DNA of 64,000 nt, taken from the NCBI GenBank assembly GCA_964245075.1, contig CAXTLC010000009.1, positions 6,440-70,439 of the forward strand, written 5' to 3'. Positions within the stretch are counted from its first letter, which is position 1. Every line of letters starts with the position of its first letter. The notes under the pieces were generated by a model. The model had not been told where the DNA came from. It saw only the letters and a list, made by a program, of their open reading frames with translations, and searched no databases. The DNA is from an uncultured Acetobacteraceae bacterium. Lineage in GTDB: Bacteria; Pseudomonadota; Alphaproteobacteria; Acetobacterales; Acetobacteraceae. Below, piece by piece: positions 1 to 64,000 of the stretch. The translations under genes and the position numbers were made by a program.

Positions 1-1
1 C

Positions 2-862
2 AACCCGAACGCTGCCGCTGCCTTGCAGGAACTGCTGGGCGGGAAGTACGGCGAGATGTCAACGCTTGGGAACTACATGTTCCAGAGCTTCAACTTCCGC
101 AACAAGTCCAAGCTGCGCCCGTTCTACAGCCTCGTTTCGGCGATCTTTGCCGAGGAACTGGGCCACGTCGAACTCGTCAGCACCGGCATCGCCATGCTGA
201 ACAATGGCCAGGGTGACCCGACGCCAGACGTGGACGTGTCCAAGGCGCCGTTCAATGCCATGCAGAACACCGTGTTGCCGGGCGCATTCCTGTCCAACGG
301 CGGCGGCGCCACGCCGGTGAACAGCAACGGCCTGTCCTGGAACACGGACATGGTGACCACCACGGGCAACGTGATCATCGACCTGCTGCACAACTTCCAC
401 CTCGAGTGCGGCGCCCGCCTCCACAAGCTGCGCGTGTACGAGACGATGGTGGAGCCGACCGGGCGCGAGGTCTGCGGCTACCTGCTGGTCCGCGGCTCGG
501 TCCACGCGCACGCCTATGCGCTGGCCTTGAAGAAGCTGACGGGCGTTGCGATCGAGCAGATGCTGCCCACGCCCAACATCAACCTCGACAAGATCCCGGA
601 ATGCCAGAAGTACTTGCAGGAAGGCAGCCACCGCCGGCTCTACAGGTTCAGCCCGAACGACTACGCCGAGGCAGCGGGCATCTGGGGCGGCGGCGAGATG
701 GCGCTGCCAGGCGATCCGCCGGGTGAGTTGGAGGTCGTGGACGGCCACCCCGAAGGCGGCCACATACCGGAGCTGCTCGGCAACTACGGGGCCTTCGCCC
801 CGAACTACGCGCCCGAGGAGATGTTCGAGATCGCGGGCAAGCTCTACAAGGCGTCCCGCTAG
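2..862 (+). CDS. Manganese-containing catalase (5' end outside window)
   Basis: Open frame from base 2 (NPNAAAALQELLGGKYGEMSTLGNYMFQSF...EELGHVELV...RGSVHAHAYALAL), typical Mn-catalase ferritin-like motifs. Confidence 0.9.
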   Translation, partial: NPNAAAALQELLGGKYGEMSTLGNYMFQSFNFRNKSKLRPFYSLVSAIFAEELGHVELVSTGIAMLNNGQGDPTPDVDVSKAPFNAMQNTVLPGAFLSNGGGATPVNSNGLSWNTDMVTTTGNVIIDLLHNFHLECGARLHKLRVYETMVEPTGREVCGYLLVRGSVHAHAYALALKKLTGVAIEQMLPTPNINLDKIPECQKYLQEGSHRRLYRFSPNDYAEAAGIWGGGEMALPGDPPGELEVVDGHPEGGHIPELLGNYGAFAPNYAPEEMFEIAGKLYKASR

Positions 863-870
863 CGCCTCGC

Positions 871-903
871 GCTGGGAGGGGCGGCTTGCCATTCCCTCCC
901 GGC
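871..903 (+). terminator. Hairpin after catalase, possible terminator
   Basis: GCTGGGAGGG ... CCCTCCCGGC stem just after the stop codon; no clear U-tract. Confidence 0.4.
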
Positions 904-972
904 AGCTTGCTTTGAGGCCCGCGGCCATCCGCCGGTCTTGACGTCGGTGGGCTGACGCAAGACGAGTGGCCG

Positions 973-3615
973 ATGGCCGCCTCGCCCGTGATTGCCCAAT
1001 GGATCGCCGCCAAGGAACAGCAGCCGGACGCGCTGCTGTTTTTTCGCATGGGCGATTTCTACGAATTGTTCTTCGATGACGCCGCCGCCGCCGCTGGCGC
1101 GCTGGGGATCGCCCTCACGGCGCGCGGCGAGCACGAAGGCAAGCCGATCGCCATGTGCGGCGTGCCGATCCATGCCGCCGAGGGCTATCTCGCCCGCTTG
1201 ATCCGGCGCGGCTTCCGCGTGGCTGTCGCCGAGCAGATGGAAACGGCCTCCGCCCGCAGCGGCAAAGCGCCGCTGCGGCGGGAGATCGTCCGCCTGGTCA
1301 CGCCCGGCACGCTCACCGAGGACTCGCTGCTGGACGGCGCGCGGCCGAACCTGCTGCTGGCGCTGGCCCGCGCCGGCCGGACCGTGGGGGCTGCCTGGCT
1401 CGACATCTCCACCGGGCTGTTCGAGACGGAAGCCGTGACGGATCTGCCCGCGCTGCTCGGCCGCCTCGACCCTGCGGAGGTGCTGGCGCCGCTCGACCTG
1501 CCGCTCGGCGATCACGAGGCGCGCCGGGCGCCGGAAACCCTGCCGCCCCCGCCGCTCGCAGCGCGGGCCAGGGTGGCGGACGCATTCGGCGCGGCCACCC
1601 TGGACGGCTTCGGCAGCTTCACCGACGCCGAGGCGATGGCTGCCGCCGCCGCGCTGGATTACGTGCGTGCGACCCAGGCAGGCCGGCTGCCGTCCTTGTC
1701 GCCGCCAGCGCGCCACGAGGGCAGCGGCACGCTGCTGATGGATGCCGCGACCCGCGCCAGCCTGGAGGTGGCTCGGGCGCGCGATGGCGGGTCCGAGCAC
1801 ACGCTGCTGGCCGCGGTGAGCCGCACGCTCACCGCGTCTGGCGGACGCATGCTGGCCGAGTGGCTGTCCGCCCCGCTGACCGACCCGGCGGCGATTGCCG
1901 CGCGGCAGGATGGCTGGGGCTGGCTGGGGGCCGAGCCGTCGGCGGCCGTGGCGTTGCGGCTGGCGCTGCGCGGCGCGCCGGACGCGACGCGGGCGCTCGG
2001 CCGCTTGTCCGTCGGGCGGGGCGGGGCGCGGGATCTGCTGGCGGTCCGGCAACTGCTCGCGGCCGCGACGGCCGCAGCCGACGCGCTCGCCGCAGCCCCC
2101 TCTCCCACCGGCGGGGAAGGACAGGGCGAGGGTGGCGACGCAGACGCTTCGCCCGGCAAGAGCCAACCTCGCCCCGGCCCTTTCCCGCCAGCGAGGCAGG
2201 GCTTGCTCCGCGCGCTCTGCCGTCACCTGCGCGTGGACTCCTCGCTGGGCGAACGCCTTTCTGCCGCCCTGGCCGCCTCGCCCCCAGCCCGGCTCGAAGA
2301 CGGCGGCGCGATTGCCGAGGGCTTCGACGGCGAGTTGGATGCGGAACGCCGCCTGCGCGACGACAGCCGCCGGGTCGTGACGGGATTGCAGCTCGACTAC
2401 GCCCAGCGCTACGGCACGGCCTCGCTCAAGATCCGCCACCACGCCCAGCTCGGCTACGTGATGGAAGTTCCCGCTGCCGCCGCTGCCACCCTGCGCACCC
2501 ACCTGGACCTCACCCTGCGCCAGTCCATGGCGAACGTGGCCCGGTTCACCAGCCCGGAGCTGGGCGAGCTGGACCGCCGCATCAACGATGCCGCGGGCCG
2601 GGCCGCCGCTCGGGAAGCGGCGGTGTTCGCGTCCCTGGTCTCGGAGGTGCTGGCGCTTGCCACCCCGCTGCGCCAGGCAGCCGGCGCGCTTGCCACCCTG
2701 GACGTGTTGCAAAGCTGCGCCCGCCTGGCCGAGTCCGGCGCCTGGTGCCGACCGCAGGTCACGGACGACGCCGCGTTCTGCGTCACCGCGGCCCGGCACC
2801 CGGTGATCGAGGCCGCGCTGCCGGCCGGGACGGCGTTCCAGCCGAACGATTGCGACCTGTCGCCGACCCGGCGCGTGCTGCTGCTGACCGGGCCGAACAT
2901 GGCGGGCAAGTCCACCTTCCTGCGCCAGAACGCGCTGCTGGTGATCCTGGCGCAGGCTGGCCTGCCAGTGCCCGCCGCCACCGCCCGCGTCGGCATCGCG
3001 GACCGGTTGTTCAGCCGGGTGGGGGCGGCGGACGACCTGGCGCGAGGCCGCTCGACCTTCATGACGGAGATGACGGAGACCGCCGCCATCCTGCACGGCG
3101 CCGGGCCGCGCAGCCTGGTCGTCGTGGACGAGATCGGCCGCGGCACCGCCACGCTGGACGGGCTGGCCATCGCCTGGGCGGTGCTGGAAGCGCTGCACTC
3201 GCAGGTCCGCTGCCGTACCCTGTTCGCGACGCACTTCCACGAATTGGCCGGGCTGGGGCAAGCGCTGCCGCAGATGTGCCCCCACGCCATGCAGGTGCGG
3301 GAGTGGAAGAACGACATCGTGTTCTTGCACGAAGTGGGGGAGGGCGCGGCCGGACGGTCCTGGGGCGTGCACGTCGCCAAGATAGCCGGCATGCCCGCGG
3401 CGACGGTGCGCCGGGCCGCTGCGCTGCTCAGCGCGCTGGAACGCGGCAGCGCGGCCGGTCCGGATCTGCCGCTGTTCGCCGGGGTGCCAGCCGCGGAACC
3501 CGCGGCGGACCGGCTGCGCGCCGCGCTGGACGCGCTGCATCCTGATCAACTCTCGCCACGCGATGCGCTGGACGTCCTATATCAATTAAAGAACCTCGCA
3601 CTATCATCGGACTGA
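973..3615 (+). CDS. mutS: DNA mismatch repair protein MutS
   Basis: FFRMGDFYELFF mismatch-binding motif, Walker A TGPNMAGKST, STFMTEM, DEIGRGT, FATHFHEL, SWGVHVAKIAG. Confidence 0.98.
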   Translation: MAASPVIAQWIAAKEQQPDALLFFRMGDFYELFFDDAAAAAGALGIALTARGEHEGKPIAMCGVPIHAAEGYLARLIRRGFRVAVAEQMETASARSGKAPLRREIVRLVTPGTLTEDSLLDGARPNLLLALARAGRTVGAAWLDISTGLFETEAVTDLPALLGRLDPAEVLAPLDLPLGDHEARRAPETLPPPPLAARARVADAFGAATLDGFGSFTDAEAMAAAAALDYVRATQAGRLPSLSPPARHEGSGTLLMDAATRASLEVARARDGGSEHTLLAAVSRTLTASGGRMLAEWLSAPLTDPAAIAARQDGWGWLGAEPSAAVALRLALRGAPDATRALGRLSVGRGGARDLLAVRQLLAAATAAADALAAAPSPTGGEGQGEGGDADASPGKSQPRPGPFPPARQGLLRALCRHLRVDSSLGERLSAALAASPPARLEDGGAIAEGFDGELDAERRLRDDSRRVVTGLQLDYAQRYGTASLKIRHHAQLGYVMEVPAAAAATLRTHLDLTLRQSMANVARFTSPELGELDRRINDAAGRAAAREAAVFASLVSEVLALATPLRQAAGALATLDVLQSCARLAESGAWCRPQVTDDAAFCVTAARHPVIEAALPAGTAFQPNDCDLSPTRRVLLLTGPNMAGKSTFLRQNALLVILAQAGLPVPAATARVGIADRLFSRVGAADDLARGRSTFMTEMTETAAILHGAGPRSLVVVDEIGRGTATLDGLAIAWAVLEALHSQVRCRTLFATHFHELAGLGQALPQMCPHAMQVREWKNDIVFLHEVGEGAAGRSWGVHVAKIAGMPAATVRRAAALLSALERGSAAGPDLPLFAGVPAAEPAADRLRAALDALHPDQLSPRDALDVLYQLKNLALSSD
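2098..2202. repeat. Degenerate REP-like palindromic element inserted in frame in mutS
   Basis: CCCTCTCCCACCGGCGGGGAAGG-ACAGGGCGAGGG ... CCTCGCCCCGGCCCTTTCCCGCCAGCGAGGCAGGG; GGGCGAGG pairs with CCTCGCCC; encodes PSPTGGEGQGEGG...PRPGPFPPARQG. Confidence 0.7.
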
Positions 3616-6381
3616 ATGCTCACCATTCTCCCCCTGCCATCCACGCCCGCCGACGCTGCCGGCGTCCTGACCGACGCCTTGAGCGGCGTTGTTGCCCGGG
3701 ACGAGGTGCTGTCCGTGTTCCGCCGCCACCTCACCCGTATCCAGCACCATGTGCGCGAGGCTTTCGAGCACTACCAGGTCTCGGGACTGGAAAGCGCCCG
3801 CTCGTTGGCCGCGTTGACGGACGGCCTGATCGCCGCGCTCTACGGCTACGCCCGGGCGACTGCCGGGGCGGAGCCGTTCACGGTGGTCGCGACCGGCGGC
3901 TACGGCCGTGGCATGCTGGCGCCGTTCAGCGACATCGACCTGCTGTTCATCACGCCCGAGCCGCCGCCGCCCGAGACGCTCGCGGCAGTCGAGTTCAGCC
4001 TGTATTTCCTGTGGGACCTCGGCCTCAAGGTCGGCCACGCCACCCGCACCGTCGCCGAATGCATCGCCGAGGCGAAGGCGGACGTGACGGTGCGGACGTC
4101 CATGATCGATGCGCGCCTGCTGGTTGGCGACCGGGCGCTGTTCGAGGCGTTCACCGGGCAGTTTGCCCTTGCCTGCGCAGCCCACACCGCGGACTTCATC
4201 GCCGCCAAGCAGGCCGAGCGCGACCTGCGCCACCGCCGGTTCGGCGAGAGCCCGTTCCTGGTGGAGCCGAACATCAAGGAGGGCCGCGGCGGCCTGCGCG
4301 ACCTGCAAACCATGTACTGGATGGCGCGCTACGTGTTCGATGCCCGCGTCATGGGGGATCTGGTCGGCCCGCACAGCCCAGGCGGCGGCATCCTGGTGGA
4401 GCGGGAAGCCAAGCACGCCCGGCGGTCCTGGGACTTCCTCTGGACGGTGCGTTTCCACCTGCACTACGTGGCCGGCCGCGCCGAGGAGCGGCTGACCTTC
4501 GACATGCAGCCCGTGGTCGGCGCACGCATGGGCTACACGAAGCACGGCAGGCAGGACGGGGTGGAGCGCTTCATGCGCCACTACTTCCTGACCGCGCGGG
4601 AAGTGACCCGCATCACCGCCGTGCTGGAGCCGGCGCTCGTGCGCGCGGCGCTCGGGCCGCCGGCGCTGGCGGAGGAAACGGACCCGGCCCTGCTGGAGCA
4701 GGGCTTCGTGCTGGCGGACGGCAAGCTGCTGGCTGCGCCCGGCCGCGATTTCCAGAGCCAGCCGGTGCAGATGCTGCGGCTGTTGCAGGTCGCGCGGGAC
4801 CGGGGGTTGCAGCTTCACCCGTTGGCGATCCGCGCGCTGATCCGGCACGAGCGCGCCGCTGCCAGCCTGCGGGATGACGAGCAAGCGGCGGCACTCTTCC
4901 TGAACCTGCTGACCGGCGGGCAGGATGGCGCGCGATGGCTGCACGTGATGAACGAGGCCGGGTTCCTGGGCCGCTATATCCCGGACTGGGCGCGCATCGT
5001 CGGCCAGATGCAGTTCGACACCTACCACGTGTTCACCGTGGACGAGCACACGATCGAAGCGGTGCGGGTGCTGGACACGCTTGACCGGGGCGACTTGGCC
5101 GACGTCGCCCCGATCGCGTCCGGCTTGATGGAGGACCTGCAATCCCGCCGGGCGCTGTATGTCGCCGCGCTGATGCACGACTTGGCCAAGGGGAGGGGGG
5201 GCGACCATTCGGCGCTGGGGGCAGATCTGGCATTGACGGTCTGCCCGATGCTCGGCTTGTCCGCCGAGGAGACGGAGATGGTGTCCTGGCTGGTGCTGCA
5301 GCACCTGTTGCTGAGCCAGACCGCGTTCAAGCGGGACATCGACGACCCGAAGACCATCCTGGACCTGGTGGAGACCATCCAGTCGCCCGAGCGGCTGAAG
5401 CTGCTGCTGGTGCTCACCGTGGCTGACATGCGGGCGGTGTCTCCCCGCGTGTGGAACGCCTGGAAGGCAACGCTGCTGCGCGAACTGTATGCAAGGGTGG
5501 CGGAGGTGCTGGCGGGCGGCCTGGCCACCACGGAGCGGGATGTGCGGGTGACGCGCACCAAGCAGGCCCTGGCCGTCCGGCTGTGCGACTGGCGGGCGGA
5601 GGAGCGGGACTACTTCCTGGGCCTGGGCTATCCCGGGTACTGGCTGGGCTTTGATGTGGATACCCACCTGCGCCATGCCCGGCTGGTCCGGCAGGCGCAG
5701 GCCACCGGGGCGCCGCTGACGGTGCAGGCTGAACCTTTGCCGGCCCGCGCCGTGACGGAGATCACCGTTTACGCCGCCGACCACGCCGGGCTGTTCAGCC
5801 AGATCGCCGGCGCGCTGGCCGTGGCGGGCGCGTCGATCGTGGACGCGCGCATCCACACGCTGACCAACGGGATGGCGCTGGACACGTTCTGGGTGCAGGA
5901 CGCGGCAGGCGGGGCCTTCGATGCGCCGCACCGGCTCGCCAGGCTGTCCGTGCTGGTGGAGCAGGCGCTGTCGGGCCGATTGCAGCTCGCCGCCGAGATA
6001 CGCCGGGTCAGCGACGCGTTGCTGGGCCGCCGGATGCGCGCGATCCATGTCCCGCCCCGCGTCGTGGTGGACAACCGCGCCAGCCACACCCACACCGTGC
6101 TGGAGGTGAACGGCCGCGACCGGCCCGGGCTGTTGCACGATGTGACGGCGGCGATCAGCGAGCAGGGGTTGCAGATCGCGTCCGCTCACGTCACGACCTA
6201 CGGCGTGCGGGCGGTGGACGTGTTCTACGTCAAGGACGTGTTCGGCCTGAAGGTTGAGAACGAGCGCAAGCTGACGGCCCTGCGCCTCGCGTTGCTGACC
6301 GCGCTGGGCGGGACGGACGAGCCGGTTGCCGCCGCTGTTCCCGAGACCCGTTCGCGCCGCCGCCGCGCCAGTGCTGCCTGA
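3616..6381 (+). CDS. glnD: Bifunctional uridylyltransferase/uridylyl-removing enzyme
   Basis: GGYGRGMLAPFSDIDLLF nucleotidyltransferase motif, EPNIKEGRGGLRDL, HD domain (YHVFTVDEH...MHDLAKG), two C-terminal ACT domains; ATG abuts the mutS stop. Confidence 0.97.
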   Translation: MLTILPLPSTPADAAGVLTDALSGVVARDEVLSVFRRHLTRIQHHVREAFEHYQVSGLESARSLAALTDGLIAALYGYARATAGAEPFTVVATGGYGRGMLAPFSDIDLLFITPEPPPPETLAAVEFSLYFLWDLGLKVGHATRTVAECIAEAKADVTVRTSMIDARLLVGDRALFEAFTGQFALACAAHTADFIAAKQAERDLRHRRFGESPFLVEPNIKEGRGGLRDLQTMYWMARYVFDARVMGDLVGPHSPGGGILVEREAKHARRSWDFLWTVRFHLHYVAGRAEERLTFDMQPVVGARMGYTKHGRQDGVERFMRHYFLTAREVTRITAVLEPALVRAALGPPALAEETDPALLEQGFVLADGKLLAAPGRDFQSQPVQMLRLLQVARDRGLQLHPLAIRALIRHERAAASLRDDEQAAALFLNLLTGGQDGARWLHVMNEAGFLGRYIPDWARIVGQMQFDTYHVFTVDEHTIEAVRVLDTLDRGDLADVAPIASGLMEDLQSRRALYVAALMHDLAKGRGGDHSALGADLALTVCPMLGLSAEETEMVSWLVLQHLLLSQTAFKRDIDDPKTILDLVETIQSPERLKLLLVLTVADMRAVSPRVWNAWKATLLRELYARVAEVLAGGLATTERDVRVTRTKQALAVRLCDWRAEERDYFLGLGYPGYWLGFDVDTHLRHARLVRQAQATGAPLTVQAEPLPARAVTEITVYAADHAGLFSQIAGALAVAGASIVDARIHTLTNGMALDTFWVQDAAGGAFDAPHRLARLSVLVEQALSGRLQLAAEIRRVSDALLGRRMRAIHVPPRVVVDNRASHTHTVLEVNGRDRPGLLHDVTAAISEQGLQIASAHVTTYGVRAVDVFYVKDVFGLKVENERKLTALRLALLTALGGTDEPVAAAVPETRSRRRRASAA

Positions 6382-6417
6382 CGCCGTTGCCCACACGTCC
6401 CTGACTTGAAGGCCGCC

Positions 6418-6732
6418 ATGCCCCGCCTGCCTCCTCTGCCGGCCCTCGTCCTGCTCGTGAGCGCCGTCGGCCCGCTGCGGGCGGCGGAGTTGCCCTCGTT
6501 CCTGCAAGTCGGCGACGCATTCTGCACGCGCGAGTCGGATTTTGACGACTTTGCCGCGCGTGGCCGTGCCCGCGCGAACTCGGCGATCGAGACCTGCCAG
6601 ACGATCGACAGGCCGACTCGGGTTGCCGTCATGGGCGGGCGGGCCAAGCAGAAATCGATGGTGCGGGTGATCAACGGCCCATACGCCTACTCGGTCGGCT
6701 GGACCAACGGGGCGCTGCCTTTGGCCAGGTAG
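6418..6732 (+). CDS. Hypothetical exported protein with two Cys
   Basis: Signal-like N-terminus (MPRLPPLPALVLLVSAVGPLRAA); fills the gap after glnD. Confidence 0.6.
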   Translation: MPRLPPLPALVLLVSAVGPLRAAELPSFLQVGDAFCTRESDFDDFAARGRARANSAIETCQTIDRPTRVAVMGGRAKQKSMVRVINGPYAYSVGWTNGALPLAR

Positions 6733-6736
6733 GAGC

Positions 6737-6762
6737 GGAACCCGAGGCGGGTTGGAGCCGTA
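6737..6762 (+). promoter_or_regulatory. Probable EcfG/sigmaT (general stress) promoter
   Basis: GGAAC-N17-CGTA, one mismatch to GGAAC-N16/17-CGTT; about 30 nt before ATG 6794, which has a GGAG RBS. Confidence 0.5.
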
Positions 6763-6793
6763 TGTTTCTTTAGATTCACTGCGGAGCAACGTG

Positions 6794-7405
6794 ATGAAGC
6801 CACCGATCGACGGCTATTTCAGCCATAGTCCCGAACTGTCGGACGACACGGTCCACGAGACCGCGCTCTACGACCCGGCGGCGCATGACGACCAGATCGT
6901 GGTCATGTTTGAGACCCGCGACGCGGCCCAGGCGGCCATCGACCGGCTTGCGGCCGAAGGCATCGCGGGGGACGCGATGATAACTGATCGCACGCCGGAC
7001 GGTGCCAACGCCGGGGTGAACAGCGAGGGCGGCAACACGGGCCTGTTCGGGGCGCTCAAGGGCCTGTTCGCGCCGGACAACGAGGTTCACGGTCTGGCCG
7101 AGGGTGTCCGCCGGGGTCATGCGTTGCTTGTGCTTCATCCCGCCATCCAGACCCGCAGGCAGGTCATCGAGGTGCTGGAAACGTCTGGACCGATCGACTT
7201 CGATGCGAGGCTTGAGGAGTGGCGGACTGCAGGCTGGGAAGAGCTTTACAAGCAGCAGGCCGCAACCACGGGTTCTGGAACCACCACGCCGGGCGGCGTC
7301 GAGGCGCCTTCCCCGAGTTCGGCCCTGGCGCGTCCTCGCGTCGGGATGCGAGACCCTGCCCGTGGCAGTGCCACGGTGCGCAGCTACTACGCGCCAAAGC
7401 CTTAG
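6794..7405 (+). CDS. General-stress-type hypothetical protein (resembles the N-terminal region of YsnF/AvaK-associated proteins)
   Basis: IVVMFETRDAAQAAIDRL...GLFGALKGLF...LAEGVRRGHALLVL...IDFDARLEEWRTAGW; GGAG RBS. Confidence 0.65.
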   Translation: MKPPIDGYFSHSPELSDDTVHETALYDPAAHDDQIVVMFETRDAAQAAIDRLAAEGIAGDAMITDRTPDGANAGVNSEGGNTGLFGALKGLFAPDNEVHGLAEGVRRGHALLVLHPAIQTRRQVIEVLETSGPIDFDARLEEWRTAGWEELYKQQAATTGSGTTTPGGVEAPSPSSALARPRVGMRDPARGSATVRSYYAPKP

Positions 7406-7454
7406 AGCGCGTTCCGATCGACCGCGATCAGCCGTTAGAAAGCGTTGGAGGATC

Positions 7455-7640
7455 TCACATCCGCATGGGCGGCGGTGGGTCTAGTTCCGGGTCAGGGGCA
7501 ACCGGGCGCGGCGGCAGTTCGGCAGGGATGTCATTCGGGTCTTCTGGTTCCTGCATGGGCGGTGGCTGAGGCCCGCCGGGCGGCAACACGGGCTCGGGCA
7601 TCTGTGCTTGCAGCATCTTGTTCTCTCCCCAGTCGTCCAT
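7455..7640 (-). CDS. Small Pro/Asp/Glu-rich hypothetical protein (61 aa)
   Basis: MDDWGENKMLQAQMPEPVLPPGGPQPPPMQEPEDPNDIP...; low-complexity peptide in an otherwise empty gap. Confidence 0.45.
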   Translation of the reverse strand: MDDWGENKMLQAQMPEPVLPPGGPQPPPMQEPEDPNDIPAELPPRPVAPDPELDPPPPMRM

Positions 7641-7778
7641 GGCGCCGCGGATGCCTGGATACGGCACCTTGCGGTTACGCGGCCCCGCTTCGATCCAAGT
7701 GCGGCATGGCACCATGTCATGCGGCGGTCACGTTCGGCAACGGTGCGCCAGATCGTGTGATTGCACCCGGCACAAACA

Positions 7779-7815
7779 GATAGGGCCAGGTCCGGTTGCC
7801 GGATCTGGCCCTATC
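7779..7815 (-). terminator. Intrinsic terminator-like hairpin downstream of RTX gene
   Basis: GATAGGGCCAGGTCCGG-TTG-CCGGATCTGGCCCTATC, 16 of 17 stem positions complementary, followed on the minus strand by TGTTTGTG. Confidence 0.65.
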
Positions 7816-7835
7816 CACTCACCCAGCTAGCGGAA

Positions 7836-9137
7836 CTAGCTGGTCTTGATCTGAGATCCTGCGGGCTGGCTGACGCCGAGGACGGTGATGGTGGTGCCGT
7901 CGGTCAGATTGTAGGTAGTCCCGCCTGGGACAGAGCCCGTGGTCCCACCGAGCGCGAGCGGGTTGGCGCCATACCCGGCGAAGGACAAGGAGTCGGCGGC
8001 TTTGAAACCGCTGATCGTGTCGGACCCGCCAGACTGGCCGTTGGTGAACGAGAAGGTTGTCGCTCCGCCGCCGGACACCATGAAGGCGCTGCCCGAACCG
8101 CCGGCCAAAGTGTCGGTGCCGGCGCCGGCGATCAGCGTGTCGTTGCCTGAGCCAGCCGTGAACAGGTTGCGGCCGCCGTTGCCGGCGCCGGTGATCGTTT
8201 CGTTCGCGGCCCCGGCTGTCACCGTGCTGTTCAACGAGCCAAGCAGGGTGACGCTGTCGCCTGTTGACGTGTCGCCCGCGATCACGGTGCCCGCGCCGCT
8301 CAGAGCAGTGGTGCTGAAGATGCCGTTGACGGTCGCGTTGCCGCTGCCTCCGTAGTTGACGGTATCGACGCCGCTACCGAGACGGACCGAGAGCGCATTC
8401 GGCGAACTGTCCGTGATGAAGAAGCTTGTGCCGCCGGAGTTGATGGACGTCTGCCCAGACCCGATCTGCACCGTGTCCGTGCCGCCGTTGCTGCCGTAAC
8501 CGGCGCCGGTGATCGTGTCGAACCCCTCGGAGTAGATGAGGTTGCCGCCGGTGAACACGTTCACCTGGTTCGAACCCGAGCCAGGATTGACCGTGCTGCC
8601 GTTGTCGTTGAACAGGTTGATGGTGTCGTTGCCGGAGCCGGCCACCACGAACATCTTGCCTGTGCCGAACTGCGCGCTTTGGATGAGGTTGTTGCCGCCG
8701 AGCACGGCGATCGAGTCGGTCAGGGTCCCACTCGGCGTGATGTTGGTGTAGGTCAGGTTCCGTGCGGCCCCTGCCGCGCCTGCCCCCGCGACGAGCGACC
8801 CGCCTGCCGCGCCGCCCTGGATGGAAACGGGCGCCAAGGCGCCCGTGACCGGGTCCGCCCCGACCGTGATGAACTGATCGGCGCCGTCAATGAAGAGGGA
8901 CGAGCCGCCGACGCCCCGATACGCCGCCACGCCGTTTGCCCCGCTGCCAGGCTGGCCAGCCACCGGGGTGCCGCCGAACGTTGTGGCTCCAGTCGGATAC
9001 ACAAATTGACTGAGCGGCCCGCCATTCAGTCCGGCATTGATCGTATTCGCGATCTGCTGGGCGAACGCCAGGGCATCTGTTCCCGTGTAATTCAGCGACG
9101 AAAAACTCGTAAGACTTCCAACCGTGATGCTGGGCAT
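7836..9137 (-). CDS. Gly/Thr/Ser-rich secreted protein with RTX-like calcium-binding repeats
   Basis: Nonapeptide-type repeats (AGSGNDTINL, AGSGNDTLI, AGAGTDTLA, GGSDTISGF); no Sec signal; no Cys. Confidence 0.8.
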   Translation of the reverse strand: MPSITVGSLTSFSSLNYTGTDALAFAQQIANTINAGLNGGPLSQFVYPTGATTFGGTPVAGQPGSGANGVAAYRGVGGSSLFIDGADQFITVGADPVTGALAPVSIQGGAAGGSLVAGAGAAGAARNLTYTNITPSGTLTDSIAVLGGNNLIQSAQFGTGKMFVVAGSGNDTINLFNDNGSTVNPGSGSNQVNVFTGGNLIYSEGFDTITGAGYGSNGGTDTVQIGSGQTSINSGGTSFFITDSSPNALSVRLGSGVDTVNYGGSGNATVNGIFSTTALSGAGTVIAGDTSTGDSVTLLGSLNSTVTAGAANETITGAGNGGRNLFTAGSGNDTLIAGAGTDTLAGGSGSAFMVSGGGATTFSFTNGQSGGSDTISGFKAADSLSFAGYGANPLALGGTTGSVPGGTTYNLTDGTTITVLGVSQPAGSQIKTS

Positions 9138-9226
9138 ACCCGGGACCTTCTAACCGTTACGTCGTGCTGCCGTCTTCGTAGTCAAAACGATCTGGCGAAG
9201 CAAGAGATAAAGATTGGTTACGCAGC

Positions 9227-9241
9227 TTAACTGTTCGTTAA
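9227..9241. promoter_or_regulatory. CtrA-type binding site
   Basis: TTAA-CTGTTCG-TTAA (exact TTAA-N7-TTAA) 90 bp upstream of the RTX gene start. Confidence 0.6.
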
Positions 9242-10094
9242 AAGATTGCGATAGTCAAAAATGACACAGTGACCGCGCGTAGTTGGAACTCGGCCGCATT
9301 GCTCGCGTTCGCCCGCGCTCAGCGCACCCCCGGCCAATGCCGTCCGACGGTGTCCGGCCTGCCCTGTCATGCCGCCCCGGTCCAAGCCCAGCATGCAGCA
9401 GGCCCACCGCCCAACCGACCCGGGCCGATGAAAGTAGTCCGTACGGTTCGGCACCATCACGTTGAACAGCCCCGTCGTGGCGCGTTCCTCCATGCAGCCA
9501 TGCAGGTGAAAGCGCTCGGGCGCTGGCCGCTCCCTCATAATTCGTGCACAATCATAGGGTAATGCCGGAAGGCAAACACGATCGGACCGCCTTCGGCGGA
9601 CACCGGACAGATCGTTTCATCGTCCAGCCTGCCTGCTTTCAGCTTGGGCACGTCAATGACGTTCACGATCCAAACCATCAGGCCGGATGCTGCATCCCGC
9701 AGCGATGCCGCCGTGACTATTAAGTGACGCGCCAAAACACTGCGGTCATTAATCAAAACAATGTATTAATCCGTACTGCAAGATGCTCAATGACAACCAG
9801 AGCCGTCGGTTTTCCAACATTCAGCGGCACCCATCGACTCAGCCACTATAGTTGTGGCTTCTTGGAAGTAACAGTCGGGTTTACTTCCGACTCTGATTCG
9901 AGATGGCGGTGAAACACCGTTGGCAGGCAAGCGGCTCCACCAGGGCGCGGAACAGCGGCCCTATCGGCCGTCGGTCGTTCCCACCCGGGATGGCACCCGA
10001 CGCCCGAGACGGCCGTGGAGCAGGGGCCGGTTGCGTGATGCCGGGGTGCCCGGCAAGCTTGCCGCAACACGTGCTGTAACAGTGAGGAACGGCG

Positions 10095-11318
10095 ATGCGC
10101 CTGGATGACACCCACGATACAGCCCGGCGAAGCTGGGCGCCCGGCGCGGACAGCGGCGACTTCCCGCTGCACAACCTGCCCCTTGGCATTTTCAGCCCGC
10201 CGGACGGCGTGCCCCGGCCCGGCATTGCCATCGGGAACGCAGTGCTGGACCTGCCCGCGGCCGGGCTGCTGCCGCTGACCGCGACCCTGAACGCCTTCTT
10301 GGCAGAGGGTGCCGCCGCCCGGCAGGAGCTCCGCCGCGCGGCTTGGCGCCTGCTGGAAGCGTCCGCCCCAGCACGGCCCGAGTGGCTGCACCCCCTGTCC
10401 AGCTGCACGCTGCACCTGCCCTGCGCGATCGGCGACTACACCGACTTCTTCGCCGGCATCCATCATGCCACCACGACCGGCCGGCTTCTCCGCCCCGACC
10501 ACCCGTTGATGCCCAATTACAAGTATGTGCCGATCGCCTACCACGGACGCGCCTCGTCCGTGCGGGCCAGCGGCGCGCCCGTTCATCGGCCGAGCGGCCA
10601 GCGCAAGCCGGCGAGGGACGCCGAACCGAGCTTCGGCCCGTCGCGCAACCTCGACTACGAGGTGGAACTCGGCATCTGGATCGGTCCGGGCAACAAGCCG
10701 GGCGAGCCGATCCCGATCGGGCAGGCGGCGGACCACATCGCGGGCTTCTGCTTGCTGAACGACTGGTCGGCGCGCGATATCCAGGGGTGGGAGTCGCAGC
10801 CGCTCGGCCCGTTCCTGGCGAAGAGCTTCTGCACCACTGTCAGCCCTTGGATCATCAGTCCCGAGGCCTTGGCGCCTTACCGCTGCGCCGCCATGCCCCG
10901 CGCGCCCGGTGACCCGGCGCCGTTGAGCTACTTGGCCGACCCCGCGGACCAGGCGGGGGGTGGGCTGGGCCTGGACTTGGAAGCGACGCTGGCCACGCCG
11001 GGCGCATCGGCCGTGCTGTCCCGCGGCACGGCGCGCGACCTGTACTGGACGGCGGCGCAGATGGTCGCCCACCACAGCAGCGGCGGGTGCGACTTGCGGC
11101 CAGGTGACCTGTTCGGTTCTGGCACCATCTCCGGCCCGGCGCCGGGGAGCCGGGGCTGCCTGCTGGAGATCACGGAAGGCGGCCGATCTCCGGTGTGCCT
11201 GCCGGACGGGACGGAACGGCGTTTCCTGGAAGATGGCGACACGGTCAGCCTTGCCGCCCGCTTCGGGTCTGCCGGGTTCGGGCCTTGCGTCGGCACGGTG
11301 GCCAGGGTGGCGTCGTGA
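10095..11318 (+). CDS. fahA: Fumarylacetoacetase
   Basis: DFPLHNLPLGIF, IGDYTDFFAGIHHA, NYKYVPIAYHGRASS, LDYEVELG, LLNDWSARDIQGWE, GDLFGSGTISG; GAGGA RBS. Confidence 0.93.
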   Translation: MRLDDTHDTARRSWAPGADSGDFPLHNLPLGIFSPPDGVPRPGIAIGNAVLDLPAAGLLPLTATLNAFLAEGAAARQELRRAAWRLLEASAPARPEWLHPLSSCTLHLPCAIGDYTDFFAGIHHATTTGRLLRPDHPLMPNYKYVPIAYHGRASSVRASGAPVHRPSGQRKPARDAEPSFGPSRNLDYEVELGIWIGPGNKPGEPIPIGQAADHIAGFCLLNDWSARDIQGWESQPLGPFLAKSFCTTVSPWIISPEALAPYRCAAMPRAPGDPAPLSYLADPADQAGGGLGLDLEATLATPGASAVLSRGTARDLYWTAAQMVAHHSSGGCDLRPGDLFGSGTISGPAPGSRGCLLEITEGGRSPVCLPDGTERRFLEDGDTVSLAARFGSAGFGPCVGTVARVAS

Positions 11319-12100
11319 CTGGCCGCTTGGCGGGCCGCACCGCGATCATCACCGGCGCGGGCAGCGGCATCGGCCGGGCCACTGCCCGCCTGTTCGCTGC
11401 CGAGGGCGCAAGGCTGCTGCTGGTGGACCGCAACGAGCAGGGATTGGCCGAGACGGCCGCGCCGATCGAGGGAGCCGCGCCCACGATGGTGGAAGCCGAT
11501 GCGGGCGACGAGGCTGACGTGGCGGCGTTCGTCGCCCGGGCGGTGGCGGATTGGGGCGCCATCGACGTGCTTTACGCCAATGCCGGGGTCAGCGGCGGGC
11601 TTCACCCGTTCCTGGACGAGACGGTCGAGCGGTGGACGGAGGTGCTGCGGGTGAACCTGCTCGGCCCGTTCCTGGCGATCAGGGCGGTGGCGCCGCACAT
11701 GGTCGCGCGTGGCCGTGGTTCGATCCTGTGCACCGCCTCGGTGGCTGGGTTGCGCGCCAACGCGGCGGGGGCGCCATACAGCGCGAGCAAGGCCGGCGTG
11801 ATCAGCCTGGTGCAGACCGCCGCCGACGCGCTGGCCGGCACGGGGGTGCGGGTGAACGCGATCTGCCCGGGGCTGATCGAGACGGGGATGACCGCTCCGA
11901 TCTTTGAGCGGGCGCGCGAGAAGGGAACGCTGGGCAAGGTCGGCCAGCTTAACCCGCTGCGCCGGGCTGGGGTGCCGGAGGAGATCGCTGGTGCGGCGTT
12001 GTTCCTGGCGAGCGACGACTCGGCATACGTGAACGGCCAGGCCATTGCGGTGGACGGCGGCTTGTCCAGCACGCATCCATTCACCGGGTCGAGACGTTGA
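11315..12100 (+). CDS. Short-chain dehydrogenase/reductase
   Basis: [22 protein letters not shown]; GTGA overlap with the fahA stop. Confidence 0.92.
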
Positions 12101-12134
12101 GGCTCGGCGCAGGCCGGCGAGGTTCGGAGGAACG

Positions 12135-12530
12135 ATGGAGATCAAGCGAAGCGGTTCGCAGCCGTCCGGCAAGGGACCGGCGGAGTGGTTTACCGGCGTG
12201 GTCCGTGTCGACCCGTTGTTCAGCCCGCCTGACCCGGCCCGCGTCAACGGCGCGCTCGTCACGTTCGAACCCGGCGCCCGCACAGCCTGGCACACGCACC
12301 CGCTCGGCCAGACCCTGATCGTGACTGCCGGCTGCGGCCGGGTTCAGCGTGAAGGCGGGGCGGTCGAGGACATCCGGCCCGGCGACGTGGTGTGGTTCGC
12401 GCCCGGCGAGAAGCACTGGCACGGGGCCACGCCGACCACGGCCATGAGCCACATCGCGGTGCAGGAGAAGCTGAACGGCTCGCCCGTGGACTGGATGGAA
12501 CACGTCAGCGACGAACAGTATCGCGCGTGA
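12135..12530 (+). CDS. Cupin domain protein
   Basis: [18 protein letters not shown]...GEKHWHGA cupin motifs; GGAGG RBS. Confidence 0.9.
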
Positions 12531-12713
12531 AGGCAGGGCGGACGTTGCCGGGACTGCTCCTGGCGACCGCCAGCGTGTCGCCCCGGTTCCCGTGAGCCGC
12601 AAACCGATGGGCAGGAGAACGCCTCCTCGCTGCTCGTTACCATCGTCTCCGGCAATTGGCCGCCATTCCTCTGCACGCCCCAGCCTGTTGGGCCGGTATG
12701 ACAGGTCCGCCAA

Positions 12714-13256
12714 TTAGCTGAGGCTATGCACCGGGTTTGCGCCTGTTCCCCACGGCTCGGGACCGGAAAGCCGGGAAGCGTGGAAACGGCCCTTGCGATC
12801 TCTCAACTGGCTTAGCCGCCGCGGAGGTGTGGCGGGCGGCATCATGGTGGCCAACCGCGGGCGCAGCGCATACGCGGCCAGGCTGGCGGCCGCCGCCTTG
12901 ATGTCGTCCGCTCCACTCGCATCTGCCGCAACGCTCACCAGACCCAGCAATGCGCGCAACTCCGGCAGGTCGGTGGCCCGCAATCCTGCTCCCAGCATGC
13001 TCGCCATGCGCCGCAGCGCCGGAACCGCTTTGGAATGGCAAGCCATCCAGCTCGCGTCCTCGATCTCCTCCAGAGCGTATTCAACCAGCTTTGTCGCTCC
13101 CGCTTCCGAGAGCGGCACGGTATGCGGGATCGCAATCCAGTGTTTCATGCCGGTATTGAAATCTTGCGCTTTCTGAACACAGTCAGAACAGGTATCTTGA
13201 CGCCGGAATGCAGACTTCGCAGCATTCCATAGAACGACAACTGGATCAGAGGGCAA
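12714..13256 (-). CDS. Hypothetical protein (uncertain)
   Basis: 180-aa ORF in a visibly less GC-rich stretch; no recognisable motif. Confidence 0.3.
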
Positions 13257-13625
13257 CGGTCCAACTCCATGTAAGGCGCGCTTTATCCAAAAAGTTTATT
13301 AAGGCGGAGTGAATTGGTCATGACCGCAGGTGGTGAGTCCCAGGTGTGTCGAACTCACTTGCTCTCAGGAAGCATGCACTTCGCCGAAATCCAGCATGTA
13401 CCAGCACAACAAACAGTCCACTTGCTACTCCAGGCGGTGTGGGACACCCCAGATTGCTGGAGCCGCGACAGCAGCACCGTCGTTCATCATACGATGGTAC
13501 TGCCGGCCGGATGCACGGAGTGGCCATGAAAAATGACATCACCGCCGCGTCGGCTTGTCCGCCCAGCGTCGGGGCAGGCGGCCGGCCATCGCACCAGGCC
13601 GAACCGTTCCCGGCAGGGAACCAGC

Positions 13626-14330
13626 TCAGCCAGGCGCGTCCAGGCCGGCGCCATCAATGAAGTGCCGCAGCCAATTGGCCGCCCGGCCGCCGTCCTCAGG
13701 CTGCAACAAAGAGAGCAGGGCCGGGTCGGCGAGCGGGCCGTAAACATCGCGCCGCGCCTCGATCAGGGCGGCGGAGAAGGCGACGCTGAACTCCGGGTGG
13801 CCTTGCACCGACACCGTGTCGTCGTCGTAGCCGATTGAAGCGAACGGCGTGAATGCACTGGCGGCGAGCACCCGCGAGCCGGGCGGAAGCGTCACCACCT
13901 GGTCCTGGTGAAAGGCGGGGATTGCGAACGCCAAAGGGTCGCGCATGCCAGGGGGCGGCTCGATGATCTCATACCGGTGCACGCCGAGCCCCCAGCCTTT
14001 GGGCGACTTCACGACTTCGCCACCAAACGCCTTGGCCATCGCCTGGTGGCCGAAGCAGATGCCAACGAGCTTTGCCTTACCCCGAACCTTGCGTAGGAAA
14101 TCGAGGAACGGCGGTATCCAAGGCAGGTCGTCATACACCCCCGCCGCAGACCCGGTGATCACGTAAGCCGAACATTCGGCAGGATCGGCCGGAAGCCCGC
14201 CCGCCGTCACGTCGTAGCTGCGGTACTCGCGATCACGGCCAAGCATGGTGCGAATCATGTCGCCGTAGGTGCCCCACTGTTCGCACAATGCCGCGGGGGG
14301 CCGACCTGTTTCGAGAATGCCGATCGTCAT
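13626..14330 (-). CDS. Type 1 glutamine amidotransferase (GMP-synthase-like GATase)
   Basis: MTIGILETG start, VITGS, GICFGHQ nucleophile Cys, QGHPEF His-Glu. Confidence 0.9.
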   Translation of the reverse strand: MTIGILETGRPPAALCEQWGTYGDMIRTMLGRDREYRSYDVTAGGLPADPAECSAYVITGSAAGVYDDLPWIPPFLDFLRKVRGKAKLVGICFGHQAMAKAFGGEVVKSPKGWGLGVHRYEIIEPPPGMRDPLAFAIPAFHQDQVVTLPPGSRVLAASAFTPFASIGYDDDTVSVQGHPEFSVAFSAALIEARRDVYGPLADPALLSLLQPEDGGRAANWLRHFIDGAGLDAPG

Positions 14331-14407
14331 GGCCCAGCATCTCACGGCTTGAGCCAGACGGACAACCGCCTGATCGCTGCCTCCTCTGCGGCGGCACAGT
14401 TTCTCCG

Positions 14408-15721
14408 CTAGCCATGGCCGTCGCCCGTGACGCGCCAGATCACGTCGCCCACGTCGTCCGCCATCAGGAGGGACCGGCCGTCCGCGCCCAGCGTCACGCC
14501 GACCGGCCGCCCGAAGGACACGCGTTCGTCTGGCGCAAGGAACCCCCAGAGGATATCCCGCGGCGGCCCGGACGGACGTCCGTTCTCGAACGGCACGAAA
14601 ACAAGCTTGTAGCCGCTCAGCTTGCTGCGGTTCCACGACCCGTGCTGCCCGATCGCCATGCCTTCCGGGAAGCCCGGCAGCGTTCCGGCCGGCACCCAGC
14701 ACAAGCCCAGCGACGCGGTGTGCCCGCCGAGCGCGTAGTCCGGCGTCAGCGCCCTTGCGACTGCTTCCGGGTCCTGCGGGACGCGGTCGTCGACCGTCTG
14801 GCCCCAGTAGCAGTACGGCCAGCCGTAGAAGCCGCCATCGCGCACCGATGTCAGATAATCGGGCGGGGTCTCGTCGCCCAGGCCGTCGCGCTCGTTGACC
14901 ACGGTCCAAAGCGCGCCGGACGTTGGCTCCCAGGCCAGGCCCACCGGATTGCGCAAGCCGCTGGCAAAGATGCGGCTGCTGCCGCTCGCAAGGTCAAGCT
15001 CATAGACCGCGGCACGCCCCTGCTCGGCTTCCATGCCCTCGTCGCCGATGTTGCTGAGTGATCCGACGCCTGCGTAAAGCTTCTGGCCGTCAGGACTCGG
15101 CAACAGGCTCCGCGTCCAATGGCCGCCGGGCTTGAACTCGACCAGCTTGCGGCCTGGCACCGTGATCCGGTCCGCGCCGTCCACATAGGGGAAAACAACG
15201 ATGCCGTCGGTGTTGCCGACGTAGAACTCACCGTCCAGGAGCGCCATGCCGAAGGGCTGGTTCAGCCCTTCCATGAACACTTCCTGAGTTTCGGCGACGC
15301 CGTCGCCATTTGTGTCGCGCAGGAGTGTGATGCGGTTCGCACTTTCTCCCATGGCGGCCGCCCGCTTCATGGTGCTGACCATGGCGTAATCGAAGACGCC
15401 CTTGGCGGCCCTGGTCGCGTTGGTGGCTTCCGCGGCTAGAACATCCCCATTGGGCAGCACCAGAATCCAGCGCGGATGCTTGAGCCCAACGGCGAACGCG
15501 TTGACCTTGAGGCCGGGCGCCGCGAGCGGGGTTTGTCCCGGACTCCAACCCTGGGCCGTCGGCATCTTCAGCGTCGGAATGCTGCCTTGCGGCTTTGCCG
15601 CCGGAATGGCCGGAGCAGCCCCCCAGGCCGGTTCGGGCGCGCTGCCGTTCAACCGCCGCACCAATGTGGCCCCGCCGCCGACCAGCGAGACACCCCGCGC
15701 GAACATGTCCGAAAGATCCAA
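14408..15721 (-). CDS. Sorbosone dehydrogenase family (PQQ-type beta-propeller) protein
   Basis: LKHPRWILVLPNGDVL, GHWTRSL, GLRNPVGL, NERDGLGDETPPDY, GGHTASLGL, GRPVGV. Confidence 0.88.
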   Translation of the reverse strand: MDLSDMFARGVSLVGGGATLVRRLNGSAPEPAWGAAPAIPAAKPQGSIPTLKMPTAQGWSPGQTPLAAPGLKVNAFAVGLKHPRWILVLPNGDVLAAEATNATRAAKGVFDYAMVSTMKRAAAMGESANRITLLRDTNGDGVAETQEVFMEGLNQPFGMALLDGEFYVGNTDGIVVFPYVDGADRITVPGRKLVEFKPGGHWTRSLLPSPDGQKLYAGVGSLSNIGDEGMEAEQGRAAVYELDLASGSSRIFASGLRNPVGLAWEPTSGALWTVVNERDGLGDETPPDYLTSVRDGGFYGWPYCYWGQTVDDRVPQDPEAVARALTPDYALGGHTASLGLCWVPAGTLPGFPEGMAIGQHGSWNRSKLSGYKLVFVPFENGRPSGPPRDILWGFLAPDERVSFGRPVGVTLGADGRSLLMADDVGDVIWRVTGDGHG

Positions 15722-15822
15722 TGCGCTGCACTCCTGATCACCGCACGCTGGTGGTGGGCCGAATCGCCTGGCTGGTCAGGGACCAAGTGTCAGGTTCGGA
15801 CCACTCGCTGATGACAACTTGG

Positions 15823-17235
15823 TCAACCAAACCGCCTTTTCCAGGCGAGCGTGCGCGCCCAGCGCCGCGCCGCGAGGCCGAACAACCCGGCTTCGTAGCC
15901 GCTGAACGCCGCGGCCTGCGACAGTTCGGAGCGGGTCGGGTAGGGCACGATCGCCTCGGTCAAGGCCCAGCGGCTCGCCTTGCCGCCCATCACCAGCGAC
16001 CAGGGCAACAGCAGCTCGCCCGCATGGGCTCCCAGGATGGTCACGCCCACGACGCGGCCCTGGAGCCGCACTACCTTGATAAAGCCATCGGTATCGCCTT
16101 CGGCCACGGCACGGTCGTTCTCGGACCAGTCTGCGCGCGTGACCTCGACCCGTCCGTGCCGGGCGCGAGCCGCCTCCTCCGTCAGCCCCAGTTGGGCAAG
16201 TTCGGGATCGCTGTAGGTCACGCTCGGCAGAAGCTGGAAATGGGCGGCAGCCGGCAGCCCGAACCCCAGCGCCGACACCAGGACCCGTCCCTCATGCCCG
16301 GCGGCATGGGTGAACCGCGGCCCAGCCCGGCAATCGCCGATCGCGTAGATGTGCTTGTTGCTGGTGCGTCGGCGGGCGTCCACCGTGATGCCGCGCTCGT
16401 CCCACGCCACGCCCGCCCGTGCGAGGCCCAGGCCGTCCAGCCGGGCGCGCCGCCCCGTGGCGACCAGCAGGTGCGAGCCGCGCATCGCGTCCCTTCCGGA
16501 GCACTCGAGCCGTATCCCGCCGGGCTCGGCGAACGCACCGGTGACGGTGGCGTGCTCGGCCACGGTGATCCCTTCCGCCCGGAGCAGCGCCAGGAGCCAA
16601 GCCGCCGCATCCCGATCGCCACGGGGAAGGAACGCGTGGCTGTCCACGATCGTCACCTCAGCCCCCAAACGCCGGAACGCCTGCGCCATCTCCGCCCCGG
16701 TCGAGCCGGCGCCCAGCACCAGCAAGTGCTGCGGCAGGGTGTCGAGCGCGAACAGGGTCTCGTTGGTCAGGAACGGCAGGCCGTGCAGCCCGGGGATTGG
16801 CGGCGCTGCCGGGTCGGAGCCGGTTGCGAGCACGATGCGCGGCGCTGCCAGGGCGCGGCTTCCTACCTGGACGGCATGCCGGCCGGCCAGGCTCGCGTCG
16901 CCCCGGATCACCTCCACGCCCCAGCCTGCGAACCGTTCCTCGGAGTCATGCGGCGCGATGGCAGCGACCGTCGCCGCCACGTGGGCACGCACGGCGGCGA
17001 AATCGATGGCCGGGCCAGCGCCGGCAACGCCGAGCCGGTCACCCCGCATCGCCTGTGCCCGGCGTGCCGCCGCCAGCAGTGCCTTGGAGGGCACGCAGCC
17101 GGTGTTGAGGCACTCGCCGCCCATGCGGCCACGCTCGATCAGCGCCACGCGCAGGCCGAGCCGGGCGCAGCCGCCGGCCACGGTCAAGCCGGCCGCCCCC
17201 GCGCCGATCACGACCACATCATGCGTCCAGTCCAA
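15823..17235 (-). CDS. Pyridine nucleotide-disulfide oxidoreductase (MerA/dihydrolipoamide dehydrogenase-like)
   Basis: VVVIGAGAAG, GGECLNTGCVPSK redox disulfide, GAGSTGAEMA, YAIGDC; TTG start inferred after GGAGG; no C-terminal Cys-Cys. Confidence 0.88.
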   Translation of the reverse strand: MDWTHDVVVIGAGAAGLTVAGGCARLGLRVALIERGRMGGECLNTGCVPSKALLAAARRAQAMRGDRLGVAGAGPAIDFAAVRAHVAATVAAIAPHDSEERFAGWGVEVIRGDASLAGRHAVQVGSRALAAPRIVLATGSDPAAPPIPGLHGLPFLTNETLFALDTLPQHLLVLGAGSTGAEMAQAFRRLGAEVTIVDSHAFLPRGDRDAAAWLLALLRAEGITVAEHATVTGAFAEPGGIRLECSGRDAMRGSHLLVATGRRARLDGLGLARAGVAWDERGITVDARRRTSNKHIYAIGDCRAGPRFTHAAGHEGRVLVSALGFGLPAAAHFQLLPSVTYSDPELAQLGLTEEAARARHGRVEVTRADWSENDRAVAEGDTDGFIKVVRLQGRVVGVTILGAHAGELLLPWSLVMGGKASRWALTEAIVPYPTRSELSQAAAFSGYEAGLFGLAARRWARTLAWKRRFG

Positions 17236-17278
17236 AGCAGGCCTCCATTCGCGGCGAAAGGCGGACCATATAGCTGGC

Positions 17279-18421
17279 ATGGCATCCAACGAATCGGCCC
17301 CGCGCGCTTTGCGTGTTCTCGTGACGGGGGCCGCCGGGCTGATCGGGCAGGAACTCTGCGCGGCACTCGCCCGGCGCGGCCATGCGGTTGCGGGGCTGCT
17401 GCGCCGCGGGGGCACGCCTTCCCGCAGCCGCGGCGTGGTGCAACCCTACTGCGGCCATCTCGCGCCGGGCACGGTCGCGCTGGTCGAGGGGGACGTCGCG
17501 GAGCCCGGCCTTGGCATGGCGCCGGAGTTGGCCGCGCGTTTGGCGGCGGGATTGGACCTCGTGGTGCATTGCGCCGCAGTGACCGGTTTCAGCCTGCCGG
17601 ACGAAACCTACCAGCGGGTGAACACGGACGGCACGGCACGGGTGCTGGAGCTTGCCGCGACGTCCCACCCGCCGGCCGGCCTGCTCCATGTCAGCACCGC
17701 CTACGTGTGCGGCGGCGCGCAGGGGACCGTGGCGGAGGCACCCTGCGCGCCCGCCCAGTTCAACAACGGCTACGAGGCGAGCAAGGCGGCGGCGGAAACG
17801 CTGGTTTGGGCGGCGCAGCATGAGGGCCAGGCCGTCGCCGTGGCCCGGCCTTCGATCGTGGCCGGACGCTGGGCGGATGGGGAGACGGCAAGCTTCGGCG
17901 CCGTTTACCAGTTGATCCGCCTGGTCGCCGAAGGCCGCATCCGGATGCTGCCGGCAGGGCACGGCGCCAGCCTGGACCTGGTTCCCATCGACCACGTGGT
18001 GGGCGGGCTGGTGGACATCGCCGAGCGCATGGCGGACGCCAACGGCCGCGTCTTCCACCTCGCGTCCGGCTGCCCGGTGCCGCTTGCGGCGCTGCGGCAT
18101 CTCGCCACGGCGTTCCCGCACCTTCACGCGCCCCGCTTCGTCACGCCGGACCGGTTCCAGCCCGCCCGCCCCGGCGGACGGGAGCGCTGGCTGCAAGACC
18201 AGGTCGTAACAGCCTACGCCGCCTACCTCCGCCCCAGCCCGCGCTTCCAAACCGCCAACCTGCTGGCGCTCACTGGCCGGAGCTGCCCGCCGGTGAACGA
18301 GGGCTATCTCCGGCGCTTGATCGCCTTCGCGATCTCAGCGGGGTTCCTGCCGGGCGAGCGGGTCAGCGGACGTCCGGATAATGGCGGTCAAGCTGCCGCC
18401 GCAGCCCAACCGCCCAACTGA
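17279..18421 (+). CDS. Extended SDR, thioester/fatty-acyl reductase-like (NAD_binding_4 type)
   Basis: VLVTGAAGLIG, VHCAAVTGF, LHVSTAYVCG, YEASK, ARPSIVAG. Confidence 0.82.
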   Translation: MASNESAPRALRVLVTGAAGLIGQELCAALARRGHAVAGLLRRGGTPSRSRGVVQPYCGHLAPGTVALVEGDVAEPGLGMAPELAARLAAGLDLVVHCAAVTGFSLPDETYQRVNTDGTARVLELAATSHPPAGLLHVSTAYVCGGAQGTVAEAPCAPAQFNNGYEASKAAAETLVWAAQHEGQAVAVARPSIVAGRWADGETASFGAVYQLIRLVAEGRIRMLPAGHGASLDLVPIDHVVGGLVDIAERMADANGRVFHLASGCPVPLAALRHLATAFPHLHAPRFVTPDRFQPARPGGRERWLQDQVVTAYAAYLRPSPRFQTANLLALTGRSCPPVNEGYLRRLIAFAISAGFLPGERVSGRPDNGGQAAAAAQPPN

Positions 18422-19088
18422 CGCTGACCCGAAGGTAGATCAGGTTGGCCCGCACCGGCCCCCAGGCCGCGACCCGGCGGTCCGAGGTGATCACGACCCG
18501 GTTGACCATCCGGGTCCGGCCGAAGCGGTGCAGCCGGACGCACAGGTCGGCGTCCTCCATGATGGGCAACGCCGTGTCGCAGCCGCCGGCGGCGAGGAAG
18601 TCCTCCCGGCGGAAGAACATGGCGTGGTCGCCGAACAGCAGGCGCGCGCCCCGCAGGAACAGATGCGGCCGGAACAGCATCGGTCCGTAGTAGGTCTTGG
18701 CCCAGTTGTGCAGGCTGGTGCCCCAGCGCACCCGGTCCGGCCCGCTCAGCAGCGGCGTGAAGCTGGCCAGCGCCAACCGCCGGTCCGCCATGGTGGCGGT
18801 GATCACCGCCACCGCGTCGTCCGGCAGGATGGTGTCCGCGTGCAGCACGCAAACCAGGGGGGCGCTCGCAGCGTCCACCCCGGCGTTGATCTGCGCGCCG
18901 CGGCCCCGGGGCGCGGTGATGACCCGCAGCCCGCCCGCCTGCGCGATGGCGGCGGACCCGTCCGTGCTGCCGCCGTCCACGGCGATGATCTCGGCCGGCG
19001 CCGGGTGCAGCACGCGCAGGCAGCGCAGCAGCCGGGGCAGGGCCGCCGCCTCGTTCAGCATGGGGATCACCACCGCCACCGCGCTCAC
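18363..19088 (-). CDS. Glycosyltransferase family 2 (TIGR04283-like, rSAM/selenodomain-associated transferase 2)
   Basis: VVIPMLNEA, VDGGSTDGS, RGAQINAG, VLHADT, FGDHAMF, IMEDADL, TSDRR; GTG start overlapping the upstream TGA. Confidence 0.85.
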   Translation of the reverse strand: MSAVAVVIPMLNEAAALPRLLRCLRVLHPAPAEIIAVDGGSTDGSAAIAQAGGLRVITAPRGRGAQINAGVDAASAPLVCVLHADTILPDDAVAVITATMADRRLALASFTPLLSGPDRVRWGTSLHNWAKTYYGPMLFRPHLFLRGARLLFGDHAMFFRREDFLAAGGCDTALPIMEDADLCVRLHRFGRTRMVNRVVITSDRRVAAWGPVRANLIYLRVSVSWAVGLRRQLDRHYPDVR

Positions 19089-19684
19089 GGCAGCAGTCCG
19101 GGGAAGCGGCCCAGGTCCTCCGGGCGGTCCAGGTCGGCCAGCGGCGGCAGCAGCCCGCAAGGCCGCCCGCCCGCTCGGAGCCGCCGCTGCGTTTCGGCCA
19201 GCACGCCGTCCGTCCCCCATGCCATCCCGCTGAACAGCCAGGGCGCCAGGGCCGGCAGGCCGAGCAGGTAGTACCCGCCGTCCTCCGCCGGGCCGAGCGC
19301 CACCTTGCCCGCGGCCAGCAGTCGCACCGCCGCATTGATGTGGGCGGGCGTCAGGTCCGGCAGGTCGGCGCCGACCACGAGGGCCGGGGCGGGGTCGAGA
19401 CAGCGCTGCATGCGTGCGCCCAGGTCGCCCTCGCCCTGCGGCCGGATCGTGACCTCGTTGCCTAGCCAGGCCGCGAAGGCGTCCGGCGCGGCGCCCGTGA
19501 CCCAGACCTCCACCGGCAGGCCTGTCGCGCGGAGGATGGCCAGCGTCGTCTCCGTCAACCGGCGGTGCAGCGCGGCGGCCCCGGCGGCGCCCAGGGCCGG
19601 GATGAGCCGGGTTTTGGCCCGGCCCGGCTCCGGGAAGCGGGTGAGCAGCACCAGGCGGGGCGTTCCAGCCGCATGGTCCGTCAC
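19085..19684 (-). CDS. TIGR04282/DUF2064-like CofC-fold transferase
   Basis: LVLLTRFPEPGRAKTRLIPALG, QGEGDLGARM, VGADLPDL, LGPAEDGGYYLLGL, LADLDRPEDL. Confidence 0.88.
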   Translation of the reverse strand: MTDHAAGTPRLVLLTRFPEPGRAKTRLIPALGAAGAAALHRRLTETTLAILRATGLPVEVWVTGAAPDAFAAWLGNEVTIRPQGEGDLGARMQRCLDPAPALVVGADLPDLTPAHINAAVRLLAAGKVALGPAEDGGYYLLGLPALAPWLFSGMAWGTDGVLAETQRRLRAGGRPCGLLPPLADLDRPEDLGRFPGLLP

Positions 19685-19686
19685 GC

Positions 19687-19722
19687 GGTTCGGCCGAAGG
19701 TTCGGCCCACCGTTCGGCTGAA
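19687..19722. repeat. Three tandem 12-bp direct repeats in a divergent promoter
   Basis: GGTTCGGCCGAA / GGTTCGGCCCAC / CGTTCGGCTGAA. Confidence 0.65.
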
Positions 19723-19743
19723 ACCGCTTGCAGGCCGGCCCGC

Positions 19744-20589
19744 GTGCCACATCTCCGCTCCATGCCAGGCACCGAAGGCAGCCGTCCATCCCTGCCGCTC
19801 GGCCCGCTTCTGGCCGTGGCCGGCTTGGCCGCCGTCATGGCGCTGGAGCGCCGTTCCCCGCTGCGCCGCCCGACCCAGCGTGAGCCGGCGCGCACGGCCC
19901 GCAACCTCCTGCTGGGACTGCTGAGCATGGCCGCCGTCGCCGCGGCGGAGGGGCCGCTGGTGCGCCAACTGGCGGACATGGCGCAGCGGCGGCGCTGGGG
20001 GTTGGTGCAGCGCCTGCATGCGCCGGCCTGGCTGCGCGACGCGCTCGCGGTGGTCGGCATGGACTACACGATCTACCTCTGGCACGTGCTGACCCACAAA
20101 GTGCCGTTGCTGTGGCGCTTTCACCTCGTGCACCACCTGGACCTGGACCTGGACAGCACCACGGCGCTGCGCTTCCACGCCGTGGACATGCTGATCTCCA
20201 TCCCGTGGCGGGCGGCGCAGGTGCTGCTGCTCGGCACCTCCCGCCGGGCGCTGTCCGTGTGGCAAGGCTTCTTCTTCTCGTCCGTCGTGTTCCACCATTC
20301 CAATATACGCCTGCCGCCCCGGCTGGAACGGGGGCTGGCCACCGTGCTGACCACGCCGCGCATGCACGGCATCCATCACTCTGCGGCCCGCGAGGACACC
20401 GACTCCAACTGGTCCAGCGGGCTCAGCGTGTGGGACCACCTGCACCGCACCTTCCGGCTTGACGTGGGGCAGCGGCGCACCCGCATCGGCGTCCCCGGCT
20501 ACCGCGATCCGGCGGAGCTGCGGCTGCGCCCATCCCTCGCCCTGCCGTTCCGGCCGCAGCGGGACGCCTGGACGCCGCCCCCGCGCTAG
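19744..20589 (+). CDS. Sterol desaturase / fatty acid hydroxylase family membrane protein
   Basis: His boxes WHVLTH, FHLVHH, FHHSN, HGIHH; NWSSGLSVWDHL; start could be ATG 19762. Confidence 0.9.
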   Translation: MPHLRSMPGTEGSRPSLPLGPLLAVAGLAAVMALERRSPLRRPTQREPARTARNLLLGLLSMAAVAAAEGPLVRQLADMAQRRRWGLVQRLHAPAWLRDALAVVGMDYTIYLWHVLTHKVPLLWRFHLVHHLDLDLDSTTALRFHAVDMLISIPWRAAQVLLLGTSRRALSVWQGFFFSSVVFHHSNIRLPPRLERGLATVLTTPRMHGIHHSAAREDTDSNWSSGLSVWDHLHRTFRLDVGQRRTRIGVPGYRDPAELRLRPSLALPFRPQRDAWTPPPR

Positions 20590-20597
20590 CCCGCAAT

Positions 20598-20623
20598 CGC
20601 CCTGACTGGAAATAGTCAGGGCG
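20598..20623. terminator. Perfect 10-bp hairpin between convergent genes
   Basis: CGCCCTGACT-GGAAAT-AGTCAGGGCG. Confidence 0.6.
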
Positions 20624-20687
20624 TCAATTGCCAGGCCAGACAAAGAGTTAGACCGCGCTGACCGTTTACGGCCAGCCAAGAAGCGGT

Positions 20688-22100
20688 CTAGGCCCCGGCA
20701 AGCCGGCGCGCGGGAACCAGCACGGTGCCCAGCAGGAACCCGGCGGTGCAGAGCAGCAGGCCCCAGGCGTTCACGCCCAGGTCCGCCGCGAACGCGCCGC
20801 TGCCCAGGTCAAGCGCTTGCGGCAGGATGCGCAGCTTCGCGAACACCTCGATCCCGCGGATCACCCCGAGCATGACGCCGGGCCAGAAGGCAAGGTGGAA
20901 GCTGAGCGCGCCCGCCTGCCGCACCCAGCACAGCAGGAAGATCGGCGCCAGGCCCATCACCATGGTGCCGCTGAGCGTGGTGGCCGCGATGACGGCGGGG
21001 CCGACCCGGTCGCCCATGTAGATGGTCAGCAGCGGCAGGTTGCCGAGTACCGCCACGGCGAGGATTGCCAGGCGGCCGACCCAGACGTTGCGGGAGTCGG
21101 CTTCCGCCGCCTGGTTGCGCCAGTCCCGCCCGGCCAGCTTGGCGCCGCTGGTGAAGGCCGAGTCGAGGGTGGAGCCGCCGGACACCAGCATGATGGCGTT
21201 GAACACCATCAGCATCGGGATGCCGAAGGAAGCCGGCACGCTGACGCTGGGGGTGTCGCCGGAGCCGAAGGCCCGGCCGTACAGCCCGATCAGGCTGAAC
21301 AGGAAGATGAAGCCGCCGCTCAGCAGCCCGGCCAGCAGGAACGCCCGCAAGGCTTGGCCCGGCGCGTTGAGGAAGCCGCGGTCGGTCAGCACCGGGTCGT
21401 GGAACGGGTAGGAGAAGACCTGCACGCCCGCCAGCAGGCAGAAGGTGATGCCCGCGTCCTGCGTGGCCCGCGGCACGGGGGCGAGGCCGTGGCTGGCAAG
21501 CGGCGGCAGCAGCAGCGCCAGCACGAGCGCCAGCAACGCGAAAGCCAGCACGATGTGGATGCGGTCGGTGGTCAGGCTGGCCCGCATGCCGCCGCGCCAG
21601 GCATAGGCGACGGTGAACAGCGTCACCAGCACCGCCGCCCACCAGTATGGCGCCGCGCCCTCCGCGCCGAAATACAGGGAGATGACCTTGGTGTTCGACC
21701 AGACCTCGTTGAACAGCCGGAACGCCACCAGGAGCAGGAACAGCCGGGCGCACGCCGGGCCGTAGCGGTCCAGCAGCAGGTGGGACAGGGAGCGGTAATG
21801 CCAGCGGCGGCGGACCGCCCAGATCGCCACGCCGGCGACGGCGAAGCTCAGATAGTAAACGGTGTAGCCGATGCCGCCGGCCAGCCCGTAGCCGTAAGCG
21901 AGGGCGGACGCGTTGGCGATCGACTTCGCGAACACCCAGGTGATGGCGGCGCTCATCGCCACCATCAGCACGCCGGGCGCCGCATTGCGGCTGTTCCGTC
22001 CGTCGAAGAACTGCGGCGCCGTGACCTGCCTCGGGGTGACGGCCCATGTCACGGCGCAGAACAAGGCGAGGACGATCCAGGGCGCGATCTGCGGCAGCAT
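20688..22100 (-). CDS. Sodium:solute symporter-family membrane transporter
   Basis: About 13 hydrophobic segments; TWVFAKS, YAWRGGMRASLTTD, SYPFHDPVLTDRGF, STLDS. Confidence 0.8.
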   Translation of the reverse strand: MLPQIAPWIVLALFCAVTWAVTPRQVTAPQFFDGRNSRNAAPGVLMVAMSAAITWVFAKSIANASALAYGYGLAGGIGYTVYYLSFAVAGVAIWAVRRRWHYRSLSHLLLDRYGPACARLFLLLVAFRLFNEVWSNTKVISLYFGAEGAAPYWWAAVLVTLFTVAYAWRGGMRASLTTDRIHIVLAFALLALVLALLLPPLASHGLAPVPRATQDAGITFCLLAGVQVFSYPFHDPVLTDRGFLNAPGQALRAFLLAGLLSGGFIFLFSLIGLYGRAFGSGDTPSVSVPASFGIPMLMVFNAIMLVSGGSTLDSAFTSGAKLAGRDWRNQAAEADSRNVWVGRLAILAVAVLGNLPLLTIYMGDRVGPAVIAATTLSGTMVMGLAPIFLLCWVRQAGALSFHLAFWPGVMLGVIRGIEVFAKLRILPQALDLGSGAFAADLGVNAWGLLLCTAGFLLGTVLVPARRLAGA

Positions 22101-22172
22101 GGCAGGGACACTACCTTTGGGGTCCCAAATGTCCATATCTCGGGCGCGAGCCTCATCCTGACGGAGCCGACT

Positions 22173-23138
22173 TTGCGGGATTCGCCCATCGCCGGCCCAC
22201 CCTGCCAGCCGGCTGCCACGCGCGGACGGTTCGCCGATCCGCTGGTCACCGCCACGGGCGAGCGGCGCGCATCCGTCCCGCTCGAAGCGCTGCGGACGCT
22301 CTGGTTCAACACGGGGACGCTGTGCAACGTCGCCTGCACCGGCTGCTACATCGAGAGCAGCCCCGCCAACGACCGCCTCGCCTACCTCAGCCGGTCGGAC
22401 GTGCTCGGCTTCCTGGCCGAGGCCCGGCTGCTGCACCCGGAGCTGGCGGAAATCGGCTTCACCGGGGGCGAGCCTTTCATGAACCGCGACATGCCCGGCA
22501 TGATGCGCGACGCGCTCCGGGCGGGGTTTCGCGTGCTGGTGCTCACCAACGCCATGCGCCCGATGCAGCGCTTCGCGGCCGAGCTGGCGGAGCTGGCGGA
22601 CGAGTACCGGGACCGCATCACGGTGCGGGTGTCGCTCGACCACCACACGGCCGGGCGGCACGAGGCGGTGCGCGGTGCGCGGAGCTGGGCGCCCGCGCTG
22701 GAGGGGCTGCGCTTCCTGGCGCGGCACCGCATCCGCCTCGCCATCGCCGGACGCACGCCTTGGGACGAGACGGAGGCATCCCTGCGGGACGGCTACCGGC
22801 GGCTGTTCGCCGAACTCGGCCTCGCGGTGGATGCGTCGGACCCGGCCCAGCTCGTGCTGTTCCCGGAGATGGACGCGCGGCCGGACGTGCCGGAGATCAC
22901 GGAACGCTGCTGGGCCATCCTCGGCAAAAAACCGGGCGACGTGATGTGCGCCGGGTCCCGCATGGTGGTCCGCCGGCGCGGCGCCGACCGGCCCGCCGTC
23001 GTGAGCTGCACCTTGCTGCCCTACGACGAGGCGTTCGAGCTCGGCGGCACGCTGGCGGAGGCGAGCGGGGCGGTGAGCCTCAACCACCGCTTCTGCGCGC
23101 AGTTCTGCGTGCTGGGCGGGGCGTCGTGCAGCCCGTAG
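22173..23138 (+). CDS. Radical SAM protein with Cys-rich C-terminus (distantly ArsS/TIGR04167-like)
   Basis: LWFNTGTLCNVACTGCYIES CxxxCxxC, FTGGEPF, LTNA, C-terminal VMC...SC...HRFCAQFCVLGGASCSP; TTG start inferred after GGAG. Confidence 0.88.
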   Translation: MRDSPIAGPPCQPAATRGRFADPLVTATGERRASVPLEALRTLWFNTGTLCNVACTGCYIESSPANDRLAYLSRSDVLGFLAEARLLHPELAEIGFTGGEPFMNRDMPGMMRDALRAGFRVLVLTNAMRPMQRFAAELAELADEYRDRITVRVSLDHHTAGRHEAVRGARSWAPALEGLRFLARHRIRLAIAGRTPWDETEASLRDGYRRLFAELGLAVDASDPAQLVLFPEMDARPDVPEITERCWAILGKKPGDVMCAGSRMVVRRRGADRPAVVSCTLLPYDEAFELGGTLAEASGAVSLNHRFCAQFCVLGGASCSP

Positions 23139-23428
23139 ACCCCGTGTTGAGGGTCAAGGACCTTCGGAAAGGGACAGCATGCCCGACGCCGTTCGGGAAG
23201 ACAGCAGACGCAGGTTCGATGCCACCTTCACGCCGTTCCGAACTCCCGCGCTTCCCACCTTACCATCTGAGGCATGCAATTTCGAGAAAAGCATTCCGGG
23301 ACCAGATCTTGAGAAAGCGGCGCCTACTATCGCTGGCTTACCCTCGTGGTGGGGCCGGCTTCCCACCCTTCGTTCGTTTGCGGGAAAGCGCTCGCGGCAC
23401 CCAACGATCAAATCGCGAGCCAGCGTTG

Positions 23429-24127
23429 CTAAGATGGAAGCAGCAGTTCCGGCAGTCCAGAAAGGTCCTTCAGCATCGCGTCGGGCTGCCAAGCGGAGTC
23501 AAGAGGCTCGCCTTCCCGGTCGATCCAAACAGACCGAATGCCGAGTTCATGGCAAACCTTCAGGTCAGTAAATTGACCCATGCCCACATGGATCGTCTCG
23601 TCCTTCGAAACCCCCATAGTGGCGTATGCCTGAAGGAAGAGCCGGTGATCGGGCTTGTAGGCCTGAGCCTGCTGAGCGGTTACGACGAAATCAAGGGGTG
23701 TGCTGATCGCGGCCACGGTTCCGGCAATGAGCTTGTCACCGGTATTGCTGATGATGGCTATCTGGTAGCGTTCACGCAGGCGGGAGAGCACGTCCGGTAC
23801 CTCGGGATGGGGATCAATCCTGCCCAAGGTCGCTAGTAGCGTCTGCAAGTCTGCTGCCGTTGCCTCGTAGCCGGCTTCGGACAAAGCTTGGTTCAAGCTG
23901 GCATGCAGCACAGCTTCATAATCACGAAAGACGGGCTGCTGCTGCTGTTCAACTGCTATCCCTCGCAGCCGGTCCGCGAATGCAGCAACCTGATCCTGCG
24001 GGGTATTCGCCGGCAGGTGCCGGCCCAGGATCACACGAGCAGCCTGCCGCACGGCACGATGCCACTGAACCAGCGTGCCATAGCAGTCGAAGGTGATAAC
24101 CTTGGGTAGTGGATTGAGTTTGAGGAT
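23429..24127 (-). CDS. HAD-family hydrolase (haloacid dehalogenase type II-like) lacking a canonical start codon
   Basis: ITFDCYGTLVQW motif I, IISN, YKPD, HVGMGQFTD; motif I lies upstream of the first GTG; ATC at 24127 sits 8 nt after GGAG. Confidence 0.75.
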   Translation of the reverse strand: MLKLNPLPKVITFDCYGTLVQWHRAVRQAARVILGRHLPANTPQDQVAAFADRLRGIAVEQQQQPVFRDYEAVLHASLNQALSEAGYEATAADLQTLLATLGRIDPHPEVPDVLSRLRERYQIAIISNTGDKLIAGTVAAISTPLDFVVTAQQAQAYKPDHRLFLQAYATMGVSKDETIHVGMGQFTDLKVCHELGIRSVWIDREGEPLDSAWQPDAMLKDLSGLPELLLPS

Positions 24128-24274
24128 AGGATGTGCTCCGGCAACGCTGCCTGCTCATGCAGCGGTGGTCGGCTTATCACGCCAGCAGCGGCGCGTCGTG
24201 CAGCCCGTAGAGACCGTGCCTCACGTCCAAGGGCATTCGGGGGAGGCAGGCCGCTTGCCCCCGCTGAAAGTGGA

Positions 24275-24442
24275 TCAAGCCTCCAGGCTACCCGCACGAA
24301 CGACAAGGTGCATGGCTTGCGCTGTGCTGGTTGCGCCAAGGCGCTTGCGGATCCGGCGCATATGGTTCTCGACCGTGCGCTCGGACAAGCCCAGCATGAA
24401 GGCGATGTCGACTTGTCGGCGGCCCGAAGCAACCCGGCGCAT
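24275..24442 (-). pseudogene. LuxR-type C-terminal HTH fragment (55 aa)
   Basis: (LEI)MRRVASGRRQVDIAFMLGLSERTVENHMRRIRKRLGATSTAQAMHLV; in-frame TGA 11 codons upstream of the ATG; too short for the ORF track. Confidence 0.75.
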
Positions 24443-24449
24443 GATCTCC

Positions 24450-24569
24450 AGCCGCCGCCACGAGGGCCGCGATCACCAGCGCGGGCGTGAACGACCCGGA
24501 ACGCTCCACCGCGGCGCCCGCCACCAGGAGCGCCACCGACTTGCCGACCGATCCGCCGATGTTGGCCAT
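24450..24569 (-). pseudogene. MFS transporter C-terminal fragment
   Basis: ANIGGSVGKSVALLVAGAAVERSGSFTPALVIAALVAAA resembles MFS helices 11-12 and runs directly into the LuxR fragment. Confidence 0.5.
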
Positions 24570-24710
24570 GGCCTCCCCGCGAGCACGTAGCGCAGGCGGG
24601 CCGGCGCTTCTGCCTCCGCCGCGTCGATCAGCCCCGCTTCCGCAACGTCACGCGTTGCAGCGCCGGCAAAGGGCGGCGCACGGGAGGCCCCGTCCGCACA
24701 TGGCCCGGCC

Positions 24711-25241
24711 TTAGTCCAACCGCCGCAGCCCAGACCGGAAGCGCCGCCAGTTGGCGACGTAGCCCCGCGCCGAGGCGCGGAGCCGCTCGATCGCAGCCTC
24801 GTCCAGGGTGCGCACCGCCTTGGCCGGCGAGCCCACGATCAGCGAACCGTCCGGGAACGCCTTGCCTTCCGTGACCAGCGCGTTGGCGCCGACCAGGCAG
24901 CCCGCGCCGATCCGGGCGCCGTTGAGGACCGTGGCGCCCATGCCGACCAGCGAGCCGTCCCCCACCGTGCAGCCGTGCAGGATGGCGTGGTGGCCGACCG
25001 TGACGTGGGCGCCCACGCGCAGCGCCAGCCCGACATCGGTGTGCAGCATCGCGCCATCCTGCACGTTGCTGCCTTCGCCCACCTCGATGGGCGCGTTGTC
25101 GCCCCGCAGCACGGCGCCGAACCAGATCCCGACATCGGCGGCCAACCGCACCTGGCCGATGACGTGCGCGTCCGGCGCCACCCAGAAACGCCCCGCCTCC
25201 GGCAGCGCGGGCTCGTGGTCCCCAAGCGCGTAGATCGGCAT
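24711..25241 (-). CDS. Gamma-class carbonic anhydrase family protein
   Basis: WVAPDAHVIGQV, LRGDN, NVQDGAMLHTD, VGHHAILHGC hexapeptide repeats. Confidence 0.93.
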   Translation of the reverse strand: MPIYALGDHEPALPEAGRFWVAPDAHVIGQVRLAADVGIWFGAVLRGDNAPIEVGEGSNVQDGAMLHTDVGLALRVGAHVTVGHHAILHGCTVGDGSLVGMGATVLNGARIGAGCLVGANALVTEGKAFPDGSLIVGSPAKAVRTLDEAAIERLRASARGYVANWRRFRSGLRRLD

Positions 25242-25245
25242 CGCC

Positions 25246-26271
25246 TCACTCCCCCGTCCGCTGCTGGCTGACGAGCCTCGCCAACGCGCTGCCGGACTCC
25301 CATGCCGCTTCCACCCGCCCGTCCAGGCACCAATCGCCGCACACGCCGATGCGCCGGGGCCCGTCCCACAGTGCCGGCTCGCCCAACGGCCGCTCGGTCA
25401 AGGCGAAGCGCCAGCGGTGCGCCGCCACGTGGAGCGGCGCGGCCCCGGCGCCCGTCATGTCCCTGAACGACGCCAGCAAGGCCGCGGCGACCGCGCCGGC
25501 ATCCCGCTCCAGCCACTCGCGCGACCAGGCCGGGGACGCGTTCGCCACCCAGCGGTCGGGAACGCCTGCGTCCCCGCCGGGCCGGCTGCCTTCCCGGGCG
25601 ATCCAGGCGAGCGGGGCGTCCGTGGGGCGCTGCACGTCCGGCGCCTCGACGCGCGTTTCGAAGGCCGCCATCAGCGTCCAGCACGGCGCCACCGTCACGG
25701 CGTCGAGCGCCCGGGCGAAGCGGTCGTGACCGGCGGCCCGCAGCAAGGGCGTCGCCTGGGCGTGCGGCACGGCGAGCAACACCGCGTCGAACCGCTCGGC
25801 CTCGCCCGTTTCCACGACCTGCCCGGGCCGCGCCTCCGCCGCGGGCAGGTGGCGCAGGACCCAGCCACCGTCCTCCGGCCGGAGGTGGGCGACATGGCGC
25901 CCCAGGGCGAACGTGGCGCCGCACGCGTCGGCCAGCCGGGCGGGCAGGGCGGACATGCCGGGCACCCCGGCCCAGCGCCCGGCGCCCGCTTCCGGCCAGG
26001 GCGCGGCGGCGCCGTCCCGCTGCAAGGCGGCCAGCACGGCGCGGAAGCCGTCGCCGCGGGCCGTGGCGTATTGCGCGCCATGGTTGAATTGCAGCCCGTC
26101 CACCCGCCGCGTCGCCACCCGCCCGCCCGCCCGCCGCCCCTTGTCGAACAGCGTCACCGCATGCCCGGCGCCGCGCAGCGCCGTGGCGCAGCCGATCCCG
26201 GCGATCCCGGCCCCGACGATCGCGATCCGCAGCGGGGGCACGCCTGCCGGGGGCGCCGTCACCGACGTCAT
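25246..26271 (-). CDS. FAD-dependent oxidoreductase (renalase-like)
   Basis: IVGAGIAG, FDKGRRAGGRVATRR, FNHGAQY, HRWRFA, CGDWCLDGRVEAAWESG. Confidence 0.88.
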   Translation of the reverse strand: MTSVTAPPAGVPPLRIAIVGAGIAGIGCATALRGAGHAVTLFDKGRRAGGRVATRRVDGLQFNHGAQYATARGDGFRAVLAALQRDGAAAPWPEAGAGRWAGVPGMSALPARLADACGATFALGRHVAHLRPEDGGWVLRHLPAAEARPGQVVETGEAERFDAVLLAVPHAQATPLLRAAGHDRFARALDAVTVAPCWTLMAAFETRVEAPDVQRPTDAPLAWIAREGSRPGGDAGVPDRWVANASPAWSREWLERDAGAVAAALLASFRDMTGAGAAPLHVAAHRWRFALTERPLGEPALWDGPRRIGVCGDWCLDGRVEAAWESGSALARLVSQQRTGE

Positions 26272-26441
26272 GGGCGCAGGGCCGCCGCGAGGGCATTGGA
26301 ACGGGAAGGCGCCATGCGGACTCCTGGGTTTCCGGCCGAAGCGCCCGGCAGGGACGCGGCCGGATTGTTTCTTCCCGTTCGCAACGTCGCCGGCGAGGAT
26401 GACGGCGGCGCGGCCCGCCGTCCAGTGCGCCCGCCCGTCCT

Positions 26442-26483
26442 GGCCAGCAAGGCTTGGCCGGCAAGGCTGGGCCGGCAAGGCTT
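26442..26483. repeat. 14-bp tandem repeat x3 upstream of lipA
   Basis: GGCCAGCAAGGCTT / GGCCGGCAAGGCTG / GGCCGGCAAGGCTT. Confidence 0.8.
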
Positions 26484-26542
26484 GACCGCCTCCTTCCTGG
26501 AAGCCACTTGAGGGCTAGAACGCCGACGCTTACCCAGGGGTC

Positions 26543-27532
26543 ATGATGTCCACCCGCGTCCTTATCGACCACCGTGCCGGCGGCGTGCTCCGTGACGCAG
26601 AGGCACCGCGGCATCCGGAAAAGGCGAACCGCCTGCCCACCCCGGCGTTGCGCAAGCCCGACTGGATCCGCGTGCGCGCGCCCAATCACCCGACCTACCA
26701 CGAGACTCGCGCGCTGATGCGGGAGAACCAGCTCGTCACCGTCTGCGAGGAAGCGGCCTGCCCCAACATCGGCGAGTGCTGGTCCCAGCGGCACGCGACC
26801 ATGATGATCATGGGGGACACCTGCACCCGCGCCTGCGCGTTCTGCAACGTGGCGACCGGGCTGCCGCAGCCTCTGGACGCGTCCGAGCCGGCGCGGGTGG
26901 CGGACGCGGTGGCCAAGCTGGGGCTGCGCCACGTCGTGGTCACCTCCGTGGACCGCGACGACCTGCCGGACGGCGGCGCCGCCCATATCGCCGCCACCAT
27001 CCGGGCCATCCGCGCCGCGGCGGCGGATACGACGGTCGAGGTGCTGACGCCGGACTTCCTGCGCAAGCCGGGTGCGGCCGAGCTGGTCGCGGCGGCCAGG
27101 CCGGACGTGTTCAACCACAACCTGGAAACGGTGCCGCGGCTTTATCCGGGAATCCGGCCGGGCGCCCGCTACTACCAGTCCCTCCGGCTGCTGGACCACG
27201 TCAAGACGCTGGACCCGGGCATCTTCACCAAATCCGGCTTGATGGTCGGCCTGGGCGAGTCGCGGGCGGAGATCATGCAAGTCATGGACGACATGCGGAT
27301 GGCCGACATCGATTTCCTCACCCTCGGCCAGTACCTGCAACCGACGCCCCGGCATGCCGCGGTGGACCGCTTCGTCCCGCCGGACGAATTCGCCGAATAC
27401 GCCAGCATGGCGCGCGCCAAGGGGTTCCTGATGGTTTCGGCCACGCCGCTCACCCGTTCGTCCTACCACGCCGACAGTGATTTCGCGGCGCTGCGGGCCG
27501 CCCGGGCGAGCAGAACCGGCGGGGCGCGCTAG
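26543..27532 (+). CDS. lipA: Lipoyl synthase
   Basis: [41 protein letters not shown]. Confidence 0.98.
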
Positions 27533-28006
27533 ATGCCGACGCATGCCGAACACAAGCTGGTGCCCTACACGGACCAGCAGATGTTCGACCTAGTTGCCGA
27601 TGTCGGCAAGTACCACGATTTCCTGCCCTGGTGCGCCGGCTCCACCGTGCGCAGCCACACGGAAACGGAGCTGGTGGCGGACCTGACCATCGGCTTCGGC
27701 CCGTTCCGGGAAGGCTTCACCAGCCGGGTGGCGCTGGACAGCCCGAAGACGGTGAACGTGAAGTACGAGGACGGCCCGTTCCGCTACCTCAACAACCAGT
27801 GGACGTTCACCCCGGCGCCGAATGGCTGCCGGGTGGATTTCTACGTTGATTTCGAGTTTCGCAGCCGGCTGCTCCAATCCGCGATCGGCGTCGTGTTCAA
27901 CCAGGCGGTGCAGGCGATGGTGAAGGCGTTCCTCAAGCGTGCCCGGGACGTGTACGGCCGCCCCGCGGCGACCGTGAACGTGACGCCCGTCCCGGCCAAG
28001 ACCTGA
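27533..28006 (+). CDS. ratA: RatA/Coq10 (START-domain) protein
   Basis: MFDLVADVGKYHDFLPWC, FTSRV, GPFRYLNNQW; conserved position after lipA. Confidence 0.88.
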   Translation: MPTHAEHKLVPYTDQQMFDLVADVGKYHDFLPWCAGSTVRSHTETELVADLTIGFGPFREGFTSRVALDSPKTVNVKYEDGPFRYLNNQWTFTPAPNGCRVDFYVDFEFRSRLLQSAIGVVFNQAVQAMVKAFLKRARDVYGRPAATVNVTPVPAKT

Positions 28007-29067
28007 TGACCTTCGCCCCCCCGCCCTTCCGCTCGCCCGTGCCGGTGCGGGTGAACCTCTACTCCGACACGCAAACCCGCCCGACCCCCGCGATGAAGGC
28101 CGCGATGATGGAGGCGGAGGTAGGGGACGAGCAGAACGGCGACGACCCCACCGTCAACGCGCTGTGCGAGCGCATGGCCGCGTTGCTGGGCAAGGAAGCG
28201 GCGATGTTCCTGCCCACCGGCACCATGTGCAACCAGGTCTCCATCCTGGGCCATTGCCGCCCCGGCGACGAGATCGTGGCGCATGAGACCGCTCATATCC
28301 TCACCAGCGAGGGCGGCGCGCCGGGCGCCCTCGCCGGCGCGATGATCCTGGGCCTGCCCGGCGCTCACGGCCTGTTCGAGGCCGGGACGCTGCGCGCCGC
28401 GATCCGTCCCCGTTCCCGCTATTCTCCGCCGCAGACGCTGCTCGCGGTGGAACAGACCGCTAATTTCGGCGGCGGCGCGGTTTGGCCGCTCCAGGCGTTG
28501 AACGACGTGGCGGCGGTGGCCCACGAGCACGGCATGGCGACCCACATGGACGGCGCCCGGCTGATGAACGCGGTGGTGGCCACAGGCATCCCGGCGGCGG
28601 AGATGGTGGCCGGCTTCGATACGGTGTGGCTGGATTTCACCAAGGGGCTGGGCGCGCCCCTGGGCGCCGTGCTGGCCGGGTCGGCGGAGTTCATCGGCGC
28701 GGCATGGCGGTGGAAGCAGCGGCTCGGCGGCTCGCTGCGGCAGGGCGGCATCTGCGCCGCCGCGTGCCTTTACGCGCTGGATCACAACATCGGCCGCTTG
28801 GCCGAGGATCACGAGAATGCCCGCGCGCTCGCACGCGGCCTGGCGCAAACTCCCGGCTTCTCAGTGCAGACGCCCGAAACCAACCTCGTTTACATCGACA
28901 CCACCGACGCCGGCATGGACGCGGCGGAACTCGCCCGGCGCGCCGCGAGCCACGGCGTGCTCCTTTCCGTCATGGGTCGCCACCGTGCCCGTGCGTGCAC
29001 ACATCTCGACGTATCCGCCGCCCAGGTGGCGGAGGCGCTGGACGTGATCCGGGCGGCGGCGGCATGA
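28006..29067 (+). CDS. ltaE: Low-specificity L-threonine aldolase
   Basis: SDTQTRPT, GTMCNQ, HMDGARL, DFTKGLGAPLG PLP lysine. Confidence 0.88.
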   Translation: MTFAPPPFRSPVPVRVNLYSDTQTRPTPAMKAAMMEAEVGDEQNGDDPTVNALCERMAALLGKEAAMFLPTGTMCNQVSILGHCRPGDEIVAHETAHILTSEGGAPGALAGAMILGLPGAHGLFEAGTLRAAIRPRSRYSPPQTLLAVEQTANFGGGAVWPLQALNDVAAVAHEHGMATHMDGARLMNAVVATGIPAAEMVAGFDTVWLDFTKGLGAPLGAVLAGSAEFIGAAWRWKQRLGGSLRQGGICAAACLYALDHNIGRLAEDHENARALARGLAQTPGFSVQTPETNLVYIDTTDAGMDAAELARRAASHGVLLSVMGRHRARACTHLDVSAAQVAEALDVIRAAAA

Positions 29068-29099
29068 TGCCACCCGGTTACGAGTAGAGGATTCCGCCC

Positions 29100-29492
29100 A
29101 TGCGCCTTGCCCTCGCGGCTGCCGTCGTGTTGTTCAATTTCGCCGCCCAGGCGCAGACCCCGCTCACCGGCACCACCGGGCCGCTCGCATCCGACCCGCC
29201 CAGGACGAGCACTCCGCCCTCCTCCGCCGCCATCAGCCCGGGCACGGCGCAGACCGCCCCGGCATCCCGCCGGCACGCCCACCGCACCTTGCAGGAGCGC
29301 TTCGACGAGGCGAACACCACGCATGACGGCCACCTGACCGCCGAGCAGGCCCGTGCCAAGATGCCGTCCGTGGCGCGGGACTTCGCCGCGATCGACACGG
29401 GCAGCAAGGGCTATGTCACCCTGGACGAGATCCGCGCCCATGCCCGCAACCAGAGGGCCGCCCGCCGCGCCGCCCGGACGACCCAGCAGTGA
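29100..29492 (+). CDS. Exported EF-hand domain protein
   Basis: Signal peptide; DEANTTHDGHLTAEQ and DTGSKGYVTLDE EF-hand-like loops. Confidence 0.8.
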   Translation: MRLALAAAVVLFNFAAQAQTPLTGTTGPLASDPPRTSTPPSSAAISPGTAQTAPASRRHAHRTLQERFDEANTTHDGHLTAEQARAKMPSVARDFAAIDTGSKGYVTLDEIRAHARNQRAARRAARTTQQ

Positions 29493-29662
29493 CCGACGGC
29501 ACGCCGGAAGCGGTGGCATTCCGCTTGATGGAGAAAATCCTGGAGAGCATGCCCCAGCCGTCCGGCAAGGAAGAGCTGCTCAAGCTGTATGCCGAATGCA
29601 TCGCCACCGTGCGCGGGCCGGTGGCGGAGGACTTATTGCAGGCGCTCAGCTTGGACGATTAA
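29489..29662 (+). CDS. Small hypothetical protein (57 aa), translationally coupled
   Basis: GTGA overlap with the EF-hand gene stop; VTDGTPEAVAFRLMEKIL...ELLKLYAECIATVRG...; not in the ORF track. Confidence 0.55.
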   Translation: MTDGTPEAVAFRLMEKILESMPQPSGKEELLKLYAECIATVRGPVAEDLLQALSLDD

Positions 29663-29693
29663 GCGAACCCTCGCACGTACACTTTCAATTGTT

Positions 29694-29699
29694 TATACT
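29694..29699 (+). promoter_or_regulatory. -10 box (TATACT) 6 nt before ATG, probable leaderless promoter
   Basis: AT-rich TTTCAATTGTTTATACT-CGTACC-ATG; no Shine-Dalgarno. Confidence 0.45.
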
Positions 29700-29705
29700 C
29701 GTACC

Positions 29706-30779
29706 ATGGATGCTACCTTCCAAGACACGCAGGCTCGGCTTGCCCGGATCTGGACCGGGCTGCTGCCGGGCGGCGCGTCCAGCTCGCCGCTTGAGCCGGA
29801 GACCGACTTCTTCGAAGCGGGCGGCCACTCGCTCCTGGCTACGCGCATGCTGTCGCGGGTGCAGCAGGAGTTCGGCACCCAGATCACGCTGCCCCTGTTC
29901 TATCGCCAGCCGACCTTGGACGGCTTGGCGCGCGCGCTCGTGGCGGAGCCGCCGCCGCGCTATTTCCGCTTCGACCGGGTCACCCGGCTAGGGGGCGGCA
30001 GCCGCAAGCCCGTGTATGCCGTCGTGCACAGCAACGGCGCGTTCATGCCACTCGGCCAGCTCGTGGGTGAGCAGCATCCTTTCCTGGCGCTTCAAGCCGC
30101 CGATCGCCGTAGCGGCGCCCGGCTGCCTTCCACGGTGGAGGAGATCGCTGCCGGCTACGTCCGCCAGCTCCGTGTGCTGGAGCCGTCTGGGCCATACGTG
30201 CTGCTCGGCTGGTGTTTGGCGGGTAATCTGGCGTTCGAAGCGGCGCAGCAACTACGTGCCGCCGGTGAGAGGGTGGCGGCCGTCGTGCTGGTTGACACCT
30301 GGAACCCGGCCTACCTCGCGCAGATGAACCGGTTGCGGCGGCTTGTGGCCGAGCGCTCGTACGGGTTGCAGATAATCCTGACCGAACTCGGCAAGGTTCG
30401 GCGGGGACGGATGACGCTGAGGGCGTTCCTGCGCCGGCGCAACGTCATCCAGCATTTCATGGTGGAACCGGACGAGGTCGCGCCCGGCGCCGCCCCGGCC
30501 GGCTACCTAGCCGACCGCGCGTTCGACCAAGCCTTGCTCAACCAAGTCAAGCAGGCGTCCGGCCGCTACCGGCCCCGCCCGTATGACGGTGCCGTGTTGC
30601 TGATCCGCTCGTCCGAGGAGCCGGCCGGGTATGGGCTGGACCAGCGCTTCGGCTGGAGGCCGGTCGTGGGCGGCGGGCTGAGGATGCGCACCGTGCCCGG
30701 CAGTCATTTCTCCATCTTCCTGGAACCTGCCATCCACCTCCTTTCCCGATACGTGCGGGAGATCGCCGATGGCGGATGA
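29706..30779 (+). CDS. Stand-alone carrier protein (PP-binding) + thioesterase didomain with Cys nucleophile
   Basis: DFFEAGGHSLLA phosphopantetheine site; GWCLAG in place of GxSxG; VLVDTW; VPGSHFSI His. Confidence 0.85.
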   Translation: MDATFQDTQARLARIWTGLLPGGASSSPLEPETDFFEAGGHSLLATRMLSRVQQEFGTQITLPLFYRQPTLDGLARALVAEPPPRYFRFDRVTRLGGGSRKPVYAVVHSNGAFMPLGQLVGEQHPFLALQAADRRSGARLPSTVEEIAAGYVRQLRVLEPSGPYVLLGWCLAGNLAFEAAQQLRAAGERVAAVVLVDTWNPAYLAQMNRLRRLVAERSYGLQIILTELGKVRRGRMTLRAFLRRRNVIQHFMVEPDEVAPGAAPAGYLADRAFDQALLNQVKQASGRYRPRPYDGAVLLIRSSEEPAGYGLDQRFGWRPVVGGGLRMRTVPGSHFSIFLEPAIHLLSRYVREIADGG

Positions 30780-30854
30780 CCACGGCTTAACATTTGCTTC
30801 ATCGCCATCAGCCAGGTTGACGGCCTCGCGTAACCGCACCGGGAATGGGGTCAG

Positions 30855-31409
30855 ATGAGGGCTGTAACCGACTTTGCCGATTTGGCCGTGCTTCTGCCGG
30901 TCGCCTGCCTGGTCGCGCTGTTCATGGGCGTGGCAGGCTGGTGGCGCGGCCTGCTTGCCTGGGTTTTTTCAGTCGGCGGCACCTTGGCAGTGATGTTCGT
31001 GCTCAAGGCGGCGGGCGCCGCGCTGGCCGATGACCCGTTGGGGACCGACGCGGCAAGCCCGAGCGGGCACGTTGCGGCGGCATGCGTCGTTTACGGCGGT
31101 CTAGCGGTCCTGCTGCTGCGCGGCCGCATGTCGGCGCCGTTCCTATTCGTGGCGCCCGGGGCCGTCGCGCTTGTTATCGGCTATTCCCGCATCGAGCTGC
31201 TGGCCCACAGCTTGGGTGAGGTCGTGAGCGGCGCGGCCGTGGGGTACGCGGGCGTGGCAGTCCTGGCGGCGACGGCCGGGCCGCGGCCGCGGCTCGCCGC
31301 CTGGCCGGTGATGGCGGTCACCGCGGTGACGGCCTGCGCGATGCTCGCCTGCCACGGCCTCCATCTGGGCGCGGAGGCAGCGATCCGTTCCGCTTTCCTG
31401 CCGCGATGA
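30855..31409 (+). CDS. PAP2-family membrane phosphatase/phosphotransferase
   Basis: SPSGH and SRIELLAHSLGE motifs, about 6 TM helices; the KxxxxxxRP motif is degenerate. Confidence 0.75.
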   Translation: MRAVTDFADLAVLLPVACLVALFMGVAGWWRGLLAWVFSVGGTLAVMFVLKAAGAALADDPLGTDAASPSGHVAAACVVYGGLAVLLLRGRMSAPFLFVAPGAVALVIGYSRIELLAHSLGEVVSGAAVGYAGVAVLAATAGPRPRLAAWPVMAVTAVTACAMLACHGLHLGAEAAIRSAFLPR

Positions 31410-31419
31410 CGTCACGAAG

Positions 31420-32580
31420 GTGAAAGGGTCCGCGCTGGCCGGCTGGGCGGCCCCGGGCACGCTCGCCATCATCGCCGGGCCGGGCGAGCCGGTGTTCCCA
31501 CACGCGTGGCGGCGGGCGACCGTGCTGTGCATGGGCCTGCTCGCCACGGCCGCGTCCGTTGAAGCCGTTTGGCTGCTGGATCAACCGGATACCGTGCTCC
31601 AGACCCGTATCGTGGCTGACGGCGGCGCTGCCGGGCGAGGGGCGCTTGCCGCCATGGCGATGCGCTTCGCCACCGATCCTGAGCATCGCGTGCTGCTGGG
31701 GGACGGCGGAGGCACGCTGCTGGTCACGGTGCAGGACCGTGATGCCGCCATTGCCCGGGAACGCCTGCAATCGATGGTCGACACCATTCTGAACATGCCC
31801 GCCGCTGCCGCAACGCCTGTCGCGCCGAGGCCGGCCGGCTCGGCTTTGGTGGAGGAACGCTTGCGCCTCCAGGCCGCGTCCGATGCCTTGGAAACGCGCG
31901 CGGCGGATCTGTCGGCGGCGTTGACCGCGGTGACCCGGGACTTGGCCGCATCCCTGCGCAATGCGGCGGACCGCCGGGCAGGGGGCTCCGTGTCGGGCAA
32001 AGGGGCTGCGGTGCTGGCTGACCTACAGCTTCAGCGTTTCACCCTGCTCACGAAATACCAGAGCGACTTTCCCGCCATCGTCGCCTTGGAAGGCCAGATC
32101 CGGGACCTCAAGGCGTTCCTGGCGGACAGCGCTCACCGGGCTGACTCCCACCTGCCCGGTCCCGAGCCGGCCGACGCGGTGTTGTTGGCCGAGCGGGACA
32201 GGCTGCGGAGCGAACTCGCCAGCTTGGACACCCGCCGCGGCACTCTGGGCGCGGAGTTGGCTTCCCTGGACAATCGGCCAGCCGACGTGCCGCCCGCGGC
32301 CCTTGCCAATCCGGCTTTGGCCGTACCGATCCTGGTTGAAGCAGCGACCATGAGCGGCCTCGGCCCAGATACGCGTCCCGGCGCGATGGCCGCCGTGAGC
32401 CTGGCAGGCTTGCTGTTGTCTCTCCTGTCGTTGCGGGCCGGCCGGCGCCGGGCGGCTGCCATGCCCCATCTGCGTTCGCTGATGCTTGACCGGGAGGAAG
32501 CGGCAGCATTGCCCGCCGGTTCCGAGCTGATGATCGTGCAACTGCCGTCGGAGGCCGCGCTCCGCTACAACCGTTCGTAG
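31420..32580 (+). CDS. Divergent polysaccharide co-polymerase (Wzz/GumC-like) paralogue
   Basis: Two TM segments flanking a coiled coil; LQLQRFTLLTKYQSDFPAIVALEGQI aligns with LEVERRDLLTRYQDDFPLVRDVDQQI of the 33218-34759 protein. Confidence 0.6.
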   Translation: MKGSALAGWAAPGTLAIIAGPGEPVFPHAWRRATVLCMGLLATAASVEAVWLLDQPDTVLQTRIVADGGAAGRGALAAMAMRFATDPEHRVLLGDGGGTLLVTVQDRDAAIARERLQSMVDTILNMPAAAATPVAPRPAGSALVEERLRLQAASDALETRAADLSAALTAVTRDLAASLRNAADRRAGGSVSGKGAAVLADLQLQRFTLLTKYQSDFPAIVALEGQIRDLKAFLADSAHRADSHLPGPEPADAVLLAERDRLRSELASLDTRRGTLGAELASLDNRPADVPPAALANPALAVPILVEAATMSGLGPDTRPGAMAAVSLAGLLLSLLSLRAGRRRAAAMPHLRSLMLDREEAAALPAGSELMIVQLPSEAALRYNRS

Positions 32581-33221
32581 GCAGCGCGCGGCACGTGAAA
32601 GCGCCGCTTGTTCAGGATCACCCCGGCGATGTGGCCGCCCACTTCGGCCAGCCGGTCGCGCAGGGCGCGAACGGCGCTGGCGCGGGTGCTTTCCGCTGCC
32701 ACCACCATCAAGTTGGAGTCCACCACTGAGGCCAGCGCCGTGCCCGTGAACGCGCGCTGCGCGGACGGCGCGTCTACCAGCACCATCCCGAACCGGGGCC
32801 GCAGCTCCTTGATCAGCATGGACCAGGCCGCAGGTTGCAGCGCCGATCCGGCCGGCGCCGCGACCACGAGCGGGCTGGCGCTCACCCGGTGCATCTCCAG
32901 CGCCGCCGGCGCGTCCGTCAACTGGCGAAGCCCGGCCGGCATGCCATACACGCTGCGCGGCCAATCCGCCCCGCCCCGCCCCGCCGGCTCGGTGGCCAGC
33001 AGGAGCGTGTCGAGGCCCAGTATGCCGGCGGCCACCAGGCTGATGTCACGCGCGAGGGTGGACACGCCTTCGCCATTGCGGGCGGCGATCAGCTGCACGA
33101 CGGACGTGCTGGGCCGGTCCTGCCGCAGCACGTAGATCAACTGGCTTGCCTCCGGCACGCTCAGCAGCAGGGGGGGCGGCAAGCCGGCCAGGTTCGGGTC
33201 GGCGTCGATGACGGCGCTCAA
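32565..33221 (-). CDS. CpsD/CapB (Wzc kinase-domain)-like P-loop protein with degenerate Walker A
   Basis: AARNGEGVST, VLVDAP, LMVVAAESTR, GVILNKRR. Confidence 0.8.
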   Translation of the reverse strand: MSAVIDADPNLAGLPPPLLLSVPEASQLIYVLRQDRPSTSVVQLIAARNGEGVSTLARDISLVAAGILGLDTLLLATEPAGRGGADWPRSVYGMPAGLRQLTDAPAALEMHRVSASPLVVAAPAGSALQPAAWSMLIKELRPRFGMVLVDAPSAQRAFTGTALASVVDSNLMVVAAESTRASAVRALRDRLAEVGGHIAGVILNKRRFHVPRAAYERL

Positions 33222-34759
33222 ACGCCGAAACTCGGGCGTTCCGCGCCACGGCGGGCCCTGGCGCGGGGCGCCGGCTGGCGGCGCCGGGCCGGGAGCAGCG
33301 GCACCGCCATCAAGACCGGCAGGGCCAGTTGCCGTTCCACGTCGCGGACGTTGATGAAGATTTGCCGCGTCGCATTCAGCAGCGCGAACATGCTGACCGC
33401 GCCCAGCACGCCCAGCACGAAGCCGCCTGCAAACAGCAGGATGCGCGGGTTGCGCCCGTTCAAGGGCGCGTCCGGCGGTTGGACCACGCGCACGTTGGCG
33501 CCGCGCGCCCGCTCCAAGGCGTCCGACAGCGCCGTTTCCTCGCTGCTGCGGGCAATCGACCGGTAGCTCTGATCCAGCACGTCCCGCGTGCGCTGCAAAT
33601 CCCGGTATTGGCGCGCCAGCCCGATCAGCTCGTCCGTACGGGATTGCAACCGGGCGGCGTCAGCTTCCAGTTGCGTTTTCTTGGCCGTCAAGCCCTGCAA
33701 CTGGGCCGAAAGGGTGATCTCCTCCCGGTGCAGATCATCGAACACGGTGTTGCGGCCGGTGCGGGTGATGTTACCCTCCCGTCCCTGGTTGCCGTTGATC
33801 TGCCGGCGCAACGCGGCGATCTGCTGGTCAACGTCGCGCACCAGCGGGAAATCGTCCTGATAGCGGGTGAGCAGATCCCGGCGCTCGACTTCCAGCTTGA
33901 GGAGGCTGTCCGTCAGCCCGGTGGATTGCTGCGACCGGCCGCTCTCGGCGAACATCTGCACGGTCGAGGGCACGGACACCAGCTCCCGGTGCAGCGCCTC
34001 GACCCGGGCTGCGATCTCGCCGATCTGCTGGGCGTTGGTGCTCTGCTGAGCGGTGTTGTCCGCCTTCTGCCGGAGTTGCAAGCTGATCTGCTCGTCCAGG
34101 TTGCTGATGCCGTGCTCGATGCCGAACTGCGCAAGCGTCTCCTCCGCCTGGCGCAGCCGCTCGGCGAACCGGTCCCGCTGGGAAGCCACGCCGCTCTGCG
34201 GCTGCGCCTTGTCGAAGATGCCGGAGCGGTAGGTGATATAGTGCGAGATCAAGTCCTGCAGCACCCGGATGGCGACCGCACGGTCCGGGTTGCGCAGGCT
34301 CAACTCCAGGACGTTGGATTGCGGGATGCTGGTGATGACGAGATCGTTGGCGAAGCGGGTGACGGCGGCCCGCAGGGCGGAGCCGTCCCGCGGCAGGCCG
34401 GGGTAAACCACATCCGGCCCGATCCCCCCCAGCACCTCGGACGCCAGCGCCGGGCTTTGTAGGATCTGCAATTCGCCCTGGATGATCTGGTTGCGGTCCA
34501 GCGTGATGTCGTTGCCGGTATCCCGGTTGCCGGGATGGAAGACGTAGTCGCTGCCATACAGCACCAGCAGCCGGGCGGAGGCGACGTGAGTGGTGCGCGC
34601 CAGCAATCCGGCGCCGATGCCCAGCAGCGCGGGTATGACGAACGCCAGCGCCATCGCCCGCTTGTAGTAGAACAGCGCGGTCAGCAGGTCCCGCAGGCTG
34701 AACGCGGAGAATGCGTTGGACCGAAGCCGGGCTTCCTCGCCCTGAGCCGCCGCGCTCAC
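33218..34759 (-). CDS. Polysaccharide chain-length regulator / co-polymerase (GumC/Wzz-like)
   Basis: SLRDLLTALFYYKR TM1, long coiled coil, NVRVVQPP, TM2, DVERQLALPVL; GTG start inferred. Confidence 0.88.
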   Translation of the reverse strand: MSAAAQGEEARLRSNAFSAFSLRDLLTALFYYKRAMALAFVIPALLGIGAGLLARTTHVASARLLVLYGSDYVFHPGNRDTGNDITLDRNQIIQGELQILQSPALASEVLGGIGPDVVYPGLPRDGSALRAAVTRFANDLVITSIPQSNVLELSLRNPDRAVAIRVLQDLISHYITYRSGIFDKAQPQSGVASQRDRFAERLRQAEETLAQFGIEHGISNLDEQISLQLRQKADNTAQQSTNAQQIGEIAARVEALHRELVSVPSTVQMFAESGRSQQSTGLTDSLLKLEVERRDLLTRYQDDFPLVRDVDQQIAALRRQINGNQGREGNITRTGRNTVFDDLHREEITLSAQLQGLTAKKTQLEADAARLQSRTDELIGLARQYRDLQRTRDVLDQSYRSIARSSEETALSDALERARGANVRVVQPPDAPLNGRNPRILLFAGGFVLGVLGAVSMFALLNATRQIFINVRDVERQLALPVLMAVPLLPARRRQPAPRARARRGAERPSFGV

Positions 34760-34896
34760 GCAACGGTGCCGGGTTTTAGCCTGAATACGTACAAAACCAT
34801 GTCGGCAGAGTACATGAAAACGCCGCATCCGGGAAGTCTGCGGCTAGCACAAATGTACTAAACATGGCATATCTCTGTATGTCTTTCACCTCTGCC

Positions 34897-35622
34897 ATGG
34901 GATGGTCCTTGCGCGCCCGATTGATCCTGGCTGTGCTTCTGGTGCTGGAAAGCGCCTGCGCGCAGCATGTTGAGGTGGTGCCCACGCGGGTGGACGGGTT
35001 TGCCCCCTGGTCCGACGAGGTGCCGCCGCACCGCTTGACGGCTGGGGACGAGATCGACCTGCACTTCCTGGTCAACCCCGAACTGAACGACGCCAAGCTG
35101 GTGATCGGCCCGGATGGCCGGGTCACGGTGCCGTTGCTCGGCCCGGTGCTGGCGGACGGCCTGACAGTGGCGGAGTTCCGGGCCAAGCTGGAAGCCGGCT
35201 ACGCATCCAAGCTGCGCGTGGCGGACCTGGACGTGGTTGTCCGCACGTACGGCTCTGCGCGCATCTACGTGGGCGGCGAGGTGAAGGCGCCCGGCGTCCT
35301 GCCGTTGCAGGGGCCCACGGACGTGTTGCAGGGCGTGATGATGGCCGGCGGCATGCTGAACACGGCGCGGTCAGGCGAGGTGGTGCTGATCCGGCGGCGG
35401 GCAGACCACGTGCCGATGCTGCGAACCCTGAACCTGCGCCGTTTCGCCGGCTCGGCGGACCCGCGGGACGACGTGCGGCTGCAAGCGTCCGACGTGATCT
35501 ACGTTCCCAAATCCAGCATCGCGGAGTTCGACCTGTTCGTCGACCAGTACCTCAACCAGTCGCTGCCGTTCACCAGGTCGCTCAACTACAATGTCGGCGG
35601 CCTCAGCCAATCGTTGTTTTGA
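34897..35622 (+). CDS. Polysaccharide export outer-membrane lipoprotein (Wza/GumB-like)
   Basis: Lipoprotein-like Cys (SAC), HRLTAGD, IGPDGRVTVPLLG, YVGGEVKAPG SLBB, LQASDVIYVP. Confidence 0.9.
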   Translation: MGWSLRARLILAVLLVLESACAQHVEVVPTRVDGFAPWSDEVPPHRLTAGDEIDLHFLVNPELNDAKLVIGPDGRVTVPLLGPVLADGLTVAEFRAKLEAGYASKLRVADLDVVVRTYGSARIYVGGEVKAPGVLPLQGPTDVLQGVMMAGGMLNTARSGEVVLIRRRADHVPMLRTLNLRRFAGSADPRDDVRLQASDVIYVPKSSIAEFDLFVDQYLNQSLPFTRSLNYNVGGLSQSLF

Positions 35623-35640
35623 CGCTTGGCCCTTTTCTCC

Positions 35641-36606
35641 TCACCAGTCCCGCACCGTCCGCCGCCTCAGGTGGCCGAGCAGCCGGGCTGCCCGCAGCAC
35701 GCGCGTCTTGCGCCGCCACTCGGCGGCCGTGAACGACCGGATCGGCCCGTCGGCATACTGCCAGAAGGCGAGATGCGGCTGGTCCGGCGGGAAGCCGATG
35801 GCGGCGTCCCGAAGGTAGTTCCTTGCCCAGGGCTTATCGAAGATCATGGCGTGCGACATGACCTGCGCGGACGGGAACGCGTCCATCGCCTCGACCCCCA
35901 GGACGCCGAACGGGGTGTCGGTCGCCTGCACGGCCGCGTTCAGCAGGTCCTGGTCCATCTTGGCCCACTCAGGCTTGCCGCTGCGGTCCACCAGCCGGCT
36001 CATGTCGGCGCCGTCGGCCGCGTGCAGGTCCAGCAGGCGTTCCCAGGCGTGCAGGAAGCCGAGTTCCGCAGCGTTGACGCCGACGCAGCCGCTGTTGAAG
36101 TAGCCGCTCACTGCCCGGTGCCCCAGCCCGGCGCGTTCGGCCAGCGCGCGCCATTCACGGCGGAACAGGTGGCTCGGCGGCATGAACGTTTCAGACAGGT
36201 CCAGCACCAGCACCAGCCCAGCCTCGGCCCACCGGGCGAAGCTGGTCCAGGCAGTTTTCAGCACGATGTCCACGTCGAAGTACCAGATGCTCGCCGGCTC
36301 GGGATGCAGTTCGGCCGCGACCTGCAACATGAAGTGCGGCTTCCGGTTGCCCAGGTGCCACGTTCCGGCGACGGGCACGAAGCGGATGTCCACGCCGGGC
36401 GCCAAGGCCAGCGCCGCTCCGGCCGCCGGGCTGACCGGGCCGTCCCAATGCGGCAAAGCGCCGCGGTAGCCGACGACCAAGTGCCCGGTGAAGCCGTGGC
36501 GGACAGCCGAGTTGGCCAGCGCCGCCGCACCGTGGAAGTAGCTGCCTTCTGCCAGCATGCAGATGACGTGCGGCTTAGCATCCATGATGTCTCCAACTTT
36601 GTTCAT
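35641..36606 (-). CDS. Putative GT8-like glycosyltransferase
   Basis: YFDVDIV (DxD), YFNSGCV, DQDLLN, H...KPW; motif order matches GT8. Confidence 0.65.
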   Translation of the reverse strand: MNKVGDIMDAKPHVICMLAEGSYFHGAAALANSAVRHGFTGHLVVGYRGALPHWDGPVSPAAGAALALAPGVDIRFVPVAGTWHLGNRKPHFMLQVAAELHPEPASIWYFDVDIVLKTAWTSFARWAEAGLVLVLDLSETFMPPSHLFRREWRALAERAGLGHRAVSGYFNSGCVGVNAAELGFLHAWERLLDLHAADGADMSRLVDRSGKPEWAKMDQDLLNAAVQATDTPFGVLGVEAMDAFPSAQVMSHAMIFDKPWARNYLRDAAIGFPPDQPHLAFWQYADGPIRSFTAAEWRRKTRVLRAARLLGHLRRRTVRDW

Positions 36607-36671
36607 GGTGGTCTGCCATCCTGGCGCCCGGCCGGTCTGCTGTTGTGGCACCGCCCTCGTAGGATGCGCTC

Positions 36672-38033
36672 GTGATGGAACAATCATCTTCCGCGCTCGG
36701 AATGCAACACGGCTGCCGCCCGCGGGTGCTGGTGATCGCCGAGTCCTGCAACCCGGAATGGGAGAGCATTCCGCTGGTGGGCTGGTCCCACTATCACGCC
36801 CTGAGCGAGCTGGTGGACGTGCACCTGGTCACCCGCAATTGGAACCGTCCGGCGCTCGGGCGGGCCGGGCTGGTGGAAGGGCGGGACTTCACCGCCCTGA
36901 ACACGGACGCGCTGTTCAAGCCGGCGGAGCGGCTGGTCCGCCGCGTCAGCGGCCCCAACAAGGGCTGGGCCATGCTGACCGGGCTGTCCATCCCGTCCTA
37001 CATCCTGTTCGAATGGCTGCTTTGGCGCAGTTTCGCGCAGGCGCTGCGGGCCGGCGAATATGACCTGGTGCACCGCATAACTCCGCTCAGCCCGGCGGTG
37101 CCCAGCCCGATCGCCAAACGCTGCCGCCGCCTCGGCGTGCCTTTCGTGCTCGGACCGCTGAACGGCGGCCTGCCATGGCCCAAGCAGTTCCCCGGCCTGC
37201 AACGGCAGGAAGGCGAATGGCTGTCCCGATTGCGGAACGCCTACCGCCTGGTGCCGAGCTACCGCTCCACGAGGCAGGACGCCGCAGCGCTCATCCTCGG
37301 CGGACGCAGCGCGCAGGCTGACCTGCCGGAACGCTGGCATGGCAAGGCGGTGTACGTGCCGGAGAACGGCATCGAGCCGTCCCGCTTCCCCCGCCCGCCT
37401 GAGCGCACCGCCGACAGTTACCGCGGCCGGCCGTTGCGCGCCGTCTTCCTCGGCCGGCTGGTGCCCTACAAGGGCGCCGACTTGGTCATCGAGGCGGCGA
37501 CGCCCCTGCTGCTGGACGGGCGGATGACGCTGGAGATCATCGGCTTCGGTCCGGAGGAGCTGAAGCTGGAGCAGATGGTGGCCGAACGCGGGCTGGGCGC
37601 CGCCGTGACGCTGACGGGCAAGCTGCCGCACCCGGAGGTTTCTGGCCGGCTGCGGCGGTCGGACCTGATGACCTTTCCTTCCGTGCACGAGTTCGGCGGC
37701 GCCGTCATCCTCGAGGGCATGGCCGCCGGCATCGTCCCGGTCGTGGTGGATTACGGCGGCCCCGGCGAGCTGGTCAGTCCCGGCAGCGGATTCCTGCTGG
37801 AGCTCGGGGATCGGGACGCGGTGGTGAGGAGCCTGCGCGCCACGCTGGAGGCGGTCTCGGCGGACCCGGGGCAGTTGGCGGCCATGTCCCGCCGCGCGGT
37901 GGACCGGGCGTTCGGCCTGTTCAGTTGGCCCGCCAAGGCGCGGCAAACGGCGGAGGTGTACCGCTGGGTGCTCGGCCAGCGGCCGGATCGCCCCCATACG
38001 TCGATCCCGTTGCCGGACCCGGCGCCGGTATGA
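36672..38033 (+). CDS. Glycosyltransferase family 4
   Basis: LVIAESCNPEWES, FLGRLVPYKG, FPSVHEFGGAVILEGMAAG (Ex7E). Confidence 0.92.
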   Translation: MMEQSSSALGMQHGCRPRVLVIAESCNPEWESIPLVGWSHYHALSELVDVHLVTRNWNRPALGRAGLVEGRDFTALNTDALFKPAERLVRRVSGPNKGWAMLTGLSIPSYILFEWLLWRSFAQALRAGEYDLVHRITPLSPAVPSPIAKRCRRLGVPFVLGPLNGGLPWPKQFPGLQRQEGEWLSRLRNAYRLVPSYRSTRQDAAALILGGRSAQADLPERWHGKAVYVPENGIEPSRFPRPPERTADSYRGRPLRAVFLGRLVPYKGADLVIEAATPLLLDGRMTLEIIGFGPEELKLEQMVAERGLGAAVTLTGKLPHPEVSGRLRRSDLMTFPSVHEFGGAVILEGMAAGIVPVVVDYGGPGELVSPGSGFLLELGDRDAVVRSLRATLEAVSADPGQLAAMSRRAVDRAFGLFSWPAKARQTAEVYRWVLGQRPDRPHTSIPLPDPAPV

Positions 38034-39268
38034 GGTTCGCGGCGTCCCTGGCGGAGCAGTGCTGCGGCTCCCTGCTCACCTTCGTGATCAACCTTTGGCT
38101 GATCCGCAACGGCGCGCCGCATTCCTACGGCGTGTACGTGTTCTGGCTGTCGGTGGCCTGGGTGCTCGGCACGGCGCAAGGCACGCTGGTGATTGCGCAC
38201 CTGTTCGCGCTGCCTTCCGTGCAGGATCACCCGGCGGCCCGGCGGGACCCGGAGCGGCTGTTCCTGACCGTGACGCTCGGGCTGCTCGTCCTCGCCGCCA
38301 TCGGAGTGGCCGCTGCGAACGCGGTGCTGGCCGCCAGCGGATCGGAACTGGCCTCGCCCCAAGCGATGCTGTTCATTCCCGCCTTCCTGCTGTTCCAATA
38401 CGTCCGGGCTTTCGCCTTCTCACGCCAGCGGCCAGTCCTGGCAGCGTGCTTGACCGGCCTCATCCTGCTCTCGGCGGTGGCGGCGTTGGTGGCGGACTTC
38501 GCCTTGGGCCACCGGCCGGATGCCGCGCGGGTGCTGCTGCTGACCGCGTTCGCCTACGGCCTGTGCTCGCTTCTCGTGCTGCTGGCGTTGCTGGGCGGGA
38601 TGCGGCCGATGCTGCGGGCCGGGGAGATCCGGCGTCATGCCCATCTGCTGCACGGGTCCGGCTGGCTGATGCTCGGCGCCGGATCGGGGGAGGTGACGAG
38701 CCGGCTGTACAGCTTTGCCGTGGCCGGGCGGTTCGGCCCGGACGCGCTGGCGGCGCTGTCGGCGGTGCAGGTGGTGATCCGGCCGGCGTGGATGCTGTCC
38801 TCCGCCTGGTCCTCCGTCGGCTTCCCGCAGATGTCCGCCCGCCGGGCGACGGGCGACCGCGACGGGCTGGTGCGCACGATGCTGTCCGGCGCCGCCATGA
38901 CGGCCGCGGGCAGCCTGGCTTGGACGGCGCTGGTCATCGCCGGGTGGCCGTGGATTTCCGGTGCGCTCTACCATGGCCGCTACGAGCAGATCGGGCCGCT
39001 CGCATACCTTTGGGGTGGCAACGTGGTGCTGGGCAGCGTCGCGGTGGCGCTGAACACGGCCATGCTGTCCTTGGGGGAGTACCGCCGGCTGGCGCTGCTG
39101 GATCTGGCGGGAGCCGTCGTGACGGTGGGCGCGATGGCGGCGCTGCTCCCCCGGTTCGACTATCCCTACGCCGTCCTCGCGACCATCACGGGCCAGGCAA
39201 TGCAGGTCGGCCTCATGGCGCTGGTTCTGCAAGGCCGCTTGCGCCGGCCATTGGCAGTCGCCGCGTGA
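38030..39268 (+). CDS. Polysaccharide flippase (Wzx-like)
   Basis: About 12 TM helices; ATGA overlap with the GT4 stop; position in the polysaccharide locus. Confidence 0.7.
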   Translation: MRFAASLAEQCCGSLLTFVINLWLIRNGAPHSYGVYVFWLSVAWVLGTAQGTLVIAHLFALPSVQDHPAARRDPERLFLTVTLGLLVLAAIGVAAANAVLAASGSELASPQAMLFIPAFLLFQYVRAFAFSRQRPVLAACLTGLILLSAVAALVADFALGHRPDAARVLLLTAFAYGLCSLLVLLALLGGMRPMLRAGEIRRHAHLLHGSGWLMLGAGSGEVTSRLYSFAVAGRFGPDALAALSAVQVVIRPAWMLSSAWSSVGFPQMSARRATGDRDGLVRTMLSGAAMTAAGSLAWTALVIAGWPWISGALYHGRYEQIGPLAYLWGGNVVLGSVAVALNTAMLSLGEYRRLALLDLAGAVVTVGAMAALLPRFDYPYAVLATITGQAMQVGLMALVLQGRLRRPLAVAA

Positions 39269-40595
39269 CCGGATGCGCGGAACGCCGGGTGGCGGGGCGG
39301 CGGGTGAGCATGTTCCACTTCTCAAGGTCCAGCGCAGCCAGCACGAAGGCGACCGCCAGCACTGAGTTGTTGGAGAACAGGTTCGACTCCGTCAGGTTGT
39401 GCACCAGCAACCCGATCAACAGCGCCATGTGGAACGCCGCGGTCGGATACGCCATGCGCCCGCTGCGCCAGGCCACGTCCGCCGGCTCCGCCCGGCTGAT
39501 GGCGCGGCCGGCGAGGCCCAGGGTGCGGAACACGACGAACAGGCCGCCTGCCAGCCCAAGGACGCCGCCCGTCGCCAGCAGGTCCAGATAGCCCTCATGC
39601 GCCTCGTTGATGATGGCGTAGACGCCGAACCACATGTCGGATTTCAGGCTGGGCTGCACCGCCGGATCGATCGCCCAGAACGAGGCGTAGCCGGCGCCGA
39701 GCCAGGGCCGCTTGCCGATCTCCTCCATGACGAAGGACCACAGGTCGGTGCGCCCGGTGAAGGTGGCGCCCCGCATCGGCAGCCATGGGTCCACCCCCGT
39801 CGCGCCGCACCAGGCAAGGTAAGCGAAGGCGAGCGCCAAGACCGCGGTGGGCACCGCCACCGCGACCGCGGCCAGCATCGGCCGGGGCAGGCGCGCCGCC
39901 CCCAGGACCAAAGGCATCACCATGGGCGCCAGCAGCACGATGGATTGGCTGGTGGTGGACCGCGTGGCCACCAGCAGCCCCGCCATCATCAGCACGGCCC
40001 CGGCAGTCGCCGCCCGCGCCAAGCGTCCCCGAAGCAGGAAGAACGCGCTCGACGCGGACAAGCAGCCGTACATCATCAGCAGCCCGGTCTGGTTCTTTTG
40101 CAGTTGCAGCCCGGCCAGGCCCTCGTCCGTCATGGCGTAGCCCGGCATGACGATCCAGGTCAGCAGGTCCGCCCCCGCCGCCGCCGTGCACACGCAGGCG
40201 ATCAGCACGTGCACGCTCGCTGCCCGCCGCACCCCCGCCAGCAGGATCACCGACAGGACCAGCTGCACGACGGAGAACAGCACCCGGCGCATCGCCGCAT
40301 CCGGGTCCAGCGCCCACGCGACGCTGGCCGCGAAGTAGGCGTAAAGCAGCAGCAGCGCCCAGCTCGACCGCATCAGCGCCAGCACGGTGCGCCAGCGCGC
40401 CGCCGCCACCGGCACGGACATCGCCAGCAGCCCCAGCCACACGAAGCGGTTCAGCGGGTTCACGTGGTCCGTCGCGAGCGCGGTGTCCCGGTCGAACTCC
40501 GGGATGCCGACGATCGCGTACAGCAGCATCAGCGTCAGCACGACCAGCGTCAGCCGGTTCACCCAGGGATCGGCATGCGCGTCCATCGCCGCCAT
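39213..40595 (-). CDS. Wzy polymerase / O-antigen ligase family protein
   Basis: QKNQTG, ATRSTTS, TFTGRTDLW, RPWLGAGYASFW, EAHEGYLDLL. Confidence 0.88.
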   Translation of the reverse strand: MAAMDAHADPWVNRLTLVVLTLMLLYAIVGIPEFDRDTALATDHVNPLNRFVWLGLLAMSVPVAAARWRTVLALMRSSWALLLLYAYFAASVAWALDPDAAMRRVLFSVVQLVLSVILLAGVRRAASVHVLIACVCTAAAGADLLTWIVMPGYAMTDEGLAGLQLQKNQTGLLMMYGCLSASSAFFLLRGRLARAATAGAVLMMAGLLVATRSTTSQSIVLLAPMVMPLVLGAARLPRPMLAAVAVAVPTAVLALAFAYLAWCGATGVDPWLPMRGATFTGRTDLWSFVMEEIGKRPWLGAGYASFWAIDPAVQPSLKSDMWFGVYAIINEAHEGYLDLLATGGVLGLAGGLFVVFRTLGLAGRAISRAEPADVAWRSGRMAYPTAAFHMALLIGLLVHNLTESNLFSNNSVLAVAFVLAALDLEKWNMLTRRPATRRSAHPVTRRLPMAGASGLAEPAP

Positions 40596-40645
40596 CTGCC
40601 ACGCGGCCGCGCCGCCCGTCCACAACTCCCGCGCAGGAAAATCCT

Positions 40646-41572
40646 ATGACCGAGCCGGCCATCAGCGTTGTCATCCCCTGCTACGACCGGATCGCCCTGC
40701 TGTCACGAACGTTGCACGCGTGCTTCACGCAACGATGCGACGCGCCGTGGGAGATCGTGGTCGCCGACAACCATCCCGCCCGCCTGGCCGCGCCGCTGCT
40801 GGCCGGGCTGTCCTCGCCGGTGCCGCTGCGCCACGTGGCGGCGGGCGAGCGCAACATCGCCCGGGCGCGCAACCGCGGGGTGGCGGCGGCGCGCGGCGCG
40901 CTGGTGGCGTTCGTGGACGATGACGAAGCGCCGGAGCCGGGCTGGCTGAACGCTCACCACGACTGCCTGCGCCGCACCGGTGCGGACGCGAGCTTCGGCC
41001 CGAAATACCCGGTGTTCGAGGGCGGCGCCGCCCCGGCCTGGGACCCGGACGGCCGGTTCTACACGACCGATTTCGGCCTGCCCGCGGATGCCGAGCTGCG
41101 CCCGCTCGATTGGTGGCCGCCGCAGGCGCGCGGCATCGGCACCGGCAACTCGATGCTGCGCCGCGCCACCTGCCTGCCCGGCCCGGCGCCGTTCGACGAG
41201 GTGTTCGGCCGCAGCGGCGGGGAAGACTCGATGCTGCTGCTCGGCCTGTCCAAGCGTGGCCGCCGCTTCGTCTGGTGCCCGTCCGCCACCGTGCGGGAGT
41301 TCAACGAGGCCGCCCGGCTCCACCCGTCCTACATGGCCGCCCGGGTGCGCCGCAGCGCGCGCCATTCCGCAGCCGTGCGGGTGGCGATCAGCGAGCGCAA
41401 GCTGCTGACCCGGCTGGGCACCGGCGTGGTGGGTCTGGGACAACTGGGCGTGTACGGCGCGCTGTGGGCGGCCACGCGGAAGCCGCGTTACGGGCTGCAG
41501 ATGAGCAAGGGGATGGGCAAGCTGGGGTTCGGCGAGCTGGAGTTCGTGCCGGAGAAGGCGGCGGCGATGTAG
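40646..41572 (+). CDS. Glycosyltransferase family 2
   Basis: VVIPCYDR, VVADN, NIARARNRG, AFVDDD, GGEDS. Confidence 0.9.
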   Translation: MTEPAISVVIPCYDRIALLSRTLHACFTQRCDAPWEIVVADNHPARLAAPLLAGLSSPVPLRHVAAGERNIARARNRGVAAARGALVAFVDDDEAPEPGWLNAHHDCLRRTGADASFGPKYPVFEGGAAPAWDPDGRFYTTDFGLPADAELRPLDWWPPQARGIGTGNSMLRRATCLPGPAPFDEVFGRSGGEDSMLLLGLSKRGRRFVWCPSATVREFNEAARLHPSYMAARVRRSARHSAAVRVAISERKLLTRLGTGVVGLGQLGVYGALWAATRKPRYGLQMSKGMGKLGFGELEFVPEKAAAM

Positions 41573-41914
41573 CACAATCGAGCCACGTCGCTCCTGTTCA
41601 TGCGACCGTGGCAGGGTCGAGCGCAAGCGGGCCTCGGTGCGTCGAGCGCCCGTGCCCCTTGTGGGCGTCGTGGGCGGGTGAGTGAAGCGTCATCCGCTGC
41701 CGCCGCGCCCAGGTGGCGGAAGGCGCTCCGCCCGTCCATCCCGCCCGACGTGCCGGGGGCACTCGGGTCGCTGCCCGCCTTGCCTGAAATAGCCGTCTGC
41801 TCCCGCCAGGTGTGACAGCAGTCGTTCTGCTGCCCCCTCCGCCTCGCGGAGAACCGCCTTCCAAACTTGCCCCGCCCCATTGCCCGTGCCTTACCCGCCA
41901 GACACATGGGGCCC

Positions 41915-43621
41915 ATGAGCACCACCGACCTCGCCCCGCCCCCCGCGCCCAAGCTGTCCGGCGTCGAGGCGCTGAAGGCGTCCAGCCACGGCTTGCGCGG
42001 AGACCTCGCCACCGAACTCGCCGGCGCGCCGCGCGGCGGGGTGTCGGAAGGCGCCTACAACCTGCTCAAGTTCCACGGCACCTACGAGCAGTACGACCGC
42101 GACACCGCCACCGTGCGCAAGCAGGCCGGGCTGGACAAGGAATGGCAGTTCATGGTCCGCGTCCGCGCGCCGGGCGGCATCATGACCGCGGCGCAATACC
42201 TGGCGCTGGACGAGATCGCCGGCCGCTACGCCAACGGCACGCTGAAGATCACCACCCGCCAGGGCCTCCAGTTCCACGGCACCGTGCTGGGAGACCTCAA
42301 GGCCGAGATCGCGGCGGTCAACCACGCGCTGATGACCACCTACGCCGCCTGCGGGGACGTGGCGCGCAACGTGATGACCACGCCCGCGCCCCGTCGCGAT
42401 GCGGTCCATGCCCGGTTGCAGGCGGACGCCGTCATGCTGTCCACCCGCCTGCTGCCGCAGAGCCGCGGCTACTACGAGGTGTTCCTGGACGAGCCGGCGG
42501 AGGATGCGGCGCCGGCCGAGGAGCCGGTGTACGGCGCCACCTACCTGCCGCGGAAGTTCAAGGTCGGGTTGGTCCACCCGGCGGACAACACGGTGGACGT
42601 GCTGGCCAACGACCTGGGCTTCGTGGCCTTGTTCGACGGCGACGCGCTGCTTGGCTACCAGGTGTATGTCGGCGGCGGCCAGGGCATGACCCACAACAAC
42701 CCGCGCACCTATCCGCGCGTCGCCACCGTGCTTGGCTTCATCGGCCCCCATCAGCTCTGGGACGCCACGGAGGCGGTGATCGCCCTGCACCGTGACCATG
42801 GGGACCGCACCAACCGCCGCCGCGCCCGGCTGAAATACGTGGTGGACGACCACGGCACTGACTGGGTGCGCGAGCAGATCACCAACACCTACGGCCTTGC
42901 CCTGCAACCGCCGCGGGACATCCCGAAGCTGCAAGTCCCCGACCTGCTGGGCTGGCACGAGCAGGGGGACGGCAAGCTCTGGCTGGGCGTCCCGGTCAAC
43001 GCCGGGCGCATCGCCGGAAGCCTGCGCACGGCGTTGCGCGACGCGGTGAACTGCTTCGGCGTGCACCCGGTGTTCACCCCGCAGCAGGACGTGCTGCTGA
43101 CGGACGTGCTGCCGGCCGACCGGGACGCACTGGATGCCCTGCTGCGCGGACACGGCATCACGATGGCGGAGGACCTGACGCCGCTGTCCCAATGGGCGCT
43201 GGCCTGCTCCGCCTTGCCGACCTGCGGCCTGGCGCTGACGGAGGCGGAGCGGGTACGCCTGCCGGCGGTGGCGGAGATCGAGCAGGTGCTCGCCCGGCAC
43301 GGCATGGAGCGCGAGCGGATCAGCTTGCGCATCACCGGCTGCCCGAACGGCTGCGCGCGGTCCTACACCGGGGACCTCGGCCTGGTCGGCCGCGTGCCGG
43401 GCCAGTACGCCGTCTTCATCGGCGGCGACTTCGAGGGCACGCGGCTCTCCTTCAAGCTGCTGGAGCGGGTGCCGTTGGAGGCGCTCGGCGCCACGCTGGA
43501 GCCGATCGTGGCGGCCTGGGCGCGGACCCGCGCCCCCGGCGAGGGACTCGGCGATTTCTGCACCCGCATGGGCCTCCCCGCGCTGTTGCAGATGCTGCCA
43601 GGCGCCAAGCTGGCGGCCTAA
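41915..43621 (+). CDS. Siroheme sulfite reductase (CysI/Sir-type hemoprotein)
   Basis: [51 protein letters not shown] and TGCPNGCAR 4Fe-4S/siroheme ligands. Confidence 0.92.
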
Positions 43622-43641
43622 CAAGAACAAGGAGCACGCCC

Positions 43642-44823
43642 ATGGACACCGGATTGGCCCCGCCCCCGCTCGACATGCTGTGGTTCCTGCCCACCGGCGG
43701 GGACGGCCGCTACCTCGGCTCCTCCATGGGGCAGCGCAGCGTGGACAACCGCTACCTCCGCCAAGTGGCGGTGGCGGTGGACCAGCTCGGCTACACCGGC
43801 ATCCTGCTGCCGACCGGCAACGGCTGCGAGGATGCGTTGGTGACCGCGTCCAGCATCGCCCCGTTCACCGAGCGGCTGCGCTTCCTGGTGGCGATGCGGC
43901 CCGGCCAGGCCACCCCCGGGGAGGCCGCGCGGCAGTACTCGGCGCTCGACCGGCTGAGCGGCGGCCGTTTGATGGTCAACCTCGTGTGCGGCGGCAATCC
44001 GAAGGACCTTGCGGGCGACGGCGTCACCCTCGGCCATGACGAGCGCTACGCCCACGCGTCCGACTTCCTCCATATCTGGCGCGGGCTGATGGCCGGCGAG
44101 ACGGTGCAGCACGAGGGCGCTTACCTGTCGTCGGCAGGCGGCAGGCTGAATTTCCCGCCGGTGCAGGCGCCGCACCCGCCGGTGTACTTCGGCGGGTCCT
44201 CCCCGGCCGGCCATGCGCTCGCCGCGGCGCAGGCGGACGCATACCTCACCTGGGGCGAGCCGCCGGACGCGGTGGCCGGCAAGATCGCCGACATCCGCCG
44301 CCGGGCCGCTGCCCACGGGCGCACGCTGCGCTACGGCATCCGGCTCCACCTGATCGTGCGTGAAACCGAGGGCGAGGCCTGGGACGCGGCACGCGGGCTG
44401 ATCCGCCACCTGTCGGACGACATGATCGAGACTGCCCAGCGCCGGCTGGCGACGGACAGCGACAGCGAGGGCCAGCGCCGCATGCTCGCCCTCCATGGCG
44501 GTTCGCGCGAGCGGCTGGAAGTGGCGCCGAACCTGTGGGCCGGCGTGGGCCTGGTCCGCGGCGGCGCCGGCACCGCGCTGGTGGGTGATCCGCAGACGGT
44601 GGCCGACCGCATCCGCGAGTACCAGTCGCTCGGGATCGATACCGTGATCGCTTCCGGCTACCCGCACCTGGATGAGGCCTACAGGGTGGCGGAACTGCTG
44701 TTCCCGCTGCTCGGCTTGCAGCGGGACGCGGCCAAGGGCGGTCCCAGCCTGATGACCGGTGGCGGATCGTTCATGACGACGGATGCCTTCCCGGCGCCGG
44801 CTGCTGCCCGGCGGGCACGGTGA
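43642..44823 (+). CDS. ssuD: FMNH2-dependent alkanesulfonate monooxygenase
   Basis: [71 protein letters not shown]; AAGGAG RBS. Confidence 0.9.
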
Positions 44824-45761
44824 CGATCGGGCGCCGCGGCGTCCTGGCCGCCTTGGCCGCGACGCCGTTCGCTGCCGCGCGCGCCGCACAGCCGTTGCGG
44901 ATCGGCTACCAGAAGAACGGCTCGCTGGTCATCCTCAAGCGGCAAGGCACGCTGGAAGCGCTGTTCGCCCCCCGCGGCATCGCCGTGGGCTGGGCCGAGT
45001 TCAACGCCGGGCCGCCGATCCTGGAGGCGATGAACGCCGGCGCGATCGAGTTCGGCATGGCCGGCGACACCCCTCCGATCTTCGCGCAGGCCGCGGGCGT
45101 CAACTTCGTCTATGTCGGCGCCCAGCCGACCACCGGGGAGAACGAGGCGATCCTTGTGCGCGAGGGCGGGCCGGTGCGGACGCTGGCTGACCTGAAAGGC
45201 CGCCGGGTCGGCTACACCCGCGGATCGAGCGCGCACAACGCATTGATCCAGGCCCTCGCCTCTGTTGGATTGACGCCCGCGGACATCCAATCGGTTCCCT
45301 TGCAACCGCCGGACGCGCTGGCGGCGTTCCGCAGCGGCAGCCTGGATGCCTGGGTGATCTGGGACCCGTTCCTGGCCATCGCCGAGCAGGACGCGGCGAC
45401 CCGTGTGCTGGTTCAGGACACGCAGGTCGCGCCAAGCAGCAACTTCGTTCTAGCCCGGCGCGACTGGGCCGAGCACGCGCAGGATCAGGTGCGCGTGCTG
45501 CTTGGCGCGATCAACGGCGCTGCGGACTGGGCGAAGCATAACCCGGAAGCCTTGGCAGGCCTGTTGGCGGAAGTCACCGGCGTGCCGCTGGCCGCGCAAC
45601 GGGTCGCGGCGCCGCGCGGCTTCTACGCGGTGCAGCCGATGGACGACCACATCGTGGCGCAGCAACAGGAGATCGCCGACACGTTTGCGCGCCTGCGTAT
45701 CATCCCCGCCCGCATCGACGTCCGCCGGGCCGTGCTGCCGCCCGCGGCCGACCGGTCATGA
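44820..45761 (+). CDS. ssuA: Aliphatic sulfonate ABC transporter substrate-binding protein
   Basis: [44 protein letters not shown]; GTGA overlap with ssuD. Confidence 0.88.
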
Positions 45762-45925
45762 GCGACGCGAGGGAGTGGCCGGCAGCCTCGCCGGACCGCT
45801 TGGCCCGATCGCGCTTGGCTCAGTCGCTTTGGGCCGAGCACGGCTGGGCGCTGTCGGGCCCGCAGGTCGGGGCCTTGCTGGCGCTCGTGCTTCTGGCCAT
45901 GGCACTCGGCGCCATCTTGGGCTGA
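45758..45925 (+). CDS. Small membrane protein (55 aa) coupled to ssuA
   Basis: ATGA overlap; [55 protein letters not shown] (C-terminal TM helix). Confidence 0.5.
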   Translation: MSDAREWPAASPDRLARSRLAQSLWAEHGWALSGPQVGALLALVLLAMALGAILG

Positions 45926-45937
45926 TGGCCGCGGCGG

Positions 45938-46681
45938 TCACCGCATCGCCCGCCGGTAGCGCACGGCCAGCCACAGCAGCGGCAACTGGCTGGTGCGCAG
46001 CCGCTTGCCCATCCGCCGCGGCTCGCGCACCAGGCGGTGCAGCCATTCCAGCCCGGCGCGCTGAACCGCCCTCGGCGCGCGCTTCACCAGCCCCGTCGCG
46101 AACAGCAGGGACGCGCCGATGCACAGCCCGGTGCCGACCGCCCCGCCCCGCTGCTGGATCTGCCAGCCCAGCATCTCCGACTGCGGCGCGCCACAAGCCA
46201 GGAAGACGTAGCGCGCCGGGTGCGCCAGCACGAAATCCACGCAGCGCGCGACTTCCTCGGGTTGGGTGATGAAGCCGAACGGCGGATCGTGCCGATGCAG
46301 GTTGCGCCAGCCGAATCGCCTGCGCAGCCTCCGCTCCATCTCCTCCGTGCCGCCGACGATCGTGATCGCGTCATCTGGCTGGATCGCCCCGCGCAGCATC
46401 GCCAGAACGAGGTCGCTGCCCAGCGCCAGCGGAAGCTGCGTGCCGAGCGTGATTAGTGCCAGCCGGGCCACGACGCGGCTGTCGTTGAGCCGCAGCCAGG
46501 CGGCGTCAACCCCGGTGCGGAAGCCCGGCTCGTCCCGCTCGTAGTTCACCACATGCACGGCATTGGGGGTCACGACGTAGGCGAACGGCGCTGCGGGCGG
46601 GCGGGCGACGATGGCTTCGAGCGCGCCCTCCATGTCCAGCGGCGAGAACAGCATGCCGAAGGCCGCGATGTCCGGCGTCAC
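45938..46681 (-). CDS. WecB/TagA/CpsF-family glycosyltransferase
   Basis: YVVTPNAVH, LNDSRV, GSDL, HDPPFGF, FLACGAPQSE, IGASL, RAGLEWLHRLVREPRRM. Confidence 0.92.
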   Translation of the reverse strand: MTPDIAAFGMLFSPLDMEGALEAIVARPPAAPFAYVVTPNAVHVVNYERDEPGFRTGVDAAWLRLNDSRVVARLALITLGTQLPLALGSDLVLAMLRGAIQPDDAITIVGGTEEMERRLRRRFGWRNLHRHDPPFGFITQPEEVARCVDFVLAHPARYVFLACGAPQSEMLGWQIQQRGGAVGTGLCIGASLLFATGLVKRAPRAVQRAGLEWLHRLVREPRRMGKRLRTSQLPLLWLAVRYRRAMR

Positions 46682-47658
46682 GGCGCCGGCGCTTTCTCGA
46701 TGTGGTACAACGGGATCTTGCGCCACCAGAACAGCTTGCCCGCCGCTGCGGCCGTGCCGAGCACATGGCCCACCAGGCGCTGCTTGCCCGCCGCCCCGGT
46801 GAGCGGCCTCAGCAGAGCAAGCGCCGCCAGCGCGGCGCTCCCCCCCACGGCCTGCGCGGCGCCCCGCGCCATGATCCCGGCGGCGCTGCGGCTCGGCGCG
46901 GGGGCGTGCCGCACGGCGGCGGCGGTGTAAACCTGCGCGCCGCTGTAAGCCCGCATCGCCTGGTAGCGCAGCCCGGTGCGGCCGGCCGGGACCGTTTCCC
47001 AAACCCCCGCCTCCGCGCACCAGACGAAGCGCCGGCCCCGCCCTTCCAGCCGCAGGAACAGGTCAAGGTCCTCGCCGCCGGACGCGCCGAACGCCGGGTC
47101 GAACGGAAGCGGGTCGGTGAAGCAGGTGGCGGCCCGCCATAGCGAGGACGCCGTGCTGATCGCGAAGCCTCGGGTGCGGCCCGGCCCCCCGGCGATCAGC
47201 GCCGTGCCGGATGGCACCGGCAGCACACGGGTGAAGCGGCTGGCGGCCGGGTCCCAGTCGGGCGGCGCGCCGGCGGCAAAGCGGGGCCGCACCGGGCCGA
47301 CCGCGACATCGGCGCCCGTTTGCGCCAGCGTGTCGATCAGGTGGTCCAGCCAGCCCGGCTCCACCTGCAAGTCGTCATCCAGGAAAGCGACCAGCTCCGC
47401 CCCGGCCGCCCGCAGCCCGGCGTTGCGCGCCACCGAGATGTTGGGCGGCGAGGCCGGCGCCCAGCGCACCGGCCGCCCGGCCGCCGCCAGCCCGGCCGCG
47501 AACGCGCTGGCATGGCCGGACGGGCTGTTGTCGGCGATCACCACCTCGAACGCCGTGCCGCGCCGTGAGCCGTCCCGCAGGCAGCTTTCCACCGCGTCCC
47601 GCAGCATGGCGAGCCGGTTGAAGGTGCAGATCACCACGGAGGCTGCCAGCGCCGTCAC
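46678..47658 (-). CDS. Glycosyltransferase family 2
   Basis: VVICTFNR, IADN, NISVARNAG, AFLDDD, GGEDLDLF; GTG overlaps the upstream stop. Confidence 0.9.
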   Translation of the reverse strand: MTALAASVVICTFNRLAMLRDAVESCLRDGSRRGTAFEVVIADNSPSGHASAFAAGLAAAGRPVRWAPASPPNISVARNAGLRAAGAELVAFLDDDLQVEPGWLDHLIDTLAQTGADVAVGPVRPRFAAGAPPDWDPAASRFTRVLPVPSGTALIAGGPGRTRGFAISTASSLWRAATCFTDPLPFDPAFGASGGEDLDLFLRLEGRGRRFVWCAEAGVWETVPAGRTGLRYQAMRAYSGAQVYTAAAVRHAPAPSRSAAGIMARGAAQAVGGSAALAALALLRPLTGAAGKQRLVGHVLGTAAAAGKLFWWRKIPLYHIEKAPAP

Positions 47659-48614
47659 GCTGCGAGCCGGTCCCGCGGCAGGCAGGCGAGGCTCTCGGCC
47701 AAGCCGGCGGCCACGTCCACCGCCGGCGCCCAGCCGAGCGCCTCCCGCGCCGCGAAGACGGGGTAGGTGGCTTTCTGGGCGAACAGCGCCAGCTCGCTGC
47801 GTGCCGGCGCCCCCAGCAGCCACTCGCTGCCCAAGCCCGGCCGCAGCCGCGCCATCGCCTTCACCGGCAATGCGGCGAGCGTGCGGGCGCGCAGGATCGC
47901 GGGCGGGACGGCGCGCAGGGGCGGTGCGCCGATGCCGTGCGCCAGCAGCGCGAACCACTCGTTCCAAGACACGGCTTGCGGCCCGTTCACGTTGAACGCC
48001 CGCCCGGCCGCACGCGGGGCGGTCAACGCGGCGGCGACTGCGGTGGCGACGTCGGACACGTGGACCAGGTTGCAGGTGCCATCGCCGGCCGCACCGAACA
48101 CGCCCCAACGCCCGGACCGGATGCGGTGCGCCAGCCCGGTCACCCAGAGCGCGCTGCCGGCTCCGTACACGATGGCGGGACGCAGCCGCACCGTCTCGAT
48201 GCCGGCTTGCTGCATGCAAGCCTGTTCCGCCGCGGCCTTCCATGCCGCGTAGCCGGAGCCGTCCGGCGCGACGGCGGCGGTTTCCTCCATCACCATCCCG
48301 GCGGCGGCGCCGTACACCGCCACCGAACTGAGGTGGACGAACCGCCGCACCCCGGCAGCCTCGGCAGCGCGGAGCATGGCGCGCGTGCCGTCCACGGTGA
48401 CGTCGCGGCCACCCACCGCGCAGTGCACCACGGCGTCCATCCCAGCCAGGGCGGCGGCGTCCGGCTGGCGCACGTCCAGCCGGACCGTCCTGTCCCGGCC
48501 ATCCCGCGTTGCCGGGGAGACCGAGAGCCGCGGGTCGGACGCGAGATGCCGGCGCACGTGCCCGCCGATGAAGCCACCCGCACCTGTAAGTAACACAGCG
48601 TACACCGTTGTCAC
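47655..48614 (-). CDS. NAD-dependent epimerase/dehydratase
   Basis: LTGAGGFIGG, VHCA, HLSSVAVYG, YAAWK, RPAIVYG. Confidence 0.88.
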   Translation of the reverse strand: MTTVYAVLLTGAGGFIGGHVRRHLASDPRLSVSPATRDGRDRTVRLDVRQPDAAALAGMDAVVHCAVGGRDVTVDGTRAMLRAAEAAGVRRFVHLSSVAVYGAAAGMVMEETAAVAPDGSGYAAWKAAAEQACMQQAGIETVRLRPAIVYGAGSALWVTGLAHRIRSGRWGVFGAAGDGTCNLVHVSDVATAVAAALTAPRAAGRAFNVNGPQAVSWNEWFALLAHGIGAPPLRAVPPAILRARTLAALPVKAMARLRPGLGSEWLLGAPARSELALFAQKATYPVFAAREALGWAPAVDVAAGLAESLACLPRDRLAA

Positions 48615-48667
48615 CGAAACCGTTCACAACCAGGATATGGCCAGGAAATTTCTCGGCGGTAAACACA

Positions 48668-49801
48668 GTGAATTTCGCGATCGTCGGATGCGGCTACGTC
48701 GCTGACATGTACATGCAGACCTTGCCTGGCCTGGACGGGCTGACCCTGCTGGGCGCGTGGGACCGCGACCCGGCCCGCTTGGCCGCGTTCACCGCCTTCC
48801 ACGGCGTTCCGGCCTTTGGCAGCCTGGACGCGCTGCTGGCCGACGCGCGGGTGCAGCTGGTGGTGAACCTGACCAACCCGCGCAGCCACCACGAGGTCAG
48901 CCTGCGGGCGCTGCAAGCCGGGCGGCACGTGTACTCGGAGAAGCCGCTGGCGATGACGATGGCGGAAGCGGCGGAGCTGGTGGCGGAAGCGGAGGCGCGC
49001 GGCCTTGGCCTGGCTGCCGCCCCCTGCAACCACCTCAGCGACGTCGTGCAGGCACTGAAGCGGGAGCTGAAGGGAGGCCGGCTCGGCCGGGTGCTCCTGG
49101 CGCAGGCCGAGATGGACGACGGCATGGTGCACCGGCTGGACTACGCCACGTGGCGCAGCCGCTCCGGCGCGCCCTGGCCCGCGCGCGACGAGTTCGAGGT
49201 CGGCTGCACCATCGAGCACGCCGGCTACCAGATCACCCCACTGGTCTCGCTCTTCGGGCCGGTGCGCCGGGTGACGGCCTGGAGCGCGCTGAGCGTGCCG
49301 GAGAAGGGCGCAGAACTGGGCGCCGTCGTGACCGCGCCCGACCTGTCGTTCGGCGTGCTGGAATTCGACGGCGGCGTGGTGGCGCGGCTGACCAACAGCA
49401 TCCTCGCCCCGAGCGACCGCTCGCTGCGCGTGGTGGGAGAACTGGGCGTGGCCACCATCCCGGATGTTTGGGAGTACCACACGCCGCTGCGCATCACCGC
49501 CACGGGGATGAGCCTGGCCGCACGGGTGTCACGCAAGGTGGAGAAGAGGGTGTCGGCTTTCGCGCCGGGGCTGCTCCTGTCGAACCGGCTGCCGGTGGCG
49601 CATGGGCGGCGGGTGCCGCGCACGCAGGGCGGGCACCGGATGGATTTCAGCCGCGGCATCGCCCAACTGGCGGCGCAACTGGAACGCGGCGCGCCGGCAC
49701 TGGTCGGGCCGGCGTTGGCGCTGCACGTGACGGAGGTGACGCTGGCGCTGCAGTCGCAAGCTGCCGTGGCGCGGGCGGAAGTCATGCGGACATCGGCGTG
49801 A
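48668..49801 (+). CDS. Gfo/Idh/MocA-family oxidoreductase
   Basis: AIVGCGYVA, VNLTNPRSH, HVYSEKPLA; start inferred at GTG. Confidence 0.9.
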   Translation: MNFAIVGCGYVADMYMQTLPGLDGLTLLGAWDRDPARLAAFTAFHGVPAFGSLDALLADARVQLVVNLTNPRSHHEVSLRALQAGRHVYSEKPLAMTMAEAAELVAEAEARGLGLAAAPCNHLSDVVQALKRELKGGRLGRVLLAQAEMDDGMVHRLDYATWRSRSGAPWPARDEFEVGCTIEHAGYQITPLVSLFGPVRRVTAWSALSVPEKGAELGAVVTAPDLSFGVLEFDGGVVARLTNSILAPSDRSLRVVGELGVATIPDVWEYHTPLRITATGMSLAARVSRKVEKRVSAFAPGLLLSNRLPVAHGRRVPRTQGGHRMDFSRGIAQLAAQLERGAPALVGPALALHVTEVTLALQSQAAVARAEVMRTSA

Positions 49802-49833
49802 GCAGGCTGGGGCAAGCGCGGACCGGCTGCTTG

Positions 49834-49978
49834 CCCCCTCGCTCACCGGCTCCTAGGAGAGGGCGACATCGCTGACCGCGCATCGCCGAAGGTCCCTTTC
49901 CCTTGGAGGAGCTTGGGCGAGGGGTCTTGCCGATACGCATGGCCGACCTTGCGGCCCTTCCCCGGAGGAAAGGGGGAG
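49834..49978. repeat. Degenerate REP-like palindromic element(s), same family as the mutS insert
   Basis: CCCTTTCCCTTGGAGGAGCTTGGGCGAGGGG ... GGCCCTTCCCCGGAGGAAAGGGGG, preceded by CCCCCTCGCTCACCGGCTCCTAGGAGAGGG. Confidence 0.55.
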
Positions 49979-50005
49979 CAACCCTAACCGACAGAGAGAC
50001 GCATC

Positions 50006-51160
50006 ATGTCCGAGAGCACGACCGCCCCGAAGCCCAAGAAATCCGTCGCCTTGTCCGGCGTCACGGCCGGCAACACCGCGCTGTGCACCGTCGGCCGCAC
50101 CGGGAACGACCTGCATTACCGCGGATACGACATCCTCGAGATCGCCGAAACCTGCGAGTTCGAGGAGATCGCCCATCTCCTGGTGCACGGCACGCTGCCC
50201 ACCGAAGCGCAGCTGCGCGCCTACAAGGCCAAGCTGCACGCGCTCCGCGGGCTGCCCACCGCCGTCCGCAACGTGCTGGAAGCGTTGCCGGCGTCCACGC
50301 ATCCGATGGACGTCATGCGCACCGGCGTGTCGGCGCTCGGCTGCATGCTGCCGGAAAGGGAGGACCACAATCACCCAGGCGCGCGCGACATCGCCGACCG
50401 GCTCATGGCATCGCTCGGCTCCATGCTGCTCTACTGGTTCCATTACGCGCAGAACGGCAAGCGCATCAGGATCGAGACCGACGACGACAGCATCGGCGGC
50501 CACTTCCTCCACCTGCTGCACGGCGCGCCGCCTTCGGCGGAATGGGTGCGGGCGATGCACACCTCGCTGAACCTGTATGCGGAACACGAGTTCAACGCGT
50601 CCACCTTCACCGCGCGGGTGGTCGCGGGCACGGGCGCGGACATGTACAGCGCCGTCACCGGCGCCATCGGCGCGCTGCGCGGCCCCAAGCACGGCGGCGC
50701 CAACGAAGTGGCGCTTGAGATCCAGCAACGCTACGCGAGCCCCGACGAGGCGGAGGCGGATATCCGCCGCCGGGTCGCCAACAAGGAGGTCGTGATCGGC
50801 TTCGGCCACCCGGTTTACACCGTGGCGGACCCGCGCAACGTCATCATCAAGGGCGTTGCCAAGCGCTTGGCCGATGCCGCCGGGGACACCACCATGTTCG
50901 CAGTGGCGGAACGGCTGGAAAGCGTGATGGCGGACGCCAAGCGCATGTTCGCCAACCTCGACTGGTTCAGCGCCGTGTCCTACCGGATGATGCGCGTGCC
51001 GACGGCGATGTTCACGCCGCTGTTCGTCATCGCGCGCACCTCCGGCTGGGCGGCGCACGTGATCGAGCAGCGCATCGACAACAAGATCATCCGTCCGGCG
51101 GCGAACTACACCGGGCCGGAAGACCGAACCTTCGTCCCGTTGGCGGAGCGGACTGCTTGA
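50006..51160 (+). CDS. prpC: 2-methylcitrate synthase
   Basis: [65 protein letters not shown]. Confidence 0.9.
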
Positions 51161-51176
51161 GACGTTTGTGCTGAAT

Positions 51177-51208
51177 AAAACAAGTATTCGCGTTGTTTTT
51201 GTTTGACA
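51177..51208 (+). promoter_or_regulatory. AT-rich inverted repeat plus consensus -35
   Basis: AAAACAA-N9-TTGTTTT (51177-51199) followed by TTGACA (51203-51208). Confidence 0.5.
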
Positions 51209-51423
51209 TGCAAACGGCGCACGCGAGATAGCGGGAGAGCGTGCGCAGCCTCCGCCATCGGGATGGAGGCGGCAGGTTGGTGAGGGAGAACGGTCGATGC
51301 GCCCAATCTGCCGCGGTCGTCTCCTCACCGCTGCGGCCCAGGCGTGTTCCGCTTCGAAGGCGCCTGCCTGCCTCACGTGTCAGCCGCCGGCCCGCGCGAC
51401 CCGGCGGTTCCCACCGGCGCGGT

Positions 51424-51448
51424 GGAACCGGCTGCACATGCGGCCGTT
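51424..51448 (+). promoter_or_regulatory. EcfG/sigmaT general-stress promoter
   Basis: Exact GGAAC-N16-CGTT, 40 nt before ATG 51489 (AAGGA RBS). Confidence 0.7.
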
Positions 51449-51488
51449 CGCTTTCACGAGACTTGCAACGGCCCTAAGGAAACAAGCA

Positions 51489-52118
51489 ATGGACAATGAA
51501 GACACGAGGCAGCCCGCTCCCCGCGCCCAGGCGATGGCGGTGAGGGCTCCAACGAAGACTGCGCCCAAGGTGGCGGCCAAGCCTGCTGCCGCGAAGAAGC
51601 CAGCGGCGGCGAAGGCTGCTCCGAAGCCGGCGAAGGCTGCGGCGAAAGCGGCCCCGGCTAAGGCTGTCCCGGTTAAGGCTGCCCCGGCCAAGGCTGTCCC
51701 GGCAAAGGCCGCCAAGCCTGTCCCGGCGAAGGCCGCCAAGCCTGGCTCGAAGCCGGCCAGCAAGTCCGAGGCGGCCAAGACGATGAGGACCGCCAAGGCC
51801 CCGGCCGCGCGTTCCGCCGCCGCGAAGGCGCTCAGCTCCTCCAAGGCGGGCGCTGCGGCCGCGCCGGCGAGGAAGGCTGCGCCGAAGCCGGCAGCCTCCG
51901 CCAAGGCGGCCCCGAAAGCCGCCAAGACGAAGGTCGCCGCGAAGCCAGCCGCAAACAAGACGGAAGCCTCCAAGACGATGCGGACGGCCAAGTCGCCGGC
52001 CGCGCGTTCGGCCGCGGCGAAGGAGCTGAGTTCGGCTGCGCCCAAGGCCCGCCGCCGCAAGGGCGCCGACGCGACGCCCGAACCGACCACCGCCCAGACC
52101 AGCGACTCGATCAACTAG
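51489..52118 (+). CDS. Histone H1-like Lys/Ala/Pro-rich protein
   Basis: PAKA/KPAA/PAK repeats; a 21-aa module KTMRTAKxPAARSAAAKxLSS occurs twice. Confidence 0.75.
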   Translation: MDNEDTRQPAPRAQAMAVRAPTKTAPKVAAKPAAAKKPAAAKAAPKPAKAAAKAAPAKAVPVKAAPAKAVPAKAAKPVPAKAAKPGSKPASKSEAAKTMRTAKAPAARSAAAKALSSSKAGAAAAPARKAAPKPAASAKAAPKAAKTKVAAKPAANKTEASKTMRTAKSPAARSAAAKELSSAAPKARRRKGADATPEPTTAQTSDSIN

Positions 52119-52160
52119 AGCGTCATCCGACCGTATCCAGACGGCGCTCGCCCTTAAACG

Positions 52161-52194
52161 TCCCCGCCCGGCCTATGGAAGGCCCGGGTGGGGA
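52161..52194. terminator. Hairpin between convergent genes
   Basis: TCCCCGCCCGGCCT-ATGGA-AGGCCCGGGTGGGGA. Confidence 0.5.
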
Positions 52195-52234
52195 TTGGAC
52201 GGAAAGCAGGCTCCTTCCAGGATGCCTCGACAGC

Positions 52235-52861
52235 TCAGCCGAACGTGGCGAGCAGGTCCTCGACCTGGCCCGGCGTCAGAACCCTAGGCGACAAGCCGCG
52301 CAGCAGCAGCGCCAGCCTCGCCGCCTCCTCCAACTCCTCAGCCGCATACACGGCGTCGGTCAGCGTCGGGCCGGACACCACCGGCCCATGATTGGCGAGC
52401 AGCACGGCCCGTGAGCCGGCCGCCGCTTCGGCGATCGCGGGCTCCATCGCCGGGTCACCGGGACGGTAATACGGCACCAGCGGCAGCACGGGGCCGATGC
52501 GCATGACGAAGTAGGGCGTCAGCGCCGGCATCGCCTCGCCGCCGGGCAGGCAGGCAAGGGCGGTGGCCATGGTGGAATGCAGGTGCACCACCGCGCCCGC
52601 CCCTGGCCGAGCTTGATAGAAGGCGCGATGCATGAAGACTTCCTTCGACGGCCTGTCGCCGCCGACGTGGGCGAACGCTTCGTCCAGCCGTGACAGCCGC
52701 GCCGGGTCGAGCCGCCCGAGCGAGGAGTTGGTGGGCGTGATCAGGAAGCCGCCTTCCGCCAACCGCGCGCTGACATTGCCGGCGCTGCCGACGCTGAACC
52801 CGCGCGCGAACAGGCTGGCGGCCAGCTCCACCAGGAGCCGGCGGGTCTCGTCCTCGGTCAT
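52235..52861 (-). CDS. otnC: Class II aldolase, 3-oxo-tetronate 4-phosphate decarboxylase-like
   Basis: GSAGNVSARL, ITPTNSSLGRL, PSKEVFMH, VVHLHST, LLANHGPVV; follows otnK. Confidence 0.85.
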   Translation of the reverse strand: MTEDETRRLLVELAASLFARGFSVGSAGNVSARLAEGGFLITPTNSSLGRLDPARLSRLDEAFAHVGGDRPSKEVFMHRAFYQARPGAGAVVHLHSTMATALACLPGGEAMPALTPYFVMRIGPVLPLVPYYRPGDPAMEPAIAEAAAGSRAVLLANHGPVVSGPTLTDAVYAAEELEEAARLALLLRGLSPRVLTPGQVEDLLATFG

Positions 52862-54117
52862 GGCGCATCGAACGCCGCGGTGAAGAAATCGCGACCGCCG
52901 AAGTTGCCGGACTTGAGCGCCAGCCGCATCGCCGGGCCATCGCCTTCGGCGTAGGTCCAGGGCACGCCAGGGTCGATCTCCGCGCCGATCCGCAACCGGC
53001 GCACGCCGAGCCTGGACACCACGGCGCCGGCCGTCTCGCCGCCCGCCACCACCATGCGCCGCACCCCCGCACCCACCAGCCCGGCCGCCACCGCCGCCAG
53101 CGCCTGCTCCACCAGCGTGCCGGCGGCGTCCCGCCCGAGCTTGGCTTGCAGCGCCGCCACCCGGTCCGGCGGCGCGGACGCGGCGATCACCACGGGGGTG
53201 TCACCCAATCTGCCGTCCGCCCAGGCCAGCGCCTGCCGCGCCAGCGCGTCCGCATCCGGCGTGGCGAGCGGGTCCAACTCCAAGGTCGGCACCTGGTCCC
53301 GCGCCGCGCCCAATTGGTAGAGCGTCGCGCGCGAGCATGACCCGGCGAGCACCGCCGCGTGACCCGGCGCTGCCGGCAGCGCGGGCACGTCGCGGTCCTC
53401 GCGCAGGGTGCCGGCCGCCCGGAAGTTGCCCGGCAAGCCCATTGCCACGCCCGAGCCGCCTGTCAGCAGCGGGTGCCCTGCCGCCGCCGTGCCGATCGCC
53501 AGCAGGTCGGCCTCGGTGATGGCATCCACGATCGCGTAGCGACGGCCGGCTTCCTTCAGCGCGCCCATCGCCCGGCGGATCGCCTCCGGCCCTTTCGCCA
53601 CCGTGGCCCAGGGCACAAGCCCGACGCCGGACTCGGTTTGGCGGGACAGCACGCGGACGAGGTTGGCGTCGCGCATCGGGGTCAACGGATGATGCTCCAT
53701 CCCGCTCTCGTTCAGCAGCGCGCTGCCGACGAACAGATGGCCCTGGAACACGGTGCGGCCATTGGCGGGAAGGGCTGGGCAGGCCAGCGCGAAGCCGCAT
53801 TGCAGCGCCTGAACCAGCGCATCCGCGACCGGGCCGATGTTGCCCTCCTCCGTGCTGTCGAAGGTGGAGCAGTATTTCTGGAAGAACTGCCGGCAGCCGG
53901 CTTCTTGCAGCCAGCGCAGCGCGGCCAAGCTGTCGCGCACCGCCTGGCCCGCCGGCGACGTGCGGGACTTGAGCGCCACGACGACGGCGTCGGCGTCGGC
54001 GGGCGCCGGGCCGCTCGGGACGCCGATGAGCTGCACCGTCCGCATCCCGCCGCGCACCAGGGTGGAGGCGAGATCGGTCGCGCCGGTGAAGTCGTCCGCT
54101 ATGCAGCCGAGCAGCAT
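52858..54117 (-). CDS. otnK: 3-oxo-tetronate kinase (four-carbon acid sugar kinase family)
   Basis: LGCIADDFTGATDL, ALKSRT, KYCSTFDST, GNIGPV, VAGGETAG, LKSGNFG. Confidence 0.9.
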   Translation of the reverse strand: MLLGCIADDFTGATDLASTLVRGGMRTVQLIGVPSGPAPADADAVVVALKSRTSPAGQAVRDSLAALRWLQEAGCRQFFQKYCSTFDSTEEGNIGPVADALVQALQCGFALACPALPANGRTVFQGHLFVGSALLNESGMEHHPLTPMRDANLVRVLSRQTESGVGLVPWATVAKGPEAIRRAMGALKEAGRRYAIVDAITEADLLAIGTAAAGHPLLTGGSGVAMGLPGNFRAAGTLREDRDVPALPAAPGHAAVLAGSCSRATLYQLGAARDQVPTLELDPLATPDADALARQALAWADGRLGDTPVVIAASAPPDRVAALQAKLGRDAAGTLVEQALAAVAAGLVGAGVRRMVVAGGETAGAVVSRLGVRRLRIGAEIDPGVPWTYAEGDGPAMRLALKSGNFGGRDFFTAAFDAP

Positions 54118-55052
54118 GTGGCCTCCACGAAGCGTTGGGCCTGCGCGCGCCAGGTCGGCAGGGCCTGGCCGGCCCGCCAGGCCGCTTCCGCCATGTCGGC
54201 GCGCAGGCCCGTGTCGAAGATCAAGCGGCGTATCGCCTTGGACAGCCCGTCCGCGTCACCCGGCTCGCAGACCACGCCGACGGCCGGGGCCACCAGCTCC
54301 GCGGCGCCGCCGCCAGCGGTGACGGCGACCGGCAGGCCCCGGCGCAGCGCTTCGGCGACGGCCGCGGAGTGCCCTTCCCACTCGGTGGCGAGCGCGAACA
54401 GGTCGGCGCTGCGCCAGGCCGCGTCCAGCGCGGCGTCACCGAGCATGCCGGCGAACTGCACTTGCCCGGTGTCGCCGGCCAGGGCGCGCAGCTCGTCCGC
54501 ATACGCCGGGTCGCGCGTGGCGCCCACGATCACCAGGCGCCAAGGCAGGTCGAACAAGCGTTGCAGGGCGCGGATCAGCACCGCATGGCCCTTGCGCGGC
54601 GCGAGCGCGCCGACCGACAGCACGGTGCAGCCAGGCCCGCCCGAGCCGGTGGAGCGCGAAACGTCCGGCACGCCGGGCGGGATGACCGTGAGCTTGGCCG
54701 GGTGGACGCCGAACTCCGCCACGAGACGGTCGCCGACCGGGCGGCTGGTGGCGACGACGTGGCGCAGCAGCGGCAGCCGCTCGCGTTCGGCCGTGCGGAC
54801 GGCTTCCCGCTCGGCGTCGCTGGCCAGCGCGGCCGTGTGATGCACCAGGCCGATCGAACCCGGGATCTCGGCCAGTGGCGCTGACCGCAGCCGTATTCCG
54901 TCGATGACTTTCACGGACGGTTCGGCGGATGGAAGCTCATGCGAGACGCGATGCCCGGCGGCGATCAGGGCATTGCGAAGGCCCGTGATATAAGCCCCGC
55001 CGCCTTCAAGGCTCGGCTCGTTGTCTGGCAAGTAGAAGCAATAATCCGTCAC
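54099..55052 (-). CDS. Glycosyltransferase family 4
   Basis: GGGAYI, LVHH, VGALAPRKGH, WEGHSAAVAEAL; GTG start inferred. Confidence 0.85.
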   Translation of the reverse strand: MTDYCFYLPDNEPSLEGGGAYITGLRNALIAAGHRVSHELPSAEPSVKVIDGIRLRSAPLAEIPGSIGLVHHTAALASDAEREAVRTAERERLPLLRHVVATSRPVGDRLVAEFGVHPAKLTVIPPGVPDVSRSTGSGGPGCTVLSVGALAPRKGHAVLIRALQRLFDLPWRLVIVGATRDPAYADELRALAGDTGQVQFAGMLGDAALDAAWRSADLFALATEWEGHSAAVAEALRRGLPVAVTAGGGAAELVAPAVGVVCEPGDADGLSKAIRRLIFDTGLRADMAEAAWRAGQALPTWRAQAQRFVEATCCSAA

Positions 55053-55083
55053 CGCTTGGCGATAGCACGCCGGGCTTGCGGCG

Positions 55084-55467
55084 TCATGCGTGAGCGGACA
55101 GCGCCCAGCCGGCGGCCGGCCGGGTCGCGTAGCCGCCGGTGCGCCCGTAGCGCGGCGCCGGGTTGGCCGCACGCGCGGCGCCTGCCAGCACGCCCAGCAC
55201 ACGCGTCTGCACCGCGATGGCGCGCTCCAGCAAGCGCCGGTTCTCCTCCGCCAGGGTCCGCAGCCGGGCGGCCGCCGAGCGCAGGGCAGGGGAGGGCTTG
55301 GCCCCCGCTCCAGCCGCCGCCCTGGCTGCCGTCAGCAGCGCGGCGACGGCCTGCTTCTCCGGCAGCAGCCGCGCAGCGCCCGGCAGGTCCAGCGCCCGCA
55401 ATGCGGCGTTCTCCGCCGCCACCGTGTCAGCCAGCCGCGTCATCGTCCGCAGCAGATCGTCCGTCAT
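55084..55467 (-). CDS. FlgN-like flagellar export chaperone
   Basis: Helical (VAAENAALRALDL...LAEENRRLLERAI...RYGRTG); ATGA-coupled to flgJ. Confidence 0.6.
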   Translation of the reverse strand: MTDDLLRTMTRLADTVAAENAALRALDLPGAARLLPEKQAVAALLTAARAAAGAGAKPSPALRSAAARLRTLAEENRRLLERAIAVQTRVLGVLAGAARAANPAPRYGRTGGYATRPAAGWALSAHA

Positions 55468-55811
55468 GCGCCGTTCCCCCTGGTTTCTGGCGTTTGGGTT
55501 TCCTGCGTTTGGGCTTCCTGCATCTGGATCATCTGGCGGAACACCGGCTGCGCGATGCCGAGGCCGCCGGACCGGGCGATCTGCTTGGCCAGCGCGTCCA
55601 CCAGCAGCGGCTTCCACTGCGTTTCCGCTTGGCCGCCGCCGAGCGGGGTGCCGGACAGGTCCACCGTGTCGAACATGGGGGCGAGGAACTGGTTGAGCGC
55701 CATCGCCTCGAAGTCCTGCGACGCTTTCCAGGCCTTCTGCACCTGCGCGGACGGCAGCGTGGTTCGGATGGTGGGGGCGTCCATCATCGTGCCCAAGGGT
55801 GCGTTCGGCAT
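55464..55811 (-). CDS. flgJ: FlgJ-like rod-binding protein (no muramidase domain)
   Basis: KASQDFEAMALNQFLAPMF...GGGQAETQWKPLL...ARSGGLGIA. Confidence 0.8.
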   Translation of the reverse strand: MPNAPLGTMMDAPTIRTTLPSAQVQKAWKASQDFEAMALNQFLAPMFDTVDLSGTPLGGGQAETQWKPLLVDALAKQIARSGGLGIAQPVFRQMIQMQEAQTQETQTPETRGNGA

Positions 55812-56911
55812 CAGCGCACCTGCAGGTCGGCTTGGAGCGCGCCGGCCGCCTTGATGGATTGCAGGATGCTGATCATGTCGCGCGGCCCCACCCCCAGCGA
55901 GTTCATGCTCGCCACCAGGTCCCGCAAGGTCACGCTGCCGCGGATGATGCCCAGCCGCTTGTCCGAGGAGTCGTCCACCTGCACGCCCGTGCGCGGCACG
56001 GTCGTCGTCGTGCCGTTGGAAAGCGGGCCGGGCTGCGAGACCTGCGGCGTTTCCGTCACCCGGATGGTCAGGTTGCCCTGCGCGATGGCCACCGTGCTGA
56101 TGCGGACGTTGGCGCCCATCACGATGGTGCCGCTGGCCTCGTCGATCACCACGACGGCCGGGCTGTCCGGCTCGACCCGCAGGTCCTCGATGACGCCCAG
56201 CGCGTCCACCACGCTGCGTCCGCCGAGGTTCAGCGCCACCGTGCGCGGGTCCCGCGCCGTGGCCACCCCGCCGCCAAGCGCCGCGTTGATCGCGACCTGG
56301 ATGCGCCGCGCGGTGGTCAGGTCCGGGTTGCGCAGGCCGAGCCGCAGTTCCGGCCGGTCGCCCAGCGCGTAAGGCAGCTCCTTCTCCACCGTGGCGCCGT
56401 TGCTGATGCGCCCGGCGGTGGGGATGTTGCGGGTGACGGAGGTGGCGGCCCCGCGCGCCGCGATGGCCCCCGTGGCCAGCGCGCCTTGCGCCACGGCATA
56501 CACCTCCCCATCCGCGCCCAGCAGCGGCGTCACCAGCAGGGTGCCGCCCGTGAGGTCCTTCGCGTCGCCCAGGGCGGACACGCCGATGTCGATCCGGCTG
56601 CCGCCCCGGGCGAAGGCGGGCAGGTTGGCTGTCACCATCACGGCGGCGACGTTCTTGGTTTGCAGCTTGGTTTCCTGGTCCCGCGTGTTGACGCCCAGGC
56701 GCTCCAGCATGCCGATCAGCGACTGCCGGGTGAACACCGCGTTGTCCAGCCGGTCCCCGGTGCCGTTCAGGCCGACGACCAGGCCGTATCCGACCAGTTG
56801 GTTCTCCCGGATGCCTTCCACGTCGGCGATGTCCTTGATGCGGACCTCCGCGGCGGCAAGCACGGGAAGCAGCAGGAGCAGGGCGGAAAACAGCAGCGGG
56901 CGCAATTGCAT
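55811..56911 (-). CDS. flgI: Flagellar P-ring protein
   Basis: RIKDIADVEGIRENQLVGYGLVVGLNGTGD, KNVAAVMVTA, LQSIKAAGALQA. Confidence 0.98.
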   Translation of the reverse strand: MQLRPLLFSALLLLLPVLAAAEVRIKDIADVEGIRENQLVGYGLVVGLNGTGDRLDNAVFTRQSLIGMLERLGVNTRDQETKLQTKNVAAVMVTANLPAFARGGSRIDIGVSALGDAKDLTGGTLLVTPLLGADGEVYAVAQGALATGAIAARGAATSVTRNIPTAGRISNGATVEKELPYALGDRPELRLGLRNPDLTTARRIQVAINAALGGGVATARDPRTVALNLGGRSVVDALGVIEDLRVEPDSPAVVVIDEASGTIVMGANVRISTVAIAQGNLTIRVTETPQVSQPGPLSNGTTTTVPRTGVQVDDSSDKRLGIIRGSVTLRDLVASMNSLGVGPRDMISILQSIKAAGALQADLQVR

Positions 56912-56962
56912 CGGATATTTCCGGCTCGTTCAGCTTTGGCAGGCACTCTCACGGCAGTAAGC

Positions 56963-56977
56963 GCAAACGCCGTGCCA
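56963..56977 (-). promoter_or_regulatory. Sigma54 (-24/-12) promoter of flgI
   Basis: Minus strand TGGCACGGCGTTTGC (GG-N10-GC), about 50 nt before the flgI start. Confidence 0.8.
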
Positions 56978-57071
56978 GCCCGGACGGGGGGTTTGCGGCG
57001 GTTTCCGGGGTGCGAAGGCCGGCAAATCGTGCCGGGTGGGCAAAAGGAGCAGGGTCAATGGTGCGAAACAG

Positions 57072-57470
57072 ATGACGGGCGTGGGCCGGGTGGGCGGCGC
57101 GGCGGCGCCGGTGGGTGCGCGCCGGGTTGGGCCCGGAAGCGGCGGGTTCGCGGTGGCGGGGGGCCCGGCCGCGCTTTCCGGCGCGTCGGCCGCGGCGCCG
57201 GCCGCGGCGGTGGATGGCATGCTGCTGCTCCAGCAGGTGGAGGACGGCCCGACCCGGGACCGCCAGGCGCGCCGCCACGGCCGGGCCATGCTGGACGGGC
57301 TGGCAGCGCTGCAACGCGCGTTGCTGGGCGGGGAGGACGACCCCGGCGCGCTGGACCGTTTGGCCGCCCTGGTGGAGCACTGCCCGCAGGCGGATGACCC
57401 CGCCCTGCGGGCCACGCTGGCCGCCGTTGCATTGCGGGCCAGCATCGAACTGGCGCGCCGGGCGATGTGA
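57072..57470 (+). CDS. fliX: Flagellar assembly regulator FliX
   Basis: DGMLLLQQVED...ARRHGRAMLDGLAALQRALL...ALRASIELAR; divergent from flgI. Confidence 0.8.
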   Translation: MTGVGRVGGAAAPVGARRVGPGSGGFAVAGGPAALSGASAAAPAAAVDGMLLLQQVEDGPTRDRQARRHGRAMLDGLAALQRALLGGEDDPGALDRLAALVEHCPQADDPALRATLAAVALRASIELARRAM

Positions 57471-57633
57471 CCCTTCGGTGACAGGGGGCTTTTCGGGGAA
57501 AATGCCCGGTATTTGCGGCTCGTTAGCGCGCCGCAATGTCGTCCGCGCCCTTGGCGGCACGCTTCGGCGTCGTTATACGGACGCCCGACGACACACTCCA
57601 AAGTTAAACCCGACGGCGCATGGAGCGCGAAGG

Positions 57634-58059
57634 ATGGCACACATGATGCTCACCCTGCCCCCCGATTACCGCCCCGCCGAGGATGAGGAGTTCATGCACC
57701 CCCGCCAAGCGGAGTATTTCCGGCAGAAGCTGCTGCGCTGGCGCAGTGACCTGCTGCGGGAAGCGGACGGCACCCTGGCCAGCCTTTCGGAAGGCGGCAT
57801 CCACGAGGCCGACATCACCGACCGCGCCAGCGTCGAGACCGACCGAGCGCTGGAGCTGCGGACCCGGGACCGGGCGCGCAAGCTGATCAGCAAGATCGAC
57901 CAGGCGTTGCAGCGCATCGAGGCCGGCACCTACGGCTTCTGCGAGGAAACCGGCGAGCCGATCGGCCTCAAGCGCCTGGAAGCCCGCCCGATCGCGACCC
58001 TGTCCATCGAGGCGCAGGAACGCCACGAGCGGATGGAACGGGTTCACCGCGACGACTGA
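57634..58059 (+). CDS. dksA: RNA polymerase-binding protein DksA
   Basis: YRPAEDEEFM, YFRQKL, DITDRAS coiled-coil tip, CEETGEPIGLKRLEARP. Confidence 0.95.
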   Translation: MAHMMLTLPPDYRPAEDEEFMHPRQAEYFRQKLLRWRSDLLREADGTLASLSEGGIHEADITDRASVETDRALELRTRDRARKLISKIDQALQRIEAGTYGFCEETGEPIGLKRLEARPIATLSIEAQERHERMERVHRDD

Positions 58060-58120
58060 CCGGCCCGCGGACGCGCCGCGGCGTTTGACCCGGCAAGCCT
58101 GGCCCCAGAGGGGTATCGGC

Positions 58121-58477
58121 ATGGAGGCGAAGGAGCTTTACGACATCGATTTCGTCGCCTGGACGGAGCGGCAGGCGCCCGCCCTGCGGCGATCGCCCGG
58201 AGGCTCCAACAGTCTCGACATCGACCGTCTTGCCGCCGGGATCGAGGACTTGGGCAAACGCGATATTTGGCGCGAGGCCATCCGAGCCTTTGCGGCTTGG
58301 TCCTCGACCGGCAAACGACATGGCTCGTTGCACGTCGCCGCCGTTTTAGGGCCCTGTCCGGTAAGCCTGGACGATTTGGTTGTGTCCGATTTCGATGATG
58401 GTGCGTTTCTGGATAGAATCCGCGCGTTGCCGATAAGATCGGCGATCGACGGTGGCGAATTGGACGAAGCCCTGTGA
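58121..58477 (+). pseudogene. DUF29-family remnant
   Basis: LYDIDFVAWTERQA...LDIDRLAAGIEDLGK matches the DUF29 N-terminus; similarity is lost after about 45 aa. Confidence 0.6.
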
Positions 58478-58665
58478 TTGACCAAGAGGTCGTCGGAGCA
58501 GGTGGCCACGCGCTTCAACTGCTTTAGCTTGTTGAAGAACTGCTCGGCCAAGTCGTGCTCCTGGTAGAACATCCTATTGTAGTCGCGCGGCGACTTGCGA
58601 TTGGACTGGGAGTGGCGCTGGCCCAGCCCGAACAGCAGGCGCACAGGGTTGCCCGGCGCGTCGAC
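58471..58665 (-). mobile_element. IS5-family transposase remnant (internally deleted)
   Basis: VDAPGNPVRLLFGLGQRH joined to SNRKSPRDYNRMFYQEHDLAEQFFNKLKQLKRVAT; the intervening segment with the DKxYD motif is absent. Confidence 0.7.
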
Positions 58666-58801
58666 AGTTCCTGCCCGCCGTCACGCAAAGGGTCCAGGCC
58701 GACGCCCGCCATGGCCAACCCCAATCGGCCCTGAACCATGTCCGCCGCCGAACCAGAACCCATTCCGACCGAAATCGTCACCACGGCCCAGCCGCTTCCA
58801 T

Positions 58802-60181
58802 TCAAGGAGACGCGTGGGGGGCCAACCCGGCCGTTGGCAGGACGGTTGGTTCTTGTTCGGTGTGTAGTGCGCTTGCCAGCAGCAACACCGCGACCGCTGC
58901 AACCAACGGCATGATGCCGAGCATGCCAAAGATGCTTTGCGCGCTCCATCCTCCATGCAGCAAGACCGCGAACACGCCTGGGATGGTAACCTGACCGGCG
59001 CGTCCCAACCCCATGGCCCAACCTGTTCCGGTGGAGCGCATGGTGGTCGGGTACACCAACGTCACCAGCGAGACACCGCCCGAGACACCTATCCCGACCA
59101 GCGCGCCGACCAGCGTCACGAACACCGCTTCCGCTTGCGCCGAACCCGGCCAGATGCCCAATGCCGCCGTCGCCGCGGCACCGGCCACGAGCGGGCCAAC
59201 CAGCGCACGCACCAGCCCGAAACGGTCAATCAGCTGCCCGGCGGCGACGAAGCCGAGCAACGATCCAAGGCCGGCAAACGAGACGGCTACCGCGGAGGCC
59301 GCAGGTGATATGCCGTTCTGCTGCAAGATCGTCGGCAGCCAGACCGTCGAAGCCGTCGTTCCGAAGCAGGCGAACAGCGCCAGCCAGAGAAACGCCGTGG
59401 CCTTGCCCCGTCCGGACCGGAACAGGTCCATCGGACTGGCAACATGGCCCACGGACGGCGACGGGCTGATCGCGGTCCTTGCCGCCGCTTCCAGCGGCAG
59501 GCCAGGCGCAATGGCAGCGACGATCCGTGCGGCTCGCCGGTCACCCGGACGGCGAAGCAGCAGCAGGCTGATCGACTCCGGCAGGAACGCCCACAGCACG
59601 AGCGCCATGACGATCGGAGCCGCCCCGCCGACGTAGAACGTGTATTGCCAGGAGACCCGGCTCAGAATCCAGCCGTTCAACAGGCTGCCGATGAGAATGC
59701 CGAGCGGGAAGGCTGCGTAAACCAAGCTGACGATGGTGGCGCGCCAACGGGCGGGCGTATACTCGGACGCAAGCGATAGGAAGCACGGCGTGGCCCCGCC
59801 AAGGCCGATGCAGGCCAGCACCCGAATGGCCACCAGCATCGGCAAATTGTCAGCAAACGGGGTCAACAGCGTAAACAGGCCAAATAGCAGGACTGCTGCG
59901 ATCATGACGGGCTTTCGTCCGACCCGGTCAGCAATCCCGCCGAGCACAACTGCGCCGATGGCGGCACCGACCCAGGACCCGGAGATGGCCCACCCCATCG
60001 CGCTTGGAGCAACGTGAAGTGCCGCCGCGATCAAGGGCGCGCCGATGCCGATGACCTGCGTGTCGTTGCCGTCCAGCATCGCAACCAGGGCGCACAGGAC
60101 CAACGTGCCTACTTGCAGGCCTGAAAACGGGCGGCTGTCCAGGAACGACGCGCCCGTGGCGGAAGGCGGCGGCCTTGTCAT
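58802..60181 (-). CDS. MFS aromatic acid:H+ symporter (PcaK/BenK/MhpT-like)
   Basis: LDGNDTQVIG, GIADRVGRKPV, LASEYTP, RSTGTGWAMGLGRAG; 12 TM. Confidence 0.88.
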   Translation of the reverse strand: MTRPPPSATGASFLDSRPFSGLQVGTLVLCALVAMLDGNDTQVIGIGAPLIAAALHVAPSAMGWAISGSWVGAAIGAVVLGGIADRVGRKPVMIAAVLLFGLFTLLTPFADNLPMLVAIRVLACIGLGGATPCFLSLASEYTPARWRATIVSLVYAAFPLGILIGSLLNGWILSRVSWQYTFYVGGAAPIVMALVLWAFLPESISLLLLRRPGDRRAARIVAAIAPGLPLEAAARTAISPSPSVGHVASPMDLFRSGRGKATAFLWLALFACFGTTASTVWLPTILQQNGISPAASAVAVSFAGLGSLLGFVAAGQLIDRFGLVRALVGPLVAGAAATAALGIWPGSAQAEAVFVTLVGALVGIGVSGGVSLVTLVYPTTMRSTGTGWAMGLGRAGQVTIPGVFAVLLHGGWSAQSIFGMLGIMPLVAAVAVLLLASALHTEQEPTVLPTAGLAPHASP

Positions 60182-60348
60182 CGCAGGGCGATGCCGGCGG
60201 CCCAGGTGAACGGGTCCACGACGACGCTGCCCAGATCGGCCGGTTCACCGCCGCTGTGGCCCCCCTGCCGGGCCTGTGAGACGATCGCCTGGGTAGTGCC
60301 ATCGATGGGCAGAACGACTGAACGCAAGCTCAGTGTATCGAGCGCCAT
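60178..60348 (-). CDS. Small ORF (56 aa) coupled to the MFS gene; possible deletion remnant
   Basis: MALDTLSLRSVVLPIDGTT...GSVVVDPFTWAAGIALR; ATGA overlap with the MFS start. Confidence 0.35.
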   Translation of the reverse strand: MALDTLSLRSVVLPIDGTTQAIVSQARQGGHSGGEPADLGSVVVDPFTWAAGIALR

Positions 60349-60710
60349 GGATCGCTTTCCCCATCTATTAATGACGAGCTTTGTCTGGCCGCGAATTACC
60401 GTCAAGCCGGGTTCGCATGCAAAGCTTCTCCCACACGCCGAAACGGACCTGGTCCACCATCGGGCCTGGCTGCGGAACACCCAAACGACGTGGAACGGGG
60501 AGCACAAAGCGCCGCGTGACCGCTCCACGGGAGCGGGGGAGGATCAGTAACGGATCGCTTGCCGAAGGCCATCATCCTGGCCGGAGAGCGATTTCTTGGA
60601 GGAGGTAGGAAGCCGCTGGCATCTGCGCTGCTCCAGCTTTCACATTGACGATCTTCTCATAATGAGATATGCTTCACTTTCCGGTAGGGCGCGGCGAGCG
60701 GGTCAAAACA

Positions 60711-62387
60711 ATGCGGGAAGACACTGTCAGTCACTCGGCTGTGCTCGTTGTCGGCGCAGGCCCAGTTGGCCTGATGACCGCGATCACCCTTGCACGCCAC
60801 GGTTTGAGTTCGACGATCATCGAACGGTTCAAGACCAGGCACGGCGCGCCGAAGGCGCATGCGCTCAACCCGCGGTCCCTGGAGATCTGCCGTTCGATTG
60901 GCCTCGACATGAAGGCGATGAGCCTGCGCGCCACCCCGGCCGCGGACGGCGGCTGGGTGCGGTTCGTCACGACCCTCGCCGGCGAGGAGATCGGCGTCAT
61001 GCCCTACGAGCGGCAGGACGAGCAGGTGCTGGACGTGACCCCGACGCCCTTGATCAACCTGGCCCAACCCTTGTTCGAGGATCTCCTGCTTGAGGAGGTG
61101 GCGCGTTCGCCATTGATCGAGCTGCGTCGCGGCGTCGCGTGGGTCGGCTGCGAGCAGACCGACGATGCGGTGACGTCGCTCGTCGAGGACGTGGAAACGC
61201 GGGAGCAGACGCGGCTGGCCACGCGGTATGTGATCGGCGCTGACGGGGCGGGCAGCGTTGTGCGACGCGAACTCGGCGTCGGGATGGTCGGCGACAGCGC
61301 ATCGCAGGCCTTCATCACGATCCACTTCGCGGCCAACCTGCGCGCAGTGGTGGGCGACCGGCCGGGTATCCTGTACTGGATCATGCAGCCGCCCCACACC
61401 GGCGTCCTGATCGCCTACGACATCGGCAGCCGCTGGTGCATGCTCTACCCCTACGATCCGGCGGTGGTGCCGCGGGAGAGCTTCACGCCTGAGGTGTGCC
61501 AGCAGATCCTGCGCCACGCGATCGGCGGGGGCGACCAGGAACTCGAGATCAAGCACGTGCTTCCTTGGGCGTTGGTGTCGGAGGTCGCGGACCGCTATCG
61601 CGTGGGCCGGGTGTTTCTGGTCGGCGATGCCGCGCATCGTTTTCCGCCCACGGGCGGCCTGGGATTGAACACCGGGTTGCAGGATGCCCACAACCTCGCC
61701 TGGAAGATCGCGGCCGTGGAACAGGGGCGGGCATCCGATGGGCTGCTGGACAGCTACCACACCGAGCGGCATGCGGTGGCGGTGACCAACTCGGCGCAGA
61801 GCTACAAGAATGCCCAGCGCATCCTGAAGCTGCAAATGGCGCTCAAGTCCGACGGTGCGGACGACGCCGACGCGCTGCTGCGGCGGCTTCGCGATCCCGT
61901 GGCCCAGGCCGACATCCAGAGGCAGGTCGCCAACCAGCGCGAGCATTTCGACAGCCTCGCCCTGCAACTCGGCTTCGTTTACGGCCCCGAAGGCTACGAC
62001 CACGCGGATGTTTCCGACTTCACGCCACGGCTGCTGGTCGGCGGGCGAATGCCCCACGCCTGGGTGACACGGGATGGAACGGTGGTTCCGCTTCTGGACC
62101 TGCTCGACACCCGGCGCTTCACCCTGTTGGTCGGGAGCAGCCAGGCAAGCGGGCTGAACGGCGCCGGGTCGTCGGAAACGTTCGTCAAGGTGGTCGCCGA
62201 GGGCGTGGATTTTGACGATCCGGAAGGCTCGCTGCGCCGGTTCGCGAACCTGGCGGGAGGAGAATCGGTCCTGGTGCGTCCCGATGGCCACGTGGCCGCC
62301 ATCGTTGCTCCGTCGCAGGCGGACGCCCTTCCCAGCCTGCTGCCATCGCTGATCGGCAAGGCGTTGTTCATGAAGGCTGCGGCATGA
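60711..62387 (+). CDS. FAD-dependent monooxygenase (phenol hydroxylase/TfdB-like)
   Basis: VVGAGPVGL, PKAHALNPRSLE, IGADGAGS, FLVGDAAHRFPPTGGLGLNTGLQDAHNLAWK, VRPDGHVA. Confidence 0.92.
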   Translation: MREDTVSHSAVLVVGAGPVGLMTAITLARHGLSSTIIERFKTRHGAPKAHALNPRSLEICRSIGLDMKAMSLRATPAADGGWVRFVTTLAGEEIGVMPYERQDEQVLDVTPTPLINLAQPLFEDLLLEEVARSPLIELRRGVAWVGCEQTDDAVTSLVEDVETREQTRLATRYVIGADGAGSVVRRELGVGMVGDSASQAFITIHFAANLRAVVGDRPGILYWIMQPPHTGVLIAYDIGSRWCMLYPYDPAVVPRESFTPEVCQQILRHAIGGGDQELEIKHVLPWALVSEVADRYRVGRVFLVGDAAHRFPPTGGLGLNTGLQDAHNLAWKIAAVEQGRASDGLLDSYHTERHAVAVTNSAQSYKNAQRILKLQMALKSDGADDADALLRRLRDPVAQADIQRQVANQREHFDSLALQLGFVYGPEGYDHADVSDFTPRLLVGGRMPHAWVTRDGTVVPLLDLLDTRRFTLLVGSSQASGLNGAGSSETFVKVVAEGVDFDDPEGSLRRFANLAGGESVLVRPDGHVAAIVAPSQADALPSLLPSLIGKALFMKAAA

Positions 62388-62677
62388 TCCTTCACGCTGT
62401 CATCTTCACCTGGAAGAGCGGTGTGACGCCGCAACAGGTGGACGATCTGACATCGGCGCTCCACGCGCTGCGTGGGTCGATTCCGGGCCTGGCCTCGATC
62501 CAGGGCGGGCCCGATCTGGGCCTGCGTCCGGGCAACCCGGATTATCTCCTTCTCGCCACGTTCGATGACGAGGACGCTTGGCGCGGCTACCAGGCGCATC
62601 CTCTGCACAAGGCGCTGGTCGCCGAGATGATCGAGCCCATCGCGGCGCATCGCCAGTCCATGCAAACCGTCGGATAG
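62384..62677 (+). CDS. Dabb (stress-responsive A/B barrel) protein
   Basis: MILHAVIFTWK, FDDEDAWRGYQAHPLH; ATGA overlap. Confidence 0.85.
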   Translation: MILHAVIFTWKSGVTPQQVDDLTSALHALRGSIPGLASIQGGPDLGLRPGNPDYLLLATFDDEDAWRGYQAHPLHKALVAEMIEPIAAHRQSMQTVG

Positions 62678-62703
62678 GGCTTGGACCCATGCATGCAAGC
62701 GGG

Positions 62704-64000
62704 ATGACGGCACAGGCCGACGACAACCTCTTCTCCATCCTCACGCAGGGGCTTGCCGCCCGCGCAGACCAGGCCTTCCTGCTGCTGCCCGACGAGCGAT
62801 CCGTCACGTTCGGCCGTCTGCTGGCGGATGCGGCCCGGGTCACCACGTGGCTGGAGCGGTGTGGAGTGCGGGCAGGCGACCGCGTCGTCGTCCAGCTCGA
62901 CAAGTCGCCGGCCGCGGTGGTGCTATACCTTGGCTGCGTTCGCAGCGGCGCCGTCTTCATACCGCTGAACACCGCCTACATGCCGCACGAAGTCGAGTAC
63001 TTCCTTGCCGACGCGGATCCGGCCCTGGTCGTCGCCGGCCATGCGACATCGGCGGCCTCGGTCGCGTTCGGCGGGCGGCGCGAGGTCATGGGGGGCGGTC
63101 TCGACGAGGCGCCCTGGCTGGGCTGCATGCCGGCGCAGGCGGTGGCCCCCGTCGGCCCGCACGATCCGGCCGCGATCCTCTACACGTCGGGAACGACGGG
63201 CCGCTCCAAGGGCGCCGTGCTGACGCATCGGAACCTGTCTTCGAACATGCTCGTGCTGCACGAGGCCTGGCGCTGGCAGGAAGGCGACGTGCTCCTCCAC
63301 ACGCTGCCGATCTATCACGCGCACGGTCTGTTCGTCGCGCTGCACGGCGCGCTGTTCAATGGGTCATCGGTGATCTTCCACGAGAAATTCGACGTCGCCG
63401 CCGTCATCCGAGACCTGCCGTCCGCGACGGTGTTCATGGGCGTGCCGACCTTCTACACGCGCTTGCTGGAGGATGCGCGGTTCGACAGGTCGGCCTGCCG
63501 CTCGATCAGGGTGTTCATCAGCGGCTCGGCACCCCTGCTCGACAGCACCTTCGCGGCGTTCCGCGACCGGACCGGGCACGAGATCCTCGAGCGCTACGGC
63601 ATGACCGAGGCGATCATGGTCACTTCCAATCCGTACGACGGCTCGCGCCGCCCGGGCACGGTCGGTTTCGCCCTTCCGGGCGTCGATGTCCGCATCGTGG
63701 CCGAGGGCGGGGGAGAAGCCCTGCCGAACGAGCCGGGGCTGTTGCAGCTGAAGGGTCCAAACCTGTTCTCCGGATACTGGCGCAACCCGGAGAAGACCGC
63801 GGAGGAGCATACACCGGACGGCTACTTCATCAGCGGCGACGTCGCCCGGCGCGATGTGGACGGCTTCATCAGCATCGTCGGACGGAACAAGGACCTGATC
63901 ATCTCCGGCGCCTTCAACGTTTATCCCAAGGAGGTCGAACTCGTCATCGACGCGCTCCCCGGGGTTGCGGAAACGGCGGTGATCGGCGTGCCGCATCCGG
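62704..64000 (+). CDS. Acyl-CoA synthetase, malonyl-CoA synthetase (MatB)-like; runs off the window
   Basis: PLNTAY, ILYTSGTTGRSKGAVLTH, LPIYHAHGL, FMGVPTFY, ISGSAPL, ILERYGMTE, GRNKDLIISG; no stop in the window, so absent from the ORF track. Confidence 0.9.
   Translation, partial: MTAQADDNLFSILTQGLAARADQAFLLLPDERSVTFGRLLADAARVTTWLERCGVRAGDRVVVQLDKSPAAVVLYLGCVRSGAVFIPLNTAYMPHEVEYFLADADPALVVAGHATSAASVAFGGRREVMGGGLDEAPWLGCMPAQAVAPVGPHDPAAILYTSGTTGRSKGAVLTHRNLSSNMLVLHEAWRWQEGDVLLHTLPIYHAHGLFVALHGALFNGSSVIFHEKFDVAAVIRDLPSATVFMGVPTFYTRLLEDARFDRSACRSIRVFISGSAPLLDSTFAAFRDRTGHEILERYGMTEAIMVTSNPYDGSRRPGTVGFALPGVDVRIVAEGGGEALPNEPGLLQLKGPNLFSGYWRNPEKTAEEHTPDGYFISGDVARRDVDGFISIVGRNKDLIISGAFNVYPKEVELVIDALPGVAETAVIGVPHP

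Follow-up and report, generated by a model that had tools for sequence, protein, structure and literature searches.

The mismatch-repair gene mutS of an uncultured Acetobacteraceae bacterium carries an in-frame insert that we read, with a probability of about 0.8, as a decayed inverted pair of repeats of the BoxC/PIT/TMECO type, translated as a passenger of the protein. The gene lies in a stretch of 64,000 nucleotides, here called the window. The host genome (G000) comprises 4.52 Mb in 167 contigs, with 69.5% G+C and an estimated completeness of about 99%. The features discussed below are collected in Table 1.

Table 1. Positions in the window of mutS, its insert and the repeat units.
Feature	Position	Strand	Remarks
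mutS (MutS1-type mismatch-repair ATPase)	973..3615	+	880 aa, intact ORF
In-frame insert, 34 codons, residues 376-409	2098..2199	+	Delimited by orthologue alignments; encodes PSPTGGEGQGEGGDADASPGKSQPRPGPFPPARQ
Left unit	2094..2136	+	Decayed hairpin CCCTCTCCC-ACCGGC-GGGGAAGG, then third block GGGCGAGGG
Spacer	2137..2161		Between the two mutS units; not conserved among the pairs of the genome
Right unit, inverted	2162..2205	-	+ strand reads CCTCGCCCC-GG-CCCTTTCCC-GCCAGC-GAGGCAGGG; more decayed
Possible degenerate pair of the R1 family	49887..49976		Intergenic, weak: 49887-49927 (+), 12.5 bits; 49952-49976 (-), 12.6 bits

The identity of the gene was examined by a Pfam search, in which all five domains, MutS_I to MutS_V, scored over the cut-off. 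The Walker A motif GPNMAGKST was found in the translation, and the protein matched E. coli MutS structures with an E value of 1e-158. With domains I to V and the Walker A motif, the product is a MutS1-type protein. A preliminary description of this DNA had stated that the frame and the downstream ATPase motifs were preserved around the insert, and the five domains and the Walker A motif bear this out. The alignment to E. coli MutS was interrupted at query residues 377 to 419, corresponding to E. coli residues 390 to 397.

The same description had reported a 105-bp palindrome inside mutS together with its peptide, and its coordinates, frame and inverted repeats agreed with ours. The segment from 2098 to 2202, CCCTCTCCCACCGGCGGGGAAGGACAGGGCGAGGG-TGGCGACGCAGACGCTTCGCCCGGCAAGAGCCAA-CCTCGCCCCGGCCCTTTCCCGCCAGCGAGGCAGGGC, is an imperfect palindrome in frame in mutS. 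It starts with CCCTCTCCC at 2098, the first base of codon 376, finishes with GAGGCAGGG-C at 2202 and encodes PSPTGGEGQGEGGDADASPGKSQPRPGPFPPARQ-G. A nested repeat search resolved an outer inverted repeat of 29 nt (2098-2126/2173-2201, 72% complementary) and an inner one of 18 nt (2119-2136/2162-2179, 83% complementary). When the insert region (121 nt) was folded, it formed one long hairpin of -69.4 kcal/mol, compared with a mean of -54.6 for dinucleotide shuffles (z = -3.5); an equally good fold was obtained in 1 of 200 shuffles. The insert region belongs to no known Rfam RNA family, as the Rfam search gave only generic miRNA-hairpin matches below threshold, the top one reaching 24 bits where the gathering score is 72.

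When the genome was searched with blastn-short, the 105-mer did not recur at full length. Only partial matches were returned, and these pointed to a short dispersed unit. This unit has the layout CCCTCTCCC-loop-GGGAGAGGG-N2-3-GGGTGAGGG, that is, a 9-bp C-rich arm, a loop of 3 to 6 nt, a 9-bp G-rich arm, 2 to 3 nt and a G-rich block, GGGTGAGGG; its consensus is aaGCCCTCTCC-loop-GGAGAGGGC-(C/T)(C/T)G-GGGTGAGGG. A regular-expression census of the genome counted 47 such hairpins, mostly followed by GGGTGAGGG. A covariance model, R1, was built from 21 units with mutS excluded, and it gave 63 matches genome-wide at E<=0.01 and 75 at E<=0.05, the latter in 63 sites. Run unfiltered over the 64-kb window, R1 ranked the two halves of the insert first and second, on opposite strands. 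The left unit scored 28.7 bits (E = 2.3e-5 for the window and E = 0.0016 for the whole genome), and the right unit scored 19.1 bits (E = 0.0053). By a model from which the mutS copies had been left out, both halves therefore belong to the local dispersed family. They lie 25 nt apart with their GGGTGAGGG-type blocks pointing inward, a paired layout found at 7 other sites of the genome with variable spacers of 10 to 50 nt.

Rather than repeating a 105-bp element, the insert is thus an inverted pair of units of about 43 bp around an unconserved spacer, and the copy in mutS is old and decayed rather than recent. The preliminary description had proposed that a mobile repeat added about 35 residues to MutS, a view that a lack of other genomic copies would refute. 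Its origin from a dispersed hairpin repeat was upheld, with 34 residues placed in MutS_III, and the 105-bp element was not: the halves, rather than the 105-mer, are what is dispersed. A further element, reported as similar at 49834-49978, is indeed intergenic, between an ORF ending at 49801 and an ORF starting at 50006. Its likeness to the mutS insert is weakly suggested by R1, with an E value of about 0.2, and it may be at best a very decayed relative of the family.

Copies inside and outside ORFs were then counted over the genome, as had been proposed, with coding and noncoding candidates settled by direct translation. Among the 63 family sites, 61 were intergenic or at gene ends, including 3 at which a gene takes its final codons and its stop from the repeat. 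Of the two sites that were both in frame and internal to a gene, one lay in mutS; the other lay in a CobG-like gene (C12:6900-7814), which encodes a NIR_SIR ferredoxin-like domain and holds an in-frame pair of family units. In most species of the genus, the linker of the CobG-like protein contains repeat-derived peptides (LTQPS..RGRG..PLPLGEGRGEG), and its length is variable.

The local repeat was compared with known repeat families. The TMECO pattern, which tolerates no more than one mismatch, reads CCCTCNCCC N3-6 GGGNGAGGG N3 GGGNGAGGG (Holder et al. 2015, PMC4666352). The same paper, which cites the BoxC work of the 1990s and Hoyne/Maher 2000 (PIT, potential intrastrand triplex), gives 3610 occurrences of BoxC/PIT/TMECO in 262 proteobacterial genomes, purine-motif triplex formation by TMECO in vitro and no linked transposase; for E. 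coli, it gives inverted pairs for 5 TMECO occurrences in strain K-12 and an association of TMECO loci with local rearrangement (PMC4666352). In G000, the pattern was found exactly 2 times and 32 times under relaxed rules, compared with 0 to 1 in shuffled genomes; one local unit that fits it is CCCTCTCCC-CCT-GGGAGAGGG-CCG-GGGTGAGGG. Judged by its sequence, the local repeat appears to match this intrastrand triplex motif family. Both have the three-block pattern, with a CCG second loop like that of TMECO type B, both occur as inverted pairs without a linked transposase, and both are present in tens to hundreds of copies that differ greatly in number between close relatives.

There are also differences from that family. 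Copies in E. coli K-12 are "always located intergenically" (PMC4666352), whereas here the mutS copy occupies codons 376-409 and, like the CobG-like copy, is translated in frame. Its host, a member of the Acetobacteraceae, has a high G+C content, and many local units have a second loop of 2 nt. Both mutS units have decayed past the published one-mismatch rule, since 2 substitutions (left) and 4 substitutions (right) are needed to restore the pattern. Because the blocks in mutS are mismatched, it is doubtful that this copy forms a stable purine-motif intrastrand triplex. A literature search on in-frame BoxC/PIT elements led to no source other than Holder et al. (2015). In a class-wide sample, 16 of 80 other genomes had an R1 match at E<=1e-4, with many copies in a few of them, so the earlier wording of a common alphaproteobacterial element was an overstatement; nor is the family, known from E. 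coli and other Proteobacteria, specific to the Alphaproteobacteria.

REP/REPIN elements, which are mobilised by RAYT (Y1 HUH) transposases, likewise consist of short palindromes, single or in inverted pairs that form a long hairpin. The local unit, unlike a simple REP palindrome, has a third G-block. No match to Y1_Tnp (PF01797) was found in the approximately 99%-complete G000 genome, and control genomes did give matches. We therefore rejected a REPIN/RAYT identity for want of a cognate Y1 transposase gene.

Rickettsia palindromic elements (RPE) are reportedly palindromic selfish repeats that lie in frame in housekeeping genes. These elements and their Wolbachia counterparts add surface loops to the proteins in which they are translated, are patchy among relatives and decay in place; they are about 100 to 150 bp long, AT-rich and found in the reduced genomes of obligate intracellular bacteria. 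The mutS insert resembles them as a dispersed palindrome in an ORF, with the frame kept, a translated loop, and presence or absence among orthologues. It differs in that the sequence family is unrelated, the host genome is 4.5 Mb with 69.5% G+C, and the family is internal to genes at only 2 of 63 sites.

Next, the mutS loop was followed through the host genus (Acetobacteraceae), which includes Acidisphaera sp. L21 and many metagenome-assembled genomes. All the remaining genomes of the genus contained R1 matches, their number ranging from 3 to at least 150 among the best 150 candidates scored per genome. Between two conserved anchors, the loop has 41 residues in G000. A short loop of 7 to 13 residues was found in 9 species of the genus, its basal members included, and in all outgroups, and a long loop of 18 to 57 residues, in which family units reach scores of up to 47 bits, was found in 10 species. 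Loop length varies among the outgroups too. The alignment with close relatives that had been proposed earlier thus showed an insert absent outside one subclade; outgroup loops had 7 to 13 residues against the 41 of G000, rather than an equal length without the palindrome. In a MutS tree computed with the loop masked, this subclade comprised 13 species, with a support of only 83/87, of which 10 had the insert and 3 lacked it or bore a scar. The latter were G001, which retains a left-end scar, AAAAGCCC, and two species with a clean site, G005 and G006.

The inserts themselves differ between species. The loop of G013 holds a near-perfect pair (47 and 39 bits), those of G016, G017 and G011 hold a pair scoring 30 to 41 bits, and that of G007 holds a single perfect hairpin, CCTCTCCCGC-TT-GCGGGAGAGG. 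Near-perfect orthologous inserts of sister species scored 36 to 47 bits, and perfect hairpins were kept in several species despite a divergence of about 20% in the flanking protein. G003 also has a pair, in which the loop of the left hairpin contains another dispersed repeat of about 60 nt without an Rfam match; this nested composite recurs at other loci, among them the CobG-like gene of G013. The loops of G008, G021, G019 and G022 hold decayed singles. From its sequence, that of G021 looks like a collapsed G013-type pair, which a deletion between two directly repeated hairpins could have produced.

The effect of the insert on the protein was assessed with an AlphaFold2 model (37-sequence alignment; mean pLDDT 83.7, pTM 0.80). 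Residues 379 to 407 were coil without secondary structure and had a pLDDT below 50, whereas the adjoining 10-residue blocks averaged more than 90. The flanking helices span residues 352 to 373 and 410 to 419. The insert is therefore predicted to be a disordered surface loop of 34 residues, rich in Pro, Gly and Glu, in the core domain MutS_III. The mutS genes of all species, those with the insert included, are intact, and every length variant is in frame. Terminal branch lengths in the mutS tree were 0.02 to 0.11 with the insert and 0.03 to 0.13 without it, and mutL is intact in the genome. As mutS branches are not lengthened and mutL is present, there is no sign of a mutator effect. The suggestion that the insert could affect the mutation rate thus lost ground to a predicted disordered loop in intact genes, and we see no grounds for expecting a mutator phenotype. 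The insert is probably a translated passenger that MutS tolerates and that takes no part in mismatch repair; its presence would be neutral.

How the repeat came to lie in mutS can be proposed as follows. A pair with inward GGGTGAGGG blocks would have entered mutS in the ancestor of the subclade, landing in the loop between two MutS_III helices at about E. coli MutS residues 390 to 397, where only insertions with an open frame and no stop codon would have persisted. Later in-frame indels may have remodelled it by collapse of the pair to a single unit, nested insertion, scarring and clean loss, and further insertions at the loop may have replaced earlier ones. In G000, both hairpins have decayed, and the insert is translated as a loop predicted to be disordered. 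A single ancestral insertion followed by remodelling seems to us slightly more probable than not. The left junction AAA-AG(C/T)-CCT-CTC is common to G003, G013 and G007, that is, to both sub-branches, and identical GGC-TTG-CTC codons adjoin the right unit in G000 as well as in G016; both observations argue for one ancestral insertion. A single origin is nevertheless not secure, because the spacers do not align, the frame differs, perfect hairpins occur and the clade support is 83/87. Compared by eye, the spacers are unalignable between G000, the G017/G011/G016 group and the G013 lineage, and the hairpin is read as CCC TCT CCC in G000 versus CCT CTC CCG in its sister G007. Together with the perfect palindromes and the shared nested composite, this argues for later replacement or reinsertion.

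Taken further, the same evidence would fit a reading in which the loop is an insertion hotspot, hit repeatedly by independent or replacing insertions of a still-active element with no single ancestral event. We regard such repeated hits as a serious possibility, if one short of probable. The sisters G000 and G007 differ not only in frame but also in architecture (a pair versus a single perfect hairpin), the palindromes of G013 and G007 are perfect or nearly so, and the copy number of the family differs more than 30-fold between species, all of which would fit an active element. A hotspot does not account for the confinement of all insert-bearing species to one subclade, the common left junction, the scar in G001 or the codons that G000 and G016 share next to the right unit; moreover, the mutS site is empty in genomes outside the subclade that have many copies of the family, G023 (at least 150 R1 matches) being an example. 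It is very unlikely that the insert is functional, either as a hairpin, triplex or G-quadruplex that tunes mutS expression or as an unstable contingency locus for mutator switching. Such a role would suit the strength of the hairpin (-69 kcal/mol), the highly variable length of the site within the genus and the rearrangements associated with TMECO loci in E. coli (PMC4666352), but all observed variants keep the frame and an intact mutS, the hairpins and triplex blocks of the units in G000 are decayed, 3 species of the subclade and all others manage without the insert, and branch lengths show no acceleration. The least credible alternative, which was tested and rejected, is a chance likeness arising from an ordinary lineage-specific expansion of a low-complexity loop in a GC-rich gene. 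Loops rich in Pro, Gly and Ala are common in GC-rich genomes such as this one, and the units are degenerate. However, R1 ranked no match in 64 kb above the two halves (E = 2e-5 and 5e-3), whose inverted layout is typical of the family, the inserts of sister species are near-perfect family members, and shuffling nearly abolished the matches to the TMECO pattern.

In-frame selfish repeats and the BoxC/TMECO triplex motif are each already known, and it is their combination, with a genus-wide series of variation, that appears to be undescribed so far. We tentatively suggest, short of holding it probable, that the BoxC/TMECO repeats of this genus act like RPE, settling repeatedly and in frame in the loops and linkers of housekeeping proteins; the mutS loop would be hit time and again and be reshaped by the instability known for such motifs. 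If this reading is true, it would be the first protein-making case for the BoxC/TMECO family, in a non-reduced, high-GC genome. The addition is a modest one: a family reported to be strictly intergenic in E. coli can ride in frame in essential-type genes. It also marks a surface loop of MutS as tolerating 10 to 50 added residues. About 20 sister species together record the history of the site as pair, single, nested insertion, scar and loss, and this series provides natural material on how such repeats move and decay.

When GGGTGAGGG, the third block of the triplex-motif repeat, was translated in three frames, a TGA stop codon was found in one of them. The third blocks of the decayed inverted pair within mutS of our genome (window 2098-2202) read GGGCGAGGG and CCTCGCCCC, both with C where GGGTGAGGG has T, a difference that might reflect selection against a stop codon. 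A second in-frame pair was found in the linker between the domains of a CobG-like protein, in which the GGGTGAGGG blocks faced outward. Repeat-derived versions of this linker, varying in length, were present in orthologues across most of the genus.

The number of repeat-family copies per genome differed more than 30-fold among species of this one genus. With the best 150 candidates scored per genome, at least 150 copies were counted in each of G023, G003, G013, and G016, and 3 to 7 copies were found in G024, G001, and G006. The last two are the species with the fewest copies in the subclade that holds the mutS inserts, and the mutS site of both was empty or scarred.

Of the 25 genomes of the genus, 20 also contained another dispersed repeat, GGCGGAGATGACCAAGGTTCCGCGGGCGATAGCCCGTGGAATGTCAGCGGA, which is about 60 nt long. 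It occurred either alone or nested within the hairpin loop of a triplex-motif unit. Both G003 mutS and the G013 gene for the CobG-like protein contain it as in-frame, translated sequence (..DQGSAG.SPWNVS..). An Rfam search with this repeat gave no match.

Locations of repeat-associated features in our genome and two congeners (G003 and G013)
Feature	Location	Remark
CobG-like protein gene	own genome C12:6900-7814, outside the window	NIR_SIR ferredoxin-like domain
Triplex-motif pair in CobG-like gene	own genome C12:7341-7424	in frame, inter-domain linker
Triplex-motif unit at 3' ORF end	own genome C1:131720-131806	…SSPLPKGKGF*
Triplex-motif unit at 3' ORF end	own genome C115:4590-4632	…SSRGRGL*
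Triplex-motif unit at 3' ORF end	own genome C38:14347-14390	…SPSGRGRR*
~60-nt repeat	L006 (G003 mutS locus), about 2915-3011	translated in frame in mutS
~60-nt repeat	G013:C1:3704303-3704387	
~60-nt repeat	own genome C12:14600-14661	

At three sites in our genome, an upstream ORF runs into triplex-motif sequence, which contributes its last few codons as well as its stop. Therefore, C termini are also reshaped by this repeat family.

Follow-up and report, generated by a model that had tools for sequence, protein, structure and literature searches.

A conserved seven-gene cluster of an uncultured Acetobacteraceae bacterium combines TIGR04282/TIGR04283-type transferases with a member of an unnamed radical SAM family

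The seven genes at positions 15823-23138 of the window, i.e. the 64,000-nucleotide stretch of an uncultured Acetobacteraceae contig (GCA_964245075.1 CAXTLC010000009.1) that was analyzed, form a real, conserved cluster in which ArsS is replaced by a member of an unnamed radical SAM family. In Synechocystis sp. PCC 6803, ArsS is, together with ArsM, the radical SAM enzyme for the biosynthesis of arsenosugars. The cluster probably makes a modified form of the sugar 5-deoxyribose, which may bear arsenic and be linked to a lipid. We consider it an even call that the seven genes constitute one pathway, a variant of the module named 'arsenosugar biosynthesis' by NCBI, with arsenic as the most likely heteroatom.

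Gene calls and family scans agree with the genes, strands, and folds given in a preliminary description of this DNA (Table 1), the symporter being the weaker call. The cluster boundaries proposed there hold as well, since conservation of the flanking genes together with the cluster was not found. The refined limits yield three divergent promoter gaps, two convergent junctions, and one GTGA start/stop overlap. The flavoprotein and SDR genes diverge from a 43-nt gap, the symporter and radical SAM genes from one of 72 nt. The SDR gene shares the 59 nt at its 3' end with the GT2 gene, and the GTG start of the GT2 gene overlaps the DUF2064 stop codon (GTGA), the two genes being translationally coupled. 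The flavoprotein reading frame is open up to 17415, with TTG at 17235 as the likely start, giving 470 aa as in relatives; those of the DUF2064 protein and the hydroxylase are open up to 19789 and from 19744, respectively.

Table 1. Features of the cluster, with positions counted from the first nucleotide of the window.
Feature	Position	Strand	Basis
Class-I flavoprotein disulfide reductase (Lpd/MerA-like)	15823..17235	-	family scans
Extended SDR, thioester-reductase type (terminal R domain / fatty acyl reductase)	17279..18421	+	family scans, motifs
GT-A fold family-2 glycosyltransferase (GT2), TIGR04283-like	18363..19088	-	family scans
DUF2064 / TIGR04282 protein, CofC/MobA-like nucleotidyltransferase fold	19085..19750	-	family scans
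Membrane di-iron His-box enzyme, FA_hydroxylase superfamily	19837..20589	+	family scans
Two strong hairpins in the hydroxylase/symporter convergent gap	20598..20690	not assigned	folding vs shuffles
470-aa polytopic membrane protein, divergent SSS relative	20688..22100	-	homologues
321-aa radical SAM enzyme, unnamed family	22173..23138	+	family scans, motifs

All seven genes recur in the same order and on the same strands in two Acetobacteraceae-type relatives (L010 and L012; 67-92% identity, 89-90% for the GT2), and five or six of them are kept in the more distant L009, L090 (Novosphingobium), and L064 (Porphyrobacter). At genome level, 301 evenly sampled Alphaproteobacteria were profiled, 91 of which (~30%) harbor the radical SAM family. 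The co-occurrence in other genomes, on which the preliminary description had made its proposal depend, is strong: 88 genomes encode both the radical SAM family and TIGR04282, 3 only the former, 32 only the latter, and 178 neither (Fisher 2e-44). Together with the conservation of the cluster, this bears out the proposed unit built on the TIGR04282/TIGR04283 pair and a radical SAM enzyme distant from ArsS. It is very improbable that the seven genes are mere neighbors with no common pathway, their synteny having been inherited within one lineage. The co-occurrence of the radical SAM family and TIGR04282 is near perfect, although the two genes lie far apart in most genomes and, of 83 related loci, only about one in four has partner genes within 7 kb of the radical SAM gene. 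The full seven-gene form was seen in close relatives only, and the genes make up at least four transcription units on alternating strands, as accidental neighbors might; yet the flavoprotein, hydroxylase, GT2, and DUF2064 genes regroup in other orders in distant families and also around another radical SAM enzyme, SDR orthologues occur only inside such clusters, and the transporter only in genomes with the system.

The radical SAM enzyme shows the motif CNVACTGC (CxxxCxxC), followed by YIESSP, and six more invariant cysteines in its C-terminal third, CAQFCVLGGASC among them; in 20 homologues, the invariant cysteines are those at 51, 55, 58, 246, 259, 279, 308, 312, and 319. PF04055 (51.5 bits) is its only match in the Pfam scan, and no cut-off of a curated family is reached in the NCBIfam scan. 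The best-scoring curated family, NF049973 (Rv1681 family), gives 81.7 bits, far below its cut-off of 380, and the enzyme and its relatives range from 82 to 101 bits against this model; a literature search turned up no functional study of Rv1681-family radical SAM proteins. An assignment as ArsS is rejected: TIGR04167 yields 52.3 bits (cut-off 300, set for the full 303-position model) and is covered only at positions 5-144. The predicted structure (model pLDDT 81) has BlsE as its best fold match (TM 0.56). Family scans and fold comparison are in line with the earlier view of the enzyme as a divergent TIGR04167 relative outside the characterized families. It has more than 8000 homologues and belongs to a large, separate, and unnamed family, which was found in at least 600 species.

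Profile alignment shows homology between the radical SAM cores of the cluster enzyme and ArsS (hhalign probability 98.3%, E 2.5e-14, 25% identity over ~180 columns). The alignment is confined to this core (columns 39-220), and by NCBIfam score the family appears nearer to the Rv1681 family than to ArsS. Both enzymes share the motif CN..C..C[YH][IV]E..P and a Cys-rich C-terminal part, but these parts do not align, the cysteine spacing differs (CxxxC-x6-C in the cluster enzyme, CxxC-x7-C in ArsS), and the DUF3641-type C-terminal domain was not detected in the cluster enzyme. A true ArsS, i.e. a TIGR04167 member, is encoded nowhere in the host genome. With 3 against 91 of the 301 genomes, ArsS is far rarer in Alphaproteobacteria than the cluster family, and the two are mutually exclusive by genome, as alternatives would be: all three ArsS genomes lack the cluster family, and each harbors TIGR04282 at a distance of no more than a few kb. 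The three true ArsS operons encode a DedA membrane protein, the flavoprotein, TIGR04283, and TIGR04282, and one of them also the hydroxylase. One operon (G087) consists of DedA, flavoprotein, ArsS, DUF3179, FA_hydroxylase, MTAP (methylthioadenosine-phosphorylase type), TIGR04283, TIGR04282, and MsrB, another (G016) of TIGR04282, DedA, flavoprotein, ArsS, MTAP, and TIGR04283. ArsS-type and cluster-type modules share TIGR04282, TIGR04283, the MerA-like flavoprotein, DedA, FA_hydroxylase, and MTAP as partners; MTAP-type genes lie in or beside the cluster in G016, G087, L007, L033, and L084. Because the same partners are found in the three true ArsS operons, the cluster enzyme seems to substitute for ArsS within a common module throughout Alphaproteobacteria. 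DedA and AhpD-like genes were not found anywhere in the host genome.

The 'arsenosugar biosynthesis' cassette of NCBIfam comprises TIGR04282, TIGR04283, the peroxidase-like TIGR04169, the ArsM family NF038099, and TIGR04167. Association, not experiment, underlies this definition, and the 'arsenosugar' names of TIGR04282 and TIGR04283 likewise derive from their association with ArsS. The host cluster resembles this cassette in its TIGR04282 protein, which scores above the cut-off, and in the adjoining, coupled TIGR04283-like GT2, and a relative's cluster (Afipia, L007) additionally carries AhpD/CMD-like and ArsM-like genes. It differs in lacking ArsS, ArsM, and the peroxidase-like gene and in adding the SSS-like transporter, the thioester-reductase-like SDR, and the hydroxylase. 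The DUF2064 protein passes TIGR04282 with 185.1 bits over the full model (cut-off 134), reaches 103.6 bits against PF09837, and matches PDB 3cgx, a 'putative nucleotide-diphospho-sugar transferase' (E 2e-20). For the GT2, TIGR04283 is by far the best family, with 172.8 bits over model positions 2-215 of 221, i.e. 9 bits short of the cut-off of 182; PF00535 gives 70.8 bits. In one 1.2-Mb genome, the GT2 and TIGR04282 domains are fused.

The flavoprotein, which scores 191 bits against PF07992, finds its best NCBIfam match in NF004991 (396 bits, cut-off 620). It harbors a CLNTGC redox pair, and a Tyr replaces the His of the HPT..E motif. Mercuric reductase MerA (TIGR02053) was considered and rejected, with 315 bits against a cut-off of 454 and, as read from the sequence, no Cys residue in the C-terminus and hence no C-terminal Cys pair. 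ArsS-type and cluster-type modules alike have the flavoprotein as a core partner. In 18 of 83 related loci, its gene adjoins that of the radical SAM enzyme, and the flavoprotein of the G087 ArsS operon has the cluster flavoprotein as its best match in the host genome (264 bits vs 206 for the Lpd paralogue).

Flavoproteins of this kind also lend themselves to an improbable reading, in which the flavoprotein joins the AhpD-like, Msr, and DedA partners of relatives in a redox-defense or metalloid-detoxification unit, and the sugar enzymes supply a low-molecular-weight thiol or selenol glycoside for recycling by the flavoprotein, comparable to mycothiol and mycothione reductase. Mycothione and glutathione reductases are among the matches of this class-I disulfide reductase with its CxxxxC pair, GT-A transferases build mycothiol- and bacillithiol-type glycosides, and relatives have MsrA/MsrB and AhpD/CMD-like genes as neighbors. 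The host cluster, however, contains neither Msr nor AhpD genes and no cysteine ligase, deacetylase, or other thiol-building enzyme, and the radical SAM enzyme and its MTAP-type partner would be left unexplained.

The preliminary description regarded two lipid-type enzymes as additions to the module, which applies to the SDR and not to the hydroxylase. Orthologues of the SDR are rare (2 of the 301 Alphaproteobacteria; within the cluster in G146) and are also found within the cluster in L009, L010, L012, L064, and L090. The protein yields 124 bits against PF07993 (cut-off 20.1) and 103.5 bits against TIGR01746 (cut-off 213), shows the motifs TGAAGLIG and YEASK, and has MxaA (4u7w) and a PKS terminal reductase domain (8v1x) as its nearest solved structures. 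The hydroxylase, on the other hand, is a common partner, with homologues in 56 of 80 genomes that have the system vs 14 of 80 without it and inside one ArsS operon (G087), whose hydroxylase has the cluster enzyme as its best match in the host (35% identity). With 76 bits, the hydroxylase exceeds the cut-off of PF04116 (31). Its best NCBIfam match, the ornithine lipid hydroxylase OlsE (NF052566), was rejected as an identification (73 vs 475 bits), leaving superfamily membership only.

For the transporter, described earlier as a Na+:solute symporter, the partnership stands, albeit as an occasional one, and the family call is weaker. It is present in 13 of the 301 genomes, all 13 with TIGR04282 and 11 with the radical SAM family (p 4e-6), and adjoins the radical SAM gene in L010, L012, L013, and L014. 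Against TIGR00813 it gives only 25.8 bits (cut-off 184), and it has no Pfam match; among homologues at 62-92% identity, some match PF00474 (several at 64-82%) and are named SSS symporters by their sources.

The earlier statement that the locus lacks ArsM extends to the whole host genome, in which no ArsM-type gene was found. This absence does not single out the locus, as had been supposed, because most module carriers in Alphaproteobacteria are without ArsM: it is missing from 56 of the 91 genomes with the radical SAM family and from all three alphaproteobacterial ArsS genomes, true ArsS operons included. ArsM-type methyltransferases nevertheless show an 18-fold enrichment in genomes with the family (35 of 91 vs 7 of 210 without it, p 1e-14). 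Their genes often adjoin the radical SAM gene (G135, G189, G216, G237, L007, and L064, the last of which combines SDR and ArsM-like genes in one cluster), and their best model is that of arsinothricin ArsM, NF040538 (375 bits, cut-off 500). Given this enrichment on the one hand and a host without ArsM on the other, an involvement of arsenic in the cluster is plausible only. ArsS, the sole characterized enzyme of the homologous module, is established to adenosylate DMAs(III) to DDMAA (PMC13598754 and PMC12159101, with reference to Cheng et al. 2021), and its substrate is dimethylarsenite (PMC13598754).

A tentative alternative keeps the module and the order of its steps and replaces arsenic as the partner of 5'-deoxyadenosine by a compound of sulfur or selenium or by a carbon acceptor, e.g. 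a lipid alkene, as with HpnH (adenosylhopane) and MqnE; the 5-deoxyribosyl product would then be thio-, seleno-, or C-linked and serve in housekeeping or redox protection. The prevalence of carriers without ArsM, the host and the three ArsS-bearing genomes among them, is consistent with such a partner. With ~30% of Alphaproteobacteria and streamlined 1.2-Mb genomes (~30% GC) among its carriers, the family looks more like housekeeping than arsenic handling. Redox partners recur (the flavoprotein disulfide reductase, AhpD/CMD-like proteins, and MsrB, whose gene adjoins that of TIGR04282 in two unrelated genomes), members of the lipid-acting hydroxylase/desaturase superfamily are common, and a survey of 81 loci revealed no recurrent ars resistance genes next to the radical SAM gene. 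The enrichment and frequent adjacency of ArsM-type genes and the substrate of ArsS argue for arsenic instead, as do carriers of the phosphate/arsenate-type PHO4 family in or near two clusters.

The chemistry proposed in the preliminary description, i.e. import, adenosylation, glycosylation, and attachment to an acyl chain, seems a reasonable hypothesis. The divergent SSS-type transporter would import the substrate; with arsenic as the heteroatom, and because the host lacks ArsM, this would be a methylated arsenical taken up from outside or unmethylated arsenite. The flavoprotein may keep this substrate, or its thiol carrier, reduced. The radical SAM enzyme would then link the 5'-deoxyadenosyl group of SAM to the heteroatom, comparable to ArsS with dimethylarsenite, and an MTAP-type enzyme, encoded within the cluster in relatives and presumably supplied by a housekeeping copy in the host, would strip off adenine to leave a 5-substituted 5-deoxyribose-1-phosphate. 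Fold and context suggest that the TIGR04282 protein, with its nucleotidyltransferase fold, could convert the sugar phosphate to an NDP-sugar, that the TIGR04283-like GT2 could move the sugar onto a glycerol-type or lipid acceptor, and that the di-iron hydroxylase and the thioester-reductase-like SDR may prepare or modify the lipid part.

Two known systems invite comparison. In bacteriohopanepolyol synthesis, the radical SAM enzyme HpnH adds 5'-deoxyadenosyl and HpnG, a PNP/MTAP-type enzyme, removes adenine, yielding a ribosyl-linked lipid. The proposed pathway would resemble this in logic only; the family scan revealed no sequence relation of HpnH to the cluster enzyme, and hopanoid genes are absent from the cluster. 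ArsL of the arsinothricin system (arsQML) is a non-canonical radical SAM enzyme that uses inorganic As(III) itself to form a C-As bond; ArsM acts afterwards, and the system has a dedicated permease. The likeness lies in these traits and in the arsinothricin-type model that best fits the co-occurring ArsM genes, but ArsL transfers a 3-amino-3-carboxypropyl and not a 5'-deoxyadenosyl group, is absent among the family matches of the cluster radical SAM enzyme, and has no TIGR04282/TIGR04283 partners. Transporter and ArsM never occur together in genomes with the radical SAM family (0 of 11 with the transporter vs 35 of 80 without it, p 0.006).

In the convergent gap, the two hairpins fold with -45.6 kcal/mol (z -5.5), a value matched by 0 of 200 shuffles. 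The first forms a stem of 10 bp (20598-20623), and the pair resembles a bidirectional terminator.

The 321-aa radical SAM enzyme of the window cluster belongs to a family with more than 8000 relatives in the database, every one of them unnamed. A pattern scan of species-representative genomes placed this family in at least 600 species, mostly Alphaproteobacteria, with further members in Gammaproteobacteria, Gemmatimonadota, Latescibacterota, Planctomycetota, and Acidobacteriota. By profile-profile comparison, the family and ArsS are alike in their homologous cores (98.3% probability, E 2.5e-14, 25% identity), which share a CN..C..C[YH][IV]E..P segment, and differ in their Cys-rich C-terminal parts, for which the comparison gave no alignment. 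The AlphaFold model of the enzyme (pLDDT 81) finds its best fold match in the nucleoside-sugar decarboxylase BlsE (TM 0.56), and no close relative by sequence or fold was found among solved structures. As modeled, the enzyme resembles twitch/SPASM-like enzymes, a placement without bearing on its substrate. Longer homologues were considered as fusions and set aside, as a metallophosphoesterase N-terminus in one (23 bits, below cut-off) is too weak and a HAD segment in another is weak and not usable; no ArsM fusion was seen in the family.

Distribution was assessed in 301 Alphaproteobacteria, spread evenly over families and covering 254 genera. Of these, 91 encode the window family and 120 encode TIGR04282 (DUF2064); 88 carry both, 3 only the radical SAM gene, 32 only TIGR04282, and 178 neither (Fisher 2e-44, not phylogeny-corrected). 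True ArsS, scoring above its cut-off, is confined to three genomes, all of which lack the window family and harbor TIGR04282 at a distance of a few kb from ArsS. A GT2-TIGR04282/DUF2064 fusion of 440-446 aa is encoded in two 1.2-Mb genomes with about 30% G+C (L095:2762-4087 in G115; G273:C1:537886-538443), and in such a genome, bearing the 440-aa fusion, the radical SAM gene is paired with DedA. Because of the co-occurrence with TIGR04282, the exclusion of ArsS, and the fusion, the two transferases and the radical SAM family behave like a single functional unit whether or not their genes are linked; the window family is an alternative to ArsS.

In the window, the seven-gene cluster at 15823-23138 of the preliminary description was confirmed by family scans, third-position G+C, and refined gene limits. 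Raw ORF lists are crowded since the G+C content of the region is about 70%; the genes were picked out by third-position G+C together with family scans, and their start codons were refined against close relatives.

Genes and divergent gaps of the cluster, with flanking genes excluded from it ("x of y", bits versus the cut-off of the curated family)
Feature	Position	Strand	Evidence
PQQ-type dehydrogenase (flank, excluded)	14408-15721		
Class-I flavoprotein disulfide reductase	15823-17235	-	PF07992 191 bits; NF004991 396 of 620; MerA 315 of 454
Divergent gap, 43 nt	17236-17278		
Thioester-reductase-like extended SDR	17279-18421	+	PF07993 124 bits; nearest structures MxaA and PKS terminal reductase domains
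TIGR04283-like GT2	18363-19088	-	172.8 bits, cut-off 182
TIGR04282/DUF2064 protein	19085-19750	-	185 bits, cut-off 134
Divergent gap, 86 nt	19751-19836		
FA_hydroxylase	19837-20589	+	PF04116 76 bits; OlsE 73 of 475
470-aa membrane protein (SSS-like)	20688-22100	-	TIGR00813 25.8 bits; no Pfam match
Divergent gap, 72 nt	22101-22172		
321-aa radical SAM enzyme	22173-23138	+	PF04055 51.5 bits; best curated NF049973 82 of 380, ArsS TIGR04167 52 of 300
HAD hydrolase (flank, excluded)	23429-24052		
LipA-type radical SAM, lipoyl synthase (flank, excluded)	26543-27532	+	LIAS_N domain
Hexapeptide transferase (flank, excluded)			
Amine-oxidase-like gene (flank, excluded)			

The flavoprotein retains the redox pair CLNTGC and lacks the C-terminal Cys pair. 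Homologues of the 470-aa membrane protein (62-92% identity) carry the source name SSS symporter, and some match PF00474. The stop codon of the DUF2064 gene overlaps the GT2 start in GTGA, the 3' ends of the SDR and GT2 genes share 59 nt, an overlap also present in relatives, and the gap between the hydroxylase and symporter genes contains two strong hairpins (folding, z -5.5). Together with the strand layout, in which three head-to-head gene pairs are separated by very short divergent gaps, these features imply at least four transcription units. A shared operator in the three gaps was rejected, as only the 8-9-mer CCATGCCAG recurs, partly within start codons (chance expectation about 0.1). A scan for sigma-70 promoters returned zero sites, and the terminator count of the same scan was not above that of shuffles. 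The flanking genes were excluded, not being conserved with the cluster in relatives; the LipA gene, 3.4 kb downstream, is unrelated to it.

Among 83 related loci, about one in four has the partners no more than 7 kb from the radical SAM gene, and the others have them dispersed. Two Acetobacteraceae-type loci (L010 and L012) preserve the full set of seven with order and strands unchanged, at 67-92% identity, five are retained in L009, and six in L090 (Novosphingobium). A Porphyrobacter locus (L064) combines DUF2064, GT2, SDR, an ArsM-like methyltransferase, flavoprotein, and radical SAM genes in one tight block. In Afipia sp. 1NLS2 (L007), the radical SAM homologue is the first gene of an operon continuing with an ArsM-like methyltransferase, a PHO4 carrier, DedA, flavoprotein, TIGR04283, TIGR04282, and an AhpD-like gene; an MTAP/PNP-type gene lies nearby. 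A mere chance neighbourhood of these genes is very improbable, and less likely than a genuine module with an acceptor other than arsenic. De novo ORF clustering had placed GT2 in 57-66 of the 83 loci, but most of these were ORFs in alternative frames of the radical SAM gene itself, in GC-rich DNA; the cleaned figure is about 20 of 83. The Afipia cluster adjoins a Trb-type conjugative transfer region and a LuxI/LuxR pair (L007:1-9540), which suggests that it is carried on an integrative element. In about 13 of the 83 loci (e.g. L013, L014, and L101), a Metallophos_2 phosphoesterase gene, not found in the window, lies between the SSS-like transporter and radical SAM genes or beside either.

All three alphaproteobacterial ArsS loci were read gene by gene. 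The G087 operon comprises DedA, flavoprotein (NF004991, 511 bits), ArsS (457 bits), DUF3179, FA_hydroxylase, MTAP (279 bits, exceeding its cut-off), TIGR04283, TIGR04282, MsrB, and MsrA; G016 has TIGR04282, DedA, flavoprotein, ArsS, MTAP, and TIGR04283; and G138 retains ArsS, DedA, flavoprotein, TIGR04282, and a GT2. In the window genome, the best matches of the G087 flavoprotein and hydroxylase are the window genes, ahead of paralogues. Since the flavoprotein recurs in the ArsS operons and the hydroxylase in that of G087, both belong to a wider module of both radical SAM types, and their initial classification as additions was abandoned. Homologues of the hydroxylase (E <= 1e-25) are found in 56 of 80 genomes that have the system versus 14 of 80 that do not (p 2e-11), or, for genomes of at least 2.5 Mb only, in 47 of 70 versus 10 of 25 (p 0.03); in at least six families they are neighbours of TIGR04282 or of the radical SAM gene. 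The 13 sampled genomes with the symporter all encode TIGR04282, and 11 the radical SAM family (p 4e-6). The SDR is a rare, system-specific add-on, with an orthologue in one other sampled genome only, there inside the cluster. DedA, common in relatives, was not found in the window genome. MsrB, besides following TIGR04282 in G087, lies directly downstream of the fusion gene in the unrelated G115 and G273; reading the system in redox-thiol terms is nevertheless unlikely, and less probable than a change of acceptor atom.

The gene set is conserved, and its radical SAM families are swapped. A composite pathway of seven steps, whose prospects we regard as evenly balanced, could account for it. After uptake of the substrate, the flavoprotein would hold it in a reduced state, and the radical SAM enzyme would move a 5'-deoxyadenosyl group onto a heteroatom. 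Removal of adenine by an MTAP-type enzyme would then yield a 5-substituted 5-deoxyribose-1-phosphate; an MTAP-type gene lies within the cluster in G016, G087, L007, L033, and L084, and the window genome has a housekeeping copy on contig C5. The TIGR04282 protein, proposed as sugar-phosphate activator because it has a CofC/MobA-like fold and matches PDB 3cgx, would convert this product to an NDP-sugar, GT2 would pass the sugar to a glycerol-type or lipid acceptor, and hydroxylase and SDR might act on the lipid portion. That the genes make up a single pathway, homologous to the ArsS module, is in our view far more certain than arsenic as the heteroatom or a lipid as the product.

Several observations favor arsenic. 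Of the 91 genomes with the family, 35 encode an ArsM-type methyltransferase, versus 7 of 210 without it (p 1e-14). In several lineages the methyltransferase gene is a neighbour of the radical SAM gene, and for one unlinked group the top-scoring model is arsinothricin ArsM (375 of 500 bits). Two clusters have a PHO4 carrier inside or close by. According to PMC13598754 and PMC12159101 (citing Cheng et al. 2021), ArsS, the sole characterised enzyme of the homologous module, adenosylates dimethylarsenite. Against arsenic, a genome-wide search found no ArsM-type gene in the window genome, ArsM is missing from most carriers and likewise from the three Alphaproteobacteria with ArsS, no ars resistance gene recurs near the radical SAM gene in 81 loci, and the system is very common, minimal genomes included. 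The main rival, which keeps the module with a sulfur, selenium, or carbon acceptor, is a serious possibility, if the less probable one. ArsM accompanies the window-type symporter in 0 of 11 genomes versus 35 of 80 (p 0.006; few independent lineages), a suggestive exclusion that fits import of an already methylated substrate. Tentatively, the window family may represent a third independent SAM-based family making C-As (or C-heteroatom) bonds, after ArsS and ArsL, and the main one in Alphaproteobacteria, with the product of this locus borne on a reduced, hydroxylated acyl chain and derived from an imported, not self-methylated, arsenical.

To our knowledge, experimental proof in arsenosugar synthesis exists for the first two steps only (ArsM and ArsS), and we know of no enzymes leading from the adenosyl adduct to arsenosugars or arsenolipids. 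The locus and its relatives offer a compact testable set (radical SAM, MTAP-type phosphorylase, nucleotidyltransferase-fold protein, GT2, flavoprotein, membrane hydroxylase, and DedA or symporter), and several carriers are in culture, among them Afipia sp. 1NLS2, Roseomonas sp. HF4, Maritimibacter dapengensis, and Marinibacterium sp. SX1. In about 30% (roughly a third) of Alphaproteobacteria, streamlined marine-type genomes included, the ArsS position is taken by a radical SAM family that has so far gone unstudied. If C-As bonds are formed, heterotrophic bacteria would rank beside algae and cyanobacteria as major sources of arsenosugars or arsenosugar lipids, revising the view of organoarsenical makers in soils and oceans. 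If not, thousands of genomes bear misleading "arsenosugar" names through automatic annotation, and a metabolite common among bacteria still awaits discovery. The kind of system is already known, since NCBI family names encode the TIGR04282/TIGR04283/radical SAM association; a literature search found nothing on TIGR04282 and TIGR04283 or on what DUF2064 and Rv1681 do. No paper was found on the radical SAM family that replaces ArsS, how widespread it is, and how it and ArsS exclude each other, on the common flavoprotein/DedA/hydroxylase/MTAP partner set, or on the rare SDR-plus-symporter form of the window cluster.

Two further associations were observed. A methyltransferase of 350-415 aa, whose closest model is the arsinothricin-type ArsM (375 of 500 bits), is encoded in G195 (L092:2209-3261) and 16 other sampled genomes, and all 17 carry the window-type radical SAM family, the genes being unlinked. 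Genome G000 (contig C13:64371-67500; locus L011, about 9371-12476) contains a second, weaker TIGR04282-like gene (126 bits, below cut-off). Genes for a GT87-like membrane glycosyltransferase and for a radical SAM/SPASM enzyme come after it, with fdhD adjoining, so that this genome has a further pairing of DUF2064 with a radical SAM enzyme, separate and different in type.

Follow-up and report, generated by a model that had tools for sequence, protein, structure and literature searches.

A basic Lys/Ala/Pro-rich protein family of the Acetobacteraceae with a lineage-specific general-stress promoter candidate

The gene considered here lies in a stretch of 64,000 nucleotides (the window) from the genome of an uncultured member of the Acetobacteraceae. 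It occupies positions 51489-52118 of the + strand: a frame of 209 codons that opens with ATG at 51489, closes with TAG at 52116-52118, and encodes a basic, Lys/Ala/Pro-rich protein (P0001) that is predicted to be mostly disordered. The ribosome-binding site, AAGGA, is found at 51476-51480; it forms the downstream end of a conserved block of the 5' untranslated region, AACGGCC...AAGGA (51467-51480, + strand), whose ACGGCC and AAGGA elements show little or no variation across all 16 aligned orthologues of the genus, including those that lack the EcfG motif described below. Orthologues from 19 of 24 same-genus genomes retain the ATG start codon, the AAGGA, a block at the N-terminus and the C-terminal end (...TSDSIN). 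The gene has citrate synthase as its upstream neighbor, with 51161-51488 as the intervening intergenic region; downstream, it faces a convergent aldolase-like gene (ORF end at 52235) across a GC-rich hairpin (52160-52195, assigned to neither strand; fold -31 kcal/mol, z-score -2.65) that is terminator-like, though without a T-run. The ORF is a genuine monocistronic gene.

Alanine (36.8%), lysine (16.7%) and proline (12.4%) together account for 66% of P0001, and glycine for 1.4%; its size is ~20 kDa, its pI 11.4 and its GRAVY value -0.55, and a net charge of +37 is distributed evenly over 180 residues. The first-pass annotation of this DNA, made by a model from the letters and a list of ORFs, had described a Lys/Ala/Pro-rich frame with PAKA repeats, and that description holds: PAKA occurs five times and KPAA four times, irregularly, while SPKK motifs are absent. 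The first half of the basic region contains a Lys/Ala/Pro tract (51579-51752) composed of tandem units of 15, 24 and 30 nt in short arrays (3.8 copies of the 15-nt unit, 2.4 copies of the 24-nt unit). Other parts of the protein are conserved: an N-terminal motif, RAQAMAVRA (residues 12-20; 51522-51548), kept in the genus and in other genera of Acetobacteraceae; two copies of a module (residues 90-119, 51756-51845; residues 155-184, 51951-52040) that emerge from both repeat and family alignment; and a C-terminal tail, PKxRRRK...PEPTTxxTSDSIN (52041-52115), kept within the genus.

The cores of the two modules, KTMRTAKAPAARSAAAKALSS at 51777-51839 and KTMRTAKSPAARSAAAKELSS at 51972-52034, are the 63-bp duplication that had been noticed at the outset; they encode residues 97-117 and 162-182, and the direct repeat of which they are part reaches 83 nt (51756-51838 versus 51951-52033; 81% identity). 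Compared over 25 codons, the copies differ at nine synonymous and four non-synonymous positions. The duplication is therefore old and has been preserved by selection acting on the peptide, and is not a recent DNA repeat; the excess of synonymous differences also speaks for a real gene. AlphaFold2, provided with the genus alignment, yields a mean pLDDT of 58.7 and predicts disorder everywhere, the first 90 residues included, save in the two modules: pLDDT is ~50 outside them and about 80-84 within them, where module 1 is modeled as a helix (residues 92-101), an S/A-P junction and a second helix (residues 105-117), and module 2 as a corresponding pair of helices (residues 157-166 and 170-182).

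How widely is this protein found? Pfam and NCBIfam scans of P0001, of six diverse relatives and of the isolated module matched no family (in Pfam, no match at E up to 1 for P0001 and up to 5 for the six relatives). A profile search of the PDB found no match, and neither did a word-indexed homologue search with the whole of P0001 and with residues 152-209. Exhaustive HMMER comparison with 1.84 billion representative proteins returned two C-terminal fragments of 41-43 aa and nothing else; both begin at an internal Met of module 2, the C-terminal tail being the sole part of the family to be recovered in this way. Exact look-up of six family members in a public protein collection found none of them, and likewise did not find the antisense ORF that is taken up below. 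This near-absence is probably due to filters on composition and to genes that annotation missed or began at the wrong start. Searching DNA directly does recover the family, from uncultured Acetobacteraceae MAGs and one Lichenicoccus MAG; the names of many of these MAGs follow the style of a global lichen metagenome survey (PMC11542873) and, judged by such record names, much of the family appears to come from lichen MAGs.

A profile of 30 positions of the module (A3) was run on two samples of 401 genomes each. The class-wide sample yielded, besides the genome under study, two marginal matches at about 22 bits; in the Acetobacteraceae sample the profile matched 36 genomes, representing 11 of 143 genera. 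Within these samples, the family thus sampled is limited to some Acetobacteraceae and essentially absent elsewhere. The first-pass annotation had taken the 21-aa module to be conserved and had proposed looking for it in protein databases: the module is indeed conserved, as a family signature, and while Pfam and NCBIfam have no family to offer, the profile applied to genomes finds it in 36 of the 401 from Acetobacteraceae.

In all members of the family the N-terminus reads M-x-(D/E)(D/E)...RAQAMAVRA. The module, KTM[RK]TAKSPAxRSAAAKxL (~26 aa; predicted helix-SP-helix; M, P, R, S and L invariant), is present in one or two copies, and the body between these motifs is variable, basic and of low complexity, with Lys/Ala/Pro tracts generated from short tandem units. 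The module is unchanged in some genera (L046, L048, L070, L077) in which the body is Arg/Thr/Ser-rich instead of Lys/Ala/Pro-rich and the end tail is acidic, and this points to the module having a role of its own that is specific. RAQAMAVRA, variable basic tracts and one or two helix-SP-helix modules (helices as predicted) define what is, by its alignment, an unannotated protein family.

The protein had been likened to histone H1, to AlgP and to the chlamydial histone Hc2. How far does the likeness go? It goes as far as composition; Pfam, NCBIfam and PDB matches are lacking, as is a long, regular array of KPAA units. Among known proteins, AlgP and PhaF of Pseudomonas can be compared first. The KPAA region of AlgP binds DNA and localizes to polyphosphate granules, and AlgP spaces these granules during starvation (PMC9239181); that of PhaF binds specific mRNAs and activates their translation (PMC12818456). 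These proteins share with P0001 the Lys/Ala/Pro-rich composition, strongly cationic character, predicted disorder and short tandem repeats, and also a link to stress or starvation physiology. They come, on the other hand, from a different bacterial class and have no detectable homology to P0001; their long KPAA arrays (9 to about 30 units; 22-25 or more in AlgP and PhaF according to PMC9239181 and PMC12818456) compare with four KPAA and five PAKA units in P0001, and the helical (AlgP) or phasin (PhaF) N-terminal domain has no counterpart there, since Pfam, NCBIfam and AlphaFold2 all fail to find a structured head. P0001 instead has its small (predicted) helix-SP-helix modules set within the basic tracts.

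Chlamydial Hc1 and Hc2 and the tails of eukaryotic linker histones resemble P0001 in composition, charge and presumed polyanion binding. Yet P0001 matches none of the Pfam models HC2, Hc1 and Linker_histone at E up to 1, and it has neither the globular winged-helix domain nor the SPKK motifs of linker histones. In the actinobacterial HU-type proteins HupS and HupB/MDP1, and in the Streptomyces protein DdbA, DNA is compacted by basic C-terminal tails of low complexity that are regulated by development or stress (PMC11229371, PMC3643593). These tails are Lys/Ala-rich, as is P0001, but they are joined to a folded DNA-binding or DksA-like domain, which P0001 lacks. P0001 has the behavior of an H1-type tail protein, and its gene that of a regulon member under an EcfG promoter. 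It does not belong to the AlgP/PhaF, Hc1/Hc2 or linker-histone families: their profiles do not match it, and it lacks both a long KPAA array and a head domain.

We turn to the control of the gene. A candidate promoter of the EcfG (ECF15), that is, general-stress type lies at 51424-51448 on the + strand: the sequence GGAACCGGCTGCACATGCGGCCGTT, with GGAAC (-35) at 51424-51428, CGTT (-10) at 51445-51448 and a 16-nt spacer between them. This is an exact match to the consensus applied here, GGAAC / (C)GTT as in PMC6599016, at a spacing of 16-17 nt. It is intergenic and on the same strand as the gene, and 40 nt separate its CGTT from the ATG at 51489 (a distance of up to ~100 nt was accepted), just as the first-pass annotation had it. 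The bare motif, by itself, is not above chance: the 64-kb window contains two matches against 0.69 expected (17 of 100 shuffles give at least two), and the genome as a whole contains 41 against 97 for a reversed control. The raw genome-wide count, being below its controls, was rejected as evidence; the significance of the motif comes from placement and conservation instead.

Placement was assessed by looking for a Shine-Dalgarno sequence plus an ORF downstream, which replaced a crude coding mask that had proved too leaky. By this measure, 9 of the 41 genomic matches (22%) lie 10-70 nt before a Shine-Dalgarno sequence and ORF, against 3.7% for 359 permuted controls, six of which also reach nine placed matches, all of them with 2-4 times more total matches. 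The conservation is confined to one part of the genus. Of the 20 orthologues in the genus, 13 have the exact motif at the same spacing, and another (L012) has AGAAC. Among the 13, which extend down to 56% protein identity, neither GGAAC nor CGTT varies and the 16-nt spacing is fixed, whereas the sequence just upstream of the motif and the center of the spacer have diverged. One orthologue (G024/L068) retains spacer and CGTT with GGAAC lost. A five-member subclade of the genus, whose leader is ~150 nt shorter, lacks the motif altogether, and so do all the other gene-carrying genera that were examined; stress control is therefore not a property of the family.

The machinery to read such a promoter is at hand. 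On one contig (C109), phyR is followed on the opposite strand by a divergent set of genes: two copies of ecfG (187 aa and 199 aa), nepR (76 aa) and one for a histidine kinase. Pfam identifies PhyR_sigma2 and Response_reg in PhyR and Sigma70_r2/r4_2 in the two ECF factors; NepR scores 21.6 bits, which falls short of the threshold. As read from these genes, the genome has the PhyR-NepR-EcfG partner switch. The motif that precedes our gene is also found 16-50 nt before ORFs for a PRC-barrel protein, a Pyrid_ox_like protein of the general stress protein 26 type, an SDR protein, several small secreted proteins and a lipoprotein with a glycine zipper. Three of these classes (PRC-barrel, general stress protein 26, small secreted proteins) also figure, at similar distances, in the EcfG regulon that experiments have defined in Sphingomonas melonis Fr1 (PMC6599016). 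(The region upstream of phyR contains a similar sequence, GGAAA-GGCTGCATGGCCGCAG-CGTA.) Compared with known EcfG promoters, then, ours is alike in its GGAAC, 16-nt spacer, CGTT and 40 nt to the start codon, in the presence of PhyR, NepR and two EcfG paralogues, and in the company of targets that it keeps; it is unlike them in being lineage-specific, in lying downstream of a second promoter-like element and in having a palindromic spacer. A search of the literature found no Lys/Ala/Pro-rich, H1-like protein in EcfG, PhyR, SigT or RpoE2 regulons. What had been called a perfect general-stress promoter stands up in consensus sequence, spacing and distance, in the presence of the regulatory system and in its invariance in 13 orthologues; it does not stand up as a motif exceeding chance or as a feature of the subclade and the other genera. 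We infer that 51424-51448 is an EcfG-dependent promoter, which would be active and induced by stress.

The second promoter-like element lies far upstream, on the same strand (51203-51231): TTGACA at 51203-51208, a 17-nt spacer and AGATAG at 51226-51231, with a T-rich stretch before it. A scan with consensus promoters missed it, and its -10 element is atypical. It is conserved: GTTTTTGTTTGACA-N17-(A/T/G)GATAGCG is found in all 18 of the genus orthologues compared, among them three in which the upstream neighbor is not citrate synthase. In the main clade it stands ~286-290 nt before the ATG and in the subclade ~138 nt, and several other genera have a similar TTGACA-N17-TGAC/TGAG at about 125-135 nt. 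By these signs, the distal element would be the basal, sigma-70-like promoter of the gene, and EcfG control is probably an overlay specific to this genus that has been added onto it.

How might these parts work together? The gene would most likely have two promoters in this genus, the distal one sigma-70-like and basal, the proximal one of the EcfG type. Stress would lead to phosphorylation of PhyR, sequestration of NepR and the freeing of EcfG; the EcfG-RNA polymerase would then initiate a few nt past 51448, the leader of the resulting mRNA would measure about 35 nt, and expression would be raised. The Lys/Ala/Pro tracts of the protein would bind a cellular polyanion multivalently, by electrostatics, with chromosomal DNA as the first candidate and RNA or polyphosphate as alternatives, while the invariant (predicted) helical modules might provide specific contact or self-association. 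We consider this overall picture (a real gene for a basic protein, two promoters, and polyanion binding through Lys/Ala/Pro tracts) somewhat better than an even bet, at a probability of about 0.55. Binding of DNA, RNA or polyphosphate under stress is what the analogies would lead one to expect; that the ligand is DNA and the role one in the nucleoid is a possibility to which we lean only tentatively. One can go further and regard the module and the RAQAMAVRA head as the marks of a new, lineage-specific chromatin or dormancy protein of lichen-associated Acetobacteraceae, with the module as an undescribed nucleic acid- or partner-binding unit and with nucleoid compaction or shielding, driven by the stress response, on drying and rewetting; this is speculation, and unlikely to be correct.

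The same tracts could serve another ligand. P0001 might not be a nucleoid protein at all, and might instead exert regulation by binding RNA or ribosomes, or organize polyphosphate granules, after the fashion of the tails of PhaF (specific mRNA binding and activation of translation; PMC12818456) and AlgP (association with polyphosphate granules, and their spacing in starvation; PMC9239181), and the invariance of the module does hint at a specific partner in preference to the coating of bulk DNA. But P0001 is not related in sequence to PhaF or AlgP and lacks a structured head domain, its gene has citrate synthase and an aldolase-like gene for neighbors, with no RNA or polyphosphate metabolism at the locus, and the default ligand of tails of this kind is DNA. 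We regard the RNA or polyphosphate alternative as unlikely.

The spacer of the proximal promoter raises a different kind of doubt. It contains an imperfect palindrome, CGGCTGC-ACAT-GCGGCCG (51429-51446, + strand), whose arms (GGCTGC, GCGGCC) hardly vary among 13 orthologues, whereas its 4-nt loop comes in 10 different sequences; GGAAC and GTTC lengthen its stem to 10 pairs, and a scan flags it as terminator-like, with TTCGCTTTC after it. This suggests that something beyond sigma recognition constrains this DNA. Could the block 51424-51455 be a hairpin or operator (an attenuator, a site for a repressor, or a terminator that ends a small leader RNA) within a leader that starts at the distal TTGACA promoter, with expression having nothing to do with EcfG? 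The freely varying loops within preserved arms, the 10-pair stem, the terminator-like flag, the retention of arms and CGTT in the orthologue that has lost GGAAC (G024/L068), and the presence of the distal element in every genus member examined and in several other genera would all fit. Other observations speak against it: there are compensatory changes in none of the 10 stem pairs, three orthologues in which pairs are broken keep GGAAC and CGTT, the predicted fold is no better than that of shuffled sequences (z-score -1.0), and the U-tract is poor, and missing in one orthologue (L017). One would, moreover, have to put down to coincidence, in 13 lineages, that two blocks match exactly and that their spacing and distance are canonical. 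The hairpin as RNA structure is accordingly unsupported by covariation or folding, and is kept as a minority view; an operator overlapping the promoter is equally possible. Taken whole, EcfG-free expression through such a block is, in our estimation, rather improbable. (The leader in its entirety, 259 nt, was also considered as a structured RNA and rejected at a z-score of -0.83; Rfam, applied to 50900-52400, gave two chance-level matches and nothing else.)

The preferred reading, a basic protein under basal and stress-type promoters, has so far been taken to imply a ligand. A ligand-free protein might instead act as a protectant, that is, a molecular shield of the LEA or hydrophilin type for cycles of desiccation and rehydration in lichen thalli. 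The predicted disorder, the stress-type promoter candidate and the company of relatives with lichen-survey-style MAG names, Lichenicoccus among them (PMC11542873), lend themselves to this idea, which is close to the desiccation-protective role that had been entertained at first pass. LEA proteins and hydrophilins are characterized by glycine above 6%, high hydrophilicity and balanced charge. P0001, with 1.4% glycine, a GRAVY value of -0.55, an extreme, one-sided charge of +37 and no LEA-type Pfam match, does not resemble them, and the promoter-like element that is family-wide looks constitutive. We think a ligand-free shield distinctly unlikely.

There is, finally, the question of whether the right strand has been read. 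Both strands are open at this locus, and an antisense ORF of 244 aa (51380-52114) shares its third codon (wobble) position with the + frame, so that GC3 is unable to decide between them; exact look-up, as already said, finds neither protein in the public collection. That the + ORF is a compositional artefact, and the antisense ORF the real gene, if there is any, is nevertheless so improbable that it can be set aside: antisense frames are interrupted by stops in 9 to 34 of 38 homologues (none of which interrupts the + frame, by construction, these having been chosen in that frame), antisense ORFs differ in length between 93 and 628 aa, and it is solely the + frame that has the conserved features, namely the ATG and its ribosome-binding site, the two termini and the modules.

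What is new here is, as its sequences define it, an unannotated and sharply delimited family with a lineage-specific stress-promoter candidate; basic, H1-like tails were known already. Our functional claims are arrived at by reasoning from these features, and for the present they amount to a well-defined candidate rather than a discovery. Cationic, disordered, Lys/Ala/Pro-rich proteins are emerging as organizers of DNA, RNA and polyphosphate in bacteria, and few families of them have been defined. This one is invisible to current annotation, with no Pfam or NCBIfam model and near-absence from a library of 1.84 billion proteins, and its two sharply conserved motifs offer handles for experiment. 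Some sister lineages have the gene behind an EcfG promoter and others do not, which makes for a small natural experiment in regulatory evolution. If the lichen origin implied by the record names is true, the hosts are among the most frequent of lichen-associated bacteria, for which tolerance of drying matters.

Around the gene for the 209-aa Lys/Ala/Pro-rich protein, the order citrate synthase, studied gene, convergent class II aldolase-like gene (50006-52861 in the window) is kept across several genera (loci L002-L083, which carry homologues), with citrate synthase identities of 77-89% among the genera sharing it. The citrate synthase stop codon directly precedes a TTGACA-N17-AGATAG(CG) element with a T-rich stretch upstream (51203-51231). 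This element is retained in 18/18 orthologues of the genus, and other genera have a comparable one; either it is a basal promoter of the studied gene, or it drives transcription of a separate leader or small RNA. The long leader of the studied gene also holds a perfect 12-bp inverted repeat, GCCTCCGCCATC-GG-GATGGAGGCGGC (51248-51273).

The spacer of the candidate EcfG-type promoter (51429-51446) forms an imperfect palindrome whose arms are conserved and whose loop is free to vary. The general-stress locus of the same genome lies on contig C109 (547-4631): phyR (251 aa) is divergent from a tandem pair of genes for EcfG-type sigmas (187 and 199 aa), from nepR (76 aa) and from a histidine kinase gene (577 aa); a solitary second NepR-like ORF of 57 aa is found on contig C28. 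Upstream of phyR (C109, about 3800-3860), GGAAA-GGCTGCATGGCCGCAG-CGTA resembles the candidate promoter and its spacer, and it is possible that the two regions have an operator or a hairpin in common. The window contains a second exact GGAAC-N16-CGTT, in intergenic DNA at 9285-9309; a gene for a 433-aa Gly/Thr-rich repeat protein adjoins it on the opposite strand, and no convincing ORF was found downstream of the motif.

Variants of the family from other Acetobacteraceae genera (L046, L048, L070 and L077, one of them labelled Lichenicoccus) have a basic body rich in Arg/Thr/Ser in place of Lys/Ala/Pro. In these variants the module lies close to the N-terminus, a second module has diverged (AAVxMRRSPSAxxRKKAAExLRE), and the C-terminal tail is acidic. 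A 348-aa member (L038) lies on a contig of a metagenome-assembled genome labelled Janthinobacterium lividum, that is, a betaproteobacterium; this probably reflects an error of binning or labelling rather than transfer. The family is nearly missing from the predicted proteomes in public protein collections: its sole representatives found there are two fragments whose first residue is the internal Met of module 2. This pattern suggests that low-complexity genes of this kind are systematically lost in gene calling or filtering.
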